DNA of 64,000 nt from positions 590 to 64,589 of the forward strand of contig DSAS01000047.1 of NCBI GenBank assembly GCA_011046365.1, written 5' to 3'. The DNA is from Fidelibacterota bacterium (GTDB lineage: Bacteria > Fidelibacterota > UBA2242). The notes under the pieces were generated by a model. That model saw only the letters and a list, made by a program, of their open reading frames with translations. It made no database searches and had not been told where the DNA came from. Made by a program: the position numbers and the translations under genes. Positions 1-64,000 of the stretch are shown piece by piece (positions within the stretch are counted from its first letter, which is position 1; every line of letters starts with the position of its first letter).

Positions 1-589
1 TTTCGGCTACTTTACCGAGGATAAAGCGGGCAACATCCAGCTCCGTCATGCCGGGTCGCATATATTCAGAAACCTGAGCGTAAATATCTTCAGTCAGTTG
101 AATTGCCGCCTTGATGCGCTTAATTTCCGATTCGGTTTTACGACCCCGTAGGGCACTGATAATCGCTTCCGAGGAGATAAAGCGGTTTTTAAATTTGGTA
201 TCTGCCGTCATCCCCATCAGCAGTTCATACATTCCGTGGGTCAAACCGTCCGCCATATAGTCGTTTTTTGAGGTGTTAATGGCGATTTTCTGTGGATTCA
301 GGTCATTTAATACGGACAGCAGTTCTTCCTTTAAACCTCCCACATATTTACGGATGTCCTTGTAAAGCCCCGTCAGGCGTACCCGCTCGTAATCCAGGCT
401 GCCAACGATGGCGATTGTTTTCCCGCAACGCGTGATGATAAACGCCGATTGCCAGGTAACGTTTGTTCCCAGCGTAAGATCGAGGCACGGGTCGGCAATG
501 GCTTCGGTCTCCCGTACAAAAGTCAGCCACATATCAAGCTGCTTCTCCTTCAGAATTTCCACCGCCTGTTGAATTTTCGCTTTTAACAA
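1..589 (-). CDS. M24-family metallopeptidase (Xaa-Pro aminopeptidase-like), N-terminal part; gene continues past the window start
   Basis: My own minus-strand translation (LLKAKIQQAVEILKEKQLDMWLTF...SEAIISALRGRKTESEIKRIKAAIQLTEDIY...MRPGMTELDVA) matches the creatinase/prolidase N-domain followed by the start of the M24 catalytic domain. It is not in the ORF track because its stop lies outside the window. The only in-frame start after a TAA is a TTG at 587-589, so the start is uncertain. Confidence 0.65.
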   Translation of the reverse strand, partial: MLKAKIQQAVEILKEKQLDMWLTFVRETEAIADPCLDLTLGTNVTWQSAFIITRCGKTIAIVGSLDYERVRLTGLYKDIRKYVGGLKEELLSVLNDLNPQKIAINTSKNDYMADGLTHGMYELLMGMTADTKFKNRFISSEAIISALRGRKTESEIKRIKAAIQLTEDIYAQVSEYMRPGMTELDVARFILGKVAE

Positions 590-644
590 TTTAGGGCCTC
601 CATAATTATCAGATATCTGATAGGAATTTACATGAAAGATTAGA

Positions 645-686
645 TAAAAAAAATGTCGGAGAGATTACCGGGCGGTAACTCTCTCC
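645..686 (-). terminator. Putative rho-independent terminator (GGAGAG...CTCTCC hairpin plus a T8 tract) read on the minus strand
   Basis: An inverted repeat ggagagattacc/ggtaactctctcc around 655-686 is followed on the minus strand by tttttttt (645-652). It lies about 250 nt downstream of the uvrA stop and just upstream of the M24 peptidase start. Confidence 0.4.
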
Positions 687-933
687 AACGCATGGGGGCA
701 ATGTTCTATTCGATGAGGGTTATGGTGGGCAAAATCCATTCAAAAAGCATAGATTGTCTATACAATGGCTATGCCAGACTACTATTTACATTAATTACAA
801 TAACTTAGTGACATCAGAAAACTGAAAAGTATTACCCGGACACCGCAGAATTTGTGGTAATTTTGCCACAATTGTAGGATTTTTAAGACTTATTAGCCTG
901 GATTATTCATCCAGAAAATTCGGGATGAATTAA

Positions 934-3753
934 TCAGTTTAAAATGTTTTTCAGATATCTGCCGGTATAGGAATTTTCACTGGCGGCGATATTTTCCGGC
1001 GTGCCGGTAGCGACGATTTCTCCGCCCTGGTCACCGCCCTCGGGTCCCAGATCAATGATGTAATCGGCGGTTTTGATCACGTCAAGGTTATGTTCGATTA
1101 CGATGATTGTGTTACCCTGGTCCACCAGCCGGTTCAGGACGGTGAGCAATATTTTGATATCTTCAAAATGCAGACCGGTGGTCGGTTCATCCAGAATGTA
1201 GAGCGTTTTCCCGGTTCCGACCTTGCTGAGTTCTGTCGCCAGTTTGACCCGCTGGGCTTCACCGCCGGAGAGGGTGGTTGCCTGCTGACCTAGCTTGATA
1301 TAGCCGAGCCCGACGCTGTGCAGGGTCTCCAACTTTTTGCGGACACGCGGAATTTTTTCGAAGAATATCAGGGCTTCATTGACCGACATGTCCAGCACAT
1401 CGGCAATACTCTTGCCGCGATATTTTATTTCCAGAGTTTCGCGGTTGTAGCGTTTGCCTTTGCAGATTTCACAAGGTACGTAAACATCGGGCAGAAAGTG
1501 CATTTCGATTTTTCGGATGCCATCACCGTGGCAGGCTTCGCAACGACCACCCCGGACATTGAAGGAGAACCGTCCGGCACGGTAGCCGCGGATTTTCGAC
1601 TCTTTCATTGAGCTGAAAAGTTCACGGATTATGCCAAATGTTCCGGTATAAGTGGCGGGATTGGAGCGGGGCGTACGACCAATGGGATTTTGGTTGATAT
1701 CAATGACCTTATCAATATATTCTATTCCGCGAATGGTTTCGTATTTCAACGGGATGTGCGCTGATTTGTAAAAATGCCGGTGCAAAATCGGGTAGAGGGT
1801 TTCGTTGATTAAGCTGCTTTTACCGGACCCGGACACACCGGTGATGCAGATGAATTTGCCGAGGGGAAAATAGACGGTAATATTTTTCAGGTTGTTGCCC
1901 TGAGCACTGCAGAGGCAGAGCTGTTTACCGTTTCCGGGGCGCCGGTTTGGTGAATAGTCAATGCGCTTTTTTCCGGAGAGATATTGCCCGGTCAGGGATT
2001 GTTCACTTTTCCGGATATCATCAGGTGTACCCTGAGCGACTACATAGCCGCCGGTTTCACCCGCGCCAGGACCCAGATCGAGAATGTAGTCGCCCTGTTC
2101 AATGGTTTCGCGATCGTGTTCCACAACCAAAACAGTATTACCGATGTCCCGGAGACGGGTAAGTGTATTCAGAAGGCGGTTGTTGTCCCGCTGATGCAGA
2201 CCGATGCTTGGTTCATCCAGGATATAAAGCACTCCGACCAATTGGGAGCCGATCTGAGTGGCGAGCCGAATGCGTTGGGCTTCCCCGCCGGAAAGGGTCT
2301 GGGCAGAGCGGTCGAGGGTCAGATATTCCACGCCCACATTGATCAGAAAATCAATCCGCTCGCGAATCTCTTTCAGAATCTGGTGAGCAATCAGTTCCTC
2401 AGTGGCGGTCAAGTCCAATTCTCCGAAAAATGTTTTTAAGCGGGAAACCGGATAGGCGGTCAGTTCGCTGATTGATAGACCGCTGATTTTTACCGCCAGA
2501 CTCTCTTTTTTCAGGCGGGCACCGTGACAGGTGTGACAGGGGCGCACGCTCATGAATTGGTTAATCCAGGTACGGATGCCGACGGAGTTGGTCTGGGTAT
2601 AGCGGCGTTTTAAATTGTTGATAACGCCCTCGAAAGGGGCATTGTATTGTCCCTGCATAAGTTGCGAATTGTAACTTACTGAAACGATGCCGCCGGAAGT
2701 GCCATATAGCAGGACATGTTTAGCCTGCTCCGGAAGTTTGTAATAGGGGGTTACAAAGTCGAAATCGTATTGCTTTGCGAGTCCTTTCAAAATGGCGGAG
2801 TACCAATTGCCCCGGGGCTGCTCCCCGAGCGGAACGATGGCTCCTTCTGACAAACTTTTACGATCGTCGGGTACCAGTAGGTCCGGATCAATTTCCATCT
2901 GCGATCCCAGACCGTCGCAGTCGGGACAGGCACCATATGGGCTGTTGAAAGAAAACATCCGCGGCGACAGCTCTTCGTAACTGATACCGCAATCGGGACA
3001 GGCGAAATGTTCACTGAAGATTTGTTCCTGTTCACCGTTAATCCAGACAATTATCAGACCGGAGCCGATATTCAGTGCCAGTTCAACGGATTCGGTAAGG
3101 CGTTCCTTGATGGTGGCGTTGACAATCAGACGATCCACCACCACCTCGATGTTGTGTTTTTTATTTTTGTCAATCCGGATGGGCTGATCAATGTCGAATA
3201 TTTTACCATCAATCCGGACCCGGACAAAGCCCTCCCGGCGAACCTCTTTGAAAATATCGCGGTACTCGCCCTTGCGTCCTCTGACCAATGGCGCCATGAT
3301 CATGATGCGGGTATCTTCCGGGAAATTCAGAAGGGCGTCCACGATCTGCTGCGGCGTCTGCTTCTGAATATGTTTACCGCAATTGTAACAGTAAGGAATG
3401 CCGATCCGGGCGTACAGCAGGCGTAGATAATCGTAAATTTCAGTTAATGTTCCCACAGTACTGCGGGGATTGTGGGAGGCTGCCTTCTGCTCGATGGAAA
3501 TAGTAGGGCTAAGACCCTCGATAAAATCTACATCCGGTTTTTCCATGACACCGAGAAATTGGCGGGCATAGGCGGAAAGCGATTCCACGTAGCGCCGCTG
3601 TCCCTCGGCGTAGATGGTGTCAAAAGCCAGTGAGGACTTTCCCGAACCAGACAAGCCGGTAATGATCACCAGTTTATCCCGGGGAATCCTGACGTCGATG
3701 TTTTTCAGATTGTGCTCGCGGGCACCTTTGATGACGAGATAACGACTATTCAT
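934..3753 (-). CDS. uvrA: Excinuclease ABC subunit A (UvrA)
   Basis: Two ABC ATPase modules with Walker [15 protein letters not shown] and [18 protein letters not shown] signatures and the CPDC/CEAC zinc modules. The likely real start is the internal [16 protein letters not shown] (cat at 3751-3753); the track ORF extends to 3831. The stop is TGA. Confidence 0.95.
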
Positions 3754-3947
3754 GGTTTCATCCTGACAATCCTGAAAATTACAATTATTTTGGTACAACT
3801 TAAAGACATTTTCCAGGTTACAATATACCATTTCTGAAGAGATGTGATTATATTAGTCCCTTGAACAGTGCATTATTCACTGTATCCAAACATGAAAAGT
3901 CAGTATCCAAAAGAGAGTCGAAACAGGATTGTGAAAGGAAAAATAAA

Positions 3948-5501
3948 ATGAGACTGGTTGCGTTAATTATTCGGGATGGCTGGGGCTACAGCGAAAATCC
4001 CAAAGGGAATGCGGTCATGGCAGCCAAAACGCCCAATATTGATTCCTATAAAAAGAGTTATCCCTGGACATTACTGGAATGTTCCGGAGAAGCGGTTGGT
4101 CTGCCCGAGGGATATCAGGGTTCCAGTGAGGTTGGTCATCTGAATATCGGCGCCGGACGGATTGTTGTGCAGGAATTGAAACGCATTGATGACGGATTGA
4201 CCGATGGAACCCTTTTTCAGTCGCCGTGGTGGCGAAAATTGGTTGACAATTGGAAGTCCAACAAATCGCGCCTGCATCTTCTGGGATTGCTGCAGGACGA
4301 GGGCGTGCATGCGCACCAGGAACATCTGTTTAAAATTATGAGGCAGGCGCGGGAAGAGTATCCCGAAGGTGAGATTATTATTCATCCCTTTCTGGACGGG
4401 CGGGACACTCCCCCCCGCAGCACGCTGGAATATATTGCCAAATTGAATAGGGTGATGCAGGATGTCGGGAATTGCCGCATCGGCACGCTGATGGGGCGCT
4501 ATTACGGGATGGACCGCTCCCGCAACTGGAAATTAACCGATCAAGCGTATCATTGTATTGTCAATGCCGACGGGCGTGGGGCGGATAGCGCCGAAGAAGC
4601 CGTCAAGGAATCCTATGAAAAGGATCAGACACCCGACCATGTGGACATGTTTGACGAGTATATTCCACCCTACGTCGTTGGCTCATACGACGGTGTCCAG
4701 GATGGTGATTCCGTGATGCATACCAACTATCGTCAGGACCGCGCGATTCAGCTGAGTATGGCATTTGTCGATCCAAACTACCCCGGACAGCTACAGCGCC
4801 GACCGCAGGTCGTCTATGTCGGTTTCACCCAGTATTACGATGAATTTGATAACTATCTGCTTGGTTCCATGAGCTCCGGTGGCAGCATGAACAAACTGCT
4901 CGGCGAGGTGATTTCAAAAGCCGGTTTGCAGCAGCTGCGCATTGCGGAGACTCAAAAATTTCGCCACGTGACCAGTTTTTTTAACGGCAAATCCACTACC
5001 CCCTTTCCCAATGAGGATCAGGTGGAAGTGCCCAGCCGTTTTGATCCGGCAAGCTTTGCCAGCCACCCGGAGATGGACGCCTACAACGTCACGAAAGAGG
5101 TGTTGAAACGGCTCGAACACAATCCGTATCATTTTATTGTTATTAACTATGCCAATGGTGATATGGTGGGACATACGGGTAATTTTGAAGCCGCCCGCAA
5201 AGCGATTGAGATTGTTGATGAAAACGTCGGCAGCGTCGTCAAACGGCTGCTGGAACTCGATGCCCACATCCTGATTACCGCCGATCATGGCAATTCTGAG
5301 CAGATGGTGGATTATGAAACCGGTATGGTAAAAACAAGCCACACCCTGAATCCGGTTGAGCTGATCTATATGGCGAAAGATTCTCCTGAAAAAAAATTAA
5401 TCGAAAGAGGTAAGCTATCCGACATCGCACCGACGGCTCTACAACTTTTGGGATTGTCAATCCCAAAAGAGATGACGGCAGATGTTTTATTGAAAAAATA
5501 G
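3948..5501 (+). CDS. gpmI: 2,3-bisphosphoglycerate-independent phosphoglycerate mutase
   Basis: LIIRDGWG...SSEVGHLNIGAGRIVVQE and ADHGN motifs. Start is taken at MRLVALII (atg at 3948), preceded by aaagga 8 nt upstream; the track ORF starts earlier at 3861. The stop is TAG. Confidence 0.9.
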   Translation: MRLVALIIRDGWGYSENPKGNAVMAAKTPNIDSYKKSYPWTLLECSGEAVGLPEGYQGSSEVGHLNIGAGRIVVQELKRIDDGLTDGTLFQSPWWRKLVDNWKSNKSRLHLLGLLQDEGVHAHQEHLFKIMRQAREEYPEGEIIIHPFLDGRDTPPRSTLEYIAKLNRVMQDVGNCRIGTLMGRYYGMDRSRNWKLTDQAYHCIVNADGRGADSAEEAVKESYEKDQTPDHVDMFDEYIPPYVVGSYDGVQDGDSVMHTNYRQDRAIQLSMAFVDPNYPGQLQRRPQVVYVGFTQYYDEFDNYLLGSMSSGGSMNKLLGEVISKAGLQQLRIAETQKFRHVTSFFNGKSTTPFPNEDQVEVPSRFDPASFASHPEMDAYNVTKEVLKRLEHNPYHFIVINYANGDMVGHTGNFEAARKAIEIVDENVGSVVKRLLELDAHILITADHGNSEQMVDYETGMVKTSHTLNPVELIYMAKDSPEKKLIERGKLSDIAPTALQLLGLSIPKEMTADVLLKK

Positions 5502-5533
5502 CCCGTTTCTGAAAGAATGGCGGAGTAACGGAT

Positions 5534-6145
5534 TTAATGATCTTTTAAGGGGCTCCACACTTTCCACACATTACCGACCAGATCGGGACCCGGCTTGAGC
5601 ACTTTTTTACCGGGTGTCCAGCCGGCGGGACAGACTTCCGCCCCTTTGGTGGCGCGGACATGCTGGAATGCCTGAATCTGGCGAATGGTCTCGCTGAGTT
5701 GACGACCGACGGGAGGTGTCATCACCTCCATAGCCTGAATAATACCATCCGGATCAATAATGAACCGACCCCGTAGTTCAACGCCGGCATCCTCATCGTA
5801 GACGCCGTATATTTTACCAACGTTGCCGGCTCCGTCGGATACCATGTGAAAAGGGACATCCTTTTCCGCCATTTTGGACAATTCCTGCTCGTTCCAGACT
5901 TTGTGAACGAATTGGCTGTCAACGCTAACCGAGATAACCTCAACGCCCAGTTCTTGTAATGTTTGATAATTGGCAGCGACCGCTGACACTTCGGTCGCTC
6001 AGACAAAAGTGAAGTCGCCTGGATAAAAACAGAGCATTACCCATTGACCGAGAAAATCGGATAATTTAATGCTGGTGAATTTGCCCCGGTAATAGGCGGG
6101 CGCCTGAAAATCGGGGGCTTTGCTACCGACTTTGACGGTGGACAT
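5534..6145 (-). CDS. 2-Cys peroxiredoxin (AhpC/TSA family) with selenocysteine (in-frame TGA at 5999-6001) in place of the peroxidatic cysteine
   Basis: The track ORFs 5999..6247 (N-terminal, ...FYPGDFTFV) and 5534..5989 (C-terminal, ...EVCPAGW resolving-Cys motif) are in the same frame. They are separated only by TGA, exactly where the canonical FTFV-C-PTE peroxidatic Cys sits (here FTFV-U-ATEV). A SECIS-like hairpin follows immediately. Start is taken at MSTVKVGSKAPDF (cat at 6143-6145) with a gaggag SD. Confidence 0.8.
5972..5998 (-). promoter_or_regulatory. Bacterial SECIS element directing Sec insertion at the peroxiredoxin UGA
   Basis: The minus-strand mRNA reads UGA GCGACCGAAGUGUCAGCGGUCGCUGCC. 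It can fold as a 4-bp stem (CAGC/GCUG) with a GGUC loop, a bulged U, then two G-C pairs. This is the same architecture and spacing as the E. coli fdhF minimal SECIS (UUGCAGGUCUGCACC, loop GGUC, bulged U17, G23/U24). An alternative perfect 7-bp stem GCGACCG/CGGUCGC also exists. Confidence 0.65.
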
Positions 6146-6361
6146 TTTGGGCTCCTCTCGCAAAGGGATTTCGTGTTTCGCTTCGGTGGGCGGTTCGCCA
6201 ACAGTGGCACCTGTCGGACGAGCACAGCCCACGGCTTCATCTGACATGTCTTATCTCCTCCAGTTTAATTGTCATGACCACATCCAATCTTTCAAAAGCT
6301 TGCTGCTAAACTACATTATATGAAGAGAAAACGGAATTTCCAAGTCCAAACCGACCGTGCA

Positions 6362-7180
6362 CTAATTGTGGTTTTCTTGCAACATTTTTTGGAAATACAG
6401 CAGATGATATTCCAGGGCATTTGTCCAGTAATCCCAGTTGTGCTTCCCGGGACGCTCGATATAGTCATGGGGAATGCCCAGTTCGATCAATTTTGTGTGT
6501 ACGGTGCGATTGATTGTGATGGTGAAATCATCGATTCCGCAATCCAGCAGAATCCCCCTGTTCAATCCGACGAGGTTTTCAATGAGGGAAATACATGAAT
6601 TCTGTTGCCAAAGCCCGGAATTGGTCTCCGGGTCGCCAAGCAGCCGGATGAGACCGTATTTTTTGTTGGCATGAGAGAGCGCCAGGGCGCCGCTCATGCT
6701 GCTGGCGGCTGCATACAGATCGGGATGTTTTGCCAGCAGACTGAGGGCACCGTGTCCGCCCATGCTCAAACCACAGATAAAGCGTCCCTCCGGTTTGGCG
6801 ATTGTTTGGTAGTGTTTGTCTATATAGCGAATAACCTCCCTGCAGATGTAGGTCTCGTACTGTGAGTTTTTATCCAGCGGGCTGTCGAGATACCAGCCGT
6901 CGTAACCGCCGTTGGGACAGACGATGATGAACTGATACCGCTCCGCCAGCGGGCGCAGGTCTATATGCACCGACCAGTCCCGGTACGAGCCGCTCCAGCC
7001 GTGCAGCAGATAGACTACCGGTAGAACAGTTTTGCTTTGATAATAGGAAGCGGGAATGACAATGACCGCCCGGGGGGCAGTCCCCATGGATTTGCTCTTG
7101 ATGACGACGGTATCCAGCGACGCAGCCAGCAGTTGCTGGATGAGAAACAGGATCAAAAGGAAATTTTTCATCATTTTCAT
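6362..7180 (-). CDS. Secreted alpha/beta-hydrolase esterase (esterase D / S-formylglutathione hydrolase-like, CE1-like)
   Basis: N-terminal signal peptide, an HGWSGS oxyanion region and a GLSMGGHGAL nucleophile elbow. Length about 270 aa. Confidence 0.7.
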   Translation of the reverse strand: MKMMKNFLLILFLIQQLLAASLDTVVIKSKSMGTAPRAVIVIPASYYQSKTVLPVVYLLHGWSGSYRDWSVHIDLRPLAERYQFIIVCPNGGYDGWYLDSPLDKNSQYETYICREVIRYIDKHYQTIAKPEGRFICGLSMGGHGALSLLAKHPDLYAAASSMSGALALSHANKKYGLIRLLGDPETNSGLWQQNSCISLIENLVGLNRGILLDCGIDDFTITINRTVHTKLIELGIPHDYIERPGKHNWDYWTNALEYHLLYFQKMLQENHN

Positions 7181-7338
7181 AGGGCGACCTCTCGATTATG
7201 CAGATAATTTCAGTGATAATTTTCTAACAAGCATTCATCTGTGGCAAAATAAAATTTTTTTTGACAACTTGCAATAAATCATATGCAAATTGGATTAATC
7301 ATTTTAACTTACTAACTGAAAAGAAGGAGTGAAACCCA

Positions 7339-8274
7339 ATGAGAAGTAAAATTTTATTTTTATGTCTGTTAACGCTTGGAATTTTTGGACTGCAGGCGCA
7401 GCAGATCAACGTCACCGGGACGGTTATTATTCCCACAGAAGAGAGCCGCTATATGGCACCGCAATTCAGTCCCGACGGTGAAAAAATCCTCTTTACGGAA
7501 TTTGGTTATAAGGGTTTATGGCTATATGATTTAAAAGAAAAATCGCTAACCCAGCTCAACGACTACCCCGGTGCGGGCTATGAGCCGGTGTTCACGGCGG
7601 ACGGGGAGCGGATCGTCTTTCGGGTGGATGAATACAGAGATAATCGCAAATATTCTTCTCTGGCAATTCAGGCAATCGGAGAAAAAAAAGCGAATTTTAT
7701 GATCCGGAATGTCCGCCGGTTATCCCCACCCGCGCTGCTGAAAAACCGGTCTCTGGTCTATCGAAAAAATAGTGAAGTCTGTGTCTATAATTTTGAAAGC
7801 AAAATGGAAACACAGTCTGTCACCGTTCAGGGAATCTACGGCTATGTGGAAAATCAAAAAATTATCCTGATCCAGAACGGAACCCGCCAGGAGCTTGCGC
7901 CACTGCCGTCCAGAAATTACATCTGGTTTTCTCTTTCCCCGGATAACACGAAAATGGTTTTTACTGTCGTCGGCGGAGACACCTACGTGACGGACATAGC
8001 CGGAAATATTTTAAAGGTTATCGAAAAAGCCAATGCGCCGCAATGGTCTCCCGATGGGAAGTGGATTTTATTCATGGTGGATGAAGATGACGGTCATGTC
8101 ATTACAGCGTCCGAAATTTGGGCTTATCATCTTGAAAAAAACCGAAAAATTCAGATTACTGCAACTGAGGATATTCACGAAATGTATCCGGTTTGGTCAC
8201 CCCGTAGGGATCAAATAGCTTATCATACCGATGACGGTAAAATAATGATAGCATCCGTCCGGGTTGAAGACTAG
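7339..8274 (+). CDS. Secreted TolB-like beta-propeller protein (PD40/WD40-like repeats)
   Basis: Signal peptide plus repeated SPDG/SPDN/WSP motifs (FSPDGEKILFT, LSPDNTKMVFT, WSPDGKWILFM, WSPRRDQIAY). Ends with a TAG stop. Confidence 0.6.
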   Translation: MRSKILFLCLLTLGIFGLQAQQINVTGTVIIPTEESRYMAPQFSPDGEKILFTEFGYKGLWLYDLKEKSLTQLNDYPGAGYEPVFTADGERIVFRVDEYRDNRKYSSLAIQAIGEKKANFMIRNVRRLSPPALLKNRSLVYRKNSEVCVYNFESKMETQSVTVQGIYGYVENQKIILIQNGTRQELAPLPSRNYIWFSLSPDNTKMVFTVVGGDTYVTDIAGNILKVIEKANAPQWSPDGKWILFMVDEDDGHVITASEIWAYHLEKNRKIQITATEDIHEMYPVWSPRRDQIAYHTDDGKIMIASVRVED

Positions 8275-8313
8275 AAAAATAATTTTGTGATATTTTTTAC
8301 TATGGAGCATATA

Positions 8314-10824
8314 ATGAAAAAATTAATATTTATGTTAATTATATTCGGGAACCTGGCTTTTAGCCAAATTACCGGGCTGGAAGGCTGGGACATCTATCTG
8401 GACCCTGGACACAGTGGCAAGGAAAATATGGGCATCTACGGATATTCTGAAGCTGAACGAAATCTGCGGGTGGGTCTGCGATTACGCGAGATGCTGCTGA
8501 ATGAAACCGATATTGATACCGTCTATATCTGTCGTACAAACGATACCCAGTCGGTATCATTGTCCCAACGAACAGCTGATGCCAATACAAAGGGAGCGAC
8601 CTGGTATCACTCGATTCACAGTGATGCCGGAGCCTCTACCTATAATAGCACGCTGCTGATGTACGGAGGCTGGCGCCAGAACGGGCAAACGGTAGAGAAG
8701 ACTCCCAAGGGTGGAAAAAAAATGGCTGATATCATGGTGGATGAGCTGACCCGAGGTATGCGCACCAATACCAGAGGTAACTATGCCGATCGCACCTTTT
8801 ACCAGGGATTTCCGGACAATCATGAGAACAAATATCCATACCTGCATGTAAACCGGGAAAGCAACATGGCGTCCGAACTCAGCGAAGCCGGCTTTCATAC
8901 CAATCCACGCCAAAACCAGCTGTTTATGAATGATGACTGGAAACGTCTGGAAGCCCGTACCTATTTCTGGTCAATTCTGAAATATCACGGCATCCAGCGT
9001 CCCAAAGTTCGTATACTTACCGGAATTATCAAGGACAAGGACACTTCTGTTCCGCTGAACGGCGCCGAAATCCTGGTTGAAGGGCAAACCTATACAACCG
9101 ACACCTACGCAAGTCTATTCCACAAATATTCCACCGATCCGGACCTGTTGCACAACGGATTTTACTATTTTGAAGACATTCAGGGTGATGATGCGGAGAT
9201 TGTTGTCCGAGCCGAAGGATATTATACCGACACATTGAATGTGAGCATGATGGATTCCTTTTTCACCTTTGTGGATGTAAGTCTGATCTCGACGGCTCTG
9301 CCGACGATAGTTTCCACTAATCCCACCGACGGCGATACCGGTGTATCGGTATTGAGCGATATCATTTTACGGTTTAACCGCCCCATGAATCCCGATTCCG
9401 TTAAAAAATATCTATTTATTGAGCCGTCCATTGAATGCGGCTTGCGCTGGAGTGATATCAATCGCGAACTGAAGATTATTCCGAACCGTCTGGAGTTCCG
9501 GACCGACTATACGGTAACCATCCCGGGCGCCGTTACCGATGATTACGGGCACCTTTTTGACGGTGATAACGACGGCGTCGGCGGTGATGACTTTGTCCTG
9601 AATTTCAGGACCGGTTTTGACGATGTGCCGCCGCAACTGGTTCAGTTTTATCCGCCGACCAGCGCTCTGAATATCGAGCTGCAGCCGATAATCAGCTTTG
9701 AATACGATGAGGAGCTGGATCCGGAGTCAATCACCGATTCGAGCGTCTGTCTGGAAAGATTTACGGACGGGACTGCCGTCAATGGCACACTGAAGCATTA
9801 TGTGGTAAATAACCGGAGCGTTCTGAATTTTTTCCCCGCCGCGAAATTGGACGCACTGACGATCCATGTCAGTCAGGTCGGCAGCGGTTTAACGGACCTG
9901 CTGGGCAATGAAATTACCAAAGGCGTATCAAAAAGTTTCAAGACTGGCGATTTCGATTACACTGTTCGCAATATTGATACCTTTGAAAGCGGTTTAACGA
10001 CCAATTGGTGGGCTCCTGAGAAAAGCGGTTCGACGACCGGACATGATCCGTCAACAGTCCGCAGTGAAGACACCGAATTTACAAATCTGCTGACCGGCAG
10101 CGCTAAATCCATGCGGCTCTATTATGATTGGGATTTGAGCGCATCGGCATGGTTATTACGTATAGTATATAAAAGTGGTTCTTCCACCCAGAACATCTAT
10201 TTTGGACCGGGTACCGTTTTACAGGTCTATATTTTTGGCGACGGCAGCGGCAACCAGTTCCGTTTTGCAATTGATGAAGTCGGAGGTTCTTCTCCCACCG
10301 AAGTCTCAAAATGGTATACCATTGACTGGATCGGATGGAAGCTGGTTGAATGGCATTATGATAATCCGGATGAGGTCGGCAGCTGGATCGGGGATGGGGT
10401 GCTGGATGGCAGCTCGTATCGCTTTGATAGTATCCAGTTGACCCATGTACCCGACGCCGCCGAAACGGGTTCCGTCTACTTTGATGATTTGAGGGTCGTC
10501 GCGCTTGAACCGATCAGTATCGTTCATTCGGACGAGCTGTTGCCCGAAAAATTCAGACTATATCAGAACTATCCCAATCCGTTTAATCCGACCACCAGTA
10601 TATCTTTTACGTTACCGGCGGAATCGGGTGTCCGGCTGGAAATTTATAATCTGCGCGGTGAAAAGGTGCGCTCGCTGGTCAGCGGTTATCTCAACCGCGG
10701 TCATTATACGGAAATCTGGAACGGTCGTGACGATAGTGGAAATCCAGTATCCAGCGGTATTTATCTTTACCGGCTGATAACGGATAAGCACACGCTGTCG
10801 AAAAGCATGTTGTTGTTGAAATAA
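8314..10824 (+). CDS. T9SS-targeted N-acetylmuramoyl-L-alanine amidase (Amidase_3 domain + Ig-like domains + Por/T9SS C-terminal sorting domain)
   Basis: N-terminal amidase_3 motifs (IYLDPGHSG..., HSIHSDAG) and Big/SbsA-like Ig region (TNPTDGDTGVS...RFNRPMNP). The C-terminus LYQNYPNPFNPTTSISFTLPAESGVRLEIYNLRGEKV...SGIYLYRL is a canonical T9SS CTD. Start is taken at MKKLIFML (8314); the track starts at GTG 8287. Confidence 0.75.
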   Translation: MKKLIFMLIIFGNLAFSQITGLEGWDIYLDPGHSGKENMGIYGYSEAERNLRVGLRLREMLLNETDIDTVYICRTNDTQSVSLSQRTADANTKGATWYHSIHSDAGASTYNSTLLMYGGWRQNGQTVEKTPKGGKKMADIMVDELTRGMRTNTRGNYADRTFYQGFPDNHENKYPYLHVNRESNMASELSEAGFHTNPRQNQLFMNDDWKRLEARTYFWSILKYHGIQRPKVRILTGIIKDKDTSVPLNGAEILVEGQTYTTDTYASLFHKYSTDPDLLHNGFYYFEDIQGDDAEIVVRAEGYYTDTLNVSMMDSFFTFVDVSLISTALPTIVSTNPTDGDTGVSVLSDIILRFNRPMNPDSVKKYLFIEPSIECGLRWSDINRELKIIPNRLEFRTDYTVTIPGAVTDDYGHLFDGDNDGVGGDDFVLNFRTGFDDVPPQLVQFYPPTSALNIELQPIISFEYDEELDPESITDSSVCLERFTDGTAVNGTLKHYVVNNRSVLNFFPAAKLDALTIHVSQVGSGLTDLLGNEITKGVSKSFKTGDFDYTVRNIDTFESGLTTNWWAPEKSGSTTGHDPSTVRSEDTEFTNLLTGSAKSMRLYYDWDLSASAWLLRIVYKSGSSTQNIYFGPGTVLQVYIFGDGSGNQFRFAIDEVGGSSPTEVSKWYTIDWIGWKLVEWHYDNPDEVGSWIGDGVLDGSSYRFDSIQLTHVPDAAETGSVYFDDLRVVALEPISIVHSDELLPEKFRLYQNYPNPFNPTTSISFTLPAESGVRLEIYNLRGEKVRSLVSGYLNRGHYTEIWNGRDDSGNPVSSGIYLYRLITDKHTLSKSMLLLK

Positions 10825-10844
10825 AACGGTATTTGAATGAAAAA

Positions 10845-10884
10845 CAGCTGTGGTGATACAGTTCGCCACAGCTGGTGCTTTTTA
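10845..10884 (+). terminator. Rho-independent terminator after the amidase gene
   Basis: cagctgtgg-tgatacagttcg-ccacagctg hairpin followed by gtgcttttt. Confidence 0.6.
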
Positions 10885-10897
10885 TGTGCATTTAATA

Positions 10898-11017
10898 TTA
10901 ATCCTGTGGCTGTTCTTCCTTTGTCAGCAGGGCGATGATTCCTGCGACAAATAGAAATATCAGCGCAATTCCCAGGAAAAATTTGAGGATTTTATACAGA
11001 CTGCGGACTAATTTCAT
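10898..11017 (-). CDS. Small hydrophobic protein (39 aa, single transmembrane segment)
   Basis: My own translation gives MKLVRSLYKILKFFLGIALIFLFVAGIIALLTKEEQPQD. It is preceded by agagga 6 nt upstream, 10 nt downstream of the TPR gene stop. It is below the ORF-track length cut-off. Confidence 0.35.
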   Translation of the reverse strand: MKLVRSLYKILKFFLGIALIFLFVAGIIALLTKEEQPQD

Positions 11018-11027
11018 AGGACATCCT

Positions 11028-11801
11028 CTATAATTTTTTCAGTAGTTCTTGAGCCTCTTGCTGCATGTTTTTGTCGGCGTCCGATTCGGCAGGCAGCACC
11101 AGCGCCTTTTTCAATGCATCGCGGGCTTTGTTGTCCTGGTCTAGCTTTGCATAGCTCTTGCCCAGCCAGAGCAGGTGACGAATGTCGTCGGGTTTGAGTT
11201 TGTGGGCTTTGCTGAAAAACTCCACCGCTTTCTCGAAGGATGCCGCCGGTGGAGTGGCGTAGATGACGCTGGCGATTTTGCGTTCCACCCAGCTGAGGTC
11301 TGCCAGCGCAAAGTGCCAGCGCCCCATAACATGATAGTTGGAATCGTTATCCGGGTCCAGTTCGATCGCTTTCAGCGTGTGCTCACGGACGGCATAGGAG
11401 TTTTCGATTTTCTGCTTGGTTCCTTCGATTTCTCCGATCCGACCGATAAGAATGGAATAGTATTGGTGCCCTTCGGCGACGTTCGGGGCAATTTCGATAC
11501 ACTTTTTGGCGTACTCGAAACCGGGATAGATATTGGCTTTTTGGAGCTCGATATTTTTTTCGTCCTGGTCGGCAACGTCGAAATAAGCCCGGGCGAGTTT
11601 CCAGAGAACTTTAGGATTTTCGGGCGCCAATTTCTCAGCCTCTTTCATTTTTGCCAGGGCGGCAGTATAATTATCGGCATCCCGGAGGGTTTCGACTTCC
11701 GCCAGCAGGCTTTTTACATCTGTTCCAGGGGCAGCCACCAGCATAGACGCCAGGACAATAACCACCCCGATCCCCAACAATTGAAAACGTTGCTGTTTCA
11801 T
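11028..11801 (-). CDS. Secreted TPR-like repeat protein, hypothetical
   Basis: Signal peptide then helical repeat content (AYFDVADQDEKN..., WLGKSYAKLDQDNKARDALKKAL). No catalytic motif. Confidence 0.55.
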   Translation of the reverse strand: MKQQRFQLLGIGVVIVLASMLVAAPGTDVKSLLAEVETLRDADNYTAALAKMKEAEKLAPENPKVLWKLARAYFDVADQDEKNIELQKANIYPGFEYAKKCIEIAPNVAEGHQYYSILIGRIGEIEGTKQKIENSYAVREHTLKAIELDPDNDSNYHVMGRWHFALADLSWVERKIASVIYATPPAASFEKAVEFFSKAHKLKPDDIRHLLWLGKSYAKLDQDNKARDALKKALVLPAESDADKNMQQEAQELLKKL

Positions 11802-11854
11802 TTTTCCCTCATAATGTACTTCTGTTGATAGATATTCGGTTGCTTTTTTAGATT

Positions 11855-12625
11855 TTAGAAAAATTCCACAAAGGTAAACTTGAGTTCCCGGTTGAAGTGT
11901 TCGACATTGTTCCGGTTCAGCAGGATATTGTTAAAGTCCACCTCCAGATGAAATTTCTGGACCATGGTCCAGCGGATTCCGGCATTCAGATAGCCCAGCC
12001 CCTCACCCAGTCCGATGATATTGGTACTGTTGTCATTCAGGGCTGCATCGTATTCCAAAACGAAGGAAATTTCCGGGTTAATGTCTTTATCGAAGCCGAT
12101 GAAGAACGACGGGTCACCGTCGCCATCCTCACTCTCTAACGGGTTATAGTTGACGCCGGCATGAAAACCCATATTGCCCAGCAGGCGGTAATTTTTACTG
12201 GCAACCAGATAGAAGCCCTTCGCCTTGGTGTCATAGCGCTTGAGGGAGTCAATATAGGTGCCCTGACCCTGGGAGTTGAACCCCAGCAGAATCGCCGGCA
12301 GCTTGCCGGACTCTTCGATAAAACGATATTTCGCCTCGACACCGGGCTGATTATGCCATTGGATTTTCTGATCGCCGATGATTCGGGCGCCGCCGTAAAA
12401 GATGCCAAACATAAAACGCTGCGAAATTCCCGCGGAAATCCCGCCAAGCACACCACCACCGCTGAACAGCCGGAACTCGGAGAGGTAGGCACCCCGGGGA
12501 ATAATGCCGGCTGTGGGTGCCGTCACCAGGGTCACCGGCTGCGGGTAAACGGAATTTTCCTGAGAAAACAGCGTAATCGTTGAAAATACAATTGTTAGGG
12601 GGAGAATTAATTTCAATTTTTTCAT
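11855..12625 (-). CDS. Putative outer-membrane beta-barrel protein
   Basis: Signal peptide MKKLKLILPLTIVFSTITLFSQ, alternating amphipathic strands and a C-terminal ...FTFVEFF aromatic end. Start is taken at the internal MKKL (cat at 12623-12625). Confidence 0.5.
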   Translation of the reverse strand: MKKLKLILPLTIVFSTITLFSQENSVYPQPVTLVTAPTAGIIPRGAYLSEFRLFSGGGVLGGISAGISQRFMFGIFYGGARIIGDQKIQWHNQPGVEAKYRFIEESGKLPAILLGFNSQGQGTYIDSLKRYDTKAKGFYLVASKNYRLLGNMGFHAGVNYNPLESEDGDGDPSFFIGFDKDINPEISFVLEYDAALNDNSTNIIGLGEGLGYLNAGIRWTMVQKFHLEVDFNNILLNRNNVEHFNRELKFTFVEFF

Positions 12626-12993
12626 ACAGCTCTCATGAATTTTCCTGAATATACATTGAACGTGAAATAAAAGCAACCAAGATTCATGTGAGTTGCGCCA
12701 CAAACATACATCAAAAAATTGACAGTCTCGTAAATGAATTCTATATTTAGCAAAATTTTCCAGAAGGAGTTAATCCAATCGCTCAGAAAAGACGGAAATA
12801 CAGACCCAAGAAAAAGCGGAAATTAACAGTTCCCTTTGATGTCGCCCTGCTGGTGTTTTTCGGGATACTGATCTTCATTCTGTTCATGTTGACCAATCGG
12901 GTTTGCCGCGATGACGATAAAGAGTTGGATATTCCCGAAATTTCTATTAAAATAAAGAGCCATTATGAATAAAAGATGCAGAGGGACTACGTT

Positions 12994-13173
12994 ATGAGAA
13001 ATCTTGGAATTTTTATTTTTGTGATTGGCTTGCTGCTGCTGGTTCTGGACCCGACGATTATCCGGATCATCGGTATCCTGGGCGCAGCTTTTGGGCTGTT
13101 TGCCCTGCTGGTTCCGGATAAGGCGGCAGAAATTGTAGGTAAATTCAAATCTAAAAAGAGCAATACCGAATAA
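12994..13173 (+). CDS. Small membrane protein (two predicted TM helices), hypothetical
   Basis: MRNLGIFIFVIGLLLLVLDPTIIRIIGILGAAFGLFALLVPDKAAEIVGKFKSKKSNTE. gaggga SD 7 nt upstream of the ATG at 12994; the track ORF starts at 12976. Confidence 0.4.
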   Translation: MRNLGIFIFVIGLLLLVLDPTIIRIIGILGAAFGLFALLVPDKAAEIVGKFKSKKSNTE

Positions 13174-13408
13174 GCAGAAATCGTTTGACCTGTAAACCGG
13201 CGGAATTCCTGTTAAAGACAATTTACCACATGATCGAATCTGTGCCTGATAAAGAGGGCAGAGCGGTCTTTTTATTTGCCGCGGCGTTTTACTATTGAAT
13301 ATATGCTTTCTCCATTCTATATTTCGCTCTTGGTAAAACCAGTTTTTTATTTAATCAATTAACGAAGAAAAATAAGATCATTATCCTCTGGAAAATTTAC
13401 AACTGAGC

Positions 13409-13675
13409 ATGTTTGAAGAGCCGCTTAAAGCACAGGTGCTGACACGTCACGAAAAGGAGATGGGCATACAGATCGCTGAAATGGAGAAGTACAAATATCT
13501 CTGCAGTGAACAGGCTGGCTGTGACATCGGCAAGCGGGCGTATTTTGAATGGACGCAGAAGTATAGTAAAAAAGTGCGCGAGTGGCTTGAAACGCTCAGC
13601 GATGATGAGATTAACCATCTATTTGATACGATTTCCGAACGAATTAAACAGTACATTTTTGAAAAAGCACATTGA
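13409..13675 (+). CDS. Hypothetical small soluble protein (88 aa) with CSEQAGC motif
   Basis: Clean ORF with no in-frame extension upstream (TAA at 13355). I recognise no family. Confidence 0.4.
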   Translation: MFEEPLKAQVLTRHEKEMGIQIAEMEKYKYLCSEQAGCDIGKRAYFEWTQKYSKKVREWLETLSDDEINHLFDTISERIKQYIFEKAH

Positions 13676-13797
13676 TGCTTTTTTTAATTATTATAGAAAA
13701 GTATGGTCAGGCATACCGATGTGTCTAAACATGTCAGCGCCGCCAGGAATTTGGGTCGGGTGACCAGTAATTTCATCTAACAGGAGGACTGTAAATT

Positions 13798-15813
13798 ATG
13801 GCGAAACCGAATCAGATTAGATTGCCGGAAAATGCCTACCGAAAGCTGGAAGAAGGTGAAGAATATATTCCTGTTATTCCGGCGGGTAAAATTGTTCCCG
13901 AAGTGACTGCCTATTCCCTCTTATGGGGGCTTTTTTATGCGGTTCTTTTCTCCATGGCGGCGGCATATCTGGGATTGAAAATCGGGCAGGTTTTCGAAGC
14001 CGCGATTCCGATTGCGATTCTGGCGGTAGGAACCTCAGTCATGTTGAAGCGGAAGAATGCGCTTCAGGAGAATGTCATTATCCAGTCCATTGGCTCTTCC
14101 TCGGGTGTAATTGTTGCCGGGGCTATTTTTACGATCCCCGGGCTCTATATTCTGGGACTGGATGTGAGTTTTTTCCAGATTTTTCTGGCGTCCCTGTTCG
14201 GCGGAGTTTTGGGAATTCTGTTTCTGATTCCTTTCCGCAAGTACTTTGTGCAGGACATGCACGGTGAATTTCCCTTCCCCGAGGCGACTGCCACGACGGA
14301 GGTGATCGTTGCCGGCGAGTCGGGTGGTGAACAGGCGAAGGTCCTGATTTCGGCGGCGATCATCGGCGGGATTTACGATTTTTGTGTAGCCGGGCTGGGC
14401 TTGTGGAAAGAGGTGGTCTCGACCCAGGTGTTTCGCTGGGGGACCTTTCTGGCGGATAAATGGAAGCTGGTGCTGAAAATCAATATCGGTGCCGCGGTCA
14501 CCGGTCTGGGATATATCATCGGACTGAAATATGCGCTGATCATTGCCTGCGGCTCCTTTTTAGCCTGGTGGGTGCTAATTCCGGCGTTTTATTATGTCGG
14601 TCAGCATCTGACGGTGCCGCTGGCGCCGGCGCTGGTGTTGATCAGGGATATGGACCCCCAGGAAATTTTCACCAATTATGTCCGGCATATCGGTATCGGC
14701 GGAATCGCAGCAGCCGGGATTATCGGCATTATCAAATCGTCGAAAATTATCGCGGGCGCCTTTAAGTTGGCGGCGAAAGAGCTGAGCGGTGGCATCCAGC
14801 TGGGTGGAGAAGATGCGGTGCCCCGCACCCAAAAAGATATCAAGATGAAGTGGATTACAATCTTTCTGCTGGTTACGTTTGTGGCGTTGTTCATTTTCTT
14901 CCTGTTTGGCGTCGTTGAACTGAATTTCTGGCATGCTCTGGTAGGTATTCTGATTGTGTTTATCATTTCGTTTTTATTTACCACAGTAGCCGCGCGGGCG
15001 ATTGCTTTGGTAGGTACCAATCCGGTGTCCGGAATGACGTTGATGACGCTGATTTTGTCCTCTGTCATTTTGCTCAAAGTCGGTTTGACCGGTGAAAAGG
15101 GGATATTGGCGGCGTTGATTATCGGCGGGGTTGTCTGTACGGCACTTTCCATGTCGGGTGCCTTTATCTCCGATCTTAAAATCGGATACTGGCTGGGTAC
15201 GACACCGCGCACGCAGCAGCGCTATAAATTTGCCGGAACACTGCTCGCCGTCGCTTCAGTGGGGTTTGTCATTCTGGTTCTGAATAAGACCTTCGGTTTC
15301 GGCGCGGAAGCCGGACCCAATGCCTTGGAGGCACCACAGGCATCGGCGATGGCGGCGGTGATTGAACCGTTGATGACCGGTTCGCCGGCGCCCTGGACGC
15401 TCTATATCGCCGGGATTTTCATGGCTATTATTCTGGAACTGATCGGTGTCCCGCCGCTGGCGTTTGCACTGGGTATGTATCTGCCGATTTACCTGAACAC
15501 ACCGATTCTGGCGGGTGGATTGATTGCCCATTTTGTTGGTAAATCCAGTGATAACAAGGAGCTGGTGAAGAAGCGCCGTGAAAAGGGAACCCTGATAGCT
15601 TCCGGTTTTATCGCCGGTGGTGCCATAATGGGAGTAGTTGCGGCATTTATCATCTTTTTTGGGCAGAAAATCTTTGGCGAAGGCTGGACTCTGATCGGGG
15701 CAATCGGCACCGGACACTGGGCGGAATCCACCGGCGCCGAGATTATCGGATTTGTGATGTTTGTTCTTTTGCTGGGATACCTCTATTGGGATTCAAAACG
15801 GGTTAAAGAGTAG
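13798..15813 (+). CDS. OPT-family oligopeptide transporter
   Basis: 671 aa polytopic membrane protein with a typical OPT-superfamily N-terminus (KLEEGEEYIPVIPAGKIVPEVTAYSLLWG...) and about 16 TM segments. SD aggagg upstream. Confidence 0.9.
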   Translation: MAKPNQIRLPENAYRKLEEGEEYIPVIPAGKIVPEVTAYSLLWGLFYAVLFSMAAAYLGLKIGQVFEAAIPIAILAVGTSVMLKRKNALQENVIIQSIGSSSGVIVAGAIFTIPGLYILGLDVSFFQIFLASLFGGVLGILFLIPFRKYFVQDMHGEFPFPEATATTEVIVAGESGGEQAKVLISAAIIGGIYDFCVAGLGLWKEVVSTQVFRWGTFLADKWKLVLKINIGAAVTGLGYIIGLKYALIIACGSFLAWWVLIPAFYYVGQHLTVPLAPALVLIRDMDPQEIFTNYVRHIGIGGIAAAGIIGIIKSSKIIAGAFKLAAKELSGGIQLGGEDAVPRTQKDIKMKWITIFLLVTFVALFIFFLFGVVELNFWHALVGILIVFIISFLFTTVAARAIALVGTNPVSGMTLMTLILSSVILLKVGLTGEKGILAALIIGGVVCTALSMSGAFISDLKIGYWLGTTPRTQQRYKFAGTLLAVASVGFVILVLNKTFGFGAEAGPNALEAPQASAMAAVIEPLMTGSPAPWTLYIAGIFMAIILELIGVPPLAFALGMYLPIYLNTPILAGGLIAHFVGKSSDNKELVKKRREKGTLIASGFIAGGAIMGVVAAFIIFFGQKIFGEGWTLIGAIGTGHWAESTGAEIIGFVMFVLLLGYLYWDSKRVKE

Positions 15814-15902
15814 GTTGTATTCCAGCGCACATTTTAATTGACATTAAATTCGTATGATAAAAACAAAAATTGGGAGGGTTACGGTGATGAAAAAAAATAA
15901 TT

Positions 15903-16982
15903 ATGTTATTGAGTCTTGCGGCAATGATTCTGTTGGCTTCAGCCTGTCTGGAAAACCTCTTTTCCAGTGACGAAGAAGAGGAGGAGGAACAGAACCAGGA
16001 ACTGGTGGGGGTCTGGTATCGCTTCGCGCTGACGAGGGGCGGGCTCAGCTACGGATTGCCAGCCTATGTCGAGTTGCGGGATGATAGTACCGGGACGGTT
16101 CGAAGTATCGAGAATCCGGAACAGGAAGAGCCCGATAGCGATACATTTAAGTGGCTGATCGAAGGCGAAACGTTTACGGTCAATGATGAAAATGACAACC
16201 TGATCTGGTCCGGTTCTTTTACCCTGACGAATGACAATAAAGGCGTTCATTTTGCTTATACTTCGGAGGGGCATCTGATTGAGGAGGAGTATGTAAAATA
16301 TACCGGTGAAAAGAACCCGCAGCTGATCGGCACCTGGGTTATGGTTGATCTGCAGGTCGGCGGTGAGGAACCGTTGATTCTTGAGAAAGTTGTGTTTACT
16401 CAGAGCGGCGGCACCGATTACTACATTGACGACCTGGAAGATATTGACGGTGAAATTACGACAGAACATCTGAATGTTACGTACTTTTCCTGGACGACCA
16501 CGGGTAACTATTTGCTGGTGTTTGATGACACTGAGGAACTGCCGTTTGTGATGGGATATACGCTGAACGATGATCAATTCAACGGGTACAGCTACACGGA
16601 TGATGGCAAGAGGGAAGATTTTATTCTGGTAAAGGAAACAGAAAGTATTGATCAGAACGGTGTCGGTAACTGGCAGCTTGCTTCCATGAAAATTAATGGC
16701 ATGACCAATCCCATCCCGGGAATACAGATAACACTTAATCTGGCTAATGATGAAACCGGAGTCTGGACGATCTCGTATCTTGGCGGCGGCTCGGAATCCT
16801 TTACCTTTAGCTGGAAGACGAATAGTGGTTATGTATTTATATACCGGACTGAAATGCCCCTGATTGCCTGGGTTCAGAAGTATGAGATCACCGGCGATAC
16901 GCTGGTCCTGGAAACCGATACCGAGTATTATGAAAGCTACGGCTGGGTAAATGTCGAGTATACATTTACCCGCTCACAATGA
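15903..16982 (+). CDS. Lipoprotein with lipocalin-like repeats and an N-terminal poly-Glu linker, hypothetical
   Basis: Lipobox LLASAC and a SSDEEEEEEQNQE linker. Repeated GxW beta-strand motifs (LVGVWYRF, LIGTWVMVD, GVGNWQLA). Confidence 0.65.
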   Translation: MLLSLAAMILLASACLENLFSSDEEEEEEQNQELVGVWYRFALTRGGLSYGLPAYVELRDDSTGTVRSIENPEQEEPDSDTFKWLIEGETFTVNDENDNLIWSGSFTLTNDNKGVHFAYTSEGHLIEEEYVKYTGEKNPQLIGTWVMVDLQVGGEEPLILEKVVFTQSGGTDYYIDDLEDIDGEITTEHLNVTYFSWTTTGNYLLVFDDTEELPFVMGYTLNDDQFNGYSYTDDGKREDFILVKETESIDQNGVGNWQLASMKINGMTNPIPGIQITLNLANDETGVWTISYLGGGSESFTFSWKTNSGYVFIYRTEMPLIAWVQKYEITGDTLVLETDTEYYESYGWVNVEYTFTRSQ

Positions 16983-17024
16983 CGTGCTGATTAAATGTTT
17001 GTTTTGGGGAAGGGGTTGGCTCTG

Positions 17025-17043
17025 AAGGGCTGATCCCTTTTTC
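17025..17043 (+). terminator. Short hairpin/T-tract, possible bidirectional terminator between convergent genes
   Basis: aaggg-ctgat-ccctt followed by ttttc. Lies between the lipoprotein stop (16982) and the convergent gene end (17042). Confidence 0.35.
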
Positions 17044-17401
17044 AGTTGTCTTTGGCGCCCTGGTAAATCCAATCGTAAATTGACTGGATATCCACCTCCG
17101 ACAGGTAAGGACCGTCTTTGGGCATCCGGTAATCCAAAACAGTCTGTTCATTATTGGCAACAGCCTCGTAGAGCAGGCTTTGATCAGGATAGCCGGGTAC
17201 TACCAGATTATCGGGATGGTCATTATTACCGCTCATTAGGGATTCATAGCTCGAAAGATCCAGATTGCCGAAGCTGGCGTCACTGCTATGACAGCTGATA
17301 CAGCGGGTCATAAAAATCGGTAAAATCTGTTCCTGGAAGCTGACGGGTTCATTATCGGTGTCGTCGCAAGTTGTCAAAAGTAACAGACTCAGCAGAAGCA
17401 T
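17042..17401 (-). CDS. Small lipoprotein with planctomycete-type cytochrome c (PSCyt1-like) domain, CxxCH
   Basis: Lipobox LLLLTTC. ILPIFMTRCISCHSSDASFGNLDLSSYESLMSG...VVPGYPDQSLLY...DYRMP resembles the PSCyt1 domain (PF07635) and includes a CISCH heme-c binding motif. Start is taken at the internal M (cat at 17399-17401) so the upstream gene is not overlapped by 47 nt. Confidence 0.55.
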   Translation of the reverse strand: MLLLSLLLLTTCDDTDNEPVSFQEQILPIFMTRCISCHSSDASFGNLDLSSYESLMSGNNDHPDNLVVPGYPDQSLLYEAVANNEQTVLDYRMPKDGPYLSEVDIQSIYDWIYQGAKDN

Positions 17402-17447
17402 ACCGGTTAAATATTTTTCAGTCAATTTGAACTCCCTGGTTATTTGT

Positions 17448-18365
17448 TTATAAATATTGTGAAAAGCTGACCGAGGTGATGTGTCCCGCGTCACTCAATC
17501 CGACGACGGCAATGTCGAAAACAAAGGCTTTGTAGTTAATGCCCAGACCGGCGGAGGCGGCGGCGAAGAAGCTTTTCAGACTCTGCTGACTGAGCAGCTG
17601 GAACCGGCGAGTGGAATTGCCCCAGCGCAGATAGAGATATTCGCCGATGATAAATTCGCCGCCGATATTGGCGATATAATCGTTGCGGGCAGTCTTAAGG
17701 GCATCTACTGATAATATCATCGGCAGGTATGCCAGTTTTTTTGAGATACCGAATACGAGCGCGGCGGGCAGGTCCTCTTGACTGTCCGAGTAACCGCGGA
17801 TCAAAACACCGAAATTCCGGTAAGCCAGTCCGACCGAGAGTGTGGATATTTCGTCATAATAGAGTATTCCGGCAGAGCCCAGTGCCGCCGTTGCATTGAG
17901 AGATGACAGCCGCGATTGCATAAATGAAGCGGCTAAGCCGATGCTAAGCCGGCGGGTAATTTGCCTGCCATAGATTAACGAGCTGCTCAGATCATACACG
18001 CTGAAACTCCCGATTTCGACACCCTCCCAGTCACGCTCAATAAAGGAACCGTAGTTCAGATAGTCGAACTGCAAGGCGAATTTACCGGGTACCGGCAGGG
18101 CAAAAACAGTGGTGACGCCAGTGGCAGCAATATCCAGCGGAAACATTGTATGACTGATTTGCCACAAAGAGGGAGAATAATTAATCACCGCCGGATTGAA
18201 ACGGATTCCGGAGGCGGCTTTTGATTGACTGCTGACAGAGGAGCCCATGCCCCAGCCCCGCGCTCCGACCGGATGATTGAGTCCCTGAAAAAGTGCCTGC
18301 CCCTTCAGACCGGCGACAGAAAGAATTAGGAAAACGGTTAAGAGTGTTTTTCGGTTGGATTTCAT
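17448..18365 (-). CDS. Outer-membrane beta-barrel protein (possibly a PorP/SprF/PorQ-like T9SS-associated barrel)
   Basis: Signal peptide, 305 aa, RFNPAVINYSP segment near the N-terminus and alternating beta-strand pattern. The family assignment is tentative. Overlaps the upstream gene by 4 nt (translationally coupled). Confidence 0.55.
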   Translation of the reverse strand: MKSNRKTLLTVFLILSVAGLKGQALFQGLNHPVGARGWGMGSSVSSQSKAASGIRFNPAVINYSPSLWQISHTMFPLDIAATGVTTVFALPVPGKFALQFDYLNYGSFIERDWEGVEIGSFSVYDLSSSLIYGRQITRRLSIGLAASFMQSRLSSLNATAALGSAGILYYDEISTLSVGLAYRNFGVLIRGYSDSQEDLPAALVFGISKKLAYLPMILSVDALKTARNDYIANIGGEFIIGEYLYLRWGNSTRRFQLLSQQSLKSFFAAASAGLGINYKAFVFDIAVVGLSDAGHITSVSFSQYL

Positions 18366-19261
18366 TCTATTTGGATTGGATCATTGGTAATGTCTTCACT
18401 GTTCCACTGCTGAATAATTCTTTTGTTCCGGCGACCTTTGATAAAATAAACAATAATCACCAATATTGGTATAATTAACCAGACGATATACTGAATATCC
18501 AGCAGAAATATCCAGCGATAGCGGCTGGTGATATATTTTTTCCAGCGCAGCTCCAGAGATTCCAGGTTATTGTCGGTCAGATTTTGAAGAGTGGCGGCGA
18601 AATTTTTTGTGTTACGCAGATCGGTGAAAAATTCGCTCAAAATTTCTTCCCCGTAAACCTGGGTTAAATATTCGATCAGTGAAGCACTCTCGGCATAGGC
18701 GAGATCAGCCTGCAGGTGGTTATATTGGAGGAAATCCGACAGCTTGGCAAGGGGAATGAGGTGGTTCTGAAAAATAGTCCGGGATAGCAGAATCCGGCTG
18801 GCAATATCGTAAGGCTGGCTGTAGTAGATCGCCAGCCCCTCGTTAAACCAGGTGGGGGTGATATTGAGGGGCACCGCCATGCTTTGATAGAGATGAATGA
18901 ATTCGTGTTCAACGGTCGTGCGGAATTGCCGCAACGTGGAGTTTGTCAGTGCCGGACTTTTTAAAACAATGATATTTACTGGAAAGATTGTCACGGCAGC
19001 GGTCCAGTAGGGCAAATGTGCGCCGGCTATCTCTTCGAAAGCGGTTTGGGTTTCGGTCAGATAGATTTGAACCTCCTGATTTCCGCCGCCAAAGATCGGT
19101 TCCAATTCGGGAACCATATTTTGGATGGTATTCAGAACGAACTTTGCCAGCTGTTCGCTTTGCTCGGGATAGAAAATCCGGATATTCTCACTGTTCAACT
19201 CCTTTGTCCGGGCAGGGAGCAAGCAGGCAAACAGAAGGATAATGAAAGCGATTTTTTTCAT
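18362..19261 (-). CDS. Membrane-anchored zinc metallopeptidase, peptidase-MA (HExxH...NEGLA) family
   Basis: Signal/anchor at the N-terminus, HEFIHLYQ zincin motif with downstream NEGLAIYY (third ligand Glu), and a C-terminal TM helix WLIIPILVIIVYFI. Start overlaps the priA stop by 1 nt. Confidence 0.65.
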   Translation of the reverse strand: MKKIAFIILLFACLLPARTKELNSENIRIFYPEQSEQLAKFVLNTIQNMVPELEPIFGGGNQEVQIYLTETQTAFEEIAGAHLPYWTAAVTIFPVNIIVLKSPALTNSTLRQFRTTVEHEFIHLYQSMAVPLNITPTWFNEGLAIYYSQPYDIASRILLSRTIFQNHLIPLAKLSDFLQYNHLQADLAYAESASLIEYLTQVYGEEILSEFFTDLRNTKNFAATLQNLTDNNLESLELRWKKYITSRYRWIFLLDIQYIVWLIIPILVIIVYFIKGRRNKRIIQQWNSEDITNDPIQIE

Positions 19262-21711
19262 TAAAGTAAATCCAGCGGATCAATATCAATATGAATACGT
19301 ACCTGACGGGTTTGGGATTGATATACGGATGAGTTCAGGAAGGTTTTCAGCAGTGAGCGCAGACGGGCGCCGTTGGGATCGCTCTCTTTCCGGGATTTAA
19401 TGATGGAAAGGTAGCGATACCGGTTTTTTATTTTGGGGATCGGCGCCGGGGCGGGACCCAGAATCTCCAGTTTTTTGGCATTTAGCTTGAGAAAACGGGT
19501 GCACCGTTCGGCGGCGTTTTTGGTTTTTAATTCACTTAAGCCGGAAAAGAGAATCGCGCCAATCCGGCTGAAGGGCGGGTAATTGACGGGATTCCGCTCG
19601 CTCAGTTCCAGGGCGGTGAATTTGGCAAAATTTTGCTGCATAGCAAAACGGATGGTGTTGTCCTGAGGATTGAAACTCTGGATGTAGACTTCGCCCTGTA
19701 CCGCACCCCGTCCGGCTCTGCCCGCAACCTGATAGAGCAGGTGAAAAACCCGCTCCCGGGCGCGGAAATCCGGCATGAACAACCCGATATCGGCATTCAG
19801 TACACCAACGAGAGTTACGTTCGGAAAGTCCAGCCCTTTAGCGATCATCTGGGTTCCAAGAATCAGATCAATCTTGCCGGTTTCAAAATCTCGCATGACT
19901 TTTTGAGAGAAACCCCGCTGGCGGGTGCTGTCAACATCGAGACGGACAACATTGTGTTGCGGGAAGGATTTCTTAAGGGCGTTTTCGACCCGCTGGGTGC
20001 CGAATCCCGGATAGAGAAATTTCGATGAATGGCAGTTGGGACAATAGTCCGGAGGTCTTTGGCGGAGACCGCAGTAGTGACAGAGCAGGATTTGATCGTT
20101 TTTGTGGTAGGTTAGTGAGATGTCGCAATTGCGGCACTTGGGCGTCCAGCCGCAATCGGGACAAAGAATAACATTGGAATAGCCGCGTCGGTTTTGAAGC
20201 AGTAATACCTGTTCGCCGTTTTGCAGTTTTTCGGAAATTTTGGTACTGAGAATGCGGGAGATTGGATTCTCGTAGTCGCCGGTGTCTTTCCATTCGGCTT
20301 TCATATCAATGATTTCGATTTTTGCCGAGGGTGCTTCGGAAAAGCGTTTGATCAATTCCATTTTTCTGAATTTTCTGGTGGCGGCATTGTAGAGGCTTTC
20401 CAGGCTGGGGGTGGCTGAGCCCATGACGACGACGGCGGCACATTCGACGGCTCGGAGCAAGGCGGCATCGCGGGCATGATAACGGGGTTCCTGATCCCGC
20501 TGTTTAAAGGAGCTGTCCTGCTCTTCATCAATGATGATTAAGCCCAGATTAGACAGAGGCAACATTACGGCGCTGCGTGCTCCGATGACAATGGGATAGT
20601 GCCCGCTCCGGATTTTTTCCCAGAGTGTGTGACGTTGCAGACTGCTGAGGTGACTGTGCCAGATCGCAATCTGATCTTTGAACTCGCCGCGGAAGCGGCT
20701 TGCCAGATGCGTTGTCAGCGTTATTTCCGGGACGAGGACCAGCGCCGATTTATCGGCTAAAAGTGCTTTTTTAATCAGTTCCAGATAGATTTCGGTTTTA
20801 CCGCTGCCGGTGACTCCATGGATTAAAAAGGGGACATACTGCCCGGCGCCGATATACTTGCTGATTTCGCCGGTAACGTCGTTCTGTTCGGCGGTGAGGG
20901 TGATGGTTTTTTCTTTGCTCAGAATATTTTCCCAAAAGACATCGTCGGAAATTTCGGTTTCGGTAAGGGTGATCAAACCTTTACTGAGAAGCGTTTTGAC
21001 CGCCGCCGGAGAGAAGTTGGCGATTTTCTCTTGTGCAGCGGTTTTATTTTTTGTCAGATACGCCAGAATTTCCCATTGGCGGGGTGCGCGTTTCGGCAAA
21101 GCCTGAATATCCGGTTTGTGGAGATTGAAATTTTCTGCAAGTGAATAGTTTTTCCGGACGAGTGACCGATGCCGGGGTGTGATAAATTGGGGTGCCTCGC
21201 TGACCTTCTGCAATTTTTTCAGTAAAGCCAGACCCGGTCGGACGGTGGCGCTGCCAAATTCCCGTTTTAAGGTGGACAGAAGAACCGCTTTACCGGTCTG
21301 AATTCTTGCGAAAAGGGGCTGATATTTTTCGGGAATGTCGGCTGATTCGGGGCTGATGGCGTAGACCCGGCGTTGGCGTTGAATCTGATATTCGGCGGGA
21401 ATTGCCGCCGCCAGGGTTTTTCCGATCGGTGCCAGATAGTAGTCGGACAGTTTGATTAAAAAATGGAAAAGGTCAGGCGGGAGCAGTGGCTCGTTATCAA
21501 TGATTTCAGAAACGGTTTTCAGTTTGATGTTTGCCGGCGCCGGGATTCCGGTTTCGATGATGAAGCCGATTGTCGCCGTGTTTCGCAGGGGTGCCACCGC
21601 CCGCTGACCGGGTTGGACGCCTGTGGTGCCGGTTTCCGGACTGATACGATAGGTATACAGTCGCCGTAAAGCGGTGGAGGGAAAGGCGATATTTACCAGT
21701 ACATCGGACAT
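19261..21711 (-). CDS. priA: Primosomal protein N' (replication-restart helicase PriA)
   Basis: GVTGSGKTEIYL Walker A, DEEQD box, two Cys4 zinc fingers (CPDCGWTPKCRNC..., CHYCGLRQRPPDYCPNC). 816 aa. Confidence 0.95.
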   Translation of the reverse strand: MSDVLVNIAFPSTALRRLYTYRISPETGTTGVQPGQRAVAPLRNTATIGFIIETGIPAPANIKLKTVSEIIDNEPLLPPDLFHFLIKLSDYYLAPIGKTLAAAIPAEYQIQRQRRVYAISPESADIPEKYQPLFARIQTGKAVLLSTLKREFGSATVRPGLALLKKLQKVSEAPQFITPRHRSLVRKNYSLAENFNLHKPDIQALPKRAPRQWEILAYLTKNKTAAQEKIANFSPAAVKTLLSKGLITLTETEISDDVFWENILSKEKTITLTAEQNDVTGEISKYIGAGQYVPFLIHGVTGSGKTEIYLELIKKALLADKSALVLVPEITLTTHLASRFRGEFKDQIAIWHSHLSSLQRHTLWEKIRSGHYPIVIGARSAVMLPLSNLGLIIIDEEQDSSFKQRDQEPRYHARDAALLRAVECAAVVVMGSATPSLESLYNAATRKFRKMELIKRFSEAPSAKIEIIDMKAEWKDTGDYENPISRILSTKISEKLQNGEQVLLLQNRRGYSNVILCPDCGWTPKCRNCDISLTYHKNDQILLCHYCGLRQRPPDYCPNCHSSKFLYPGFGTQRVENALKKSFPQHNVVRLDVDSTRQRGFSQKVMRDFETGKIDLILGTQMIAKGLDFPNVTLVGVLNADIGLFMPDFRARERVFHLLYQVAGRAGRGAVQGEVYIQSFNPQDNTIRFAMQQNFAKFTALELSERNPVNYPPFSRIGAILFSGLSELKTKNAAERCTRFLKLNAKKLEILGPAPAPIPKIKNRYRYLSIIKSRKESDPNGARLRSLLKTFLNSSVYQSQTRQVRIHIDIDPLDLL

Positions 21712-21787
21712 GCTGATAAAAAATATACCCTCTTTTTCCCCATTTCACAAGTCAATATCGGTAGCAGCGGGGCAGAAAAACAATAAA

Positions 21788-21810
21788 GGCGAAACATTTC
21801 CGGTTTCGCC
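21788..21810 (-). terminator. Rho-independent terminator downstream of rplI (could act on both strands)
   Basis: ggcgaaac-atttccg-gtttcgcc hairpin with T-tracts on both sides (ttttttatt on plus, tttattg on minus). Confidence 0.6.
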
Positions 21811-21839
21811 TTTTTTATTCTGTCGTGAAAATTGGCGGC

Positions 21840-22283
21840 TTACGCTTTAATGACCCAAAGCTTGACCGATGCCGTAATTTCCGGATGCAGTTTTACGGGA
21901 ATTTCAAAGATGCCGAGGGCTTTGATCGGTTCCTGGAGCAAAATCTGGCGTTTGTCAATGTCATAGCCCTTGTCTTTGAGCTGCTGGGCGATGTCAATGG
22001 ACGTTACTGAACCGAAAACCCGATCCTCTTCGCCAACCTGAACAGGAATGGTTAGTGAGAGACTCTGGAGTTTTTCAGCCAGCTCCCGGGATTGTTTCAG
22101 GGCGTGGTTCTGTTGCAGCTCTTTCAGGTGTGCCATTTCCCGAAAGCGTTTGATGTTGTTTTTATCGGCTTTCAGAGCCAGCCCTTTGGGGAAGAGAAAA
22201 TTCCGGGCATATCCGTCTTTTACCTCAATCTGATCACCGGCCGTTCCCAAGCCTTCATAATCCTGAAGCATGATAATACGCAC
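21840..22283 (-). CDS. rplI: 50S ribosomal protein L9
   Basis: MRIIMLQDYEGLGTAGDQIEVKDGYARNFLFPKGLA aligns residue for residue with L9 N-termini. Confidence 0.9.
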   Translation of the reverse strand: MRIIMLQDYEGLGTAGDQIEVKDGYARNFLFPKGLALKADKNNIKRFREMAHLKELQQNHALKQSRELAEKLQSLSLTIPVQVGEEDRVFGSVTSIDIAQQLKDKGYDIDKRQILLQEPIKALGIFEIPVKLHPEITASVKLWVIKA

Positions 22284-22309
22284 AATAGCCTCCTGTGTAT
22301 CTGAATAAT

Positions 22310-22540
22310 TTAGTTTTGAGTGACGTCATAAGCGTAGGGCAGCAAAGCGATATTCCGGGCGCGCTTGATCGCTTTGGTCAGCTCCCGCTGGTGCTTGGCG
22401 CAGGTGCCGGTAATCCGGCTGGGAATAATTTTGCCCTGTTCGGTAACGAAGCGCCGCAGGACCTTGTAATTTTTATAGTCAATTTGCTCTTTGGGATTTT
22501 CACAAAACTTGCAAATCTTCTTTTTACTTAATAGTGCCAT
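22310..22540 (-). CDS. rpsR: 30S ribosomal protein S18
   Basis: [55 protein letters not shown]. Confidence 0.9.
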
Positions 22541-22597
22541 GGTTTATCCTTTCTTTATCATTTGGAGCCAGGAGCTTAGCCGGCTGAGCCGTTAATC

Positions 22598-22936
22598 CTA
22601 TTCTCTGTCATTATCCTTGTCGGTCCCGGCGTTGCGGGGTTCCGGTTTTTCGCTCAGCGCAATGGTCTGGTAAGCCAGAATTTCTGAGCGTAATTTCATC
22701 CAGGATTCCAGCTCCAGATTGATCTTGTTGTTTTCCGATTCATACTGAACCAGAACATAGTTGCCGTATTTCTGTTTTTCAATCGGATAGGCTAAACGCC
22801 GTTTTCCCCAATCCTCAACAATCAGGACATTGCCGTTCAGGTTGGCAATTTCCTTTTTGACTGATTCAATGGTATGGGTCAGTTTTTCCTGTTCATAATT
22901 TGGATGAACAATAAATAGATTTTCGTAATACCTCAC
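22598..22936 (-). CDS. rpsF: 30S ribosomal protein S6
   Basis: MRYYENLFIVHPN...GKRRLAYPI with an acidic C-terminus. The rpsF-rpsR-rplI order has no ssb or priB between the genes. Confidence 0.9.
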   Translation of the reverse strand: MRYYENLFIVHPNYEQEKLTHTIESVKKEIANLNGNVLIVEDWGKRRLAYPIEKQKYGNYVLVQYESENNKINLELESWMKLRSEILAYQTIALSEKPEPRNAGTDKDNDRE

Positions 22937-22971
22937 AGGTTGAACTCCTTATGTTAATAATCAATTAGGCG

Positions 22972-25020
22972 TTATCTCAGCAACGGTGCAATAACCAGCG
23001 AAACGATGGTCATTAATTTTATTAAAATATTCAATGAAGGACCGGCGGTATCTTTAAAAGGATCGCCTACGGTGTCGCCGGTGACGGCGGCTTTGTGGGG
23101 ATCGCTGCCCTTTCCACCCAGGTTGCCCTCCTCGATGTATTTTTTGGCATTGTCCCAGGCGCCGCCGGAATTAGCCATAAAAATAGCCATCAGGACACCC
23201 GTAACGGTCACGCCAGCCAGCAGACCACCCAGCATCTCTTTGTGAATGAATCCCAGAATCGGGGGAATCGCCACCGCCAGGGTGCCCGGAAGAATCATTT
23301 TTTTAATTGCCGCGGCGGTTGAGATATCTACACATCGGGAGTAATCGGCGCTGGCATCACCTTCCATTAAACCTTTGATTTCACGAAACTGACGGCGAAC
23401 CTCCTTGATCATCTCGTAAGCCGCTTCACCCACCGCCCGCATTAACATGCTGCTGAACAGGAATGGCAGCATGGCACCAAGCAGCAACCCGGCAATCACA
23501 AAGGGATTAGTCAGATTGATGGAATCAATTTTTGCAGAGGTCTGAAAAGCCGAGAAGAGCGCTAAAGCTGTCAGCGCCGCAGAGCCGATGGCGAATCCTT
23601 TGCCTACGGCTGCCGTTGTATTCCCCACGGCATCCAGTTTATCGGTGCGTTTACGCACATCCCGCCCCAGACGGGACATTTCGGCAATCCCGCCGGCGTT
23701 GTCGGCGACCGGACCGTAAGCATCTATAGCCAGCTGGATACCCGTTGTCGAAAGCATGCCAAGTGCAGCGATGGCGATACCGTATAATCCGGCGATACTA
23801 TAAGCGATCATAATCGCGCCGGCGATAAAAATGGTCGGGAACATGGTCGAGAGCATTCCAAGACTCAAACCGGCAATTATATTGGTCGCATGACCGGTCA
23901 TGGATTGCCGGGCAATCCACTGCGCCGGTTTTTTGGATTCCGATGTATAATATTCAGTAATCATTCCGATGGCAAAGCCGGCGACTAGACCGGTCAGGGT
24001 TGCCAGCCAGACACCAAAGGCGTTCAGAGATGTATTGCCCGCTGTTGCAGTACCGGGTAAAATTATTTTCGCAACGGGATAGATTAGTAGCAGCATGAGT
24101 CCATCGGCGACCAATGTCCCGCGGTTCAGCGCATTTTGGGGATTACCGCCCTCTTTGGTTTTGACCAGAAACGTTCCCACCAGGGAACAGAGAATTCCCA
24201 GCCCTGCCAGAGCCAGGGGTAGGATGACCAGGTTTAAACCAAAAAGCGTGCCCAGAACCATTGTGCCGATAATGGAACCGACATAACTTTCAAAGAGATC
24301 GGCGCCCATGCCGGCGACATCGCCCACGTTGTCGCCCACGTTGTCGGCGATGGTAGCGGGATTGCGGGGATCGTCATCCGGGATGCCGGCTTCGACCTTT
24401 CCCACCAGATCGGCGCCCACATCAGCGGCTTTGGTATAGATGCCGCCGCCGACACGGGCAAAAAGGGCTACGGAGCTGGCTCCAAAGCTGAAGCCGCTCA
24501 AGATCGGCAAGACGGTGTCATCAAGATTTTCAATGGTGCTGCCGTAACATTTGACGAGAATGATGAAAAGCGTCGCCAGACCGATCAATCCCAGACCGAC
24601 CACGCTCATGCCCATTACCGAACCGCTGGAAAAAGCGACTTTAAGCGCCTGGTTGAGTCCGGTTCTGGCTGCCTGCGTAGTGCGGACGTTTGCCAGGGTG
24701 GCAATCCGCATGCCGATGAAACCTGCCAGCCCGGAACAGATTGCCCCGGTGATGAAAGAAACCGCCACCAACCGGTTAGCGCCTTTGTTGGCAATCAGCA
24801 GCAGGATGGATGCCGCCAATAAAAAGATCAGGAGGACTTTACATTCTCTGTATAAAAAAGCCATTGCGCCGTCGCGAATGTGACCAGCGATAGTTTGCAT
24901 GGTTTCACTACCCCGATCCTGCCGGGAAACCCAGAGGGATTTCAGAAAGGCAAACAACAATGCAATTAAACCGACTGCGATTGTCAAATAAACCCAGTTA
25001 ATCGAAAGGTCCGGTACCAT
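22972..25020 (-). CDS. hppA: Membrane-bound proton/sodium-translocating pyrophosphatase
   Basis: 682 aa polytopic protein with [35 protein letters not shown] and GGAWDNAKK motifs. Its start ATG overlaps the pth stop (ATGA). Confidence 0.9.
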
Positions 25021-25628
25021 CAGGTAACTCCCTTTTTAATGTCACAGAGGTCAATATTGTTATAACGGCTCATGATATTATCAATTTCGGAATTGACGAA
25101 TTCGAGCAAAATTTCCACACAGAGATTAATAACTTTTGCGGCGATAATCTGTTCAGATGTCCGGAAATCCTCCAGCACGAATTCTTCCGATGGAACATCG
25201 GGACGCTGCGGACCGATCCCGAGACGAAGGCGGGGGAAATCGGTTGTCTGTAAACTATCCGAGATGGACTTTACGCCCTTATGACCGCCGGGAGAGCCAC
25301 TTTTACGGATTCGAATCCGCCCCAACGGTAAATCAATATCGTCGTAAACAACCAGTAAGCGGTCGGGCTTTATATCAAAATGACGCAGCAACTGCCGGGC
25401 GGCAACACCGCTTTTATTCATGAAGGTAAGTGGTTTTGCCAGGATGACCGAGGTGCCATTTTCCCGAAGTGATTCTGCATCTTCGCACCACAGATAGGCG
25501 CTGTTACCCCGGCGAAAATTCAGCTGCCTCAGTTCGGCAAAGCGGTCGAGAACCATAAAGCCGAAATTATGGCGATTGTTGTGATAATTGGCGCCGGGGT
25601 TTCCGAGTCCCATGATAATTTTTACCAC
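25020..25628 (-). CDS. pth: Peptidyl-tRNA hydrolase
   Basis: ...[21 protein letters not shown]... The start is ambiguous: ATG at 25673 (track ORF), GTG at 25628 (gives [12 protein letters not shown], the best fit to the Pth N-terminal beta-strand), or ATG at 25613. Confidence 0.8.
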
Positions 25629-25689
25629 CCTATGCGTTGAACGCCGTTTGAATGCAGAAAAGAGGCTGATCATTTAACATCATTCGCAT

Positions 25690-26325
25690 TTATTCTTCGG
25701 ATTCCTCTTCGGACTCTTCACCTTCTTCGCCCTCTTCGAGCTCTTCACCGGCTTCAAGCTCTTCCTCGGTCTTCAGACCGGTGGCTTTGACAACCGAGAC
25801 GATGGAGCTATTGGTTGGTGTCAAAAGTTCGACATGTTCGGGCACGACCAGGTCTCCGACCGTAATGGAATCCCCGATATTTAAATTCGCTACATTGACA
25901 GTGAAGTTATCGGGAATATCGGTAGCTTTACATTTCACTTCGATTTCCCAGAGGTGTTGCGCCAGGACTCCACCGAAGTTTTTGACCCCGATGGCGGAAC
26001 CCTCTACCACAATGGGTACATCAACGGTGATATCCTCTTGCAAGGTGATTCCCATGAAATCGGCATGAATAATTTCGTCGGAAACCGGATCGTGCTGGAG
26101 ATCCCGGATAATGCAGATATGTTTTTTGTTGCCCATCTGCAGTTCGATGATATGGGCGCCGGAATGAATAGCGCTGCGCAGTTCTTTTAAATCCACGGCA
26201 AGTGGCAAAGGCTTTTCCCGGTGAAAATAGTAAACCGCGGGGATTTTGCCCTCTTTGCGCAGTTGCTTGTTGACCCGTTTATGCAGGTTGGTGCGCAGGT
26301 CCGTATTTAACTTATAGTTAGCCAT
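25690..26325 (-). CDS. rplY: 50S ribosomal protein L25 / general stress protein Ctc, with acidic C-terminal tail
   Basis: MANYKLNTDLRTNLHKRVNKQLRKEGKIPAVYY... L25/Ctc beta-barrel domain followed by an EELEAGEELEEGEEGEESEEESEE tail. Confidence 0.9.
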   Translation of the reverse strand: MANYKLNTDLRTNLHKRVNKQLRKEGKIPAVYYFHREKPLPLAVDLKELRSAIHSGAHIIELQMGNKKHICIIRDLQHDPVSDEIIHADFMGITLQEDITVDVPIVVEGSAIGVKNFGGVLAQHLWEIEVKCKATDIPDNFTVNVANLNIGDSITVGDLVVPEHVELLTPTNSSIVSVVKATGLKTEEELEAGEELEEGEEGEESEEESEE

Positions 26326-26343
26326 TAAAAACTCCTTTAGTGT

Positions 26344-27279
26344 TTAAAAATCAAATAGTGAGCTGATAGATTCTTCATAGTGTATTCGTTTGATTGCTTC
26401 CGCCAGCATCGGCGCGGCTGAGATGATTTCAAGTTTGGGAAATGTCCGTTCTTCCGGGATGGCAAGACTGTTTGTCACAATGACCTTATCAATCGGAGAA
26501 TCGGTCAACCGACGAATACAGTCCCCGGAAAAGAGCCCGTGGGTTGCCACCGCGGTAATGGTTTCAACACCCCGGCTTTTAATGAGTTCGGCGGCTTGAG
26601 CAATTGTGCCGCCGGTATCAATCATATCGTCAATGAGGAGGACATGTTCGAGATCAATATCGCCGATCACGTTCATGACTTCGGCTTTATTGGGTTGCGG
26701 TCTCCGTTTATCAATAATTGTCAGGGGCAGACCGAGAATTTGGGCGTAGGAGCGGGCAAATTTGATTCCGCCGACGTCGGGCACCACGATGCAATAATTT
26801 TGACCATCAATTAATTTTTTCAGGGGCTCGATGAAAATTGTTTTGGCATAGAGATGGTCAAAGGGCACATTCACAAATCCCTGAATCTGTGAGGAGTGCA
26901 AATCCATGGCGACAATCCGGTTGGCGCCGGCGTTGACGATTTCGTCCATGATCAGGCGGGATGAGATCGGCACCCGGGGCTGATCTTTGCGATCCTGGCG
27001 GGCATAGCCGTAATAAGGGATGACGGCGGTGATTCGTTTCGCTGAAGCGCGCCGGGCGGCATCAATGATAAGAAGCAGTTCGAGGATGTTTTCAGCCGGT
27101 GGATTCGTCGGCTGGACGATAAAAACATCAACGCCGCGAATGTTTTCTTCGAAGCGCAGCCAGATTTCGCCATCGCTGAAATTGCTGATCGAGACCTTGC
27201 CCGGTGTGAGACCCAGAATCTCGTTGATTTCCCGGGTTAGATTCGGATTGGCGCGTCCTGAAAATATTCTCGCTTTAAT
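26344..27279 (-). CDS. prs: Ribose-phosphate pyrophosphokinase (PRPP synthetase), apparently initiating at ATT
   Basis: The track ORF (26344..26973, GTG-start) lacks the N-terminal third. The same frame reads through upstream without stops: IKARIFSGRANPNLTREINEILGLTPGKVSISNFSDGEIWLRFEENIRGVDVFIVQPT...RITAVIPYYGYARQDRK (canonical Prs N-domain). There is no ATG, GTG or TTG in that frame. The first codon after an aaggag SD (8-nt spacer) is ATT, at 27277-27279. Confidence 0.8.
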   Translation of the reverse strand: MKARIFSGRANPNLTREINEILGLTPGKVSISNFSDGEIWLRFEENIRGVDVFIVQPTNPPAENILELLLIIDAARRASAKRITAVIPYYGYARQDRKDQPRVPISSRLIMDEIVNAGANRIVAMDLHSSQIQGFVNVPFDHLYAKTIFIEPLKKLIDGQNYCIVVPDVGGIKFARSYAQILGLPLTIIDKRRPQPNKAEVMNVIGDIDLEHVLLIDDMIDTGGTIAQAAELIKSRGVETITAVATHGLFSGDCIRRLTDSPIDKVIVTNSLAIPEERTFPKLEIISAAPMLAEAIKRIHYEESISSLFDF

Positions 27280-27311
27280 GCTTATGACTCCTTCCGGTTG
27301 TTTAAAATATG

Positions 27312-27382
27312 CTCGGGGACTTGGATTCGAACCAAGATTGACGGCTCCAAAGGCCGCAGTCCTGCCATTGGACGATCCCCGA
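27312..27382 (-). tRNA. tRNA-Gln (anticodon UUG)
   Basis: Manually folded cloverleaf: acceptor TCGGGGA/TCCCCGA, D-stem GTCC/GGAC, anticodon stem GCGGC/GCCGT with loop CTTTGGA (U33, anticodon TTG), T-arm CTTGG-TTCGAAT-CCAAG, discriminator G. No encoded CCA. Confidence 0.8.
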
Positions 27383-27400
27383 AGGGGTAAATTTGTTTTT

Positions 27401-28240
27401 CTATGATATCACGGGAAGAGAGATATAGCTGGTGAAATGATCAAACAGACGCCGAGCACTTTCTGCAGCACATCTGGTATGAAATATTCCAAACACAGTC
27501 GAACCACTTCCCGACAAACCGGCATACAGAGCACCTGCTTCGAGGAGACGGGCTTTGAGATTGCCGATTTCTGGATATGCTGGAAAAACAACAGATTCAA
27601 ATTGGTTTTCAAACAGCTCCCAGTGAATCTTACCGGATTCAAACAGGTGGCGAAATTTATCGCCATATTTTCTTTTTGTCAAGTCGAATTGTCGATATGC
27701 CCAGGGAGTTGATATTTGCACCTGAGGGCAAATAAGCAAGAGTACAAACCTTTCCGGCAGCTCTAGGGGTGTCAAAATATCGCCAATGCCTGCTGCCATC
27801 TGGGTTCCGCCGCGCAGGTAAAAGGCGACATCGGCGCCGATCTGCCGGGCAATTTTGATTAGATCGGATTCCGGGAGATGAAGATTCCAGTGCGAGTTTA
27901 AAAATTTTAATACGGTGGCGGCATTGGAGCTGCCACCGCCCAGTCCCGCCTCTACCGGGATATTTTTGATCAATTGAATATGCCAATCCGGAGCTCCCGG
28001 CGCCAGCGCTTTTAATTTATGATAAGCGATACTGCATAAATTCTTCGCATCCCGGGGAATTGTCTCAAGGTTGCAGTGCAGCGCATAGTTGGTAGCCTTT
28101 GTAAAGGTGATTATATCGTGCAAGTCAATCTCCTGAAACAGGGAACTGAGGGTATGGTAACCGCTCGGCAGCCGCCCGGTGATTCGCAGGCAGAGATTGA
28201 CTTTGGCATTGGATTGAACTGTATATTTCTGATCATCCAT
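27401..28240 (-). CDS. ispE: 4-diphosphocytidyl-2-C-methyl-D-erythritol kinase
   Basis: GHMP kinase motifs KVNLCLRI and PVEAGLGGGSSNAA. Confidence 0.9.
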   Translation of the reverse strand: MDDQKYTVQSNAKVNLCLRITGRLPSGYHTLSSLFQEIDLHDIITFTKATNYALHCNLETIPRDAKNLCSIAYHKLKALAPGAPDWHIQLIKNIPVEAGLGGGSSNAATVLKFLNSHWNLHLPESDLIKIARQIGADVAFYLRGGTQMAAGIGDILTPLELPERFVLLLICPQVQISTPWAYRQFDLTKRKYGDKFRHLFESGKIHWELFENQFESVVFPAYPEIGNLKARLLEAGALYAGLSGSGSTVFGIFHTRCAAESARRLFDHFTSYISLPVIS

Positions 28241-28844
28241 AGTGTTTACGCAGTTTGGGGAGAATCCATTTCCAGCCAGTGATGATAATAACCAGCAGGA
28301 TTATTACGAGATTTACTGCAGAGGAGTATTGGGAGAGGGTTTTTTTAATCATCTCCCAGTTTTCTCCGAGAAGCATTCCGGAACAGAAAATAATGCTGTT
28401 CCAGATCAGGGTCCCTAAAAGTGTTAATATTGTGGCTTTGATGATAGAAATATTCATGAAACCAGCGGTTGCGGATAAAAACAGCCGGCTGCCGGGAATG
28501 ACCCGACCGACCACCAAAGCCCAGTTTTCATGTCTTTGAAACAGCCCCCGGTATTTCCGAATCTTTTCAGGGTGAATCCGAAAGGGCAGTTTTTGATAAA
28601 TATTCTGATGCCAGGAGCGGCTGAGCAGGAATACAAACAGGAAGCCTGTAAGAGAGCCGGTTACGGTAATCAGGAATGACGGCAGCGGATAGAGCGCCTC
28701 CCGCCCGCTCAGGTAAGCCGAGAATATTAAGACGGCATCGCCGGGGACAAAGGGGACCGTGTTTTCCAAAAAGATTAAGACGAAAAGAATCGTGTAGATA
28801 TAAAAGGCGTTGTGGACGAGCAGACTCTCAATATAGCTTTCCAT
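28233..28844 (-). CDS. DedA/SNARE-associated family membrane protein
   Basis: 203 aa with the DedA signature region (FLENTVPFVPGDAVLIFSAYL...). Overlaps ispE by 8 nt. Confidence 0.75.
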   Translation of the reverse strand: MESYIESLLVHNAFYIYTILFVLIFLENTVPFVPGDAVLIFSAYLSGREALYPLPSFLITVTGSLTGFLFVFLLSRSWHQNIYQKLPFRIHPEKIRKYRGLFQRHENWALVVGRVIPGSRLFLSATAGFMNISIIKATILTLLGTLIWNSIIFCSGMLLGENWEMIKKTLSQYSSAVNLVIILLVIIITGWKWILPKLRKHYG

Positions 28845-29329
28845 TAAAACCCTATCAGCGCTGTGGCAAATACGGCGACGCCCTCTTCCCGCCCGGGGAA
28901 TCCCATTTTTTCCGTGGTTGTTGCTTTGATTGAAATGGACTCACTATGAATTTTTAGAATGGGCGCCAGGACCTGCTGCATCCGGGAAACATATTGAGCT
29001 ATCCGGGGTTTTTCGGCAATTACGGTGACGTCAATATTCCCTATGAAATAGTGCCTTTCCGCCAGCATTTCCACGACTCGTTCCAGTAAAATGGTGCTGG
29101 CAATATTGGCGTATCGGGAATCGGTATCGGGGAAATGAGTGCCGATATCCCCCAGTCCCGCGGCGCCCAGCAAGGCATCCATGACGGCGTGAATGACAAC
29201 GTCGGCGTCGGAATGTCCAGAAAGTCCTTTTTCAAAAGGAATGGTCACCCCGCCCAGGATCAAAGGGCGTCCACTGCTGAAGGCGTGAATATCTATTCCG
29301 TGACCGATGCGCAGGTTGAATCGTTTCAT
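28844..29329 (-). CDS. ispF: 2-C-methyl-D-erythritol 2,4-cyclodiphosphate synthase
   Basis: GIDIHAF...GHSDADVVIHAVMDALLGAAGLGDIGTHFP. Confidence 0.9.
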   Translation of the reverse strand: MKRFNLRIGHGIDIHAFSSGRPLILGGVTIPFEKGLSGHSDADVVIHAVMDALLGAAGLGDIGTHFPDTDSRYANIASTILLERVVEMLAERHYFIGNIDVTVIAEKPRIAQYVSRMQQVLAPILKIHSESISIKATTTEKMGFPGREEGVAVFATALIGF

Positions 29330-30018
29330 GGTAAATCCTTATTTAATAGTGTCTGAGCCAACAGCAGGTCTTCAGGACCGGTGATCTTGATGTTCCAGGG
29401 GGAGCTCTCCACAATGGCGATCTTTCCGCCTATTGCCTCGACGAAGTAGGCGTCATCGGTGGCAATTAATTGCTTTTCGGCGGCATTGCGGTAGGCTGAA
29501 ATAATAACCGTTTTCCGGAAAGTCTGCGGTGTCTGAGCCTGCCAGATTTGGTTCCGGTCAAGCGTCCGCACAATGGATTTAGCGGCAACCTCCTTCAGGG
29601 TATTGGTGGACCGCGCCGCTAAAACAGCGCCGTCGTACACAGCGCATAGTTCGATGCTCCGCTGAATCAGAGCCGGTTGCACCAGCGGTCGGACGCCGTC
29701 GTGAATGCAGACCAGCTCAGCCCGGTTGTCAACGGCATTCAACCCGTTCTGAACCGATTCCTGACGGATGGCTCCACCGGCAACGAATTTAATTGGAACG
29801 GCTGAGGATTCAGGCAGCGCGTCCTCCAGCTGCTGGCTGTTCAGGTATTCCGGCGGGATGATAACGATGATTTCAGTAATGCTGGATAGCGACAGAAATT
29901 TCTGCACCGAATGAAACAGTACCGGACGGTTATCCAGGAGCAGAAATTGCTTGGGCAGAGTTGACTTCATCCGGGTTCCGCGCCCGGCTGCAACGATTAA
30001 AGCGCTGACCTTTTTCAC
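29326..30018 (-). CDS. ispD: 2-C-methyl-D-erythritol 4-phosphate cytidylyltransferase
   Basis: LIVAAGRGTRMKSTLPKQFL motif. The 4-nt overlap with ispF is typical of ispDF coupling. Confidence 0.9.
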   Translation of the reverse strand: MKKVSALIVAAGRGTRMKSTLPKQFLLLDNRPVLFHSVQKFLSLSSITEIIVIIPPEYLNSQQLEDALPESSAVPIKFVAGGAIRQESVQNGLNAVDNRAELVCIHDGVRPLVQPALIQRSIELCAVYDGAVLAARSTNTLKEVAAKSIVRTLDRNQIWQAQTPQTFRKTVIISAYRNAAEKQLIATDDAYFVEAIGGKIAIVESSPWNIKITGPEDLLLAQTLLNKDLP

Positions 30019-30026
30019 GGTGTAAT

Positions 30027-31061
30027 TTAAAGGATTATCATGGCGTCGCCATAGCTGAAAAAGCGATATTTCTTCTTGATAGCCTCTTTATAGGCTCTTA
30101 AAATCAAATCAAGATTGGCAAAAGCCGCCACCTGCATAATCAATGTTGATTTGGGCTGGTGAAAATTGGTGATCAGAATGTCAACCATTTTAAAATCGTA
30201 GGGCGGATGGATAAATTTGTCAGTCCAGCCCTTGCGGGGACTCACCTGAAAGCCGGATACGGTCACGGTTTCGAGTGCACGCACCACCGATGTACCGACG
30301 GCAATCACCCGCTTTCCCTTTGCTTTGGCTTCGTTAATGGCGATGGCGGTTTCGGCGGAGACTTCGTAATATTCTGAATCCATGCGGTGGCGGGATAAAT
30401 CCTCCACCGTCACCGGGCGAAAAGTGCCCAAGCCGATATGCAATACCACCGGACGGATTTTAATACTCTTCTCTTTGATCTTGTCAATCAACTCCTTGGT
30501 GAAGTGCAAGCCGGCGGTGGGGGCGGCGACGGCACCGCGGCGCTTGGCGTAAACGGTCTGATATTTAATCTTATCAATCGGAGTCGGTTCGCGATCAATA
30601 TAGGGCGGCAGAGGCGACTGTCCTATTTTATCAATCAGGGCGTAGAGGTCCTGCTGGGAAATATCATTGAACCGCACGACCCGACCGCCGGAAACGGTGT
30701 TATCAATTACGTCACACTGGACTCCCTCAGCAACCGTCAATTTATTGCCAATGCGCACTTTGCGGGCTGGTTTCACCATGACTTCCCAGAGATTGTTCTC
30801 CAGTTCGCGGAGTAAGAAGACCTCGACCTTAGCTTCCGTGCGGTCTTTGATCGCCCAGAGCCGGGCTGGATAAACCATGGTTTCGTTGACAACGAGCAAG
30901 TCGCCGGGGTTGAGAAATTCCGGTAAATCGTAGAAATGTTTATGCTGAATGCTCTCATCTTTGCGATTGATGACCATCAACCGGGAGTGATCCCGTTTTT
31001 CGATGGGAAATTTGGCGATCAGCTCTTCCGATAATTCGTAATCGAAATCCGACAGTCTCAT
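30027..31061 (-). CDS. queA: S-adenosylmethionine:tRNA ribosyltransferase-isomerase
   Basis: MRLSDFDYELSEELIAKFPIEKRDHSRLMV... and GTSVVRALE motifs. Confidence 0.9.
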   Translation of the reverse strand: MRLSDFDYELSEELIAKFPIEKRDHSRLMVINRKDESIQHKHFYDLPEFLNPGDLLVVNETMVYPARLWAIKDRTEAKVEVFLLRELENNLWEVMVKPARKVRIGNKLTVAEGVQCDVIDNTVSGGRVVRFNDISQQDLYALIDKIGQSPLPPYIDREPTPIDKIKYQTVYAKRRGAVAAPTAGLHFTKELIDKIKEKSIKIRPVVLHIGLGTFRPVTVEDLSRHRMDSEYYEVSAETAIAINEAKAKGKRVIAVGTSVVRALETVTVSGFQVSPRKGWTDKFIHPPYDFKMVDILITNFHQPKSTLIMQVAAFANLDLILRAYKEAIKKKYRFFSYGDAMIIL

Positions 31062-31073
31062 GGATGTTCTCCT

Positions 31074-32093
31074 TTATTCAAATAGTGAGTGTTGTTCCTT
31101 GCTCATGGGCAGACCGAAATACTTATAGGCTTGCTGGGTAACCTGCCTGCCGCGGGTGGTTCGTTGTAAAAAGCCGTTCTGGATCAGATAGGGTTCATAG
31201 ACATCTTCAATGGTTTCGGATTCTTCTCCCACGGCAACAGCCAGGCTGTTCAAGCCCACCGGTCCGCCACTGAACTTTTGCATGATTGTCAAAAGGATAG
31301 TACGGTCCATGGCGTCCAGTCCGCGCTCATCAATATCCAGAAGTTTAAGCGATTTACGGGCGACCTCCTGATCAATGACGCCGGTGGCTTTGACCTGGGC
31401 GAAATCCCGGGCACGCCGCAGGATGCGGTTTGCGATCCGGGGTGTGCCCCGGGCGCGTTTGGCAATCTCAGCCGCACCGGCATCATTCAGTTCGATATTC
31501 AGAATTTTGGCGGTGCGTTTCAGAATATTGAAAAGGTCTTCTTCGCGGTAGTAATCCAGGCGGAGGACCACACCGAAGCGATCGCGCATGGGTGAGGTCA
31601 GGTGTCCCAAACGGGTAGTGGCACCAATCAGGGTAAAATGCTCCAGATTCAGCTGAATAGAACGGGCGCTGGGACCCTTGTCAATGACGATGTCAATATT
31701 GTAATCCTCCATGGCGGAATAGAGATATTCTTCCACCACATTGTTCAGACGGTGAATTTCATCAATGAAAAAGACATCTCCGTGTTGCAGGTTGGTCAGC
31801 ATGCCCGCCAGGTCACCGGCTCGTTCGATCACCGGTCCCGAACTGGTTTTGATGTTGACGTTTAACTCCCGGGCGACGATATTGGCGAGGGTCGTCTTGC
31901 CCAGCCCGGGTGGACCGAACAGTAAAACGTGATCGAGCGCTTCGCCCCGCTCTTTGGCGGCTTTGATATAGAGTTTCAGATTTTCGACAACTTTCGGCTG
32001 TCCGATAAATTCGGCAAACGCCGATGGTCGGACACTCTGCTCGACGTCAATATCATCCAGTAATTTTTTGGGGTCGGTGTATTCAGAACGCAA
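31074..32093 (-). CDS. ruvB: Holliday junction branch-migration helicase RuvB
   Basis: [16 protein letters not shown] Walker A, DEIHRL, sensor regions. Confidence 0.95.
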
Positions 32094-32338
32094 TGGCTTT
32101 CACGGGATTAAGATGATAACACGATGCCGGTATAAATCAGGACAGTCTTTAAATAAAACAATATGTCCAGATACCAACCGGGTAGAAATTTCAGAATTTT
32201 TCATTAATGATTTAATTATCATAAAACCAAGGCGAAATTTATTAAAAAATACGTCCTAAATCAATGAAAATCAGGGACATCTTCTGAAATTCATTAAAGC
32301 CGCTGCCGGAAATCAGCGGATATATCCGACCTAAGGGT

Positions 32339-33589
32339 CTATAAATAGATTAGTTGTTCCCGTTCTTTGCCGACGGAAATATATTCCAGCCGGACCTCTA
32401 AAAGTTCTTCGATTTTTCGAACGTATCGTTGCGCTTCAATGGATAAATCGGCGAAGGTGCGGGCGGTAGAGGTGGACCGGCGCCAGCCTTTCAGGCGGAT
32501 ATAGCAGGGCTCGGCTGAATCCAGAACAATGTCGGGGAAATCCCCGTTCCGGTAATGGGTGCAGATTCGGATGGTTTCCAGCTGATCGAGGACATCCAGT
32601 TTGGTGATTGCAAAGGATGTCAGTCCGTTGATACGGGCGGCGTATCTGCCGAGGGCTGCGTCGAACCAGCCGCAGCGGCGCTTGCGTCTGGTGGTGGCTC
32701 CAAACTCGCCGCCGGTTTGCTGAAGATAATCGCCGGTAGCTTCAAATAGTTCGGTTGGGAATGGTCCTGCCCCGACCCGGGTGGTATAACTTTTATAGAC
32801 ACCGATGATCTGATCAATACTGGTCGGTCCGATCCCCAGTCCGGTGGCGATGTGTCCGGCGGTTGTGTTGGACGAAGTGACAAAGGGGTAGGAGCCGAAA
32901 TCTATATCCAGAAGGGTTCCCTGAGCTCCCTCGACTAAAATTGTTTTATTAGCCCGAATGTAGTCATACATCAGCCGCGATGTGTCGGCAGCGCGGTTAG
33001 TGACTTCAGGAATGCAGGCGTAAAACTGATTGATATCGGGCTCCATGGCACGAATTTCTTCCTGGCTTAGAAGCCCCTTGCGGAGGTACTCATCTATTTT
33101 TTGACTGAGAATCTTTTTTAGCCGGGGCAGGTCTTTAAGGTTGCGAACCTGAATGCCGCAGCGGTTGATTTTATCGGCGTAGCAGGGACCGATACCCCGT
33201 TTGGTGGTACCGATAGCCATGTTTCCCAAAGAAGATTCCGCTTTTGAATCCAGGAGTTTATGCAGCGGTGTGACCACATGAGCCTGCAGAGAGATGTGAA
33301 TGCGTTTTGCGACGTTGACACCCTCCTCGCGGAGAGACCGGATTTCCGCTACCATGCCGACCGGATCAATGACCATCCCATTTCCCAGAATGCAGTGAGC
33401 TTTTGTGCGCAGGATTCCGCTGGGCAGCTGGTGCAGGATGGTCTCCCGGTTTTTTACGAGAATTGTGTGACCGGCATTTGCGCCCCCCTGAAACCGGGCA
33501 ACCACATCGGCGGATTCGCTGAGATTATCAACGATCTTTCCTTTTCCTTCATCACCCCACTGGGCGCCCAAAACAGCCGTGACGGGCAT
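32339..33589 (-). CDS. purA: Adenylosuccinate synthetase
   Basis: AQWGDEGKGKIVD P-loop, GGANAGHT. Start is taken at MPVTAVLG (cat at 33587-33589) with a ggagg SD. The track ORF extends to 33715 and would overlap secF. Confidence 0.9.
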   Translation of the reverse strand: MPVTAVLGAQWGDEGKGKIVDNLSESADVVARFQGGANAGHTILVKNRETILHQLPSGILRTKAHCILGNGMVIDPVGMVAEIRSLREEGVNVAKRIHISLQAHVVTPLHKLLDSKAESSLGNMAIGTTKRGIGPCYADKINRCGIQVRNLKDLPRLKKILSQKIDEYLRKGLLSQEEIRAMEPDINQFYACIPEVTNRAADTSRLMYDYIRANKTILVEGAQGTLLDIDFGSYPFVTSSNTTAGHIATGLGIGPTSIDQIIGVYKSYTTRVGAGPFPTELFEATGDYLQQTGGEFGATTRRKRRCGWFDAALGRYAARINGLTSFAITKLDVLDQLETIRICTHYRNGDFPDIVLDSAEPCYIRLKGWRRSTSTARTFADLSIEAQRYVRKIEELLEVRLEYISVGKEREQLIYL

Positions 33590-33659
33590 GCGATTCCTCC
33601 AAAATGTAAAATGCCCCTGTTGAAAAGGAGCATTTTTTATTCGGTTTTGAAAACAACAG

Positions 33660-34553
33660 TTATTTCTTTTTTGCAGCGAATTTATGCTGCCATGCAATGA
33701 CCACCGGACCGGCAACGTAAATCGAGGAGTAGGTTCCGATGATGACCCCGATCATCATCGCAATTGCGAAGATTCGCACCTCGCCGGTGGCAAACACCAA
33801 AACAAAGACCACAAAAAAGGTTGTCAGCGAGGTAATAATGGTTCGGCTCAGCGTCTCATTGATACTTTTATTGATGATCGGTTCAATCGGTTCGAAGCGC
33901 ATGATTTTCAGGTTTTCCCGGACCCGGTCATACAACACAATCGTATCGTTGAGGGAGTATCCGACAATTGTTAAAAAGGCGGCAATAGTTGACAGCGATA
34001 TTTCCAGCTGCGCCAGTGAAAAGATGCCCAATGTAAACAACACATCGTGGATCAGGGCGATAACGGCACCGATGGCAAAGCGGAACTGGAAGCGGATTGA
34101 GATATAGACACCGATCACCAGCAGAGCAAAGATGACCGCATATACTGTATTCCGACGTAGCTCCTGTCCGATTTTGGGTCCCACCTTTTCCGTGCGGCGG
34201 ATTTCGAAGCTATTGTCATCCATGGTGGAGAGCGCCTGAGATATCAGACCCGGTACGTCCTCATTATCACTATCCTGGGCGACGCGGATCATAAATTCGT
34301 TTGTCGCCGTGGATTTCTGAATGATACTGTTCTGGAGGTTAACCGATGCCAGGGCGTCGCGGATCTCACCGGTAGTGATTGCTTTTTCAAACTGAACCTG
34401 CACCAGGGTTCCGCCGGTAAAATCAATACCCAGATTAAAACCGCGGATAAAAAAGATTGAAACGATACTGATCAGCAGAAATACGGCGGAAATAGAAATG
34501 GCACTTTTACTGAATTTGATGAATTGAAAGTTGGTTTCTTTAAAAAATCTCAT
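33660..34553 (-). CDS. secF: Protein-export membrane protein SecF
   Basis: GIDFTGGTLVQVQF motif, 6 TM segments, immediately downstream of secD. Confidence 0.9.
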   Translation of the reverse strand: MRFFKETNFQFIKFSKSAISISAVFLLISIVSIFFIRGFNLGIDFTGGTLVQVQFEKAITTGEIRDALASVNLQNSIIQKSTATNEFMIRVAQDSDNEDVPGLISQALSTMDDNSFEIRRTEKVGPKIGQELRRNTVYAVIFALLVIGVYISIRFQFRFAIGAVIALIHDVLFTLGIFSLAQLEISLSTIAAFLTIVGYSLNDTIVLYDRVRENLKIMRFEPIEPIINKSINETLSRTIITSLTTFFVVFVLVFATGEVRIFAIAMMIGVIIGTYSSIYVAGPVVIAWQHKFAAKKK

Positions 34554-34570
34554 GGTTATTTTTCCTGAGG

Positions 34571-36481
34571 TTATATGCTAAGTGTTTTCAAGATTTTCCG
34601 ATCGGTGCGGTAATTAAAAATTGTCCGGGTAACGAAAATAGCAGTGAACATACTGCAGAGAATGCCCCAGAACAGCGTTACGCCAAAGCCTTTGACCGGA
34701 CCGGTTCCGAACTGCATCAGGATCAGGGCGGTAAGCATGGTGGTGACGTTGGCATCCAGAATGGTGCGGAAGGCGCGGCTGTAACCGGCATCAATGGCTG
34801 CCCGGACAGTTTTGCCCTTTTCCAGTTCTTCCCGGATTCGTTCAAAAATCAGCACATTGGCATCCACGGCAATACCGATCGTTAAAATCAATCCGGCGAT
34901 ACCGGGCAGTGTCAAGGTTGCGCCCAGAGTTGCGAGAATTGCCATGACAAATACAAAATTCAGAACCACAGCCAGATCGGCAAGCAGACCGGCACCTTTG
35001 TAATAAAACGCCATAAAAATGATCACCAGAACAAAGCCGATAAGACCGACCTTGGCGCTGGTGTTAATGGAGTCGCGACCGAGCGATGGTCCGATGGTAC
35101 GTTCCTCTATAATATCAACCGGTGCGGGCAGAGCGCCGGCGCGGAGGACGATGGCGATATTTTTAGCATCTTCCATACTTTCCAGACCCTCGATATAGGC
35201 GGAACCGTTGGGAATCTTGACGCTTATCCGGGGCGCCATGTACACCTTTTCATCCAGCACAATCGCCAGAAATTTGCCGATATTTGAACCGGTCAGGCGT
35301 GAAAATATCTTGGCGCCCTCATTATTCATGCTGATATTGACAATAGGCTGTCCGGCGGCTTTACTCTCAGCACCGCCGATTGTCGCGGTGGCTTTGGTGA
35401 TATATTTCCCCTGGATACCGGCTTCCCGTTCCAGGTGATAGAGCATGTAGTAATTTTCGGTTTTTCCAGCGGCAGTAGTGAGCCGCTCAGGTTTGGCGGA
35501 CCAGAGGAATTTCGAATCATAGGGCATCAGTTTCTGCACATCCGGATCGTTTAGGATTTTTTTAACGGTGTAGACATTTCTTTCGGGGACACCGATAGAG
35601 CCGCCGATATTGCGTAATAGTGACGTGAAAGGTTTGTCCGAGTAAAGTTCTGCATCTACAACCAGGGATGTATCTTCCTGTTCGTCTTCCAGGTCAATAT
35701 CCGCTTCGGTAATGCCCAGTAGTTCGTGAACACTGACGGCTTTGTCCTTTGATTCTTTCAGCGCGACAATAGTATCCTCATCGGCAGGTTCCTCTTCGAT
35801 AATCTCCCGGCGTCCGGTTTTCAGATAATTGTCAACGGAAGCGATAAATGACTGTGTAACCTGCGGGTCTTTCAGCAGGGTAAATTCCAGCAATGCCGTG
35901 CTCTGAATCAAACTGCGGGCGTGTTCAATGTCCTTGACGCCGGCAAGTTCGACGATAATCCTGTTTTGACCGGCGCGCTGAATCGTCGGCTCGGAAACAC
36001 CGAACTGATCAACGCGGTTGCGGATAATCTGGAGCGCCCGCTGCATGGCGTCGCGGGCTTCGTCTTCCAGGCTCTTGATAATGTCGGCATTTTTATAGCC
36101 ACGGTCGTTGAAATGGCGGACCAGTTTGAAATCTTCAGCCTCCATGTTGCGGCTGAAAACGGTAAAAAAATCTTCATCGGTCGCTTTAGATTCCTGAATG
36201 GAGCGCTCCAGCAGGGCGTCAAACTGGGGTGTTTTGTTGGATGCCAGGGTTTCGACCAGTTTGGGAATATTCAGTTCGAGGACGACATGCATCCCGCCCT
36301 GGAGGTCCAAACCAAGCCGGATAATCCGTTCTTCAAATTTTTCCAGAGAACCATCAGCACGTTTCGCCTCAACCTGTTCATCGGAAAAGGTACTGTATGC
36401 GATGGTCCAGTACAGTGAATATCCGGCTAAAAGCAGCGCCACGCCAATGATGATGAAGCGAATATTGGTCTTTTTAAACAT
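34571..36481 (-). CDS. secD: Protein-export membrane protein SecD
   Basis: 636 aa with a large periplasmic domain, LGLDLQGGMHVVLE motif and SSD-like TM bundle. Confidence 0.9.
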   Translation of the reverse strand: MFKKTNIRFIIIGVALLLAGYSLYWTIAYSTFSDEQVEAKRADGSLEKFEERIIRLGLDLQGGMHVVLELNIPKLVETLASNKTPQFDALLERSIQESKATDEDFFTVFSRNMEAEDFKLVRHFNDRGYKNADIIKSLEDEARDAMQRALQIIRNRVDQFGVSEPTIQRAGQNRIIVELAGVKDIEHARSLIQSTALLEFTLLKDPQVTQSFIASVDNYLKTGRREIIEEEPADEDTIVALKESKDKAVSVHELLGITEADIDLEDEQEDTSLVVDAELYSDKPFTSLLRNIGGSIGVPERNVYTVKKILNDPDVQKLMPYDSKFLWSAKPERLTTAAGKTENYYMLYHLEREAGIQGKYITKATATIGGAESKAAGQPIVNISMNNEGAKIFSRLTGSNIGKFLAIVLDEKVYMAPRISVKIPNGSAYIEGLESMEDAKNIAIVLRAGALPAPVDIIEERTIGPSLGRDSINTSAKVGLIGFVLVIIFMAFYYKGAGLLADLAVVLNFVFVMAILATLGATLTLPGIAGLILTIGIAVDANVLIFERIREELEKGKTVRAAIDAGYSRAFRTILDANVTTMLTALILMQFGTGPVKGFGVTLFWGILCSMFTAIFVTRTIFNYRTDRKILKTLSI

Positions 36482-36611
36482 GTAATTACACCTCTGTAGA
36501 TAGACAAATTTCCTGTTTCGAAAAAAGCGGTTGAATTTAATTGAGAGACGGACTCAATGTCAACGAAAAAGCCGGTTCCGGGAAAATGATGGTTTTATGG
36601 TGCCGACTGGC

Positions 36612-38045
36612 TTATTCAATGGAAATCAGAATCCGTGACAACTCTTCTCCATTTTTCACCACCACCAGGGGATAGACCTTTCCATCGCCATGGAGGGAAT
36701 ATTTTTTCCAGTTCAGTGAACCGATATTGATCAGGTAGTTGCGATCTTCGCCGTCATTATAGTTGCCGGGGGGAACATAGCCTTTCAAGTTGACCTTGTA
36801 GTGTTCCGGTGAGAGCTGGTCATGGAGAACGTTTAAAATCGTCATTTTATCCTTGCGTTTGACATGCAGGGTCTGACCATCCAGGAGAGCCTGTTTCCGT
36901 CCGTTAACATCAATAATATAGCTAAATAACTGCGAATTAACAGTGCTCACTTCCAGGGTTACTTCGCCGATAATACGGTTGTCTTTGCGCACAATGATGC
37001 GGGTTGGTTGATTAATAACGAGCTTCTTCTGAAAATCCTGCTCGTCTCCCACTTCCAGTATATCGCAACTGAGCCCGCGGGTATAATTGGATTCGATATG
37101 CGTTACTTTAATCTGATCGCCCTTGATTAGTTTGATGGTATTCCGGTTGTCAATAACCCGGGGAACATTATCATTGACGGAGACGAGCAGATAGATCAGC
37201 TTGGGGGGTTCATAAATGATCGCCGGATGTTCCGGTTCCACCCCGAACAGTTTCAGATATTCATTGATGACATAATTGTGATAGCGGATTTTCAGATCGA
37301 GGCTTTCGAGATTTTTTGAAGACTCGATGCCAAAAGCCGGAATGCCGAAGGTGGTGAGTGCGAAACAGGTGGCTGATTTTTTCTGTTCGGGGAATTGGGT
37401 GTTGATTTCCAGCGTGCGGGTATTCATAAAGTGGAGATGATGATTGGGATTTTCAATCCGGCGATTGACCTGTTCCAGCACGGTATTAGCCATCTGTTCC
37501 AGGAAAAGGGTATCGCGCTCTGTAATATAGATATCGGTGTCGGCGATGAGCGACTGACCGAAGCGGTGCGGATTGCGATTTTCATCTATATAGATATCGC
37601 TGTAAAAGCCCCAGCCGTCATGCAGGTTGAGGAACAGATCGGACTCCGCCATCAGGTTTTTGATAATTTCCACGATTTGGTCGTCAATATCGTCGGAGGT
37701 TCGGCTGTCAAAACGGCGGTTCATATCGCCGTTAATGCCGCGATTGTTCTTGATAATGGAATGAAAATTTGCCCGGGGAATAACGATCAGGTTGCCGCGG
37801 TCGAGGACCAGGTTCGGGTAGAGATCGGCGGAGAGAAATCCACCGGGTTCATCGCCCTGAATGCCGCCCAGAACGAAGACGGTATTGCCGTCGAATCGCC
37901 CGTAAAGACGGTAGACATCCAACTGATTGGGAGTGTTTTCAAAATAGGTCTGGGTTTCCCGATAAGGGCGTTGCTCCCCGGCGGCTATACCGATTGTAAA
38001 GAAAAGCAATAGTGCCGTCGATAAATTTGTAATGGATAGTTTCAA
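36612..38045 (-). CDS. Secreted M14-like peptidoglycan carboxypeptidase of the Csd4/Pgp1 type (Gln-x-x-Glu zinc motif)
   Basis: Signal peptide, GGIQGDE (Q63/E66 instead of the HxxE of the AstE/AspA M14 fold), GDMNRRFD substrate-binding NR motif, and third ligand NLHDG (H142) about 79 residues later. Followed by about 300 aa of beta-rich domains, as in the three-domain Csd4 architecture. Confidence 0.55.
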   Translation of the reverse strand: MKLSITNLSTALLLFFTIGIAAGEQRPYRETQTYFENTPNQLDVYRLYGRFDGNTVFVLGGIQGDEPGGFLSADLYPNLVLDRGNLIVIPRANFHSIIKNNRGINGDMNRRFDSRTSDDIDDQIVEIIKNLMAESDLFLNLHDGWGFYSDIYIDENRNPHRFGQSLIADTDIYITERDTLFLEQMANTVLEQVNRRIENPNHHLHFMNTRTLEINTQFPEQKKSATCFALTTFGIPAFGIESSKNLESLDLKIRYHNYVINEYLKLFGVEPEHPAIIYEPPKLIYLLVSVNDNVPRVIDNRNTIKLIKGDQIKVTHIESNYTRGLSCDILEVGDEQDFQKKLVINQPTRIIVRKDNRIIGEVTLEVSTVNSQLFSYIIDVNGRKQALLDGQTLHVKRKDKMTILNVLHDQLSPEHYKVNLKGYVPPGNYNDGEDRNYLINIGSLNWKKYSLHGDGKVYPLVVVKNGEELSRILISIE

Positions 38046-38046
38046 T

Positions 38047-39339
38047 TTATTTCAGCGGCTCCCATTCTTCGCTTAGGATTTTAAACTCCCGGTAGTCCCG
38101 GGGGTGCCCTTTGATCCGCAGGGTCTTGAGACCCCTGTCGGAATAGTGATCGGAATAGTAGTCCTGTCTGAAAGAAACGGTCCACTGCTTTGGAATCCGG
38201 CTGCTGATCTTTACACCGGAGATGTGGACTTTGATATCATTGGATTGCCATAAAACACGCCGTTTATAGGCTGACCAGGTGTCGAAAGAGGGGTATTCCC
38301 GGGATGAAAAAGTGGAATCATAGTGTGCCAGATACCGATCAACAGAACCGCTCTGCCAGTCGCTCAGCCAGCGGTCGAGGAACTTAGCCACTGCGTCTGA
38401 AACATACAGTTGGGGCGTCAGAGGTATAAAATCTTCGCTGATGATTTGCCAGACCGAATCCGCCCAGATCAGTTGCAAGGTTTTCAGTCCCCGACTGTAA
38501 AAGGTCGGACAGAGATATTCCTGCAGGAAACTGGCGCGAGCCTCGTAGTCCGATTGTAAGAGCCAGAGTTTGTCAATGGAGACAGCTTTCCAGGCGTAGA
38601 GAGTCTCGAGGTTCTTTTTATTGTTTAAATAGGCTGACTTGTTCTTCCATGATCTGGTTTTGAAATGCTCAGAAATCAGGGAGGCGAATTTGTCCAGATC
38701 GCCCTTTTCCCAAAAATATGCCCAGTGGTTAATCAACGAATCGGTCAGATTAAATTTTAGATATTCGTCGTTAGCGGGACTTTTATGATAAAGGCTGTCA
38801 ACGATAATCACCAGCGTCTGTTGCAGGGTAATATAGTCAGCCAGTTGTAATAATTTACCATTTTCCAAGGAGATACAGCCCTCGGTTTGCCGATCAACGA
38901 TGGCTTCATCCCGACCATGGATCCAGATATTGGAACCGTTATGATTCCGGATTTGGTCCACCAGATTCGGGTAGTCCAGAACGAAGGCGACCGGTCCGTA
39001 TTTTTCCGGCAGCTGTTCACCGGGTATGGAGGAGACAATCCGATAGATTCCCTCGGGTGTTTTCTGATCGCCCTCTTTCTCCTTGTTGCCGTCAACTTTA
39101 CCGGTGGTGATCCGGAAGGTATCCACGATCTGGATTTGCGACGGAGCATTGCTGTTGAGGACAAAAAGATGCTGTTGTGATTTATCTACCAGCAGCACAA
39201 AGGGAACCGAATCGGCGGAGATATTTTTTATGTAAAGTCCCAGCTCGTCAGCCGGAGTGACCAATGGAATACCGAGGTAGATCCAGCAACAGAGACTTAA
39301 GATAGTGCAATTTCGGAGAAATTTTTTCATAGTAAACAA
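38047..39339 (-). CDS. L,D-transpeptidase (YkuD domain) with C-terminal extension
   Basis: Signal peptide and catalytic region QKTPEGIYRI...SNIWIHGRDE...TEGCISLEN (the His / TxGC motif of the YkuD fold). Confidence 0.75.
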   Translation of the reverse strand: MFTMKKFLRNCTILSLCCWIYLGIPLVTPADELGLYIKNISADSVPFVLLVDKSQQHLFVLNSNAPSQIQIVDTFRITTGKVDGNKEKEGDQKTPEGIYRIVSSIPGEQLPEKYGPVAFVLDYPNLVDQIRNHNGSNIWIHGRDEAIVDRQTEGCISLENGKLLQLADYITLQQTLVIIVDSLYHKSPANDEYLKFNLTDSLINHWAYFWEKGDLDKFASLISEHFKTRSWKNKSAYLNNKKNLETLYAWKAVSIDKLWLLQSDYEARASFLQEYLCPTFYSRGLKTLQLIWADSVWQIISEDFIPLTPQLYVSDAVAKFLDRWLSDWQSGSVDRYLAHYDSTFSSREYPSFDTWSAYKRRVLWQSNDIKVHISGVKISSRIPKQWTVSFRQDYYSDHYSDRGLKTLRIKGHPRDYREFKILSEEWEPLK

Positions 39340-39399
39340 AGTTTCAACCAGCTGCGAAATTATATAAATCCGGGCTATTATAAAAGCATTTCCAGCTGT

Positions 39400-40353
39400 T
39401 TATTTCAGGGAGGCTGTTTTTAACTGGTAGATTCCGCACCAAAGGGCTGCCGCCAGCCGCAGCCGGATGATCCGGTTTGAAAATGGATAGGGTAAGAGAT
39501 GATACAGAGCGGTTAAAAAGTAGCGTGAAAAGTCAGAAATTACCAATTTTCCGATGAGTTTCTTGGCAATGCCGCGCAGCGATTTTGACGGAAAGATAAA
39601 TGAAAAGCTGTAGAGTTTGTCAAACTCCGGGTGCTTTTGAACCAAATAGGGAACGACCTCTCTGCCGAATGTCTCAACATTTTTTAAAACCTTATTAAAA
39701 GGGCGGTAATGGTGGTGGACCACTTTAATATGGGGTGCGTAGTACAGCCCTTCGGGATATTTCTGCCAGAGCCGGTAGGCGAATTCCGTGTCTTCGCCGC
39801 CGTATCTGGTGATCTGATCGTCAAAAAGACCCACCTGATCAAGAGTCTTTTTTTTAACGGAGGTACAATTAAAAAGGAAAACGGTAAAGGGAAGCGGAGA
39901 ATCGGCGGGATATTTTTTGGCTCCCCGCCGTGACCTATACAGATATTTTTGATATTTGTCATTCGGGAATTCTGGGGCAGGTAAAAGGTCGGAAACAACA
40001 CCCTGCACCATTGGATTTTGATGAAGTTTCACGTGAGATTCAATAAAATCGGTTGTTACTTCCATATCGGCATCCAGAAAAATGATAATATTGCCTTTTG
40101 AGTGGGCGATTCCGGTATTGCGGGCAGCAGCCAAACCCCGGTTTTTGTTGTGAGTGTAAATATGAACGTTGTCTGCCAGCGACAGGGATTCTAATAAATC
40201 AACGGTATTATCCGTGGAGCCATCATCAACAATGATTATTTCGAAAGCCTTTTCAGAGTAGTTTTGCACTTGAACCGAACGAATACAGGTTCTAATCGTA
40301 CCTTGAGCATTGTAAGCCGGGATAATGATGGAGATATAGGGTCTATTGTTCAT
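39400..40353 (-). CDS. Family 2 glycosyltransferase
   Basis: SIIIPAYNAQGTI...IVDDGSTDNT...FLDADME DxD motifs. Confidence 0.85.
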   Translation of the reverse strand: MNNRPYISIIIPAYNAQGTIRTCIRSVQVQNYSEKAFEIIIVDDGSTDNTVDLLESLSLADNVHIYTHNKNRGLAAARNTGIAHSKGNIIIFLDADMEVTTDFIESHVKLHQNPMVQGVVSDLLPAPEFPNDKYQKYLYRSRRGAKKYPADSPLPFTVFLFNCTSVKKKTLDQVGLFDDQITRYGGEDTEFAYRLWQKYPEGLYYAPHIKVVHHHYRPFNKVLKNVETFGREVVPYLVQKHPEFDKLYSFSFIFPSKSLRGIAKKLIGKLVISDFSRYFLTALYHLLPYPFSNRIIRLRLAAALWCGIYQLKTASLK

Positions 40354-41110
40354 TTTTGTGATATACTGCCAGGCAGGTGTTTTTTATTCTCTGGATTGGG
40401 AAACTGCCAGACAGATGATTCAGGTAATCGGTTACCGGTTCACCCGGGATGCCGAAGTAGTCGTGCCAGATTAAAAAGCCGCCCGCCTTCAGCATTTTCA
40501 GCGCATTTGCGGTATCGCTTTGAATATAGGGGGCGTTATGGTTTCCATCAACAAAGACCAAATCCACGGCATTAAAGTATGGACTAAAATCAAATTTCAG
40601 GGAATCGCCAAATAATTGGGTAATACCGCTGGTTGTATACCGGGAGATATAGTAACCGGGACGTCGCAGCGCCAGGAATTCCTTATTATCCGGATCGTGG
40701 GAATAGTCCTGAACCTTTTCAGGAGGCAGATCGAGGGTGTAAATGTGACACTGGTCCGGGAGTTGACTATTAAACATCATATGAGCTGCCGCGCAGCCGT
40801 CAAAGGTGCCGATTTCGAAGATAGATTTTATCGGGTAACATTTGACTATTGAGGAGAGGAACACTAATTCCCGGGTCGAAAGCCCTCCGGTTATCTCTTC
40901 CGTCAGCACTTTAACCGAGGTTGGATGCTGCCGGCAATCGGGAAAAACGTCCCAGAACTTTCGGACCGGCAGACCGATTTTGCGTTGGTTATAATATTCC
41001 AGGCGACAGGCACCGAGATATTTTTTTACGGAATCTATACCTGAAATCCAGAGTATTATGGTCGCTAGGTCAAAATATTTTAATCCGGATATGATCTTCC
41101 TAATTTTCAT
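40343..41110 (-). CDS. Class I SAM-dependent methyltransferase (sugar O-methyltransferase-like)
   Basis: FEIGTFDGCAA glycine-rich SAM motif and a VFVDGNH acidic-loop region. Sits within the polysaccharide cluster. Confidence 0.65.
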   Translation of the reverse strand: MKIRKIISGLKYFDLATIILWISGIDSVKKYLGACRLEYYNQRKIGLPVRKFWDVFPDCRQHPTSVKVLTEEITGGLSTRELVFLSSIVKCYPIKSIFEIGTFDGCAAAHMMFNSQLPDQCHIYTLDLPPEKVQDYSHDPDNKEFLALRRPGYYISRYTTSGITQLFGDSLKFDFSPYFNAVDLVFVDGNHNAPYIQSDTANALKMLKAGGFLIWHDYFGIPGEPVTDYLNHLSGSFPIQRIKNTCLAVYHKNEQ

Positions 41111-41141
41111 TGATTCGTTCCAAAATAACTAAGAAAAGATA

Positions 41142-41873
41142 CTAAGTTGTATGACATTTCTTTGCCACGACAACAATATTTAAATACAGGTCTTTGTTCT
41201 TCGGCAACAAGCGAGACAGTACGACACCTATGCAATTTGACGGGGAAATAAAAAATGGTATACAAAATTTTTGTAACAATTTTAATTTGGGAAACAACTT
41301 TTTATAAAAATAATTGTTCCATATTTGAAAAACAGTCTCAATGTACCCGGTAGTTTTAAATAGCTCTAAAACAATAAAACCATGTGTTTCCAAAGTATGT
41401 CTGATACCAAAACTTGTATATCTCCCGAAGTCATGTGGTTGCTCATGCTCTTCCTATACAAATGGCAATGTTAAGAGAAGGTAGCCGTCAGGTTTTAAAA
41501 TACGGTTGAGCTCCTTCACTATGTCTGCAAGATTGAAAACATGTTCAAACACTTCAATACTTAAGATACTATCAAATGAATTATTTTTAAAAGGAATAGT
41601 TATCCCATCATAATATAAATCAATTCTTTCCTTGGAATGATCATGTCCGCGTTGATATATTTCTATTCCAATAAAAATTTTGGGATTAAACAAATGTTCA
41701 TAGGAACGGTTACCACAGCCAAAATCCAAGACTTTTCCACTAAGATACCGGCTGTTTTTACGCAAACCTTTGATTAATCCTTTTTTAACAAAGTAGTATG
41801 GATTGAGAAAAATTGATAAAATACCGGGATCCAGAGCCTCTTTTTTTAATTTTTTCAAAATATTTATGCGCAT
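41142..41873 (-). pseudogene. Class I SAM-dependent methyltransferase (type 11) interrupted by an in-frame TAG (41454-41456)
   Basis: Track ORFs 41454..41873 (...LDFGCGNRSYE...LKPDGYLLLTLPFV*) and 41142..41393 are in the same frame. My translation across the gap gives PFV-TAG-EEHEQPHDFGRYTSFGIRHTLETHGFIV..., one continuous methyltransferase of about 243 aa broken by a single amber codon. Confidence 0.6.
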
Positions 41874-41885
41874 AATGTGATTAGC

Positions 41886-42941
41886 CTAATTAGTCAGAAA
41901 TGATTCAAAATTATCCACACAATCGTCCCATGAGTACAGACTTATGGTTGAAATCGCCTCCTTGACTAGTGGATGGATATTAAGAGGTTTGTCTAATAAA
42001 TTTTTTATTATTTCAATCATTTTTTTACGGTCGCCGGGATTGGTCAGTAAGCCGTTTTGGGGGTGTCTTATAAATTCCATAAGTCCCTTATTTCGATAAG
42101 CTACAATCGCACAGCCGCACGCCATAGCCTCCATGACTGGTAAGCCCCAGCCTTCCCAGTAACTGGTGTGCAGGAAGATTTTTGTTGAATTGTACAATTT
42201 TCGGAGCGTATCAATGTCCGGTCTGATATGAACATCAACCCAGGCTGGTATGCAATGGTATGGTCTGCGGGACGAAATTAGAATTGCCGTTAATTTTGGA
42301 AATTTTTTCTTTAACTCTTTTAAAATATAAAGCGTGTCTCCGGCACCTTTGATTTTTGCCGGATGATAGACGACTGCCAGATCTGTGGAACGCTCGATAT
42401 ATTCCTGCTCGAGATAGAATTCATTGGCGTTGACCGCGTTACCAAGCGGTCCGTAAGCGGTCTCATTCAGGGCTTGAAATTCGTCAATTATCCAGCCGGA
42501 TATGGCGATTTTCTTCAAAGGCAGATGGTAGGTCTTCAGCACTGCCTGTCGGTTTTTGAAATAGGTCTCGAAGCTCTGTAGGAGGTAAAATTTGCGTCCC
42601 TTTTCAGCCGCTAAATGACAAACAGGTTCGGCGGTCTGCCACCCAACGGCGATGACTGCGTCGGCGTCGGGCAGATATTTATCGCAGATTTTATTCACGG
42701 TTAGAACCACTACTTCCGGAATCGGCGTGTAGTAAAGTTCCGGACGGTTACCGGTTACCCGGTCGTAAGACCGAATCAAAGATTTTTTCAGCCTGTAGAG
42801 CAGATTCGTCTGCAAACGGAGCGGATAAATCAGAGTGACCTGATGCCCCCGTTCAGCCAGCCGGTTGGCGTATTCATGCACCACCTTGACGCCCCCCATG
42901 GGCACGGTAATAAATCCCGGTAAGACGAAAGTAATGCGCAT
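41886..42941 (-). CDS. Family 4 (GT-B) glycosyltransferase
   Basis: EGWGLPVMEAMACGCAIVA motif (GT4 E-x7-E region). Confidence 0.85.
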   Translation of the reverse strand: MRITFVLPGFITVPMGGVKVVHEYANRLAERGHQVTLIYPLRLQTNLLYRLKKSLIRSYDRVTGNRPELYYTPIPEVVVLTVNKICDKYLPDADAVIAVGWQTAEPVCHLAAEKGRKFYLLQSFETYFKNRQAVLKTYHLPLKKIAISGWIIDEFQALNETAYGPLGNAVNANEFYLEQEYIERSTDLAVVYHPAKIKGAGDTLYILKELKKKFPKLTAILISSRRPYHCIPAWVDVHIRPDIDTLRKLYNSTKIFLHTSYWEGWGLPVMEAMACGCAIVAYRNKGLMEFIRHPQNGLLTNPGDRKKMIEIIKNLLDKPLNIHPLVKEAISTISLYSWDDCVDNFESFLTN

Positions 42942-42943
42942 GG

Positions 42944-44026
42944 TTACAGATTCACTCCGATTTCATGGTAATAATCATACAGCCGCCGAACGACATTGCG
43001 GTAGTCGTGATATTTTTCAACCCAGTGCCGACCCTCCGCACCCTTTTGCATGATTAAATCTGGATTTTCAATAAAGTGGCGCAGCACCTCTTTGATGTTG
43101 TCCGGTCGGATATTGATAAACGGGTGATCGGGAATAAATTTTTCATACGTATCATTCAAATATGTGGCGCTGGCGACGCCCATGGAGAGCGCTTCCAGCG
43201 AATTCATTCCATAGCCCCAGGTCAGTTCACCAACGTGATCAATGAACAGATCAGACCGGCGTTTTATCTCGATCACTTTTTCATGGGGTTGGTTTTCGAG
43301 GAGAATGAATCGTATCCCATGACTCTTTTCCAGCTCTTTACAAGTCCGGATGATCAAATCGGAGCCTTTGATGATGCGGTTGGTGGTGGCATGGCAGATG
43401 GTCAGCGGTTTATTGAGAGACTGTTTGGTATTAAAGGCTTTAACGTCATAAGGCAGAAAGAGGTATTTAAGATTGGGGTGCATGTAGACCAGATCGAGTT
43501 CGTTGGTCAGATTCAGGTCGCTGATCTTATCCAAATCCGGAATGACGCCGCGGTTGCGCAGGTCCTGACCATGATAATGGCAGATGATTTTTTTACCCTT
43601 TGCTTTCATTTTTTGGGCAAACTCGGCATTGCGGTAAAAATCTAAACCCCATTCGAAGTGATAGATATCGAAGTTTTCCAGGTCAAAATCATGGATGGCG
43701 CGGCTGATTTTCGGTTTCCAGACCAGTTCCCGCAGCCGCCAGATGGATTTCTGCCAGGTGGGTGGATTCCAGACCGGCGGATAGCCTTCAAGGTTTGTAT
43801 GAGATTCGCGTCCCTCTGTTTGACGAACCATCCAGCGCCGCATGCCGATATACCACGGTTTGGAGGCAATCAGCGGCAGGTTCAGCAGGATGTCCTCTTC
43901 ATATCCGGCGGCGGTTTTATAGAAGGTCACGAAGCGACAATAGTGCCCGTTCAACTCGTGGGCTTTTTTCCAGTAGGAGAGAATCCCCACTGTATTTTCG
44001 GGTGATATATAGAGAATTTTCAGCAT
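42944..44026 (-). CDS. Putative GT-B fold glycosyltransferase
   Basis: 360 aa. The C-terminal half resembles a GT-B nucleotide-binding domain (ICHATTNRIIKGSDL...GYGMNSLEALSMGVASAT). The assignment is weaker than for its neighbours. Confidence 0.55.
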   Translation of the reverse strand: MLKILYISPENTVGILSYWKKAHELNGHYCRFVTFYKTAAGYEEDILLNLPLIASKPWYIGMRRWMVRQTEGRESHTNLEGYPPVWNPPTWQKSIWRLRELVWKPKISRAIHDFDLENFDIYHFEWGLDFYRNAEFAQKMKAKGKKIICHYHGQDLRNRGVIPDLDKISDLNLTNELDLVYMHPNLKYLFLPYDVKAFNTKQSLNKPLTICHATTNRIIKGSDLIIRTCKELEKSHGIRFILLENQPHEKVIEIKRRSDLFIDHVGELTWGYGMNSLEALSMGVASATYLNDTYEKFIPDHPFINIRPDNIKEVLRHFIENPDLIMQKGAEGRHWVEKYHDYRNVVRRLYDYYHEIGVNL

Positions 44027-45156
44027 TTCAGTAATGTTTCATAAATGGCGAAAAGCCGTTTTTCCATGACTGCCCAATTGTATTTTTCCCGGACAATGCG
44101 ATGACCGTTCATCCCCATCTCAACCCGCTTTTCAGGATGAGCCAAGAGATTATTTAATACCCGGGCGATATTTTCAGGAGTCACCGGATCCACGATTGCA
44201 CCGGCGCCGCTGCGCTCCACATAATACTCGATGGACGGTACCCGGCAGCCCAGCACCGGAATTCCCATCGCCATGAATTCAAAGGGTTTAATCTGCAGCG
44301 AGTGCCGGAACGATTTGTTGGGGGTCAGGGCTGAGATGCCGATGCAGGCGGGTGCTAAGAGAGCCGGAACCGACTCATAGGGAATCGGCTGGCGGAGCTC
44401 TACCACATCCTGTAACCGGTATTTCCGAATAATGTCCTTCAGTACGGCGGCATATTCCCCGGATGCCCTGCCGACGATGAGCAGTTTGGCGTCGGGAAAG
44501 CGGGACTTGACGAATTGCATTGCCTGAATCATCAATTCGATTTTCCGGGCGGGGACCAGCTGCCCGTGATACAGGATCAGCGGATTCTTTTTACGCCCGA
44601 CGTCCGTATTTTGTCCGCTCCAGAATGAGATATCCGGGTAGTTGTAGAGTTTGGCAAAGCGCTTTTTAAATGGATGAAACCAGGGTGCAATAAAAATTGT
44701 TGCGACGATATAGTCCATGAACGCCGCACAGATCAGCTCCAGCGCATGCGCCAGAAAACCGGGGATGACGGTAATCCATTTTGAGTGACGCGAGAAATCA
44801 ATAAAGTACCAGAAGATGGTTTCATGGGCGTCGTAGATGACTTTGCGTTTGTACTTGAATTTCAAAAACAGTGCAAAGGGCAGGAATTCGAATTCATGGA
44901 AATGGTATAAATCAGCCTTTTCGTTTTTTGCCAATTGATAAGCCAGATAGGGAGTTTTCAAAACGCCGGCTTTTTGAAACGATTTGTATTTCACACCGTA
45001 TTGCGGGTCCGGCGGCGGATATTCGGGCGCAATCACAGTAATGTTCGAATATTTTTTCTTCAGGGACAGAATCTCCTTGTAAAATATCCGGTCGTCGGTG
45101 GGCTGGTGCCCGAGGGTAACATGACAGATTGAGCGCTTCGGTATCATGGATTTCAT
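44020..45156 (-). CDS. Family 4 (GT-B) glycosyltransferase
   Basis: FMAMGIPVLGCRVPSIEYYVERSGAGAIVDP motif. 7-nt overlap with the downstream gene. Confidence 0.85.
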   Translation of the reverse strand: MKSMIPKRSICHVTLGHQPTDDRIFYKEILSLKKKYSNITVIAPEYPPPDPQYGVKYKSFQKAGVLKTPYLAYQLAKNEKADLYHFHEFEFLPFALFLKFKYKRKVIYDAHETIFWYFIDFSRHSKWITVIPGFLAHALELICAAFMDYIVATIFIAPWFHPFKKRFAKLYNYPDISFWSGQNTDVGRKKNPLILYHGQLVPARKIELMIQAMQFVKSRFPDAKLLIVGRASGEYAAVLKDIIRKYRLQDVVELRQPIPYESVPALLAPACIGISALTPNKSFRHSLQIKPFEFMAMGIPVLGCRVPSIEYYVERSGAGAIVDPVTPENIARVLNNLLAHPEKRVEMGMNGHRIVREKYNWAVMEKRLFAIYETLLKC

Positions 45157-46602
45157 TTAAAAAGGGAACAGCGATTTCAAGCTTTTCAGTTCGCTTTTAT
45201 TAAAAAAACCGAACATGTACAACACCAGCGGAAAGACCACAATCATACCAATTCTTAGCAGCCCGCTGATGTCCAGGAAGTACCTGGAAAAACCAACGAC
45301 AAGAGCCAGGATGAGGATCATGAAAAAGCGGAAATAATCGTAAGGAACTTTGAAAAACTTCTGGGAAATAAAGTGAGTTGCGGCTGCCTGAATGATGTAT
45401 CCGATCAGCGATGCGACAGCTGATCCCACAATGCCCCAGAGAGGGATCAAGACCAGATTGGCAGCGATATTTACGACAGCAGCGACGACGGTGATATATG
45501 CCATAAAGCGGGTTTTCTTTTCAAAATAGATACCCGGGAGGAAGATCAGATTGATACCCTGAAAAACATAGCCCAGCAGAATCCAGGGGATCATCGGCTC
45601 ACAGGCGGTATACTGCGGACCAATCAGGTAGACACCGCCGATATGGAAACGGACAATTTCCGGCATAAACAGGGTCAGGATTATCCAGAAAGTCAGGGCG
45701 ACCAGGGAAAAATATTTCAGAATTCTGGTGAAGAGAATTTTCGATTCATCGCCGGGTCCGGCTTTCAGGAAAAAGGGCTGCCAGGCATAGAAAAAAGCCG
45801 TCGAGAGGAGTAACATGAAAATCCCCAATTTATACCCGGCGCTGAAAATACCAACCGCTGCCAGACCGAGATAGGCTTCCACGATATAGCGGTTCATCAT
45901 TTCCATCGCGGCGGTTGCCAGTCCTACCGGAATAAAGGGCAACCCAAACAACAACAGTTCGGATGCCAGCGAGCCATCGAAGGTTTTCCGAATCCGAGAC
46001 AACAGAAGCAGGTAGAGGATCGCCGCGGTTGCCGCGGAAGCGATGATATTGCTCTGAAAAATGCCGATAACACCCACTTTCCGGATTGCTACCAGATAAA
46101 TGTTCAGCCCCAGGGTGATCAGGACATTGATTAAGCGGACACCCAGAAAAGTAAAAGGTTTGCTCTCCGTGCGAAGCAGTGCGAAGGGAACCCGGGCGAT
46201 ACAGTCGAAAAACAGAATCGCAGCGGCGTAGATAATAAATAGCTCTTTGTTTGAACCGGGCAATAACAGACCGGCGATGGGTCGGCGGGTCAGCCAGATC
46301 AGCAATGAGAGGACACAGCTGCTCAGCAGCGCCATCCAGGCAGCCGTGGAGAGAACGCTTTCGCGTCGGTTTTGATACTCTTCATCCTCATAGTAACGCA
46401 TAAAGGCGGAATCGAGACCGTAGTTATAGATGTGATTCAGAAAAGCCGTAAAGGCAAAGACGAGAATCGCCAGTCCGTAATCAGCCGGCGCCAGGATATT
46501 TGTATAAACCGGCAGGAGCAGGAAAGTAATAAAGCGGGTCGCTACGGTGCCGAATCCATAGACAATGGTCTGTTTGGTAAGGGAGCGGATATTTGCCGCC
46601 AT
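45157..46602 (-). CDS. Wzx-type polysaccharide/O-unit flippase (MOP superfamily)
   Basis: 481 aa, about 12-14 TM helices, with the N-terminus KQTIVYGFGTVATRFITFLLLPVYTNIL typical of Wzx/polysaccharide biosynthesis proteins. Confidence 0.85.
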   Translation of the reverse strand: MAANIRSLTKQTIVYGFGTVATRFITFLLLPVYTNILAPADYGLAILVFAFTAFLNHIYNYGLDSAFMRYYEDEEYQNRRESVLSTAAWMALLSSCVLSLLIWLTRRPIAGLLLPGSNKELFIIYAAAILFFDCIARVPFALLRTESKPFTFLGVRLINVLITLGLNIYLVAIRKVGVIGIFQSNIIASAATAAILYLLLLSRIRKTFDGSLASELLLFGLPFIPVGLATAAMEMMNRYIVEAYLGLAAVGIFSAGYKLGIFMLLLSTAFFYAWQPFFLKAGPGDESKILFTRILKYFSLVALTFWIILTLFMPEIVRFHIGGVYLIGPQYTACEPMIPWILLGYVFQGINLIFLPGIYFEKKTRFMAYITVVAAVVNIAANLVLIPLWGIVGSAVASLIGYIIQAAATHFISQKFFKVPYDYFRFFMILILALVVGFSRYFLDISGLLRIGMIVVFPLVLYMFGFFNKSELKSLKSLFPF

Positions 46603-46615
46603 TATCTTGCCCGAT

Positions 46616-47590
46616 CTATAGTCGTTTTTCCATGGCTTTACGGATCATGTTGCGGCTGCCGAAGTGCTCTTTAAAGAGGATCAGCGATTTACTGGGGGTC
46701 AACGGATTCTCGGCTAAGGGCAGTTGCGAAACACCGAAATCGAGAAAGCGGAAGCCTGCGCTGTGTGCCCAGCGCATGGTTTCCCAGATTTGCAGCGACG
46801 CCGGCTGTAATTCCGGATGACTGTCGTCTACCATATTGTAAAAAATGATCACCACCCGGTCGTTGGCGGTAAAATTCAGAGTGCCGCCGATGGGTTTGTT
46901 TTGATAATAACACATCAGCAGATTCAGCTGCCCGGGGAAAAGCTGGTCGAGTTTTTTCAATTCCTCCAGAGAATGGGTAGGCTGGACGCCATGCTTGGCT
47001 TTATTACGGACCAGAATCGGATAGTATTCATCGTAGTTTTTATTCCACTCCAGTCGCAGATCGGGATTTTCCGGCAGGTTGCGGATATAACGGCGTTTGC
47101 GTTTGTTGATACGGTTGAGTAGGTCTTCTGCGGTTCCGCTCAGTTCGATGAAGCTGGAGATATAGGTTTCGATGGTGGCGAATTGTCTCCAAAGCAGTGC
47201 ATATTCCAGCGTTTCGTCGTAATGTTTAAAGTAGAGCACCGGTGTGGGCACGAAGAAGATTCGCCGGAACTGCCGAGTTCGGCAATAGGATTCAAAAATT
47301 TCCAGAATCCGGTCGGCGTCGCCATAGCCCAAAACCCCGGTTACAAAGCCGCCGTAGCTGGCACCCGGATGAGAGTGCAGTACCTTTTCACCGTCAATGG
47401 TCCGCTCGGCAGCCGGAAAGAGTGCGATAATGCGGTTTTTCTTTTTAATGATCAATGAATGATCATTAAATGTCCGACCGATATGGTAGGTTAAAAATTT
47501 ACGATAGTGAAACAGATTGCCGTTATTCGATTCTCTGACGAAACGGTCCCACTCTTTCTGATGATCCCGGGTGTAGCGAAATATCTGCAC
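46616..47590 (-). CDS. FemAB-like / GNAT-fold acyltransferase (polysaccharide- or peptidoglycan-modifying)
   Basis: 324 aa with a duplicated GNAT-like architecture resembling FemAB-related proteins, at the upstream end of the polysaccharide gene block. Confidence 0.5.
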   Translation of the reverse strand: MQIFRYTRDHQKEWDRFVRESNNGNLFHYRKFLTYHIGRTFNDHSLIIKKKNRIIALFPAAERTIDGEKVLHSHPGASYGGFVTGVLGYGDADRILEIFESYCRTRQFRRIFFVPTPVLYFKHYDETLEYALLWRQFATIETYISSFIELSGTAEDLLNRINKRKRRYIRNLPENPDLRLEWNKNYDEYYPILVRNKAKHGVQPTHSLEELKKLDQLFPGQLNLLMCYYQNKPIGGTLNFTANDRVVIIFYNMVDDSHPELQPASLQIWETMRWAHSAGFRFLDFGVSQLPLAENPLTPSKSLILFKEHFGSRNMIRKAMEKRL

Positions 47591-47713
47591 GAAAATCCTC
47601 TCCTTGCGTTGCTGCGGAAATTAACGCTTATCTGGTTGAATTACAAACGGTGGTAATTCTGCTGGTAATGCCGGCACTGGACCAAGTTCGGCGGGCTGAG
47701 AACCTTGTAATCT

Positions 47714-47971
47714 TTAACGTTTGATGGGGAGATCAATCAGTTTGGCGGAGACACCTGCCAGCAGATTCAGTTTACGGACGAGTTCCTTATGCTTTTCGGC
47801 GTCGCCGACCATTTCCAGAATAATGGAGCCGACATCGGAACATTCATCGAGAACACCCTCGTGCAGTCCCAGGCGGGTTTTAATCAGGCAGCCCCACTCG
47901 GTCAGAATTTTCTGAACGGTAACCGCCTCGTTTTGGCGTTTGTTGACAACGATAATGACGAAACTTTTCAT
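47714..47971 (-). CDS. Small ACT/ferredoxin-fold regulatory protein (TM1266 / 'iron-only hydrogenase system regulator' family-like)
   Basis: 85 aa with beta-alpha-beta-beta-alpha-beta pattern: MKSFVIIVVNKRQNEAVTVQKILTEWGCLIKTRLGLHEGV...SIILEMVGDAEKHKELVRKLNLLAGVSAKLI. The family call is from memory and unverified. Confidence 0.4.
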   Translation of the reverse strand: MKSFVIIVVNKRQNEAVTVQKILTEWGCLIKTRLGLHEGVLDECSDVGSIILEMVGDAEKHKELVRKLNLLAGVSAKLIDLPIKR

Positions 47972-47989
47972 GTTTACTAACTCCGGGTT

Positions 47990-50035
47990 TTATTGTTTGC
48001 TCGCCGCCTCGACCAGTTTCCGGATCGGTGCCACAACCATCAGTTCCACCTGACCGCGGGGCTGTTTGGCTCTTTCAAAGAGTTGTTCCGCCGCCAGTTG
48101 CCTTTTTTTGAGGGGTCTGTTTTTTGCCAGAGCCCGGGCGGCATCGAGACCCAGTTCAGCCAGCTCCTGCAGGTCTGCGGACATGGTTTCAATTTCCTGA
48201 ATTATTGGTGAGACGTTGATTATTTCCAGCAATTGTTGATGATTTTTCTGCCAGATGGAAAGTTGCAGAATTAATTCGGCTGCGTCGGGATTTTTTGGAT
48301 CGTTGAGATAGGCGTCCACCAAATCTGCAAAGTGGCGGGCGGTCATGGATTCCGGACGGGCGGCATCAACCACCCGGGTGTAGGGCGAGTAGGAGGTGTA
48401 GGTTTTGCCCTGGCGGTGGCGGGTATAGATTTTCACCGGCTCCACCACATTGACGAAAGTTTTTAAGGGAGAAATGTCGTGATTATTGGTCAGGCGCCGC
48501 AGCATCATGTCATAGTTTTTAATATGCAATAAACCCAGCTCCTCCAGGCGGAAGCTGGTGTATTCCAGTCGGCGGTACATATCCCGGACATCGTTGACGG
48601 ACCCAGATGACCAGAGCCGCTCGGCAATGGCGGCGGTACGCGGCCAGATGCGGGAATCCACAGTCTCATGGGTAACCAGTTCGCTCCAGCTGGTGGCTTC
48701 GCCGCCCAGAATCCGTTTCTGCTCATCTGGCGAAAGCGGTGTGTCGGCAGGAATCGGGTCGTTCAAATAGTGATATTCGGCGGGCTGGATCAGGTCAATA
48801 TAGTAGCCGTTGGAGAGGATACCCATATAGCCTTTTTGAGCCGATTCGTTCAGTGATTGGCGACCACGCCAGGAGTGAATCACGAAGTCGGTGGGCAGTC
48901 CCGGCTGAAAAATTTCGTCCCAACCGATCATTTTTTTGTTGTATTTGGTGAGAATTTTCAGAATACGCTTGTTGAAATGGGCTTGCAGCATATGATTGTC
49001 GGGAATGTTATTGTTCCGCATGAACTGCTGGATTTCAGGATTGGCGTCCCAGTGCTTGCCGTTATTTTCGTCGCCGCCGATATGCATATAATCGTCTGGA
49101 AAGAGAGCCGCCATCTCGGCGAAAAATTTATCCAGGAATTCATAGGTAAATTCATTTGCCGGATTCATGGTGGGGTCTTTGATACCCCAGCCGCGCTCAA
49201 TGGTGTAGGGACCCGGTGCGCTGGCGAGTTCGGGGTAGGCGACCAGCCAGCTGGTGGCGTGTGCCGGGACATCGAATTCTGGGACTACCCGGATGCCGCG
49301 CTCGGCGGCATAATCTAGGATTTCTTTAATCTGACATTGGGTGTAATAAAAGCCGTCGGAGCCCAATTCGTGCAGTTTCGGCCAGGTGTGGCATTCGACC
49401 CGGAAGCCCTGATCGTCGGCGAGATGCCAGTGCAGGACATTCATTTTAACTGCCGCCATACCGTCCAGATTACGTTTAATAACCTCCACCGACATGAAAT
49501 GGCGGCTGACATCTATCAGCAGACCGCGCCAGGGAAAACGGGGGCGGTCGTTGATAATGCAATTGGGAAAATAATAGCCCTCTTTGTCAACGGAGAGGAG
49601 CTGGAGCAGGGTCTCCAGCCCGCGCAGGGCACCTATATCCGTGGGTGCAGAAAGAGAGATCAGTGTATCACTGACAGCCAGGGCATAGGATTCGTCCTCA
49701 AACAGTTCGATTTTTCCGGGCCTGGTTACAGTGATGATCAACTGCGGGTTTTCCGGCTGTGTGGCGGCGGTAATGAAATCCTGCGGCAGGAAGAGACCGG
49801 TCCGACCGGCGAGACGGCGCAACGCCCGGGTAGCTGCCTTGTAAAGACGCCGGCCGGCGGGACCAGTAACCTTCAGGGTAAAGGTCTCATCGAGGCGAAA
49901 ACGACCTTCCAGAAGGTGAATCTCTTGCGGCACCGGCATCAGATTAAGGGTTTTTTGCGGGCTGGCAAACAGGAAATTCACTGAACATAATATAGTTAGA
50001 TACAGGTTAATTTTCCGACATTTTTGCATCTTCAT
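47990..50035 (-). CDS. Secreted GH20 beta-N-acetylhexosaminidase
   Basis: Signal peptide and GH20 catalytic region RFPWRGLLIDVSRHF...MNVLHWHLADDQGFR...HIGGDE. Confidence 0.9.
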   Translation of the reverse strand: MKMQKCRKINLYLTILCSVNFLFASPQKTLNLMPVPQEIHLLEGRFRLDETFTLKVTGPAGRRLYKAATRALRRLAGRTGLFLPQDFITAATQPENPQLIITVTRPGKIELFEDESYALAVSDTLISLSAPTDIGALRGLETLLQLLSVDKEGYYFPNCIINDRPRFPWRGLLIDVSRHFMSVEVIKRNLDGMAAVKMNVLHWHLADDQGFRVECHTWPKLHELGSDGFYYTQCQIKEILDYAAERGIRVVPEFDVPAHATSWLVAYPELASAPGPYTIERGWGIKDPTMNPANEFTYEFLDKFFAEMAALFPDDYMHIGGDENNGKHWDANPEIQQFMRNNNIPDNHMLQAHFNKRILKILTKYNKKMIGWDEIFQPGLPTDFVIHSWRGRQSLNESAQKGYMGILSNGYYIDLIQPAEYHYLNDPIPADTPLSPDEQKRILGGEATSWSELVTHETVDSRIWPRTAAIAERLWSSGSVNDVRDMYRRLEYTSFRLEELGLLHIKNYDMMLRRLTNNHDISPLKTFVNVVEPVKIYTRHRQGKTYTSYSPYTRVVDAARPESMTARHFADLVDAYLNDPKNPDAAELILQLSIWQKNHQQLLEIINVSPIIQEIETMSADLQELAELGLDAARALAKNRPLKKRQLAAEQLFERAKQPRGQVELMVVAPIRKLVEAASKQ

Positions 50036-50046
50036 ATCTCCCTTAT

Positions 50047-51429
50047 TTAAAACATGCGATCCCAGGGCGGCAGCAGGATGGGTTTTTGCTTCAGGATCGC
50101 CAGCGTTGCGTCCGGTAAGAACTGTTTCAGGACTACCAGTCTGAACATATATTCATCGAACCATGCATCGGTCATTGTCAAATATCCCTGATGACCCGCC
50201 TGCGGTCCCCAGCTGTTTTCCAGCAGCCACTTGGTCACGCTGCCCGTTGCACTGGTATCCAGTCCGATCAGGTTCATCCCGTGAGTGGAGCCGCTTTCGT
50301 AGGTTAATATCCGCTGCTCTTTGGTCATTGCAAACGAGACTCCATAAATGGACTCATAGTCAAAAAGGTCCAGCGCTAAAAGACCCCGCTCTCTGTCGAG
50401 CTGCTTGCCAACATCACAGGAGAAATACATTGGTTCATTAGCCAAAAGGGAACGTCTGGCAGCCGCTTTGATCTCTGCCACCGGAAGATTGATAAAGGTC
50501 CAATTGGGACCTTCGAAGCAGTTGCGATCGTATTTGATTTCATAAAGGTGGTAATACTCTTTACTCGGATCGTCCATGAGCATGACGTAATCGTCCAGTT
50601 TGGTGCCGACGACTTCCGCATAAAAACTTTGAGGTGTAAAAACTCCGGCATTGATCAGGTTGTCGTTTTTATCAGTATACCGCCAGCTGAATTCGGTTGG
50701 TGGTGTACCCATGGAAATGACCAAAATGCGGTAAATTTCAGCCAGCATGGCGGGCTTCTGACGGCGGATATAGTTTTCCTTTTTCCCGGCGGCATGCCAC
50801 TGGCGGATCTGCATTCCCTGAGCGCGCAATTTGCGACGGATCAGCCGGCTCATCATGCGGGTGTTTTCGCTGTTATAGCTCTCTTTCATAGCCTCTTTGG
50901 GGACGACGCCGTATTTGGTGACAAGGCATGGCATCATGCTCCAGACGCCACCGTCACCGATGGGATTCTGGAAAAGCCATTGGACCTCCCGATCATCAAT
51001 GTCCATGTCCCGGGTGCTGATTACGGCTTCGAGAAAGAGATTGGCTTTTTCCAGCTGATCCCAAAAGAAAAGGTAACTTTGAGAAAACTCAAAATCTTTC
51101 AAATTGTACTGTTCAATGACCTTCGGGCGGAGCACATTCAGCGCCGTGAAGAGCCAGCAGCGTCCCGAGGATTTCTGATCGGTGATGGAGGGTACCGGGA
51201 TTTTATGGGCAAAGTGGTGGTCGCTTTGATTGATCAGTTCCCGATTCAGGGCGAGTGAACGGACGTCGTTATTGGAGACGGCGTTTTGCATAGCGCGGGT
51301 CTGATTATCGAAGGTCAGGGTAGACTGGATCGTATTGAGCAGTTCGACCGAAATATGCTCGGTTTGAGCGGTCAGGTTAAGAAATCCGACAATGACGAGG
51401 CTGATACACAGTGTCATAAATTGCTTCAA
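50047..51429 (-). CDS. pepC: Aminopeptidase C / bleomycin-hydrolase family cysteine peptidase (C1B), secreted
   Basis: QKSSGRCWLFTALN catalytic Cys region, typical C1B length (460 aa), N-terminal signal peptide. Confidence 0.85.
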   Translation of the reverse strand: MKQFMTLCISLVIVGFLNLTAQTEHISVELLNTIQSTLTFDNQTRAMQNAVSNNDVRSLALNRELINQSDHHFAHKIPVPSITDQKSSGRCWLFTALNVLRPKVIEQYNLKDFEFSQSYLFFWDQLEKANLFLEAVISTRDMDIDDREVQWLFQNPIGDGGVWSMMPCLVTKYGVVPKEAMKESYNSENTRMMSRLIRRKLRAQGMQIRQWHAAGKKENYIRRQKPAMLAEIYRILVISMGTPPTEFSWRYTDKNDNLINAGVFTPQSFYAEVVGTKLDDYVMLMDDPSKEYYHLYEIKYDRNCFEGPNWTFINLPVAEIKAAARRSLLANEPMYFSCDVGKQLDRERGLLALDLFDYESIYGVSFAMTKEQRILTYESGSTHGMNLIGLDTSATGSVTKWLLENSWGPQAGHQGYLTMTDAWFDEYMFRLVVLKQFLPDATLAILKQKPILLPPWDRMF

Positions 51430-51438
51430 ATTTACCTC

Positions 51439-52761
51439 TTACAGTTTTTCAAATTTTTCACGAAGTCGCCGAAATGCCTTTTGGCTTTCTTCAATAATTA
51501 TTTCCCTGTCAATCGTTAGAAAGGAGTCTTCATTGTAGATAAATTTACCATCGATCACGACCATTTTAGCGGACGTTGACGGCAGCCCGAAAAAGAGATG
51601 CTGGTGATAATTTTCCTCCGTTATTGACGAAACAGGGACATAATCGAAAACGACAATATCCGCCGCAGAACCCGGTTCAATGATGCCCGGTTTATCCGGA
51701 AAAAAGAGTTCGGCGAAACGGTTATTTCCGCGGATTAGTTTTTCGAGCCGGGTAAAGATTTCCGCTGAATCTATCCCTTTTTGAGTTAAAATAGTCAAGA
51801 GGTTCTGAAGGTTTCGGAGAATTCCACCGGGTTGTCCGGCGGTGCCAATGCCGACATTGATTTCAGGCGAGGACAGAAAAGAATAATCGCCGGAGAAAAT
51901 AGCAGTTATGACGAATGTGGCGCCGGTATTTTGGAGAATTTCAAGGCTTTGATCACCGGGAATAACCGGTCCGGCAAGCGCCGTTTTGGCGTTGAGCAGC
52001 TGCAAGGAATCCAGTCGTTTGATATCATCGTCGGAGGCAATTTCGATCTGCAATCCGGTCTCGCCATCAGCTATGCTTGCCTTAATTAGGGACAGGGCTT
52101 TATCGGAAAGTCGCCCGGTACATTGAATACCGGGTATTGTCCGCACGAACGGGTTGTCCGACAACTCTTTCTTCGCCTGCTGGTTTTCTGCCAGGGTGCG
52201 ACTGAAAATATCGTCACCGAGTCGCCCGGATATTTCGCAGCTGAGTACGGCTCGGAATCCGGCGCGGGTTACCACCGCGGCAATATTGCTCAAGGTATTT
52301 GATATCTGGAGTGGCGTAGAGTGCCAATCGAATAGTGTGGTGGTTCCCTGTTTAATAGCCTCCATGATGTCGAGGAGGGTTGCCAGCTGGATTGTATCTT
52401 CGTCCAGGCATTGGTCATATTTCCACCAGAAGTGTTCCTGTTGTTTCCGACTGAAATCGTTGGGGTGGTAAGCGGGCAAGCCTAAACCGAATGCGCGGTA
52501 AAAATGATTCCGCAGGTTGATAAAACCGGGTGTAATGAGGGACCCCTGTGTATCGTAAACCTCGATGTCCACGCTTTTGGGAATCTGGGTAAAAACCGTC
52601 TCCTCTGTACCGGCGGCTGCAATTTTGCTTTCTGACACATAGACGGCGCCGTCTGCGTAGACATTGCCTTTTCCATCATAGAGCGGTCCGCCATAGATGA
52701 CCAGCGGTTTCGGTGTCGTTTTTTTAGAAGTGACAGCTTGCTCCGGATTGACAGGTGTCAT
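51439..52761 (-). CDS. Amidohydrolase-superfamily protein (SsnA/chlorohydrolase-like), atypical metal-binding motif
   Basis: N-terminal beta-sandwich (IYGGPLYDGKGNVYADGAVYVSESKIAAAG) and TIM-barrel layout. The usual PGFxNxHxH motif is PGFINLRNHFY, so the first His is replaced by Arg. Confidence 0.55.
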   Translation of the reverse strand: MTPVNPEQAVTSKKTTPKPLVIYGGPLYDGKGNVYADGAVYVSESKIAAAGTEETVFTQIPKSVDIEVYDTQGSLITPGFINLRNHFYRAFGLGLPAYHPNDFSRKQQEHFWWKYDQCLDEDTIQLATLLDIMEAIKQGTTTLFDWHSTPLQISNTLSNIAAVVTRAGFRAVLSCEISGRLGDDIFSRTLAENQQAKKELSDNPFVRTIPGIQCTGRLSDKALSLIKASIADGETGLQIEIASDDDIKRLDSLQLLNAKTALAGPVIPGDQSLEILQNTGATFVITAIFSGDYSFLSSPEINVGIGTAGQPGGILRNLQNLLTILTQKGIDSAEIFTRLEKLIRGNNRFAELFFPDKPGIIEPGSAADIVVFDYVPVSSITEENYHQHLFFGLPSTSAKMVVIDGKFIYNEDSFLTIDREIIIEESQKAFRRLREKFEKL

Positions 52762-52772
52762 GATTGGTCCTA

Positions 52773-54938
52773 TTAAAAATTTACCCGGTCAATTTCACGG
52801 TTTTCGTCAATCTCGGCATGAATTTTACAGCGCTCTGTCGGTTCGGTGCCCCGGATAAATATTTCGGTTTCAATCGGGCAGTATTCAGCCGGCAGTAGTT
52901 TCGTCTCTTTGCATATTTTCGCGTCAATAACATTAGCCGGGCGCTCGAAGGGACAATCTTTCCAGTCTTTGGCTTTATGGGCATCCCGCATAAAGCGCGC
53001 CCAGATTGGCAGTGCGGCTTTGGCGCCGGTCTCATTGGGACCGAGCGAAACAGCCGGATTATCAACGCCGACATAGACTCCGGCAACCATATAGGGCGTG
53101 TAGCCGACAAACCAGGCATCGCTGGCGTCATTGGTTGTTCCGGTTTTGCCGCCGGCAGTATGGCGGAAACCGTATTTCCAGCTGGCGCTGCCGCCGGTTC
53201 CGGACTTTATGTTGGTGACAAGCAGGTCGGTTACGAGGTAGGCAACTTCCTCACTGAAGACATATTCCTGGCGCGGTGAATAGCTGGCGATTGTATTGCC
53301 GTAACGGTCTTTGATATGGGTTACCGCGATCGGCTCGACCCAGACACCGTGATTGGCAAAAATACCGTAAGCGGCAGTAATTTCCTGCGGAATTACCGCG
53401 GCGGTTCCGAGTGCGATGGCGTCAACGGCAGGGATATAGGTGGTCAGGTGCATCCGCTGGGCTGTTTCGACGACCGATTTAGGGGAAATCAGCTCCTGCA
53501 CGACCCGCGCGGCTACCAAATTAAGTGAACGTCTTATGCCTTCCCGAAAGGTTGTCGGTCCGCCGGTGGAAAAATCAAAGTTGTGGGGACGCCAGACCTT
53601 GCCATCATCCAGATAGACGACGATTGGCTGATTGAGCAGCTGGGTCGTGACCGGAAAACCATTATCAATAGCCGTGGCATATACAATCGGTTTAAAAACG
53701 GAGCCGGGTTGACGTTTAGCCTGGGTTGCCCGGTTAAATTGGGACAGATTAAAATCGCGTCCGCCGATCATCGCCAGGATATGTCCCGTGGAGGGTTCCA
53801 GTGCGATCAGCGCTCCCTCCACCGCCAGCGAGTAACGCAGGGACGGCTCCATGGGGATTTCACCCCGGATCATCGCCTGCACCTGTTCAATGCTGATGGT
53901 GGAATCTTTGCTAATGATTGTCTCGATGGTTTTCGGATTAGCCAGAAGGCGTTGATTCAGAATTTTTTGCTGGACGGTGAGATGGCGCTGAAAAGCCGAG
54001 TCAGCGATGGCTTGAATCCGGGTGTCCAGGGTGGTATAAACGGATAGCCCGTCGCGGTAAATGTCAACTCCCAGCTTGTCACCTTCCTGTTGCAGCCAGC
54101 GTCTGACCTGCTCGACGAAATAGGGTGCGATAGTCGGCGCCGGATCGGGTTGCTGAACTTGAATCGGCGCATTACGGTAGAGGGCATACTCTTCACGGGA
54201 CAGATATCCGAGCTCCATCATCCGGTAGAGCACCAGGTTGCGACGCTGATAGGCGCTGACCGGATTGTTAATCGGGGAATAGCGCCGGGTATTTTGGATA
54301 ATACCAGCCAGCAAGGCACATTCATCAACAGTCAGATTTTCGGAAGTTTTGTTAAAATAGCGTTTGGCGGCGGCTTGAATGCCGTAGACACCGTTGCCCA
54401 TCCAGCTGTGATTGATGTACATTTCGGCGATTTCAGATTTGCTGTACATTCTCTCGATCTGCAGAGCCGTTAACAGCTCTTTGATCTTTCGCGAATAGGT
54501 TTTTTCGAAGCCGATAGTATCGTATAAAATCCGGGCGAGCTGCTGGGTTAGGGTGCTGGCGCCCTGAAGTTGTCTTGGGTAGAGAATATTCAGTATGACT
54601 GCCCGACTGAAATCCCGCAGACTCAGCCCCCAATGCCGATTAAAGCGTGCATCTTCAATGGCAATAACCGCCGCGACCATCGTTGATGGGATTTTATCCA
54701 TCGTGATGTAAATTCGATGTTGGGTAAACAGTTCGTGCAACACCTCTCCCTCGGCAGAATAGATACGGGTGACAAGCTCAGGGGCGATATTCTGAAGTTG
54801 TTCGATGGAGGGCAAGTCCTGAGAGGAGTGGGACAGAATACCCAGGGCGGCGAAAGAACCGATTACATAAATTACCACTGTATACAGAATCGCTGCTTTC
54901 CAGCTGAGGATTTTTTTATGTCGGTCTGCGCGTCCCAT
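52773..54938 (-). CDS. mrcA: Class A penicillin-binding protein (PBP1A; transglycosylase + transpeptidase)
   Basis: GT51 motifs (EDARFNRHWG, GASTLTQQLAR), transpeptidase SVFKP (SxxK), SGT..., KTGTT. Confidence 0.9.
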   Translation of the reverse strand: MGRADRHKKILSWKAAILYTVVIYVIGSFAALGILSHSSQDLPSIEQLQNIAPELVTRIYSAEGEVLHELFTQHRIYITMDKIPSTMVAAVIAIEDARFNRHWGLSLRDFSRAVILNILYPRQLQGASTLTQQLARILYDTIGFEKTYSRKIKELLTALQIERMYSKSEIAEMYINHSWMGNGVYGIQAAAKRYFNKTSENLTVDECALLAGIIQNTRRYSPINNPVSAYQRRNLVLYRMMELGYLSREEYALYRNAPIQVQQPDPAPTIAPYFVEQVRRWLQQEGDKLGVDIYRDGLSVYTTLDTRIQAIADSAFQRHLTVQQKILNQRLLANPKTIETIISKDSTISIEQVQAMIRGEIPMEPSLRYSLAVEGALIALEPSTGHILAMIGGRDFNLSQFNRATQAKRQPGSVFKPIVYATAIDNGFPVTTQLLNQPIVVYLDDGKVWRPHNFDFSTGGPTTFREGIRRSLNLVAARVVQELISPKSVVETAQRMHLTTYIPAVDAIALGTAAVIPQEITAAYGIFANHGVWVEPIAVTHIKDRYGNTIASYSPRQEYVFSEEVAYLVTDLLVTNIKSGTGGSASWKYGFRHTAGGKTGTTNDASDAWFVGYTPYMVAGVYVGVDNPAVSLGPNETGAKAALPIWARFMRDAHKAKDWKDCPFERPANVIDAKICKETKLLPAEYCPIETEIFIRGTEPTERCKIHAEIDENREIDRVNF

Positions 54939-55026
54939 GGTGGTGGAAATATTACGGTTTTTCCGGTTTTTTTACAATGATAATGATGACATGTGACAGA
55001 ACTGTTTTTATACGGAAGTTCTTATT

Positions 55027-55842
55027 TTATGTTTCAGCGCTGCCGATTGCGGCGATTAAATCGAGCATATAATTGGAGTAGGACTCTTTGATCTCATCAG
55101 CTGTTGCCTGAACTTCGGCATGTGTCAACGGGGTGGTGCTGAGTCCGGCAGCCAGGTTTGTGACAAGGCTGATACCGAGAATATTCAGACCGAGGTACGC
55201 TCCCATTATGAGTTCGGGAACCGTTGACATACCCACGACATCGGCGCCGAGTGCGCGGATAATTTCCACTTCAGCGTGGGTCTCATAGCTCGGACCGCAT
55301 GTCCAGCAGTAGCTGCCCTTATGGAGCGCAATACCGGTCTCTTTGGCAATCCGGCGGGCAATTTGTGCCAGCCTTTTACTGAAGAAAGTACGGGGATATT
55401 GATTTTTAGGCAGCACATCTATTTGCGTAAAATTGACAAAGTCATTAAGCAATACCAAGTCTCCGGGCTTTAAGACCGGATTAATGCCACCGGCGGCATT
55501 GGTCAGAATCAGATGTTTAATGCCGAGCCGGGCTAATAATTGGACATAATAGGTAACCTCAGCCAGGGATTTCCCCTCGTAATAATGGGAGCGTCCCTGA
55601 ATAGCGAGCACGGCAGTGTTATGAGCATTCCCGAAAATCAGCCGACCCTCGTGCCCCTGAACAGTAGGGCTGGGGAAATGCGGGATGTCACGGCTATTCA
55701 ATATTACGGGGGTTTTTAGATTGCTGGCAAAATAGCCCAAACCGGAACCCAATACGACGGCTATCGCCGGAATCCGAACCGGAAACGAGCGGATATATGT
55801 TTCCGATTCCTGCAGGAACGCTTCATTGGCGAAGGGATTCAT
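55027..55842 (-). CDS. Purine nucleoside phosphorylase (PNP/MTAP family I)
   Basis: AVVLGSGLG, phosphate-binding HFP...GHEGRL, and LTNAAGG motifs. Start is taken at ATG 55842 (MNPF); the track ORF starts at TTG 55854. Confidence 0.85.
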   Translation of the reverse strand: MNPFANEAFLQESETYIRSFPVRIPAIAVVLGSGLGYFASNLKTPVILNSRDIPHFPSPTVQGHEGRLIFGNAHNTAVLAIQGRSHYYEGKSLAEVTYYVQLLARLGIKHLILTNAAGGINPVLKPGDLVLLNDFVNFTQIDVLPKNQYPRTFFSKRLAQIARRIAKETGIALHKGSYCWTCGPSYETHAEVEIIRALGADVVGMSTVPELIMGAYLGLNILGISLVTNLAAGLSTTPLTHAEVQATADEIKESYSNYMLDLIAAIGSAET

Positions 55843-56013
55843 AGATATTCTCAATTTGATTCAAAGGTTACCCGTCAAGTTATCGAGAATCGGCGTAGGA
55901 GGCAATAAAGAAATGGTAAAAATATTTTACGTTGGGCTGTTTTCTTATGATGAATTTCTGGGTTAGTAATGTTCACTTATAATCACTTTAAAAAAATAAT
56001 TTAAGAGAAATTT

Positions 56014-57240
56014 GTGAAAACTGGCTGGACTTTTTTATGTGTGACGATTGTGATAGCCGTATTGCTCAGCAGCGTCTGCAACAAGCCGCGACAGGTTCTG
56101 CCCGGTATTGAGGTATTGCTGGCTGGACGCACCGATTTTCTTAAGGGCAAACGGGTCGGGCTGATTACCAATCAGTCGGGCGTCAATGCGGCGCTGCAAT
56201 CAACGGTGGACCTGCTGTATAATCACTCGGATGTCAACCTGGTGGCACTCTTCGGACCGGAGCACGGCGTCCGCGGTGATGTCACGGCTGGCGTTAAAGT
56301 GGACGATTTTCGCGACCCGCAAACCGGAATTCCGGTCTACAGTCTTTACGGGAAAAATCGAAAACCGACTCCGGAAATGCTCGCGCAGCTGGATGTGTTA
56401 ATCTATGATCTCCAGGATATAGGCTCACGCGCCTATACCTACATCTACACCATGGCGCTCAGCATGCAGGCTGCCGCCGAACAGAGAAAACAGTTTGTAG
56501 TTTTAGACCGCCCGAATCCGCTGGGTGGCAATCTGATTGAGGGACCGGTGCTGGATCCGGCTTTCAGCTCCGGTATCGGGCTCTATCCGATTCCTTTTGT
56601 CTACGGTATGACCGTTGGAGAACTGGCGCAGTATTTTAATCATGAATTCGATATTCATGTTGATCTGACGGTTATTCCAATGAAAAACTGGCAAAGGGAT
56701 ATGATTGGAGCTGAAACCGGACTGGAATGGGTCATTACATCGCCCCATATTCCACATGTTAAAACGGCTCTGTTCTGTGCGGCGACGGGCTGTATCGGGG
56801 AACTGCATACTGTTGATATCGGAATAGGTTATACGCTGCCCTTTGAATTGATTGGCGCAGAATGGATGAATGCCAATGAGCTGAGCCGGGAGTTGAATTC
56901 CTATCAACTGCCGGGTGTCTATTTTCGCCCGATGTACTATAAACCGTACTACTATACCCGCCAGGGAGCCCAGCTGCAGGGCGTCCAGATTCACATCACC
57001 GCCGCGAAACACTTTCTACCCATGCGAACCCAGATAATGATCCTGCAGGCGATCCAGAAGCTGTATCCGGAACAGCCGATTTACAGCACCGAACGGATCG
57101 GTATGTTTTTAAAAGCCATGGGGACAGATCAGGTTCACTCGCAAATACTGGCGGGTAAATCAGCCGACGAGATCATTGAACAGTGGCAGGACCAGCTGAC
57201 CGATTTTAAAGAAAATCGAAAGAAGTATTTAATCTATTGA
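56014..57240 (+). CDS. namZ: DUF1343 family exo-beta-N-acetylmuramidase (NamZ/YbbC-like)
   Basis: 408 aa, signal peptide, conserved LFGPEHG and DLQDIGSRAYTY regions characteristic of DUF1343. GTG start. Confidence 0.75.
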   Translation: MKTGWTFLCVTIVIAVLLSSVCNKPRQVLPGIEVLLAGRTDFLKGKRVGLITNQSGVNAALQSTVDLLYNHSDVNLVALFGPEHGVRGDVTAGVKVDDFRDPQTGIPVYSLYGKNRKPTPEMLAQLDVLIYDLQDIGSRAYTYIYTMALSMQAAAEQRKQFVVLDRPNPLGGNLIEGPVLDPAFSSGIGLYPIPFVYGMTVGELAQYFNHEFDIHVDLTVIPMKNWQRDMIGAETGLEWVITSPHIPHVKTALFCAATGCIGELHTVDIGIGYTLPFELIGAEWMNANELSRELNSYQLPGVYFRPMYYKPYYYTRQGAQLQGVQIHITAAKHFLPMRTQIMILQAIQKLYPEQPIYSTERIGMFLKAMGTDQVHSQILAGKSADEIIEQWQDQLTDFKENRKKYLIY

Positions 57241-57269
57241 AACCGGCAACTGCCGGTGAATCAGGTGGC

Positions 57270-57473
57270 TCAGGTAAAACCGCTGCTGCCGCAGCCTGCA
57301 CCTGAACCGGACGAACGGCTGCTCCCACCGATTGATGGTGCCGACATACGCCGAATGGATTCCTTATGACCGCAGGCAGGGCATTGAATTTCCGAATCGG
57401 GCGTTGCGCTGGAAAGGACCAGCTCTTCAAAAACTTTCCCACAGTGTTTACATTCATAGTCAAAAACAGGCAT
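57270..57473 (-). CDS. FmdB-family zinc-ribbon protein
   Basis: MPVFDYECKHCGKVFEEL...CPACGH (CxxC...CxxC) followed by a Ser/Gly-rich tail, the typical FmdB/CxxC_CxxC_SSSS architecture. Confidence 0.7.
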   Translation of the reverse strand: MPVFDYECKHCGKVFEELVLSSATPDSEIQCPACGHKESIRRMSAPSIGGSSRSSGSGAGCGSSGFT

Positions 57474-57537
57474 CGGTTATCCTCTATTCAATTCCAGTTA
57501 TTTGATTCTCAATCACCGTTACGGTTACAATGATAAA

Positions 57538-58326
57538 TTAAACCCTGAATAGCGTTTTCGCAATCTCCACCAGCTGGGGCGGTCCGGCGATCAGTCCGCT
57601 GGGGATTACGGGATTTGCGGAGTTGTAGTGGATTCCCCGTAGGTTACGGGTGATGACTAATCCGCCGGCGTTGCGGACGATCAGGTCAGCGGCGCAGATA
57701 TCCCATTCATGTTTCGACCGCAAACTGATGGTCAGGTCGCTGCGACTGGCGGCGGTGTGGACCAGCTTGGTGGCAATACTGCCGCTGACAAGAAATTTTT
57801 GAAATAAGTGGGCATAAGGTTGCCACAGCCCCGCTTGGGTTTCCGAACGGCTGACGCAGGCAGTTGCCTTTTCCAGATCACTTTGATGGCTGCACTGCAG
57901 ACGCCTGCCGTTTAGGCGGGAGATGCCGTTGGACGCAGTGTATAGTTCATCGGTCACCGGATTGTAGATGATGCCGACAACCGGTTCCCGGTCAATTGTC
58001 AGGGCGATGGAGACGACAAATTCCGGTATTCCCCGGATAAATTCAAATGTGCCGTCCAGAGGGTCTACTATCCAAACCCGTTCTTTAGTCAGACGCCCGT
58101 GTGAATCCACACTCTCCTCGGAAAGCCAGCCGTCCTGAAGATATTTGGTCATAATTTGGTTTCGTATGAACGAGTCGGCTTCCAGATCGGCAGAGGTGAC
58201 CGGGTTATGCCGACCTTTATCCCGAATTTCATAATCACGCCGATAATATTTCAGGATGATTTGCCCCGCTTCAAAGGCGGTTGCCGTCGCCAGTTCCAGT
58301 TCGGGCTTCAGATTGGAAGACGGAAT
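57538..58326 (-). CDS. 3'(2'),5'-bisphosphate nucleotidase / inositol-monophosphatase family (CysQ-like), apparently initiating at ATT
   Basis: The track ORF (57538..58152) starts at MTKY and lacks about 58 N-terminal residues. The same frame continues upstream without stops: SIPSSNLKPELELATATAFEAGQIILKYY...NPVTSADLEADSFIRNQI, up to a TAA that is the stop of the upstream MBL gene. There is no ATG, GTG or TTG. An ATT lies 8 nt after aaggag. WIVDPLDGTFEFIRG is the IMPase/CysQ metal-binding motif. Confidence 0.7.
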   Translation of the reverse strand: MPSSNLKPELELATATAFEAGQIILKYYRRDYEIRDKGRHNPVTSADLEADSFIRNQIMTKYLQDGWLSEESVDSHGRLTKERVWIVDPLDGTFEFIRGIPEFVVSIALTIDREPVVGIIYNPVTDELYTASNGISRLNGRRLQCSHQSDLEKATACVSRSETQAGLWQPYAHLFQKFLVSGSIATKLVHTAASRSDLTISLRSKHEWDICAADLIVRNAGGLVITRNLRGIHYNSANPVIPSGLIAGPPQLVEIAKTLFRV

Positions 58327-58329
58327 GGA

Positions 58330-58944
58330 TTAGGCTCCTTCTGTTAAAATTTCCACGGGACAGCTGCAGAGCTCTTTGAACAGCCGGGCGTCTTCACTGG
58401 AGCCGACAATGCTGTTGTAGTGAATGGGCACTGCAATTTTGGGTTGAATTTTTTCCGCGGCTTCGGCGGCTTCCCGGGGATTCATGGTGTAAGTGCCGCC
58501 CACCGGCAGAAAAGCGACATCAACCTTGAGGTTTTTCATATCAGGAATGATGTCGGTATCGCCGGCGTGATAGTAGCGGGTGTTGTCAATGGTTACAATA
58601 TAACCGACATTGTGAGCGCTTTTGGGGTGGAACTGCTTGTCCGTATTGTAAGCGGGAACGGCTTCAACAGTGATATCCGCGATGCGGATGGTTTCGCCGA
58701 TTTTGATGTGGCGCAGATTGCCCGGCAGCGATTTTTTTACCGACTCTGGAATGACGATGACGGTGTCGGCAGTGCGAATTTTTTTAATATCGGGTTCCGA
58801 GAGATGATCGTAATGATCATGGGTGATCAGAATGATGTCGGCTTTTGGCGGAGTTCCCTTCAACTGATAGGGATCAATGTAAATAATTTTCGGCGCGGTG
58901 AACATCACCGTGGCGTGCCCTAGCCATTTGATTTTGGATAACAT
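58330..58944 (-). CDS. MBL-fold metallo-hydrolase (UPF0173-like)
   Basis: ILITHDHYDH metallo-beta-lactamase motif, 204 aa. Confidence 0.8.
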   Translation of the reverse strand: MLSKIKWLGHATVMFTAPKIIYIDPYQLKGTPPKADIILITHDHYDHLSEPDIKKIRTADTVIVIPESVKKSLPGNLRHIKIGETIRIADITVEAVPAYNTDKQFHPKSAHNVGYIVTIDNTRYYHAGDTDIIPDMKNLKVDVAFLPVGGTYTMNPREAAEAAEKIQPKIAVPIHYNSIVGSSEDARLFKELCSCPVEILTEGA

Positions 58945-59100
58945 ATTTACCTCCTATCGTTATTCATACTGCCATTATTTACAAAAAAAAGCCTGCTTTA
59001 TCAAGAGTGTTTCTGTTTTAAATTGATTTTGGAACCCTTAACTTTGGGCGGTGTTTCTGATTTCGTTCAATAAATAAATAGATTAATCCGGGATAAATTT

Positions 59101-59646
59101 ATGCGACATTCCAATGCAAAAGATTTTTTAATGGTGCTGACCATTCAACGAAATTTAAGAATAATTGTTGTGGTGGTCTTACTGAATCTGATGATTTTTA
59201 TTCTGGGACGGCTGTATATTGATCCCTTTCTGTCCTGCCGCCCCTGCGTGGTCTGCGGACGTCCGGATACTCAACCGGTTGCCACCCTCTGGCAGTATGA
59301 GGTCAAAGTGATTCCCTACTGTAAAGATGTGAAATTGTGGTACTGCGACAGACATATCCGCAACGCTCCCGATATTGTCAAGGAGATTCCTTCGGGAAAA
59401 GACACGATCAGGAAGCGCTATATACAGGCTGTGATCGGAAGTGTGCTCTTGATGGCGACGCTTTTTTATGCGCTGGTACTGATGCGTTTCAATCTGCTTT
59501 ACTTTTTCAGCAGCACCTTGATTATCGGGGCAGCCTTTCTGTTTGGCAAAATCACCTCCTCTTTGAGCCTGACGATTCTGTTTGGGTCTATTATCGCACT
59601 GCCCGGCTTGTTCTTTTATGTCTGGAATAAGCGGGGAAAAATCTGA
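59101..59646 (+). CDS. Hypothetical membrane protein with Cys-rich (CxxC...C...C) loop
   Basis: Two TM regions flank SCRPCVVCGRPD...YCKDVKLWYCDRH. No recognisable family. Confidence 0.45.
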   Translation: MRHSNAKDFLMVLTIQRNLRIIVVVVLLNLMIFILGRLYIDPFLSCRPCVVCGRPDTQPVATLWQYEVKVIPYCKDVKLWYCDRHIRNAPDIVKEIPSGKDTIRKRYIQAVIGSVLLMATLFYALVLMRFNLLYFFSSTLIIGAAFLFGKITSSLSLTILFGSIIALPGLFFYVWNKRGKI

Positions 59647-59712
59647 ACAGGTCGGTGGAGAGGGATTTAAATATATGGGATTAGTCGGTTAGCAGTGGAA
59701 GGATAAGCAGAG

Positions 59713-60831
59713 ATGAACAGATACAGGATTGCAATAATTGGTGCCGGTTCGGTGGGGCTGGCGATCGCCCGGCGATTGTCTGCAACAGAAAAAGCGATTA
59801 TTCTGCTGGAACGGCATGCGACTTTTGGACAGGACGCCTCGACACGCAACAGTGAGGTAATCCACGGCGGGATGTACTATCCCACCGATAGCCTGAAAGC
59901 GCGCCTCTGTGTGGCGGGCAACCGGTCGCTCTATGAGCTCTGCGACAGGTATGATGTTCCCCACCGCAAAACCGGAAAATTGATTATCGCCAACAGCTCT
60001 GCCGAACGGAATGAAATCGAAGACATTTACCGGCAGGGTGAGATCAATGGCGTGCCGAATCTGCGTCTGATTGACGTGTTGGAAATCCGGCGGCTGGAAC
60101 CGCAGGTGCGGGCGCGCTGGGCGCTTCTCAGCCCGGAATCGGGAATTATGGATGCGGTAGCGCTAATGCGCTTTTTTGAGCAGGAAGCCATTGCAAACGG
60201 CGTTTCGGTGCGCTATAACCGTGAAGTGATTGGTCTGGAAAAGAGGGCCGGACTTTTTCGAATCACGATCCGGCGCTCAGACGGGGAGATAGAAGAAATC
60301 TTAGCCGAAGCAGTAATCAACGCCGCCGGTCTGTTTGCAGATAATGTGGCTGCCATGGCGGGTATTGATATTGTCAAAAACGGCTATAAAATTCACTGGG
60401 TCAAAGGCGAGTATTTCGATGTTGACCGGCGTCATAGCGGGAAAATGAGTCACCTGATCTATCCGACTCCCACACCGGTGAGTCTGGGAATTCACGTCCG
60501 CTTGCGGCTGGATGGTTCCTTTGCCCTGGGACCCAATGCAATTTATGTGGATGCGATCAATTACGACGTGGACCCAAAGCATCTGGATGATTTTTATCAT
60601 GGCGCCAAAAGGTACCTGCCCTTTCTAAGCAAGACAGACCTGACTCCGGGCATTACCGGTATCCGGGCGAAATTGCAAACCCAGGGTGAGCCGGTCAGGG
60701 ATTTTGTTATCCGCCACGAAGCGGATAAAGGTCTGCCGGGATTAATTAACCTGATCGGAATTGATTCGCCCGCCCTGACCGCCTGTCCGGCGATAGCCGA
60801 GGAGGTCGCCGGCATATATCTGAATTTGTAA
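59713..60831 (+). CDS. FAD-dependent oxidoreductase (L-2-hydroxyglutarate oxidase LhgO-like)
   Basis: IAIIGAGSVGLAIARRL dinucleotide-binding motif, GG.YYP, 372 aa. Confidence 0.75.
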   Translation: MNRYRIAIIGAGSVGLAIARRLSATEKAIILLERHATFGQDASTRNSEVIHGGMYYPTDSLKARLCVAGNRSLYELCDRYDVPHRKTGKLIIANSSAERNEIEDIYRQGEINGVPNLRLIDVLEIRRLEPQVRARWALLSPESGIMDAVALMRFFEQEAIANGVSVRYNREVIGLEKRAGLFRITIRRSDGEIEEILAEAVINAAGLFADNVAAMAGIDIVKNGYKIHWVKGEYFDVDRRHSGKMSHLIYPTPTPVSLGIHVRLRLDGSFALGPNAIYVDAINYDVDPKHLDDFYHGAKRYLPFLSKTDLTPGITGIRAKLQTQGEPVRDFVIRHEADKGLPGLINLIGIDSPALTACPAIAEEVAGIYLNL

Positions 60832-60861
60832 AGCGGTTGGCTGTTTATTCGAGAGGCGTGC

Positions 60862-63138
60862 CTACTTTTTGAAACGCTTGCGCAGTACGTCAATTGAGGA
60901 TAACAATACCGGACCGACAAACAGATCACCTAGCAGCGCAGTGAAGATGGCGATGCTGGCGAGAATCCCAAAGTCCATCAGAATTCTGGTATCTGAAAGA
61001 ATAAAGATTAAAAATCCCGTCATTAGGATAAGCGAGGCAAAGATGAGTGCCCGCCCGACGCCGGTCAGGGCGGCGCGCATGGCGCGGTGGATGTCGCCGG
61101 TTTTCCGGTATTCATATTTAAAATGGGTGAAAAAGTGAATGGTATCGTCAACGACGATGCCGATGGCGACCGATGCAATAATCGCCGTCGCCATGTTCAG
61201 CCGGAAACCAGCCCACCCCATTAATCCCAGAATAAAGACAACCGGAAAGACATTTGGCAACAGGCTGAGCAATCCCAGCCGCAGTCCGAATATGATCAGC
61301 ATCAGCAGCAAAATGATCGCAGAGGCGGTTCGCAGACTCGTGATTTGGGTAGCGATAATGCGCCGGGTCAGCTGATTTACCAGATAATCGAAACCGGTCT
61401 TGCGGACCCGATATTCAGTAAAATGATTGTCTGAAAAATCATCAATCAGGGCAAACAGCCGGTTACTTTCCTGATCATTCATCTGTTTGGTGATGATAGA
61501 AATGCGCGCCATACTGTAGTCATTGCTGATGTACTTTTCGATTTCGGTGCCGCCGGAAATTTCGTACATGAGCAGACATTGAGCGACGGCGTCCCGGGTT
61601 TCCGGAATACGGTAATAAGCATCCTCGTCACTGTTCAGGGCGCGATAGATCATTTTTAGGTAATCTGTGACAGAATAGGAAACCGAGACCCGCGGATGGG
61701 CAGCAATTTCCTGCTGGAATGCCTCAATTTCGGTCAGCAGGTCGGGATTCTTAAAGCAGTCCGGGATTCCTTCGATGATGATCTCGGTGCTGGAGACTCC
61801 GGACAGATGCCGGTCAAGGAATTGGGTGTCCTGATAGAGACGGGTGCCGGTTTTCAGGTATTCGATAATCGAACCTTCGATACGGATGCGGGGAATGCCC
61901 AGCGCCATTACGATGACTATGATGCCGAAAATTGCGCTGACCCACAGAGGATACCTTTCGTTCAGATCGGCGATTTTATTGAGCAGTGTGTGAGTAAGGT
62001 TGCTCTGCTTCGTGACGGAATCCGGTTTGGGCGGCGGGAACCGGAGCAATCCGGCGGGAATCAGGATAATGGACAGCAGGTAGGAACTCATGATACCGAT
62101 GGCGGCAAAGATGCCCAGATCGGCAATGCCCGGAATAGAGCTGGTGACCAGTGAGCCGAAGCCGATTGCCGTGGTCAATGAGGTAAAAAAACAGGGCGTC
62201 CCGGCTTTCGTGAGACCTGCCAGAACGGCTGCTTTGCGATCCGGACGCTGCGCATATTCCAACCGGAATTGGCTGATCAGATGCACTGAATTCGCTATAC
62301 CGATGATGGTTATCAGTGCAAAAAGGGTTGTAGATACGGGCGTGATCGGCGATTCACAATAGCCCTTTAGCCCGATTACCCAGACCAGTGCCAGAAAAAC
62401 CGTTAGCAAGGGAGACAGGATAGCAAAAATATTGCGGAATATCAGCCATAAAAAGACCGCCGAGATTACCATTGATAAAGGAAAAAAGAGCCGGATATCG
62501 CGCTCCATCATTATCTCAATTGCTGCATTATTGATCAGTTCGCCACCCAGATGAAACTGTCGTCCGGTTCGCGCCGTTTCGGCAAGGAGCAAATTGCGGA
62601 GATTTGTATCCACTTCCTGGTTAAATTCGCTGAGACTTCTGGTGTCATCATCATTTTGCTCCAGGATCAACATGATTGCCACGCTGTGAAAATCCCGTGA
62701 AATCAGATTTCCGTAGACAAAGGGATGCCGCCGGATATTACTTATCACTTCAGTAACAGGGAGGTCATCATCAAACAGGGCACCGATCTCCAGCCCGTAA
62801 TCGGTTCCGCTGATGTTTTCTACGGTGGTCAGGCTGAGGGCATCCCGGATATGGGGTAGCTTTGCCAGCGAGTCGGTCAAAAGCGACAGATAGCTCAGCT
62901 CGGACCCGGAGAACGGTGGGTTCCACTCGTAAGCTACCATCAGGAATTGACTTTCGTTGAAAGTGTCCTGGAAATCGCGATATTCGATCAGGACGGAGTC
63001 ATTATCGTTAAACCAGGTGGAGACATCTTCGCTCATTTCCGTTCCGGGAATGTAACGGAGAAAAAAGGCGCCAGTCAGTCCGGCGATCAGCAGCAGCGGC
63101 AGCTGGAAGCGAAGGATGAAATTAGCGACTATACGCAC
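60862..63138 (-). CDS. MMPL/RND-superfamily transporter (two sterol-sensing-like TM bundles)
   Basis: 758 aa with two 6-TM bundles separated by large periplasmic loops, the usual MMPL/HpnN-like layout. Confidence 0.8.
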   Translation of the reverse strand: MRIVANFILRFQLPLLLIAGLTGAFFLRYIPGTEMSEDVSTWFNDNDSVLIEYRDFQDTFNESQFLMVAYEWNPPFSGSELSYLSLLTDSLAKLPHIRDALSLTTVENISGTDYGLEIGALFDDDLPVTEVISNIRRHPFVYGNLISRDFHSVAIMLILEQNDDDTRSLSEFNQEVDTNLRNLLLAETARTGRQFHLGGELINNAAIEIMMERDIRLFFPLSMVISAVFLWLIFRNIFAILSPLLTVFLALVWVIGLKGYCESPITPVSTTLFALITIIGIANSVHLISQFRLEYAQRPDRKAAVLAGLTKAGTPCFFTSLTTAIGFGSLVTSSIPGIADLGIFAAIGIMSSYLLSIILIPAGLLRFPPPKPDSVTKQSNLTHTLLNKIADLNERYPLWVSAIFGIIVIVMALGIPRIRIEGSIIEYLKTGTRLYQDTQFLDRHLSGVSSTEIIIEGIPDCFKNPDLLTEIEAFQQEIAAHPRVSVSYSVTDYLKMIYRALNSDEDAYYRIPETRDAVAQCLLMYEISGGTEIEKYISNDYSMARISIITKQMNDQESNRLFALIDDFSDNHFTEYRVRKTGFDYLVNQLTRRIIATQITSLRTASAIILLLMLIIFGLRLGLLSLLPNVFPVVFILGLMGWAGFRLNMATAIIASVAIGIVVDDTIHFFTHFKYEYRKTGDIHRAMRAALTGVGRALIFASLILMTGFLIFILSDTRILMDFGILASIAIFTALLGDLFVGPVLLSSIDVLRKRFKK

Positions 63139-63225
63139 TTTTAAACGATTCTATTTTAATGGAAAGGGTGCTGGAAACAGTACCAGCTCCGGACAAAAAC
63201 GCTAACTTGGATATCGTTATTGTAA

Positions 63226-64000
63226 TTAATCGGACGATTCGGTGGTAACGACATATGAAAGTGTGATATTGAATACAAACGGAGAGGATTCGCCGCCTAC
63301 GATCAGGCAGTTTTCACCGGCGTGTAAAAGGGATTTATAACGAGATGTTTTTCTCCCGATCTGCTCATCATTCTCAATGGTTCCGAGACGGCTCCCGGTA
63401 TCCAATATGTAGTATTCACCGTTGTAATTGTTGATCAGCAGATGATGTTTTGAGACAGTATAGGGCTCAGAATCCTGAATCAGCAGTCCGTTGTCCGACA
63501 GTGAATTTGCCTGATCAGCAACGCTGCGACCGATTTTAAAAGGGAAATTTTTAATCACAAAATCGGTATTATTCAGGAGCACCCGGGTCTTTTCGGTGAC
63601 CCCCGCAATGGTCAGCATTCCGGGTAAATTTTCCTGACAATTGTCTGTTTTTTGAGGGGCATCCGCTGAAGTGCCGGGAGTTTTCGATCCGAAATCCCGG
63701 TTCCAGCGGGAGCACAGGCTGTGAGCCATCTGGTAGATTTCCTCTTTACATGAGGGCTTGCTGAGATAGAAAACGTCGTGTTCCAGGGCGTCCTGAATTT
63801 GAGCGATGGAGTGGTCATGATAACCGGTAATAATGACGATGAAGATCCGATCATCCAGTGTTCGGATCTCCCGGGCAGTTCGCAATCCATCCCAACCCGG
63901 ACGCATGCGCATGTCAATAAAAGCAACCGCAAAGGGCTGGTTCAACATCAGCTGGCGCTTGACGATTTCATAGCCAGCCTGTCCATGCCCGGCGGTGTGA
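63226..64000 (-). CDS. Response regulator with receiver domain fused to C-terminal FHA domain; gene continues past the window end
   Basis: The frame is open to the window edge: ...TAGHGQAGYEIVKRQLMLNQPFAVAFIDMRMRPGWDGLRTAREIR...YLSKP (REC beta3-alpha5). This is followed by an FHA-like region (FKIGRS...SKHHLLINNYNGEYYILDTGSRLGTIEN). Confidence 0.7.
   Translation of the reverse strand, partial: HTAGHGQAGYEIVKRQLMLNQPFAVAFIDMRMRPGWDGLRTAREIRTLDDRIFIVIITGYHDHSIAQIQDALEHDVFYLSKPSCKEEIYQMAHSLCSRWNRDFGSKTPGTSADAPQKTDNCQENLPGMLTIAGVTEKTRVLLNNTDFVIKNFPFKIGRSVADQANSLSDNGLLIQDSEPYTVSKHHLLINNYNGEYYILDTGSRLGTIENDEQIGRKTSRYKSLLHAGENCLIVGGESSPFVFNITLSYVVTTESSD

Follow-up and report, generated by a model that had tools for sequence, protein, structure and literature searches.

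On the minus strand of the DNA analyzed here, a 64,000-nt contig segment from a Fidelibacterota bacterium (the window), a peroxiredoxin (Prx) gene is interrupted by an in-frame TGA, and the locus raises the question whether this triplet ends translation or specifies selenocysteine (Sec). In the source annotation, two separate ORFs (82 and 151 amino acids) stand at this locus. From the evidence given below, we conclude that the minus-strand region 6247..5534 is very probably one functional gene, prxU, for a thioredoxin-dependent PrxU-type peroxiredoxin with the typical 2-Cys fold, in which Sec at residue 83 (U83) replaces the peroxidatic Cys and is decoded by means of a SECIS element.

A single reading frame with one internal TGA

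The features of the locus are listed in Table 1. As a preliminary description of this DNA had stated, two ORFs lie in one frame and are parted only by a TGA: the minus-strand frame 6247..5534 has its sole internal stop at 6001..5999 and is otherwise intact, and the mechanically called ORFs on either side extend over 5999..6247 (82 amino acids) and 5534..5989 (151 amino acids). Translation across the junction reads ...LCFYPGDFTFV-TGA-ATEVSAVAANY..., with the stop inside the Prx active-site motif PxxxTxxC; the peptide across the Sec site would be DFTFV-U-ATEVSAVAANYQ. The position within the motif was thus described correctly at the outset, but the sequel had been given as PTE, whereas the residue after the stop is Ala (ATE). 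At this position, 68 of 87 relatives have Ala and 17 have Pro. A scan of the whole window for further ORF pairs that share a frame and are parted by TGA turned up no second credible candidate for a selenoprotein gene.

Table 1. Features of the prxU locus in window coordinates
Feature	Position	Strand	Description	Basis
prxU coding sequence	5534..6247	−	237 codons; ATG 6247..6245, TAA 5536..5534, one UGA predicted to be read through	single frame
Sec codon UGA, residue 83	5999..6001	−	peroxidatic position	lines up with the Cys in homologues of the Cys form and in solved 2-Cys Prx structures
N-terminal extension, residues 1-34	6146..6247	−	Cys8 in motif GCARP, codon 6226..6224	
Cys206 in EVCPAGW	5630..5632	−	site of the canonical resolving Cys in typical 2-Cys Prx	alignment
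Shine-Dalgarno-like GGAGGAG	6255..6261	−	7 nt 5′ of the prxU ATG	sequence reading; putative function
Putative sigma-70-like promoter TTGGAA-17-TATAAT	6315..6343	−	esterase-prxU intergenic region	consensus match only, 10/12
SECIS hairpin (putative)	5971..5988	−	nt 14-31 from U of UGA	covariation
Competing 8-bp hairpin AGCGACCG/CGGUCGCU	5975..5999	−	outside the conserved element	minimum-free-energy fold

The gene product belongs to the PrxU family

With Cys substituted for the stop codon, the protein scored 405.2 bits against the PrxU equivalog model of NCBIfam (NF040737, peroxi_PrxU; cutoff, 270), bearing out its first assignment to the PrxU type. The match covers residues 6-233 and profile positions 2-231 of 233, the N-terminal extension included. 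The next-best model, AhpC (TIGR03137), reached 197.8 bits and lies under its cutoff of 272; the Pfam domains are AhpC-TSA (E = 5e-38) and 1-cysPrx_C. The window gene is a member of a known selenoprotein family that was split into two ORFs by the source annotation.

The nearest solved structures are typical 2-Cys peroxiredoxins (PDB 5zte, 1we0, and 1qmv; E = 6e-46, residues 40-224), and U83 and C206 align with their peroxidatic (CP) and resolving (CR) Cys, respectively. The counterpart of Cys206 in Arabidopsis 2-Cys Prx BAS1 is likewise the resolving Cys. The alignment to PrxU and AhpC homologues, proposed earlier as a check, likewise places U on the peroxidatic Cys. P76, T80, and R161 form invariant columns (alignment A1), and conservation of the protein is strong on both sides of the TGA. 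Judged from these alignments, the protein is a selenoprotein variant of the typical 2-Cys Prx fold with UGA instead of Cys at the peroxidatic codon. It shares with 5zte, 1we0, and 1qmv the catalytic Pro, Thr, and Arg and the C-terminal EVCPAGW, and differs from them by Sec, by an N-terminal extension of 34-39 residues with a conserved Cys, and by Ala in place of the usual Pro after the active-site residue. An AlphaFold2 model of the protein has a confident Prx core (pLDDT 81, pTM 0.75).

The TGA is shared by the closest relatives

For comparison we used as genomic orthologues the best 80 of 592 relatives, one each from 80 species-representative genomes. All of these best 80 carry TGA at the peroxidatic codon, giving 81 of 81 Sec-form loci when the window is counted. 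Their labels include Neomarinimicrobiota, KSB1, Cloacimonadales, Chloroflexota, Acidobacteriota, Zixibacteria, Desulfobacterota, Thauera, and others; KSB1 is among the lineages nearest to the window prxU. Homologues truly split into two genes, a possibility raised in the preliminary description, were not encountered, and the Cys-form homologues that exist, among them the genomic loci L082 to L086, are single polypeptides. One further relative (L087) is decayed; it has Ser at this codon, and its N-terminal part is frameshifted.

Among the 120 best database proteins, the peroxidatic column holds Trp in 93, Gly in 1, and Cys in 21. The Trp and Gly residues represent TGA mistranslated under genetic code 4 or 25, as checked on the DNA of one of these entries (P0008). 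In about 80% of the nearest relatives stored in large protein catalogues, the catalytic residue is thus wrongly given as Trp or Gly.

A covarying hairpin follows the UGA

The sequence CAGC-GGUC-GCUG, noticed before as a possible hairpin 3′ of the UGA, is present at 5985..5974 (nt 17-28, with the U of UGA as nt 1) and is part of a conserved, covarying element. In the window the stem consists of U14-A31, G15-C30, C17-G28, A18-U27, G19-C26, and C20-G25 with a U16·C29 mismatch, and the loop of G21, G22, U23, and C24 at 5981..5978. Covariation was evaluated with 78 distinct relative sequences (79 aligned including the window): 93.6% of cells are paired, compensatory changes occur in 4 of the 7 pairs, and none of 500 shuffles reached the observed value. 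RNAalifold recovered the hairpin unaided. The variable pairs lie mostly at third codon positions. Pair 18-27, at synonymous third positions, is GC in 44, AU in 26, CG in 5, and UA in 2 sequences; pair 15-30 is GC in 43, AU in 14, and UA in 10; and pair 21-24 is GC in 57 and AU in 21, unbroken in all 78. The loop bases G22 and U23 are invariant (78/78). As read from this alignment, the family SECIS is a 6- to 7-bp stem at nt 15-30 with an RGUY loop and invariant G22/U23. The equivalent hairpin is broken in four of five Cys-form genes, and L085 has a "fossil" hairpin.

A bulged U, which had also been ascribed to the hairpin, does not characterize the family. An unbroken stem of 6-7 bp without it is present in most members, and the window shows the U·C mismatch in the register backed by covariation. 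The earlier register with bulged U16 and G15-C29, nearly isoenergetic in the window, was rejected, as covariation in the family favors 15-30/16-29.

The bSECISearch consensus comprises a loop of 3-9 nt, an upper stem of 4-16 bp, 16-37 nt from UGA to loop, an energy of at most −7.5 kcal/mol, and a G as first or second loop base, with G or U usually the next base (PMC13188914 Fig. 2). The window hairpin agrees with this consensus in its 4-nt loop GGUC, its perfect 4-bp stem (6 pairs across the U·C mismatch), its loop G residues, and the 17 nt from A3 of UGA to G21. Its energy of −5.4 kcal/mol is the weakest among the 79 aligned sequences (median, −9.0) and lies outside the limit of −7.5 kcal/mol, which is reached by 56 of the 79 and is a prediction-program threshold of the published bSECIS model, not a biological definition. 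A search of 5850..6100 against Rfam (E ≤ 10) gave no match, because the small element has no curated family. The bare hairpin motif occurs 18 times in the window versus 20.8 ± 4.4 times in shuffles; being no more frequent than by chance, it is no evidence by itself, and the significance of the SECIS derives from its fixed position relative to the UGA and from the covariation in relatives.

Folding of the region, which had been recommended for confirming the hairpin, gave a different result for the window alone. RNAfold of 5950..6004 yielded as both minimum-free-energy and centroid structure an 8-bp stem that starts from the A of UGA (−13.8 kcal/mol compared with about −5 kcal/mol; z = −1.78), so that this stronger hairpin at 5999..5975, which excludes the small one, might be taken as the functional recoding signal in place of the fdhF-like one. 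We consider this very unlikely and rejected the 8-bp stem as SECIS, as it is not conserved among relatives: its three variable pairs fail to form in 22, 37, and 52 of the 78 relatives, its covariation does not exceed that of shuffles, and it is absent even from the close relatives L006, L008, and L010. Its loop lies 7 nt from the UGA and shows no G among its two opening bases, both features being outside the bSECIS model (PMC13188914), and its 5′ arm would sit inside the ribosome when the UGA is in the A site. The originally proposed mini-hairpin is the conserved element. Because thermodynamic folding alone selects the wrong hairpin here, a covariation-backed SECIS definition could improve automated detection.

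Termination, decay, or reassignment as explanations of the TGA

The decoding of UGA as Sec always competes with release factor RF2, and a truncated protein is to be expected when selenium is limiting. The UGA might accordingly be mainly a true stop, yielding an 82-residue N-terminal fragment and a 151-residue protein re-initiated at GTG 5989, which lies 9 nt 3′ of the UGA. That GTG, however, falls within the conserved hairpin and is not preceded by a Shine-Dalgarno sequence, and neither fragment would comprise the full Prx fold or the full active site. As no homologue is arranged as two genes and the Cys forms are single polypeptides, we regard termination as the main fate of the UGA as highly improbable.

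A pseudogene or a sequencing or assembly error would require one base change from TGC or TGT to TGA, the source annotation with two ORFs could be read in the same way, and there is one decayed relative, L087. Against this stand the TGA in all of the best 80 of 592 orthologues, which come from independent assemblies and phyla, the strong protein conservation on either side of it, the covarying hairpin at a fixed distance 3′ of it, and the otherwise intact frame. These comparative data effectively refute an error or decay, which we consider extremely unlikely.

A genome-wide reassignment of TGA to Trp (code 4) or Gly (code 25), as suggested by the W stored for 93 and the G stored for one of the 120 best database hits, has practically no probability and is already refuted for the window by stop-codon usage. 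TGA terminates 9 of 47 window genes, uvrA included, and only one in-frame TGA stands in 18,748 codons in which TGG is used 234 times. The table-11 ORFs are long and continuous, Trp or Gly in the peroxidatic position would destroy catalysis, and the W translations come mostly from contigs of ~1 kb, where metagenomic gene callers pick the code per contig. With TGA an ordinary stop elsewhere in the window, as noted early on, the recoding is therefore local and context specific.

Genes for Sec incorporation

ARAGORN detected only a tRNA-Gln and no tRNA-Sec in the window. NCBIfam scans of the 20 window ORFs of the size of SelA, SelB, or SelD identified SecD, pyrophosphatase, PurA, QueA, RuvB, glycosyltransferases, and others, none being SelA, SelB, or SelD. 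In another 10 kb of the source contig, no sel genes were found among the size-matched ORFs and no tRNA-Sec was found, so that ~74 kb of a multi-megabase genome were covered in all. Among the relatives, tRNA-Sec is located ~3.5 kb downstream of prxU in L035 (Thauera), L013, and L041, and in L035 and L013 the ORFs in between are selA (591 and 597 bits) and selB (423 and 473 bits). For most KSB1 clades selA, selB, and selD have been reported (PMC9012183). The prxU gene would mark its host, an uncultured bacterium of Neomarinimicrobiota/KSB1-like affiliation, as a selenium user, and selABCD are predicted to be present in the host genome.

Proposed decoding and catalysis

The following decoding steps are modeled on the established bacterial mechanism and the catalytic steps on Prx chemistry. 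When the ribosome reaches the UGA at 6001..5999, the first dozen or so 3′ nucleotides would be enclosed in the mRNA channel, and this occupancy would melt the strong, non-conserved 8-bp competitor stem. Nucleotides 14-31 could then fold into the small SECIS hairpin just beyond the channel, and SelB would bind its extruded G22/U23 through the C-terminal winged-helix domain and, competing with RF2, bring Sec-tRNA(Sec) into the A site. A lesser possibility is that in the clade of the window the competitor stem, by hiding G22/U23 until the ribosome melts it, tunes Sec insertion.

Selenium would be incorporated at U83, and the selenolate, for whose activation the conserved residues Pro76, Thr80, and Arg161 would serve, is expected to attack the peroxide and form a selenenic acid. 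A thiol would resolve this to a selenenylsulfide that is then reduced by thioredoxin. The resolving thiol is likely Cys206 of the partner subunit, with the family-wide Cys8 as an alternative. Retention of the resolving Cys in EVCPAGW had been claimed from the start and holds for the window protein. At this position, Cys is found in only 25 of 87 relatives and Thr in 56.

A more far-reaching variant is that Cys8 (GCxRP) is the real resolving residue of the family and forms an Se-S bond to Sec83, so that PrxU would be a distinct N-terminal-resolving class and the C-terminal Cys a relic. A GCxRP-like motif is present in 81 of 87 relatives. The N-terminal extension is covered by no solved structure, and because residues 1-35 have a pLDDT of <50, the AlphaFold2 model allows no conclusion on docking of Cys8 to Sec83. 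We consider this variant doubtful. The PrxU of Sohling et al. 2001 is reportedly a protein of 203 residues without the N-terminal extension. In the sampled relatives the C-terminal Cys is lost in about two thirds, and it is kept in the clade of the window.

Relation to known selenoproteins

A Sec-containing Prx is experimentally established in PrxU of Eubacterium acidaminophilum (Sohling et al. 2001, as cited in PMC13188914, PMC1088965, and PMC1794560). With this family (NF040737; the "Prx (TxxU)" of Zhang and Gladyshev) the window protein shares the AhpC/TSA fold, Sec in the motif PxxxTxxU, an in-frame SECIS hairpin 3′ of the UGA, and the occurrence of Sec/Cys homologue pairs; P0008, a Clostridia-type member, has the same hairpin as the window in the form CAGC-AGUU-GCUG. 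The window protein differs from its PrxU relatives by the C-terminal resolving Cys, which about two thirds of them lose, and by the weakest SECIS sampled. Such proteins had been called uncommon at first, a statement that has to be corrected, as the PrxU family is well established and occurs commonly among uncultured bacteria. Recognition of prxU restores a full-length antioxidant enzyme to the annotation. Its value lies chiefly there, and the current understanding of selenoprotein biology is unchanged.

The Prx-like thiol:disulfide oxidoreductase (UxxC) and Prx-SUH (NF045827) are likewise thioredoxin-fold selenoproteins with AhpC/TSA Pfam matches, but their motifs are UxxC or CxxU, whereas that of the window is TxxU (PMC1088965, PMC13188914). 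Membership in these families was rejected; against Prx-SUH the window protein scores only 20.9 bits at a cutoff of 298.

The SECIS of Escherichia coli fdhF, the sequence of which we verified in 5,419 of 5,426 E. coli genomes, has a minimal 17-nt upper hairpin (nt 15-31) with bulged U17 and a loop at nt 22-25 containing G23/U24 (PMC8659212). The window element has in common with it the location within the coding sequence and a GGUC tetraloop with invariant G and U, and with a U16 bulge and G15-C29 it can be drawn so as to mimic U17. The loop occupies nt 21-24 instead of 22-25, and G22/U23 are thus 1 nt nearer to the UGA than G23/U24, in line with the initial view of an fdhF-like SECIS at nearly the same spacing. 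In contrast to fdhF, the prxU SECIS has no long lower stem, a bulged U is missing from most members, and the outermost loop bases covary as G..C or A..U, so that GU alone stays unpaired.

Identification of prxU as a single gene with an in-frame TGA codon

The minus-strand frame of prxU is open from ATG to TAA save for one TGA, the sole internal stop, confirming that the two ORFs joined in the preliminary description are one frame split by TGA alone. The sequence across the junction reads LCFYPGDFTFV-TGA-ATEVSAVAANY, and the stop therefore occupies the peroxidatic position of the peroxiredoxin active-site motif PxxxTxxC, as had been proposed. The following residues are ATE and not PTE as previously read; among 87 relatives this position is Ala in 68 and Pro in 17. 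The EVCPAGW motif is indeed kept, and its Cys206 aligns with the resolving-Cys motif of the Arabidopsis 2-Cys peroxiredoxin BAS1.

Protein searches were run with Cys in place of the in-frame stop. The product matched the Pfam families AhpC-TSA (E = 5e-38) and 1-cysPrx_C and scored 405.2 bits with the NCBIfam equivalog model NF040737 'peroxi_PrxU' (cutoff 270) over residues 6-233 of 237. Therefore, the 34 N-terminal residues before an internal Met belong to the family, and the start is ATG 6247, which is preceded by GGAGGAG 7 nt upstream. Judged from a consensus match, prxU may have its own promoter. The closest solved structures are the typical 2-Cys peroxiredoxins 5zte, 1we0, and 1qmv (E ~1e-46 to 1e-44), whose alignment begins only at residue 34-40; in an AlphaFold2 model the peroxiredoxin core was confident (pLDDT 81, pTM 0.75) and residues 1-35 were uninformative. 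These data show that the gene is a clear PrxU member and a single gene.

Conservation of the TGA codon and misannotation of PrxU

Scanning a single genome from each species gave 592 relatives. The best 80 of these, all examined at the TGA codon, came from metagenome-assembled genomes (MAGs) and isolates labelled Neomarinimicrobiota (90% identity), KSB1, Cloacimonadales, Chloroflexota, Acidobacteriota, Zixibacteria, Desulfobacterota, Thauera, Thiobacillus, and others; all 80 had TGA at the aligned codon and a frame that was open elsewhere. No homologue split into two genes was found among the relatives examined. Some termination at UGA is expected under selenium limitation, but two separate products from the prxU halves are implausible, as each half lacks a complete fold and no split homologue was found.

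Among the best 120 matches in a large protein collection, the Sec column held Trp in 93, Gly in 1, Cys in 21, and Ser in 1. The 21 Cys forms bear out the expected alignment of the TGA with the peroxidatic Cys, and the occurrence of paired Sec and Cys homologues is the usual hallmark of a genuine selenoprotein. TGA reads as Trp under genetic code 4 and as Gly under code 25; the stored Trp and Gly arose because TGA was read with these codes, which metagenomic gene callers may choose on short contigs. One such protein (P0008), checked at the DNA level, has TGA at the Sec codon. In the source record (JGI 3300022547, contig Ga0212126_1000067), prxU is entered as ORFs of 82 and 151 aa. Trp or Gly at the Sec position (94 of the best 120 proteins) and the split ORFs of the JGI record are a systematic annotation artefact for PrxU, and this widespread mistranslation in public catalogues is of residual interest. 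The purification of a Sec-containing peroxiredoxin from Eubacterium acidaminophilum dates from 2001 (cited in PMC13188914), and such enzymes were known from many anaerobes by 2006 (PMC1794560). PrxU has a curated NCBI model. The initial call is correct and unsurprising.

A covarying SECIS hairpin downstream of the UGA codon

We counted base pairs in 79 orthologous segments aligned in register (numbering from the U of UGA). The CAGC-GGUC-GCUG hairpin of the preliminary description (nt 17-21 with 24-28) proved conserved and covarying, with 97.9% of cells paired and none of 500 shuffles reaching the observed covariation. Pair 18-27, which unites two synonymous third-codon positions, was GC in 44, AU in 26, CG in 5, and UA in 2 sequences, with a single exception; perfect covariation linked the bases at the two ends of the loop (57 GC, 21 AU), and G22 and U23 were invariant. 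Unguided RNAalifold returned the same hairpin lengthened by pairs 15-30 (43 GC, 14 AU, 10 UA) and 16-29; in this 7-pair structure 93.6% of cells were paired and four pairs had compensatory changes. Across the family, then, the SECIS consists of an uninterrupted stem of 6-7 bp and an RGUY loop that lies 17 nt past the UGA. The bulged U described earlier is absent from most family members; in the window's clade, where U16 lies opposite C29, it can be drawn as a bulge plus G15-C29, nearly isoenergetic with the mismatch.

The likeness to the Escherichia coli fdhF minimal SECIS (nt 15-31, G23/U24; PMC8659212) holds for architecture, the window element lying 1 nt nearer the UGA; the fdhF sequence was confirmed in 5419 of 5426 E. 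coli genomes. The element agrees with a bacterial SECIS model (PMC13188914) in loop, G position, and spacing and misses its threshold of -7.5 kcal/mol: at -5.4 kcal/mol it is the weakest of the 79 (median, -9.0). Such hairpins occur 18 times in the window as a bare motif, which is not unusual (20.8 expected); the evidential weight lies in position and covariation, not in the bare motif.

The hairpin is lost in four of five Cys-form genes. The fifth, L085 (TGC), has a perfect CGGC-GGUC-GCCG hairpin, likely a 'fossil' SECIS, which suggests a recent Sec-to-Cys change. The Ser-form gene L087 (TCA) partly keeps the hairpin, has its N-terminal extension out of frame, and resembles a decayed or misassembled gene.

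When the window sequence was folded with RNAfold, the preferred structure was not this hairpin but a mutually exclusive 8-bp stem, AGCGACCG/CGGUCGCU, starting at the A of UGA (-13.8 kcal/mol, z = -1.78). As a recoding signal this strong stem was rejected, since it is unconserved: it covaries no more than shuffled sequences do, and 22, 37, and 52 of the 78 sequences, respectively, break one of the three pairs that vary. Conservation fails even among other close relatives (L006, L008, L010). The stem is formed through codon choice in the window and several closest relatives (e.g., L001-L003, L005, L007). The covariation-defined SECIS, missed by thermodynamic folding of the window sequence, is of residual interest.

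By the established bacterial pathway, a ribosome whose A site is occupied by UGA would enclose about the next dozen nt in its mRNA channel, so that the competitor stem (5' arm, nt 3-10) would have to melt. The SECIS could then fold from nt 14-31 at the channel entrance, and SelB-GTP-Sec-tRNA(Sec) would bind the exposed G22/U23, decoding UGA against RF2.

As previously noted, TGA is an ordinary stop elsewhere in the window, ending 9 of 47 genes including uvrA; in-frame TGA occurs once in 18,748 codons (TGG, 234). UGA recoding at prxU is thereby shown to be local, and this stop-codon usage excludes genome-wide TGA reassignment. Together, the universal TGA and the conserved hairpin rule out a pseudogene or sequencing error.

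Selenocysteine machinery

None of the 20 window ORFs of SelA, SelB, or SelD size was selA, selB, or selD, no tRNA-Sec was found in the window, and no sel gene occurred in 10 kb more of the source contig (~74 kb of the genome in total). In L035 (Thauera sp. WH-2), L013, and L041, tRNA-Sec lies ~3.5 kb downstream of prxU, and in L035 and L013 selA (591 and 597 bits) and selB (423 and 473 bits), respectively, lie between them. At the family level, prxU is tied directly to the Sec machinery, and the compact prxU-selA-selB-tRNA-Sec cluster could be mobile as a unit. For KSB1, which is among the lineages closest to the window gene, selA, selB, and selD have been reported from the majority of clades (PMC9012183). 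A window amidohydrolase was rejected as selenium-trait evidence, its closest model, SsnA 'putative selenium metabolism protein' (TIGR03314), giving 196.8 bits (cutoff 455).

Catalytic residues and other window features

By peroxiredoxin chemistry, the selenolate of U83 would reduce peroxide, placed by Pro76, Thr80, and Arg161, which are invariant alignment columns; a thiol would resolve the selenenic acid, and thioredoxin would recycle the enzyme. For the window protein, the canonical candidate for this resolving thiol is Cys206. Among 87 relatives, this position is Thr in 56, Cys8 in a GCxRP-like N-terminal motif is present in 81, and Cys73, ten residues ahead of Sec, in 86; therefore, the resolving Cys of the family is not fixed as Cys206. 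The conserved, uncharacterised N-terminal Cys is a residual interest of PrxU.

Coordinates of prxU, related loci, and other window features
Feature	Coordinates	Strand	Remarks
prxU	6247..5534	-	ATG to TAA
In-frame TGA	6001..5999	-	Sec83
prxU halves in ORF list	5999..6247; 5534..5989	-	82 and 151 aa; same frame
N-terminal extension	6146..6247	-	34-39 residues family-wide (L001-L080); no solved-structure match; disordered in AlphaFold2 model
Cys8 codon	6226..6224	-	
Sigma-70-like promoter match	6315..6343	-	TTGGAA-17-TATAAT; 10/12 consensus; in 114-nt esterase gene-prxU gap
Competitor stem	5975..5999	-	sequesters G22/U23, takes in A of UGA; excludes weaker SECIS (-5.4 kcal/mol)
prxU in source record (L081)	2934..3647		
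Hairpin-bearing region, L085	1256..1300		
Ser-form gene, L087	857..1566		
prxU/tRNA-Sec region, L035	5013..9408		
prxU/tRNA-Sec region, L013	513..4814		gammaproteobacterial MAG
prxU/tRNA-Sec region, L041	1983..6371		Thauera MAG
Membrane-bound pyrophosphatase	22972..25020	-	best NCBIfam models sodium-translocating, 1050 bits (cutoff 1059)
tRNA-Gln	27311..27382	-	anticodon UUG; only tRNA gene of window
Exopolysaccharide-like cluster	39400..47590	-	glycosyltransferases (EpsD-, EpsE-, GT4-like), FemAB-family PEP-CTERM-associated protein, HfsF-like protein
Amidohydrolase	51439..52761	-	440 aa

By its gene content, the glycosyltransferase-containing region looks like an exopolysaccharide biosynthesis cluster. 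The membrane-bound pyrophosphatase scored 972 bits with NF001960, above the cutoff of 546.
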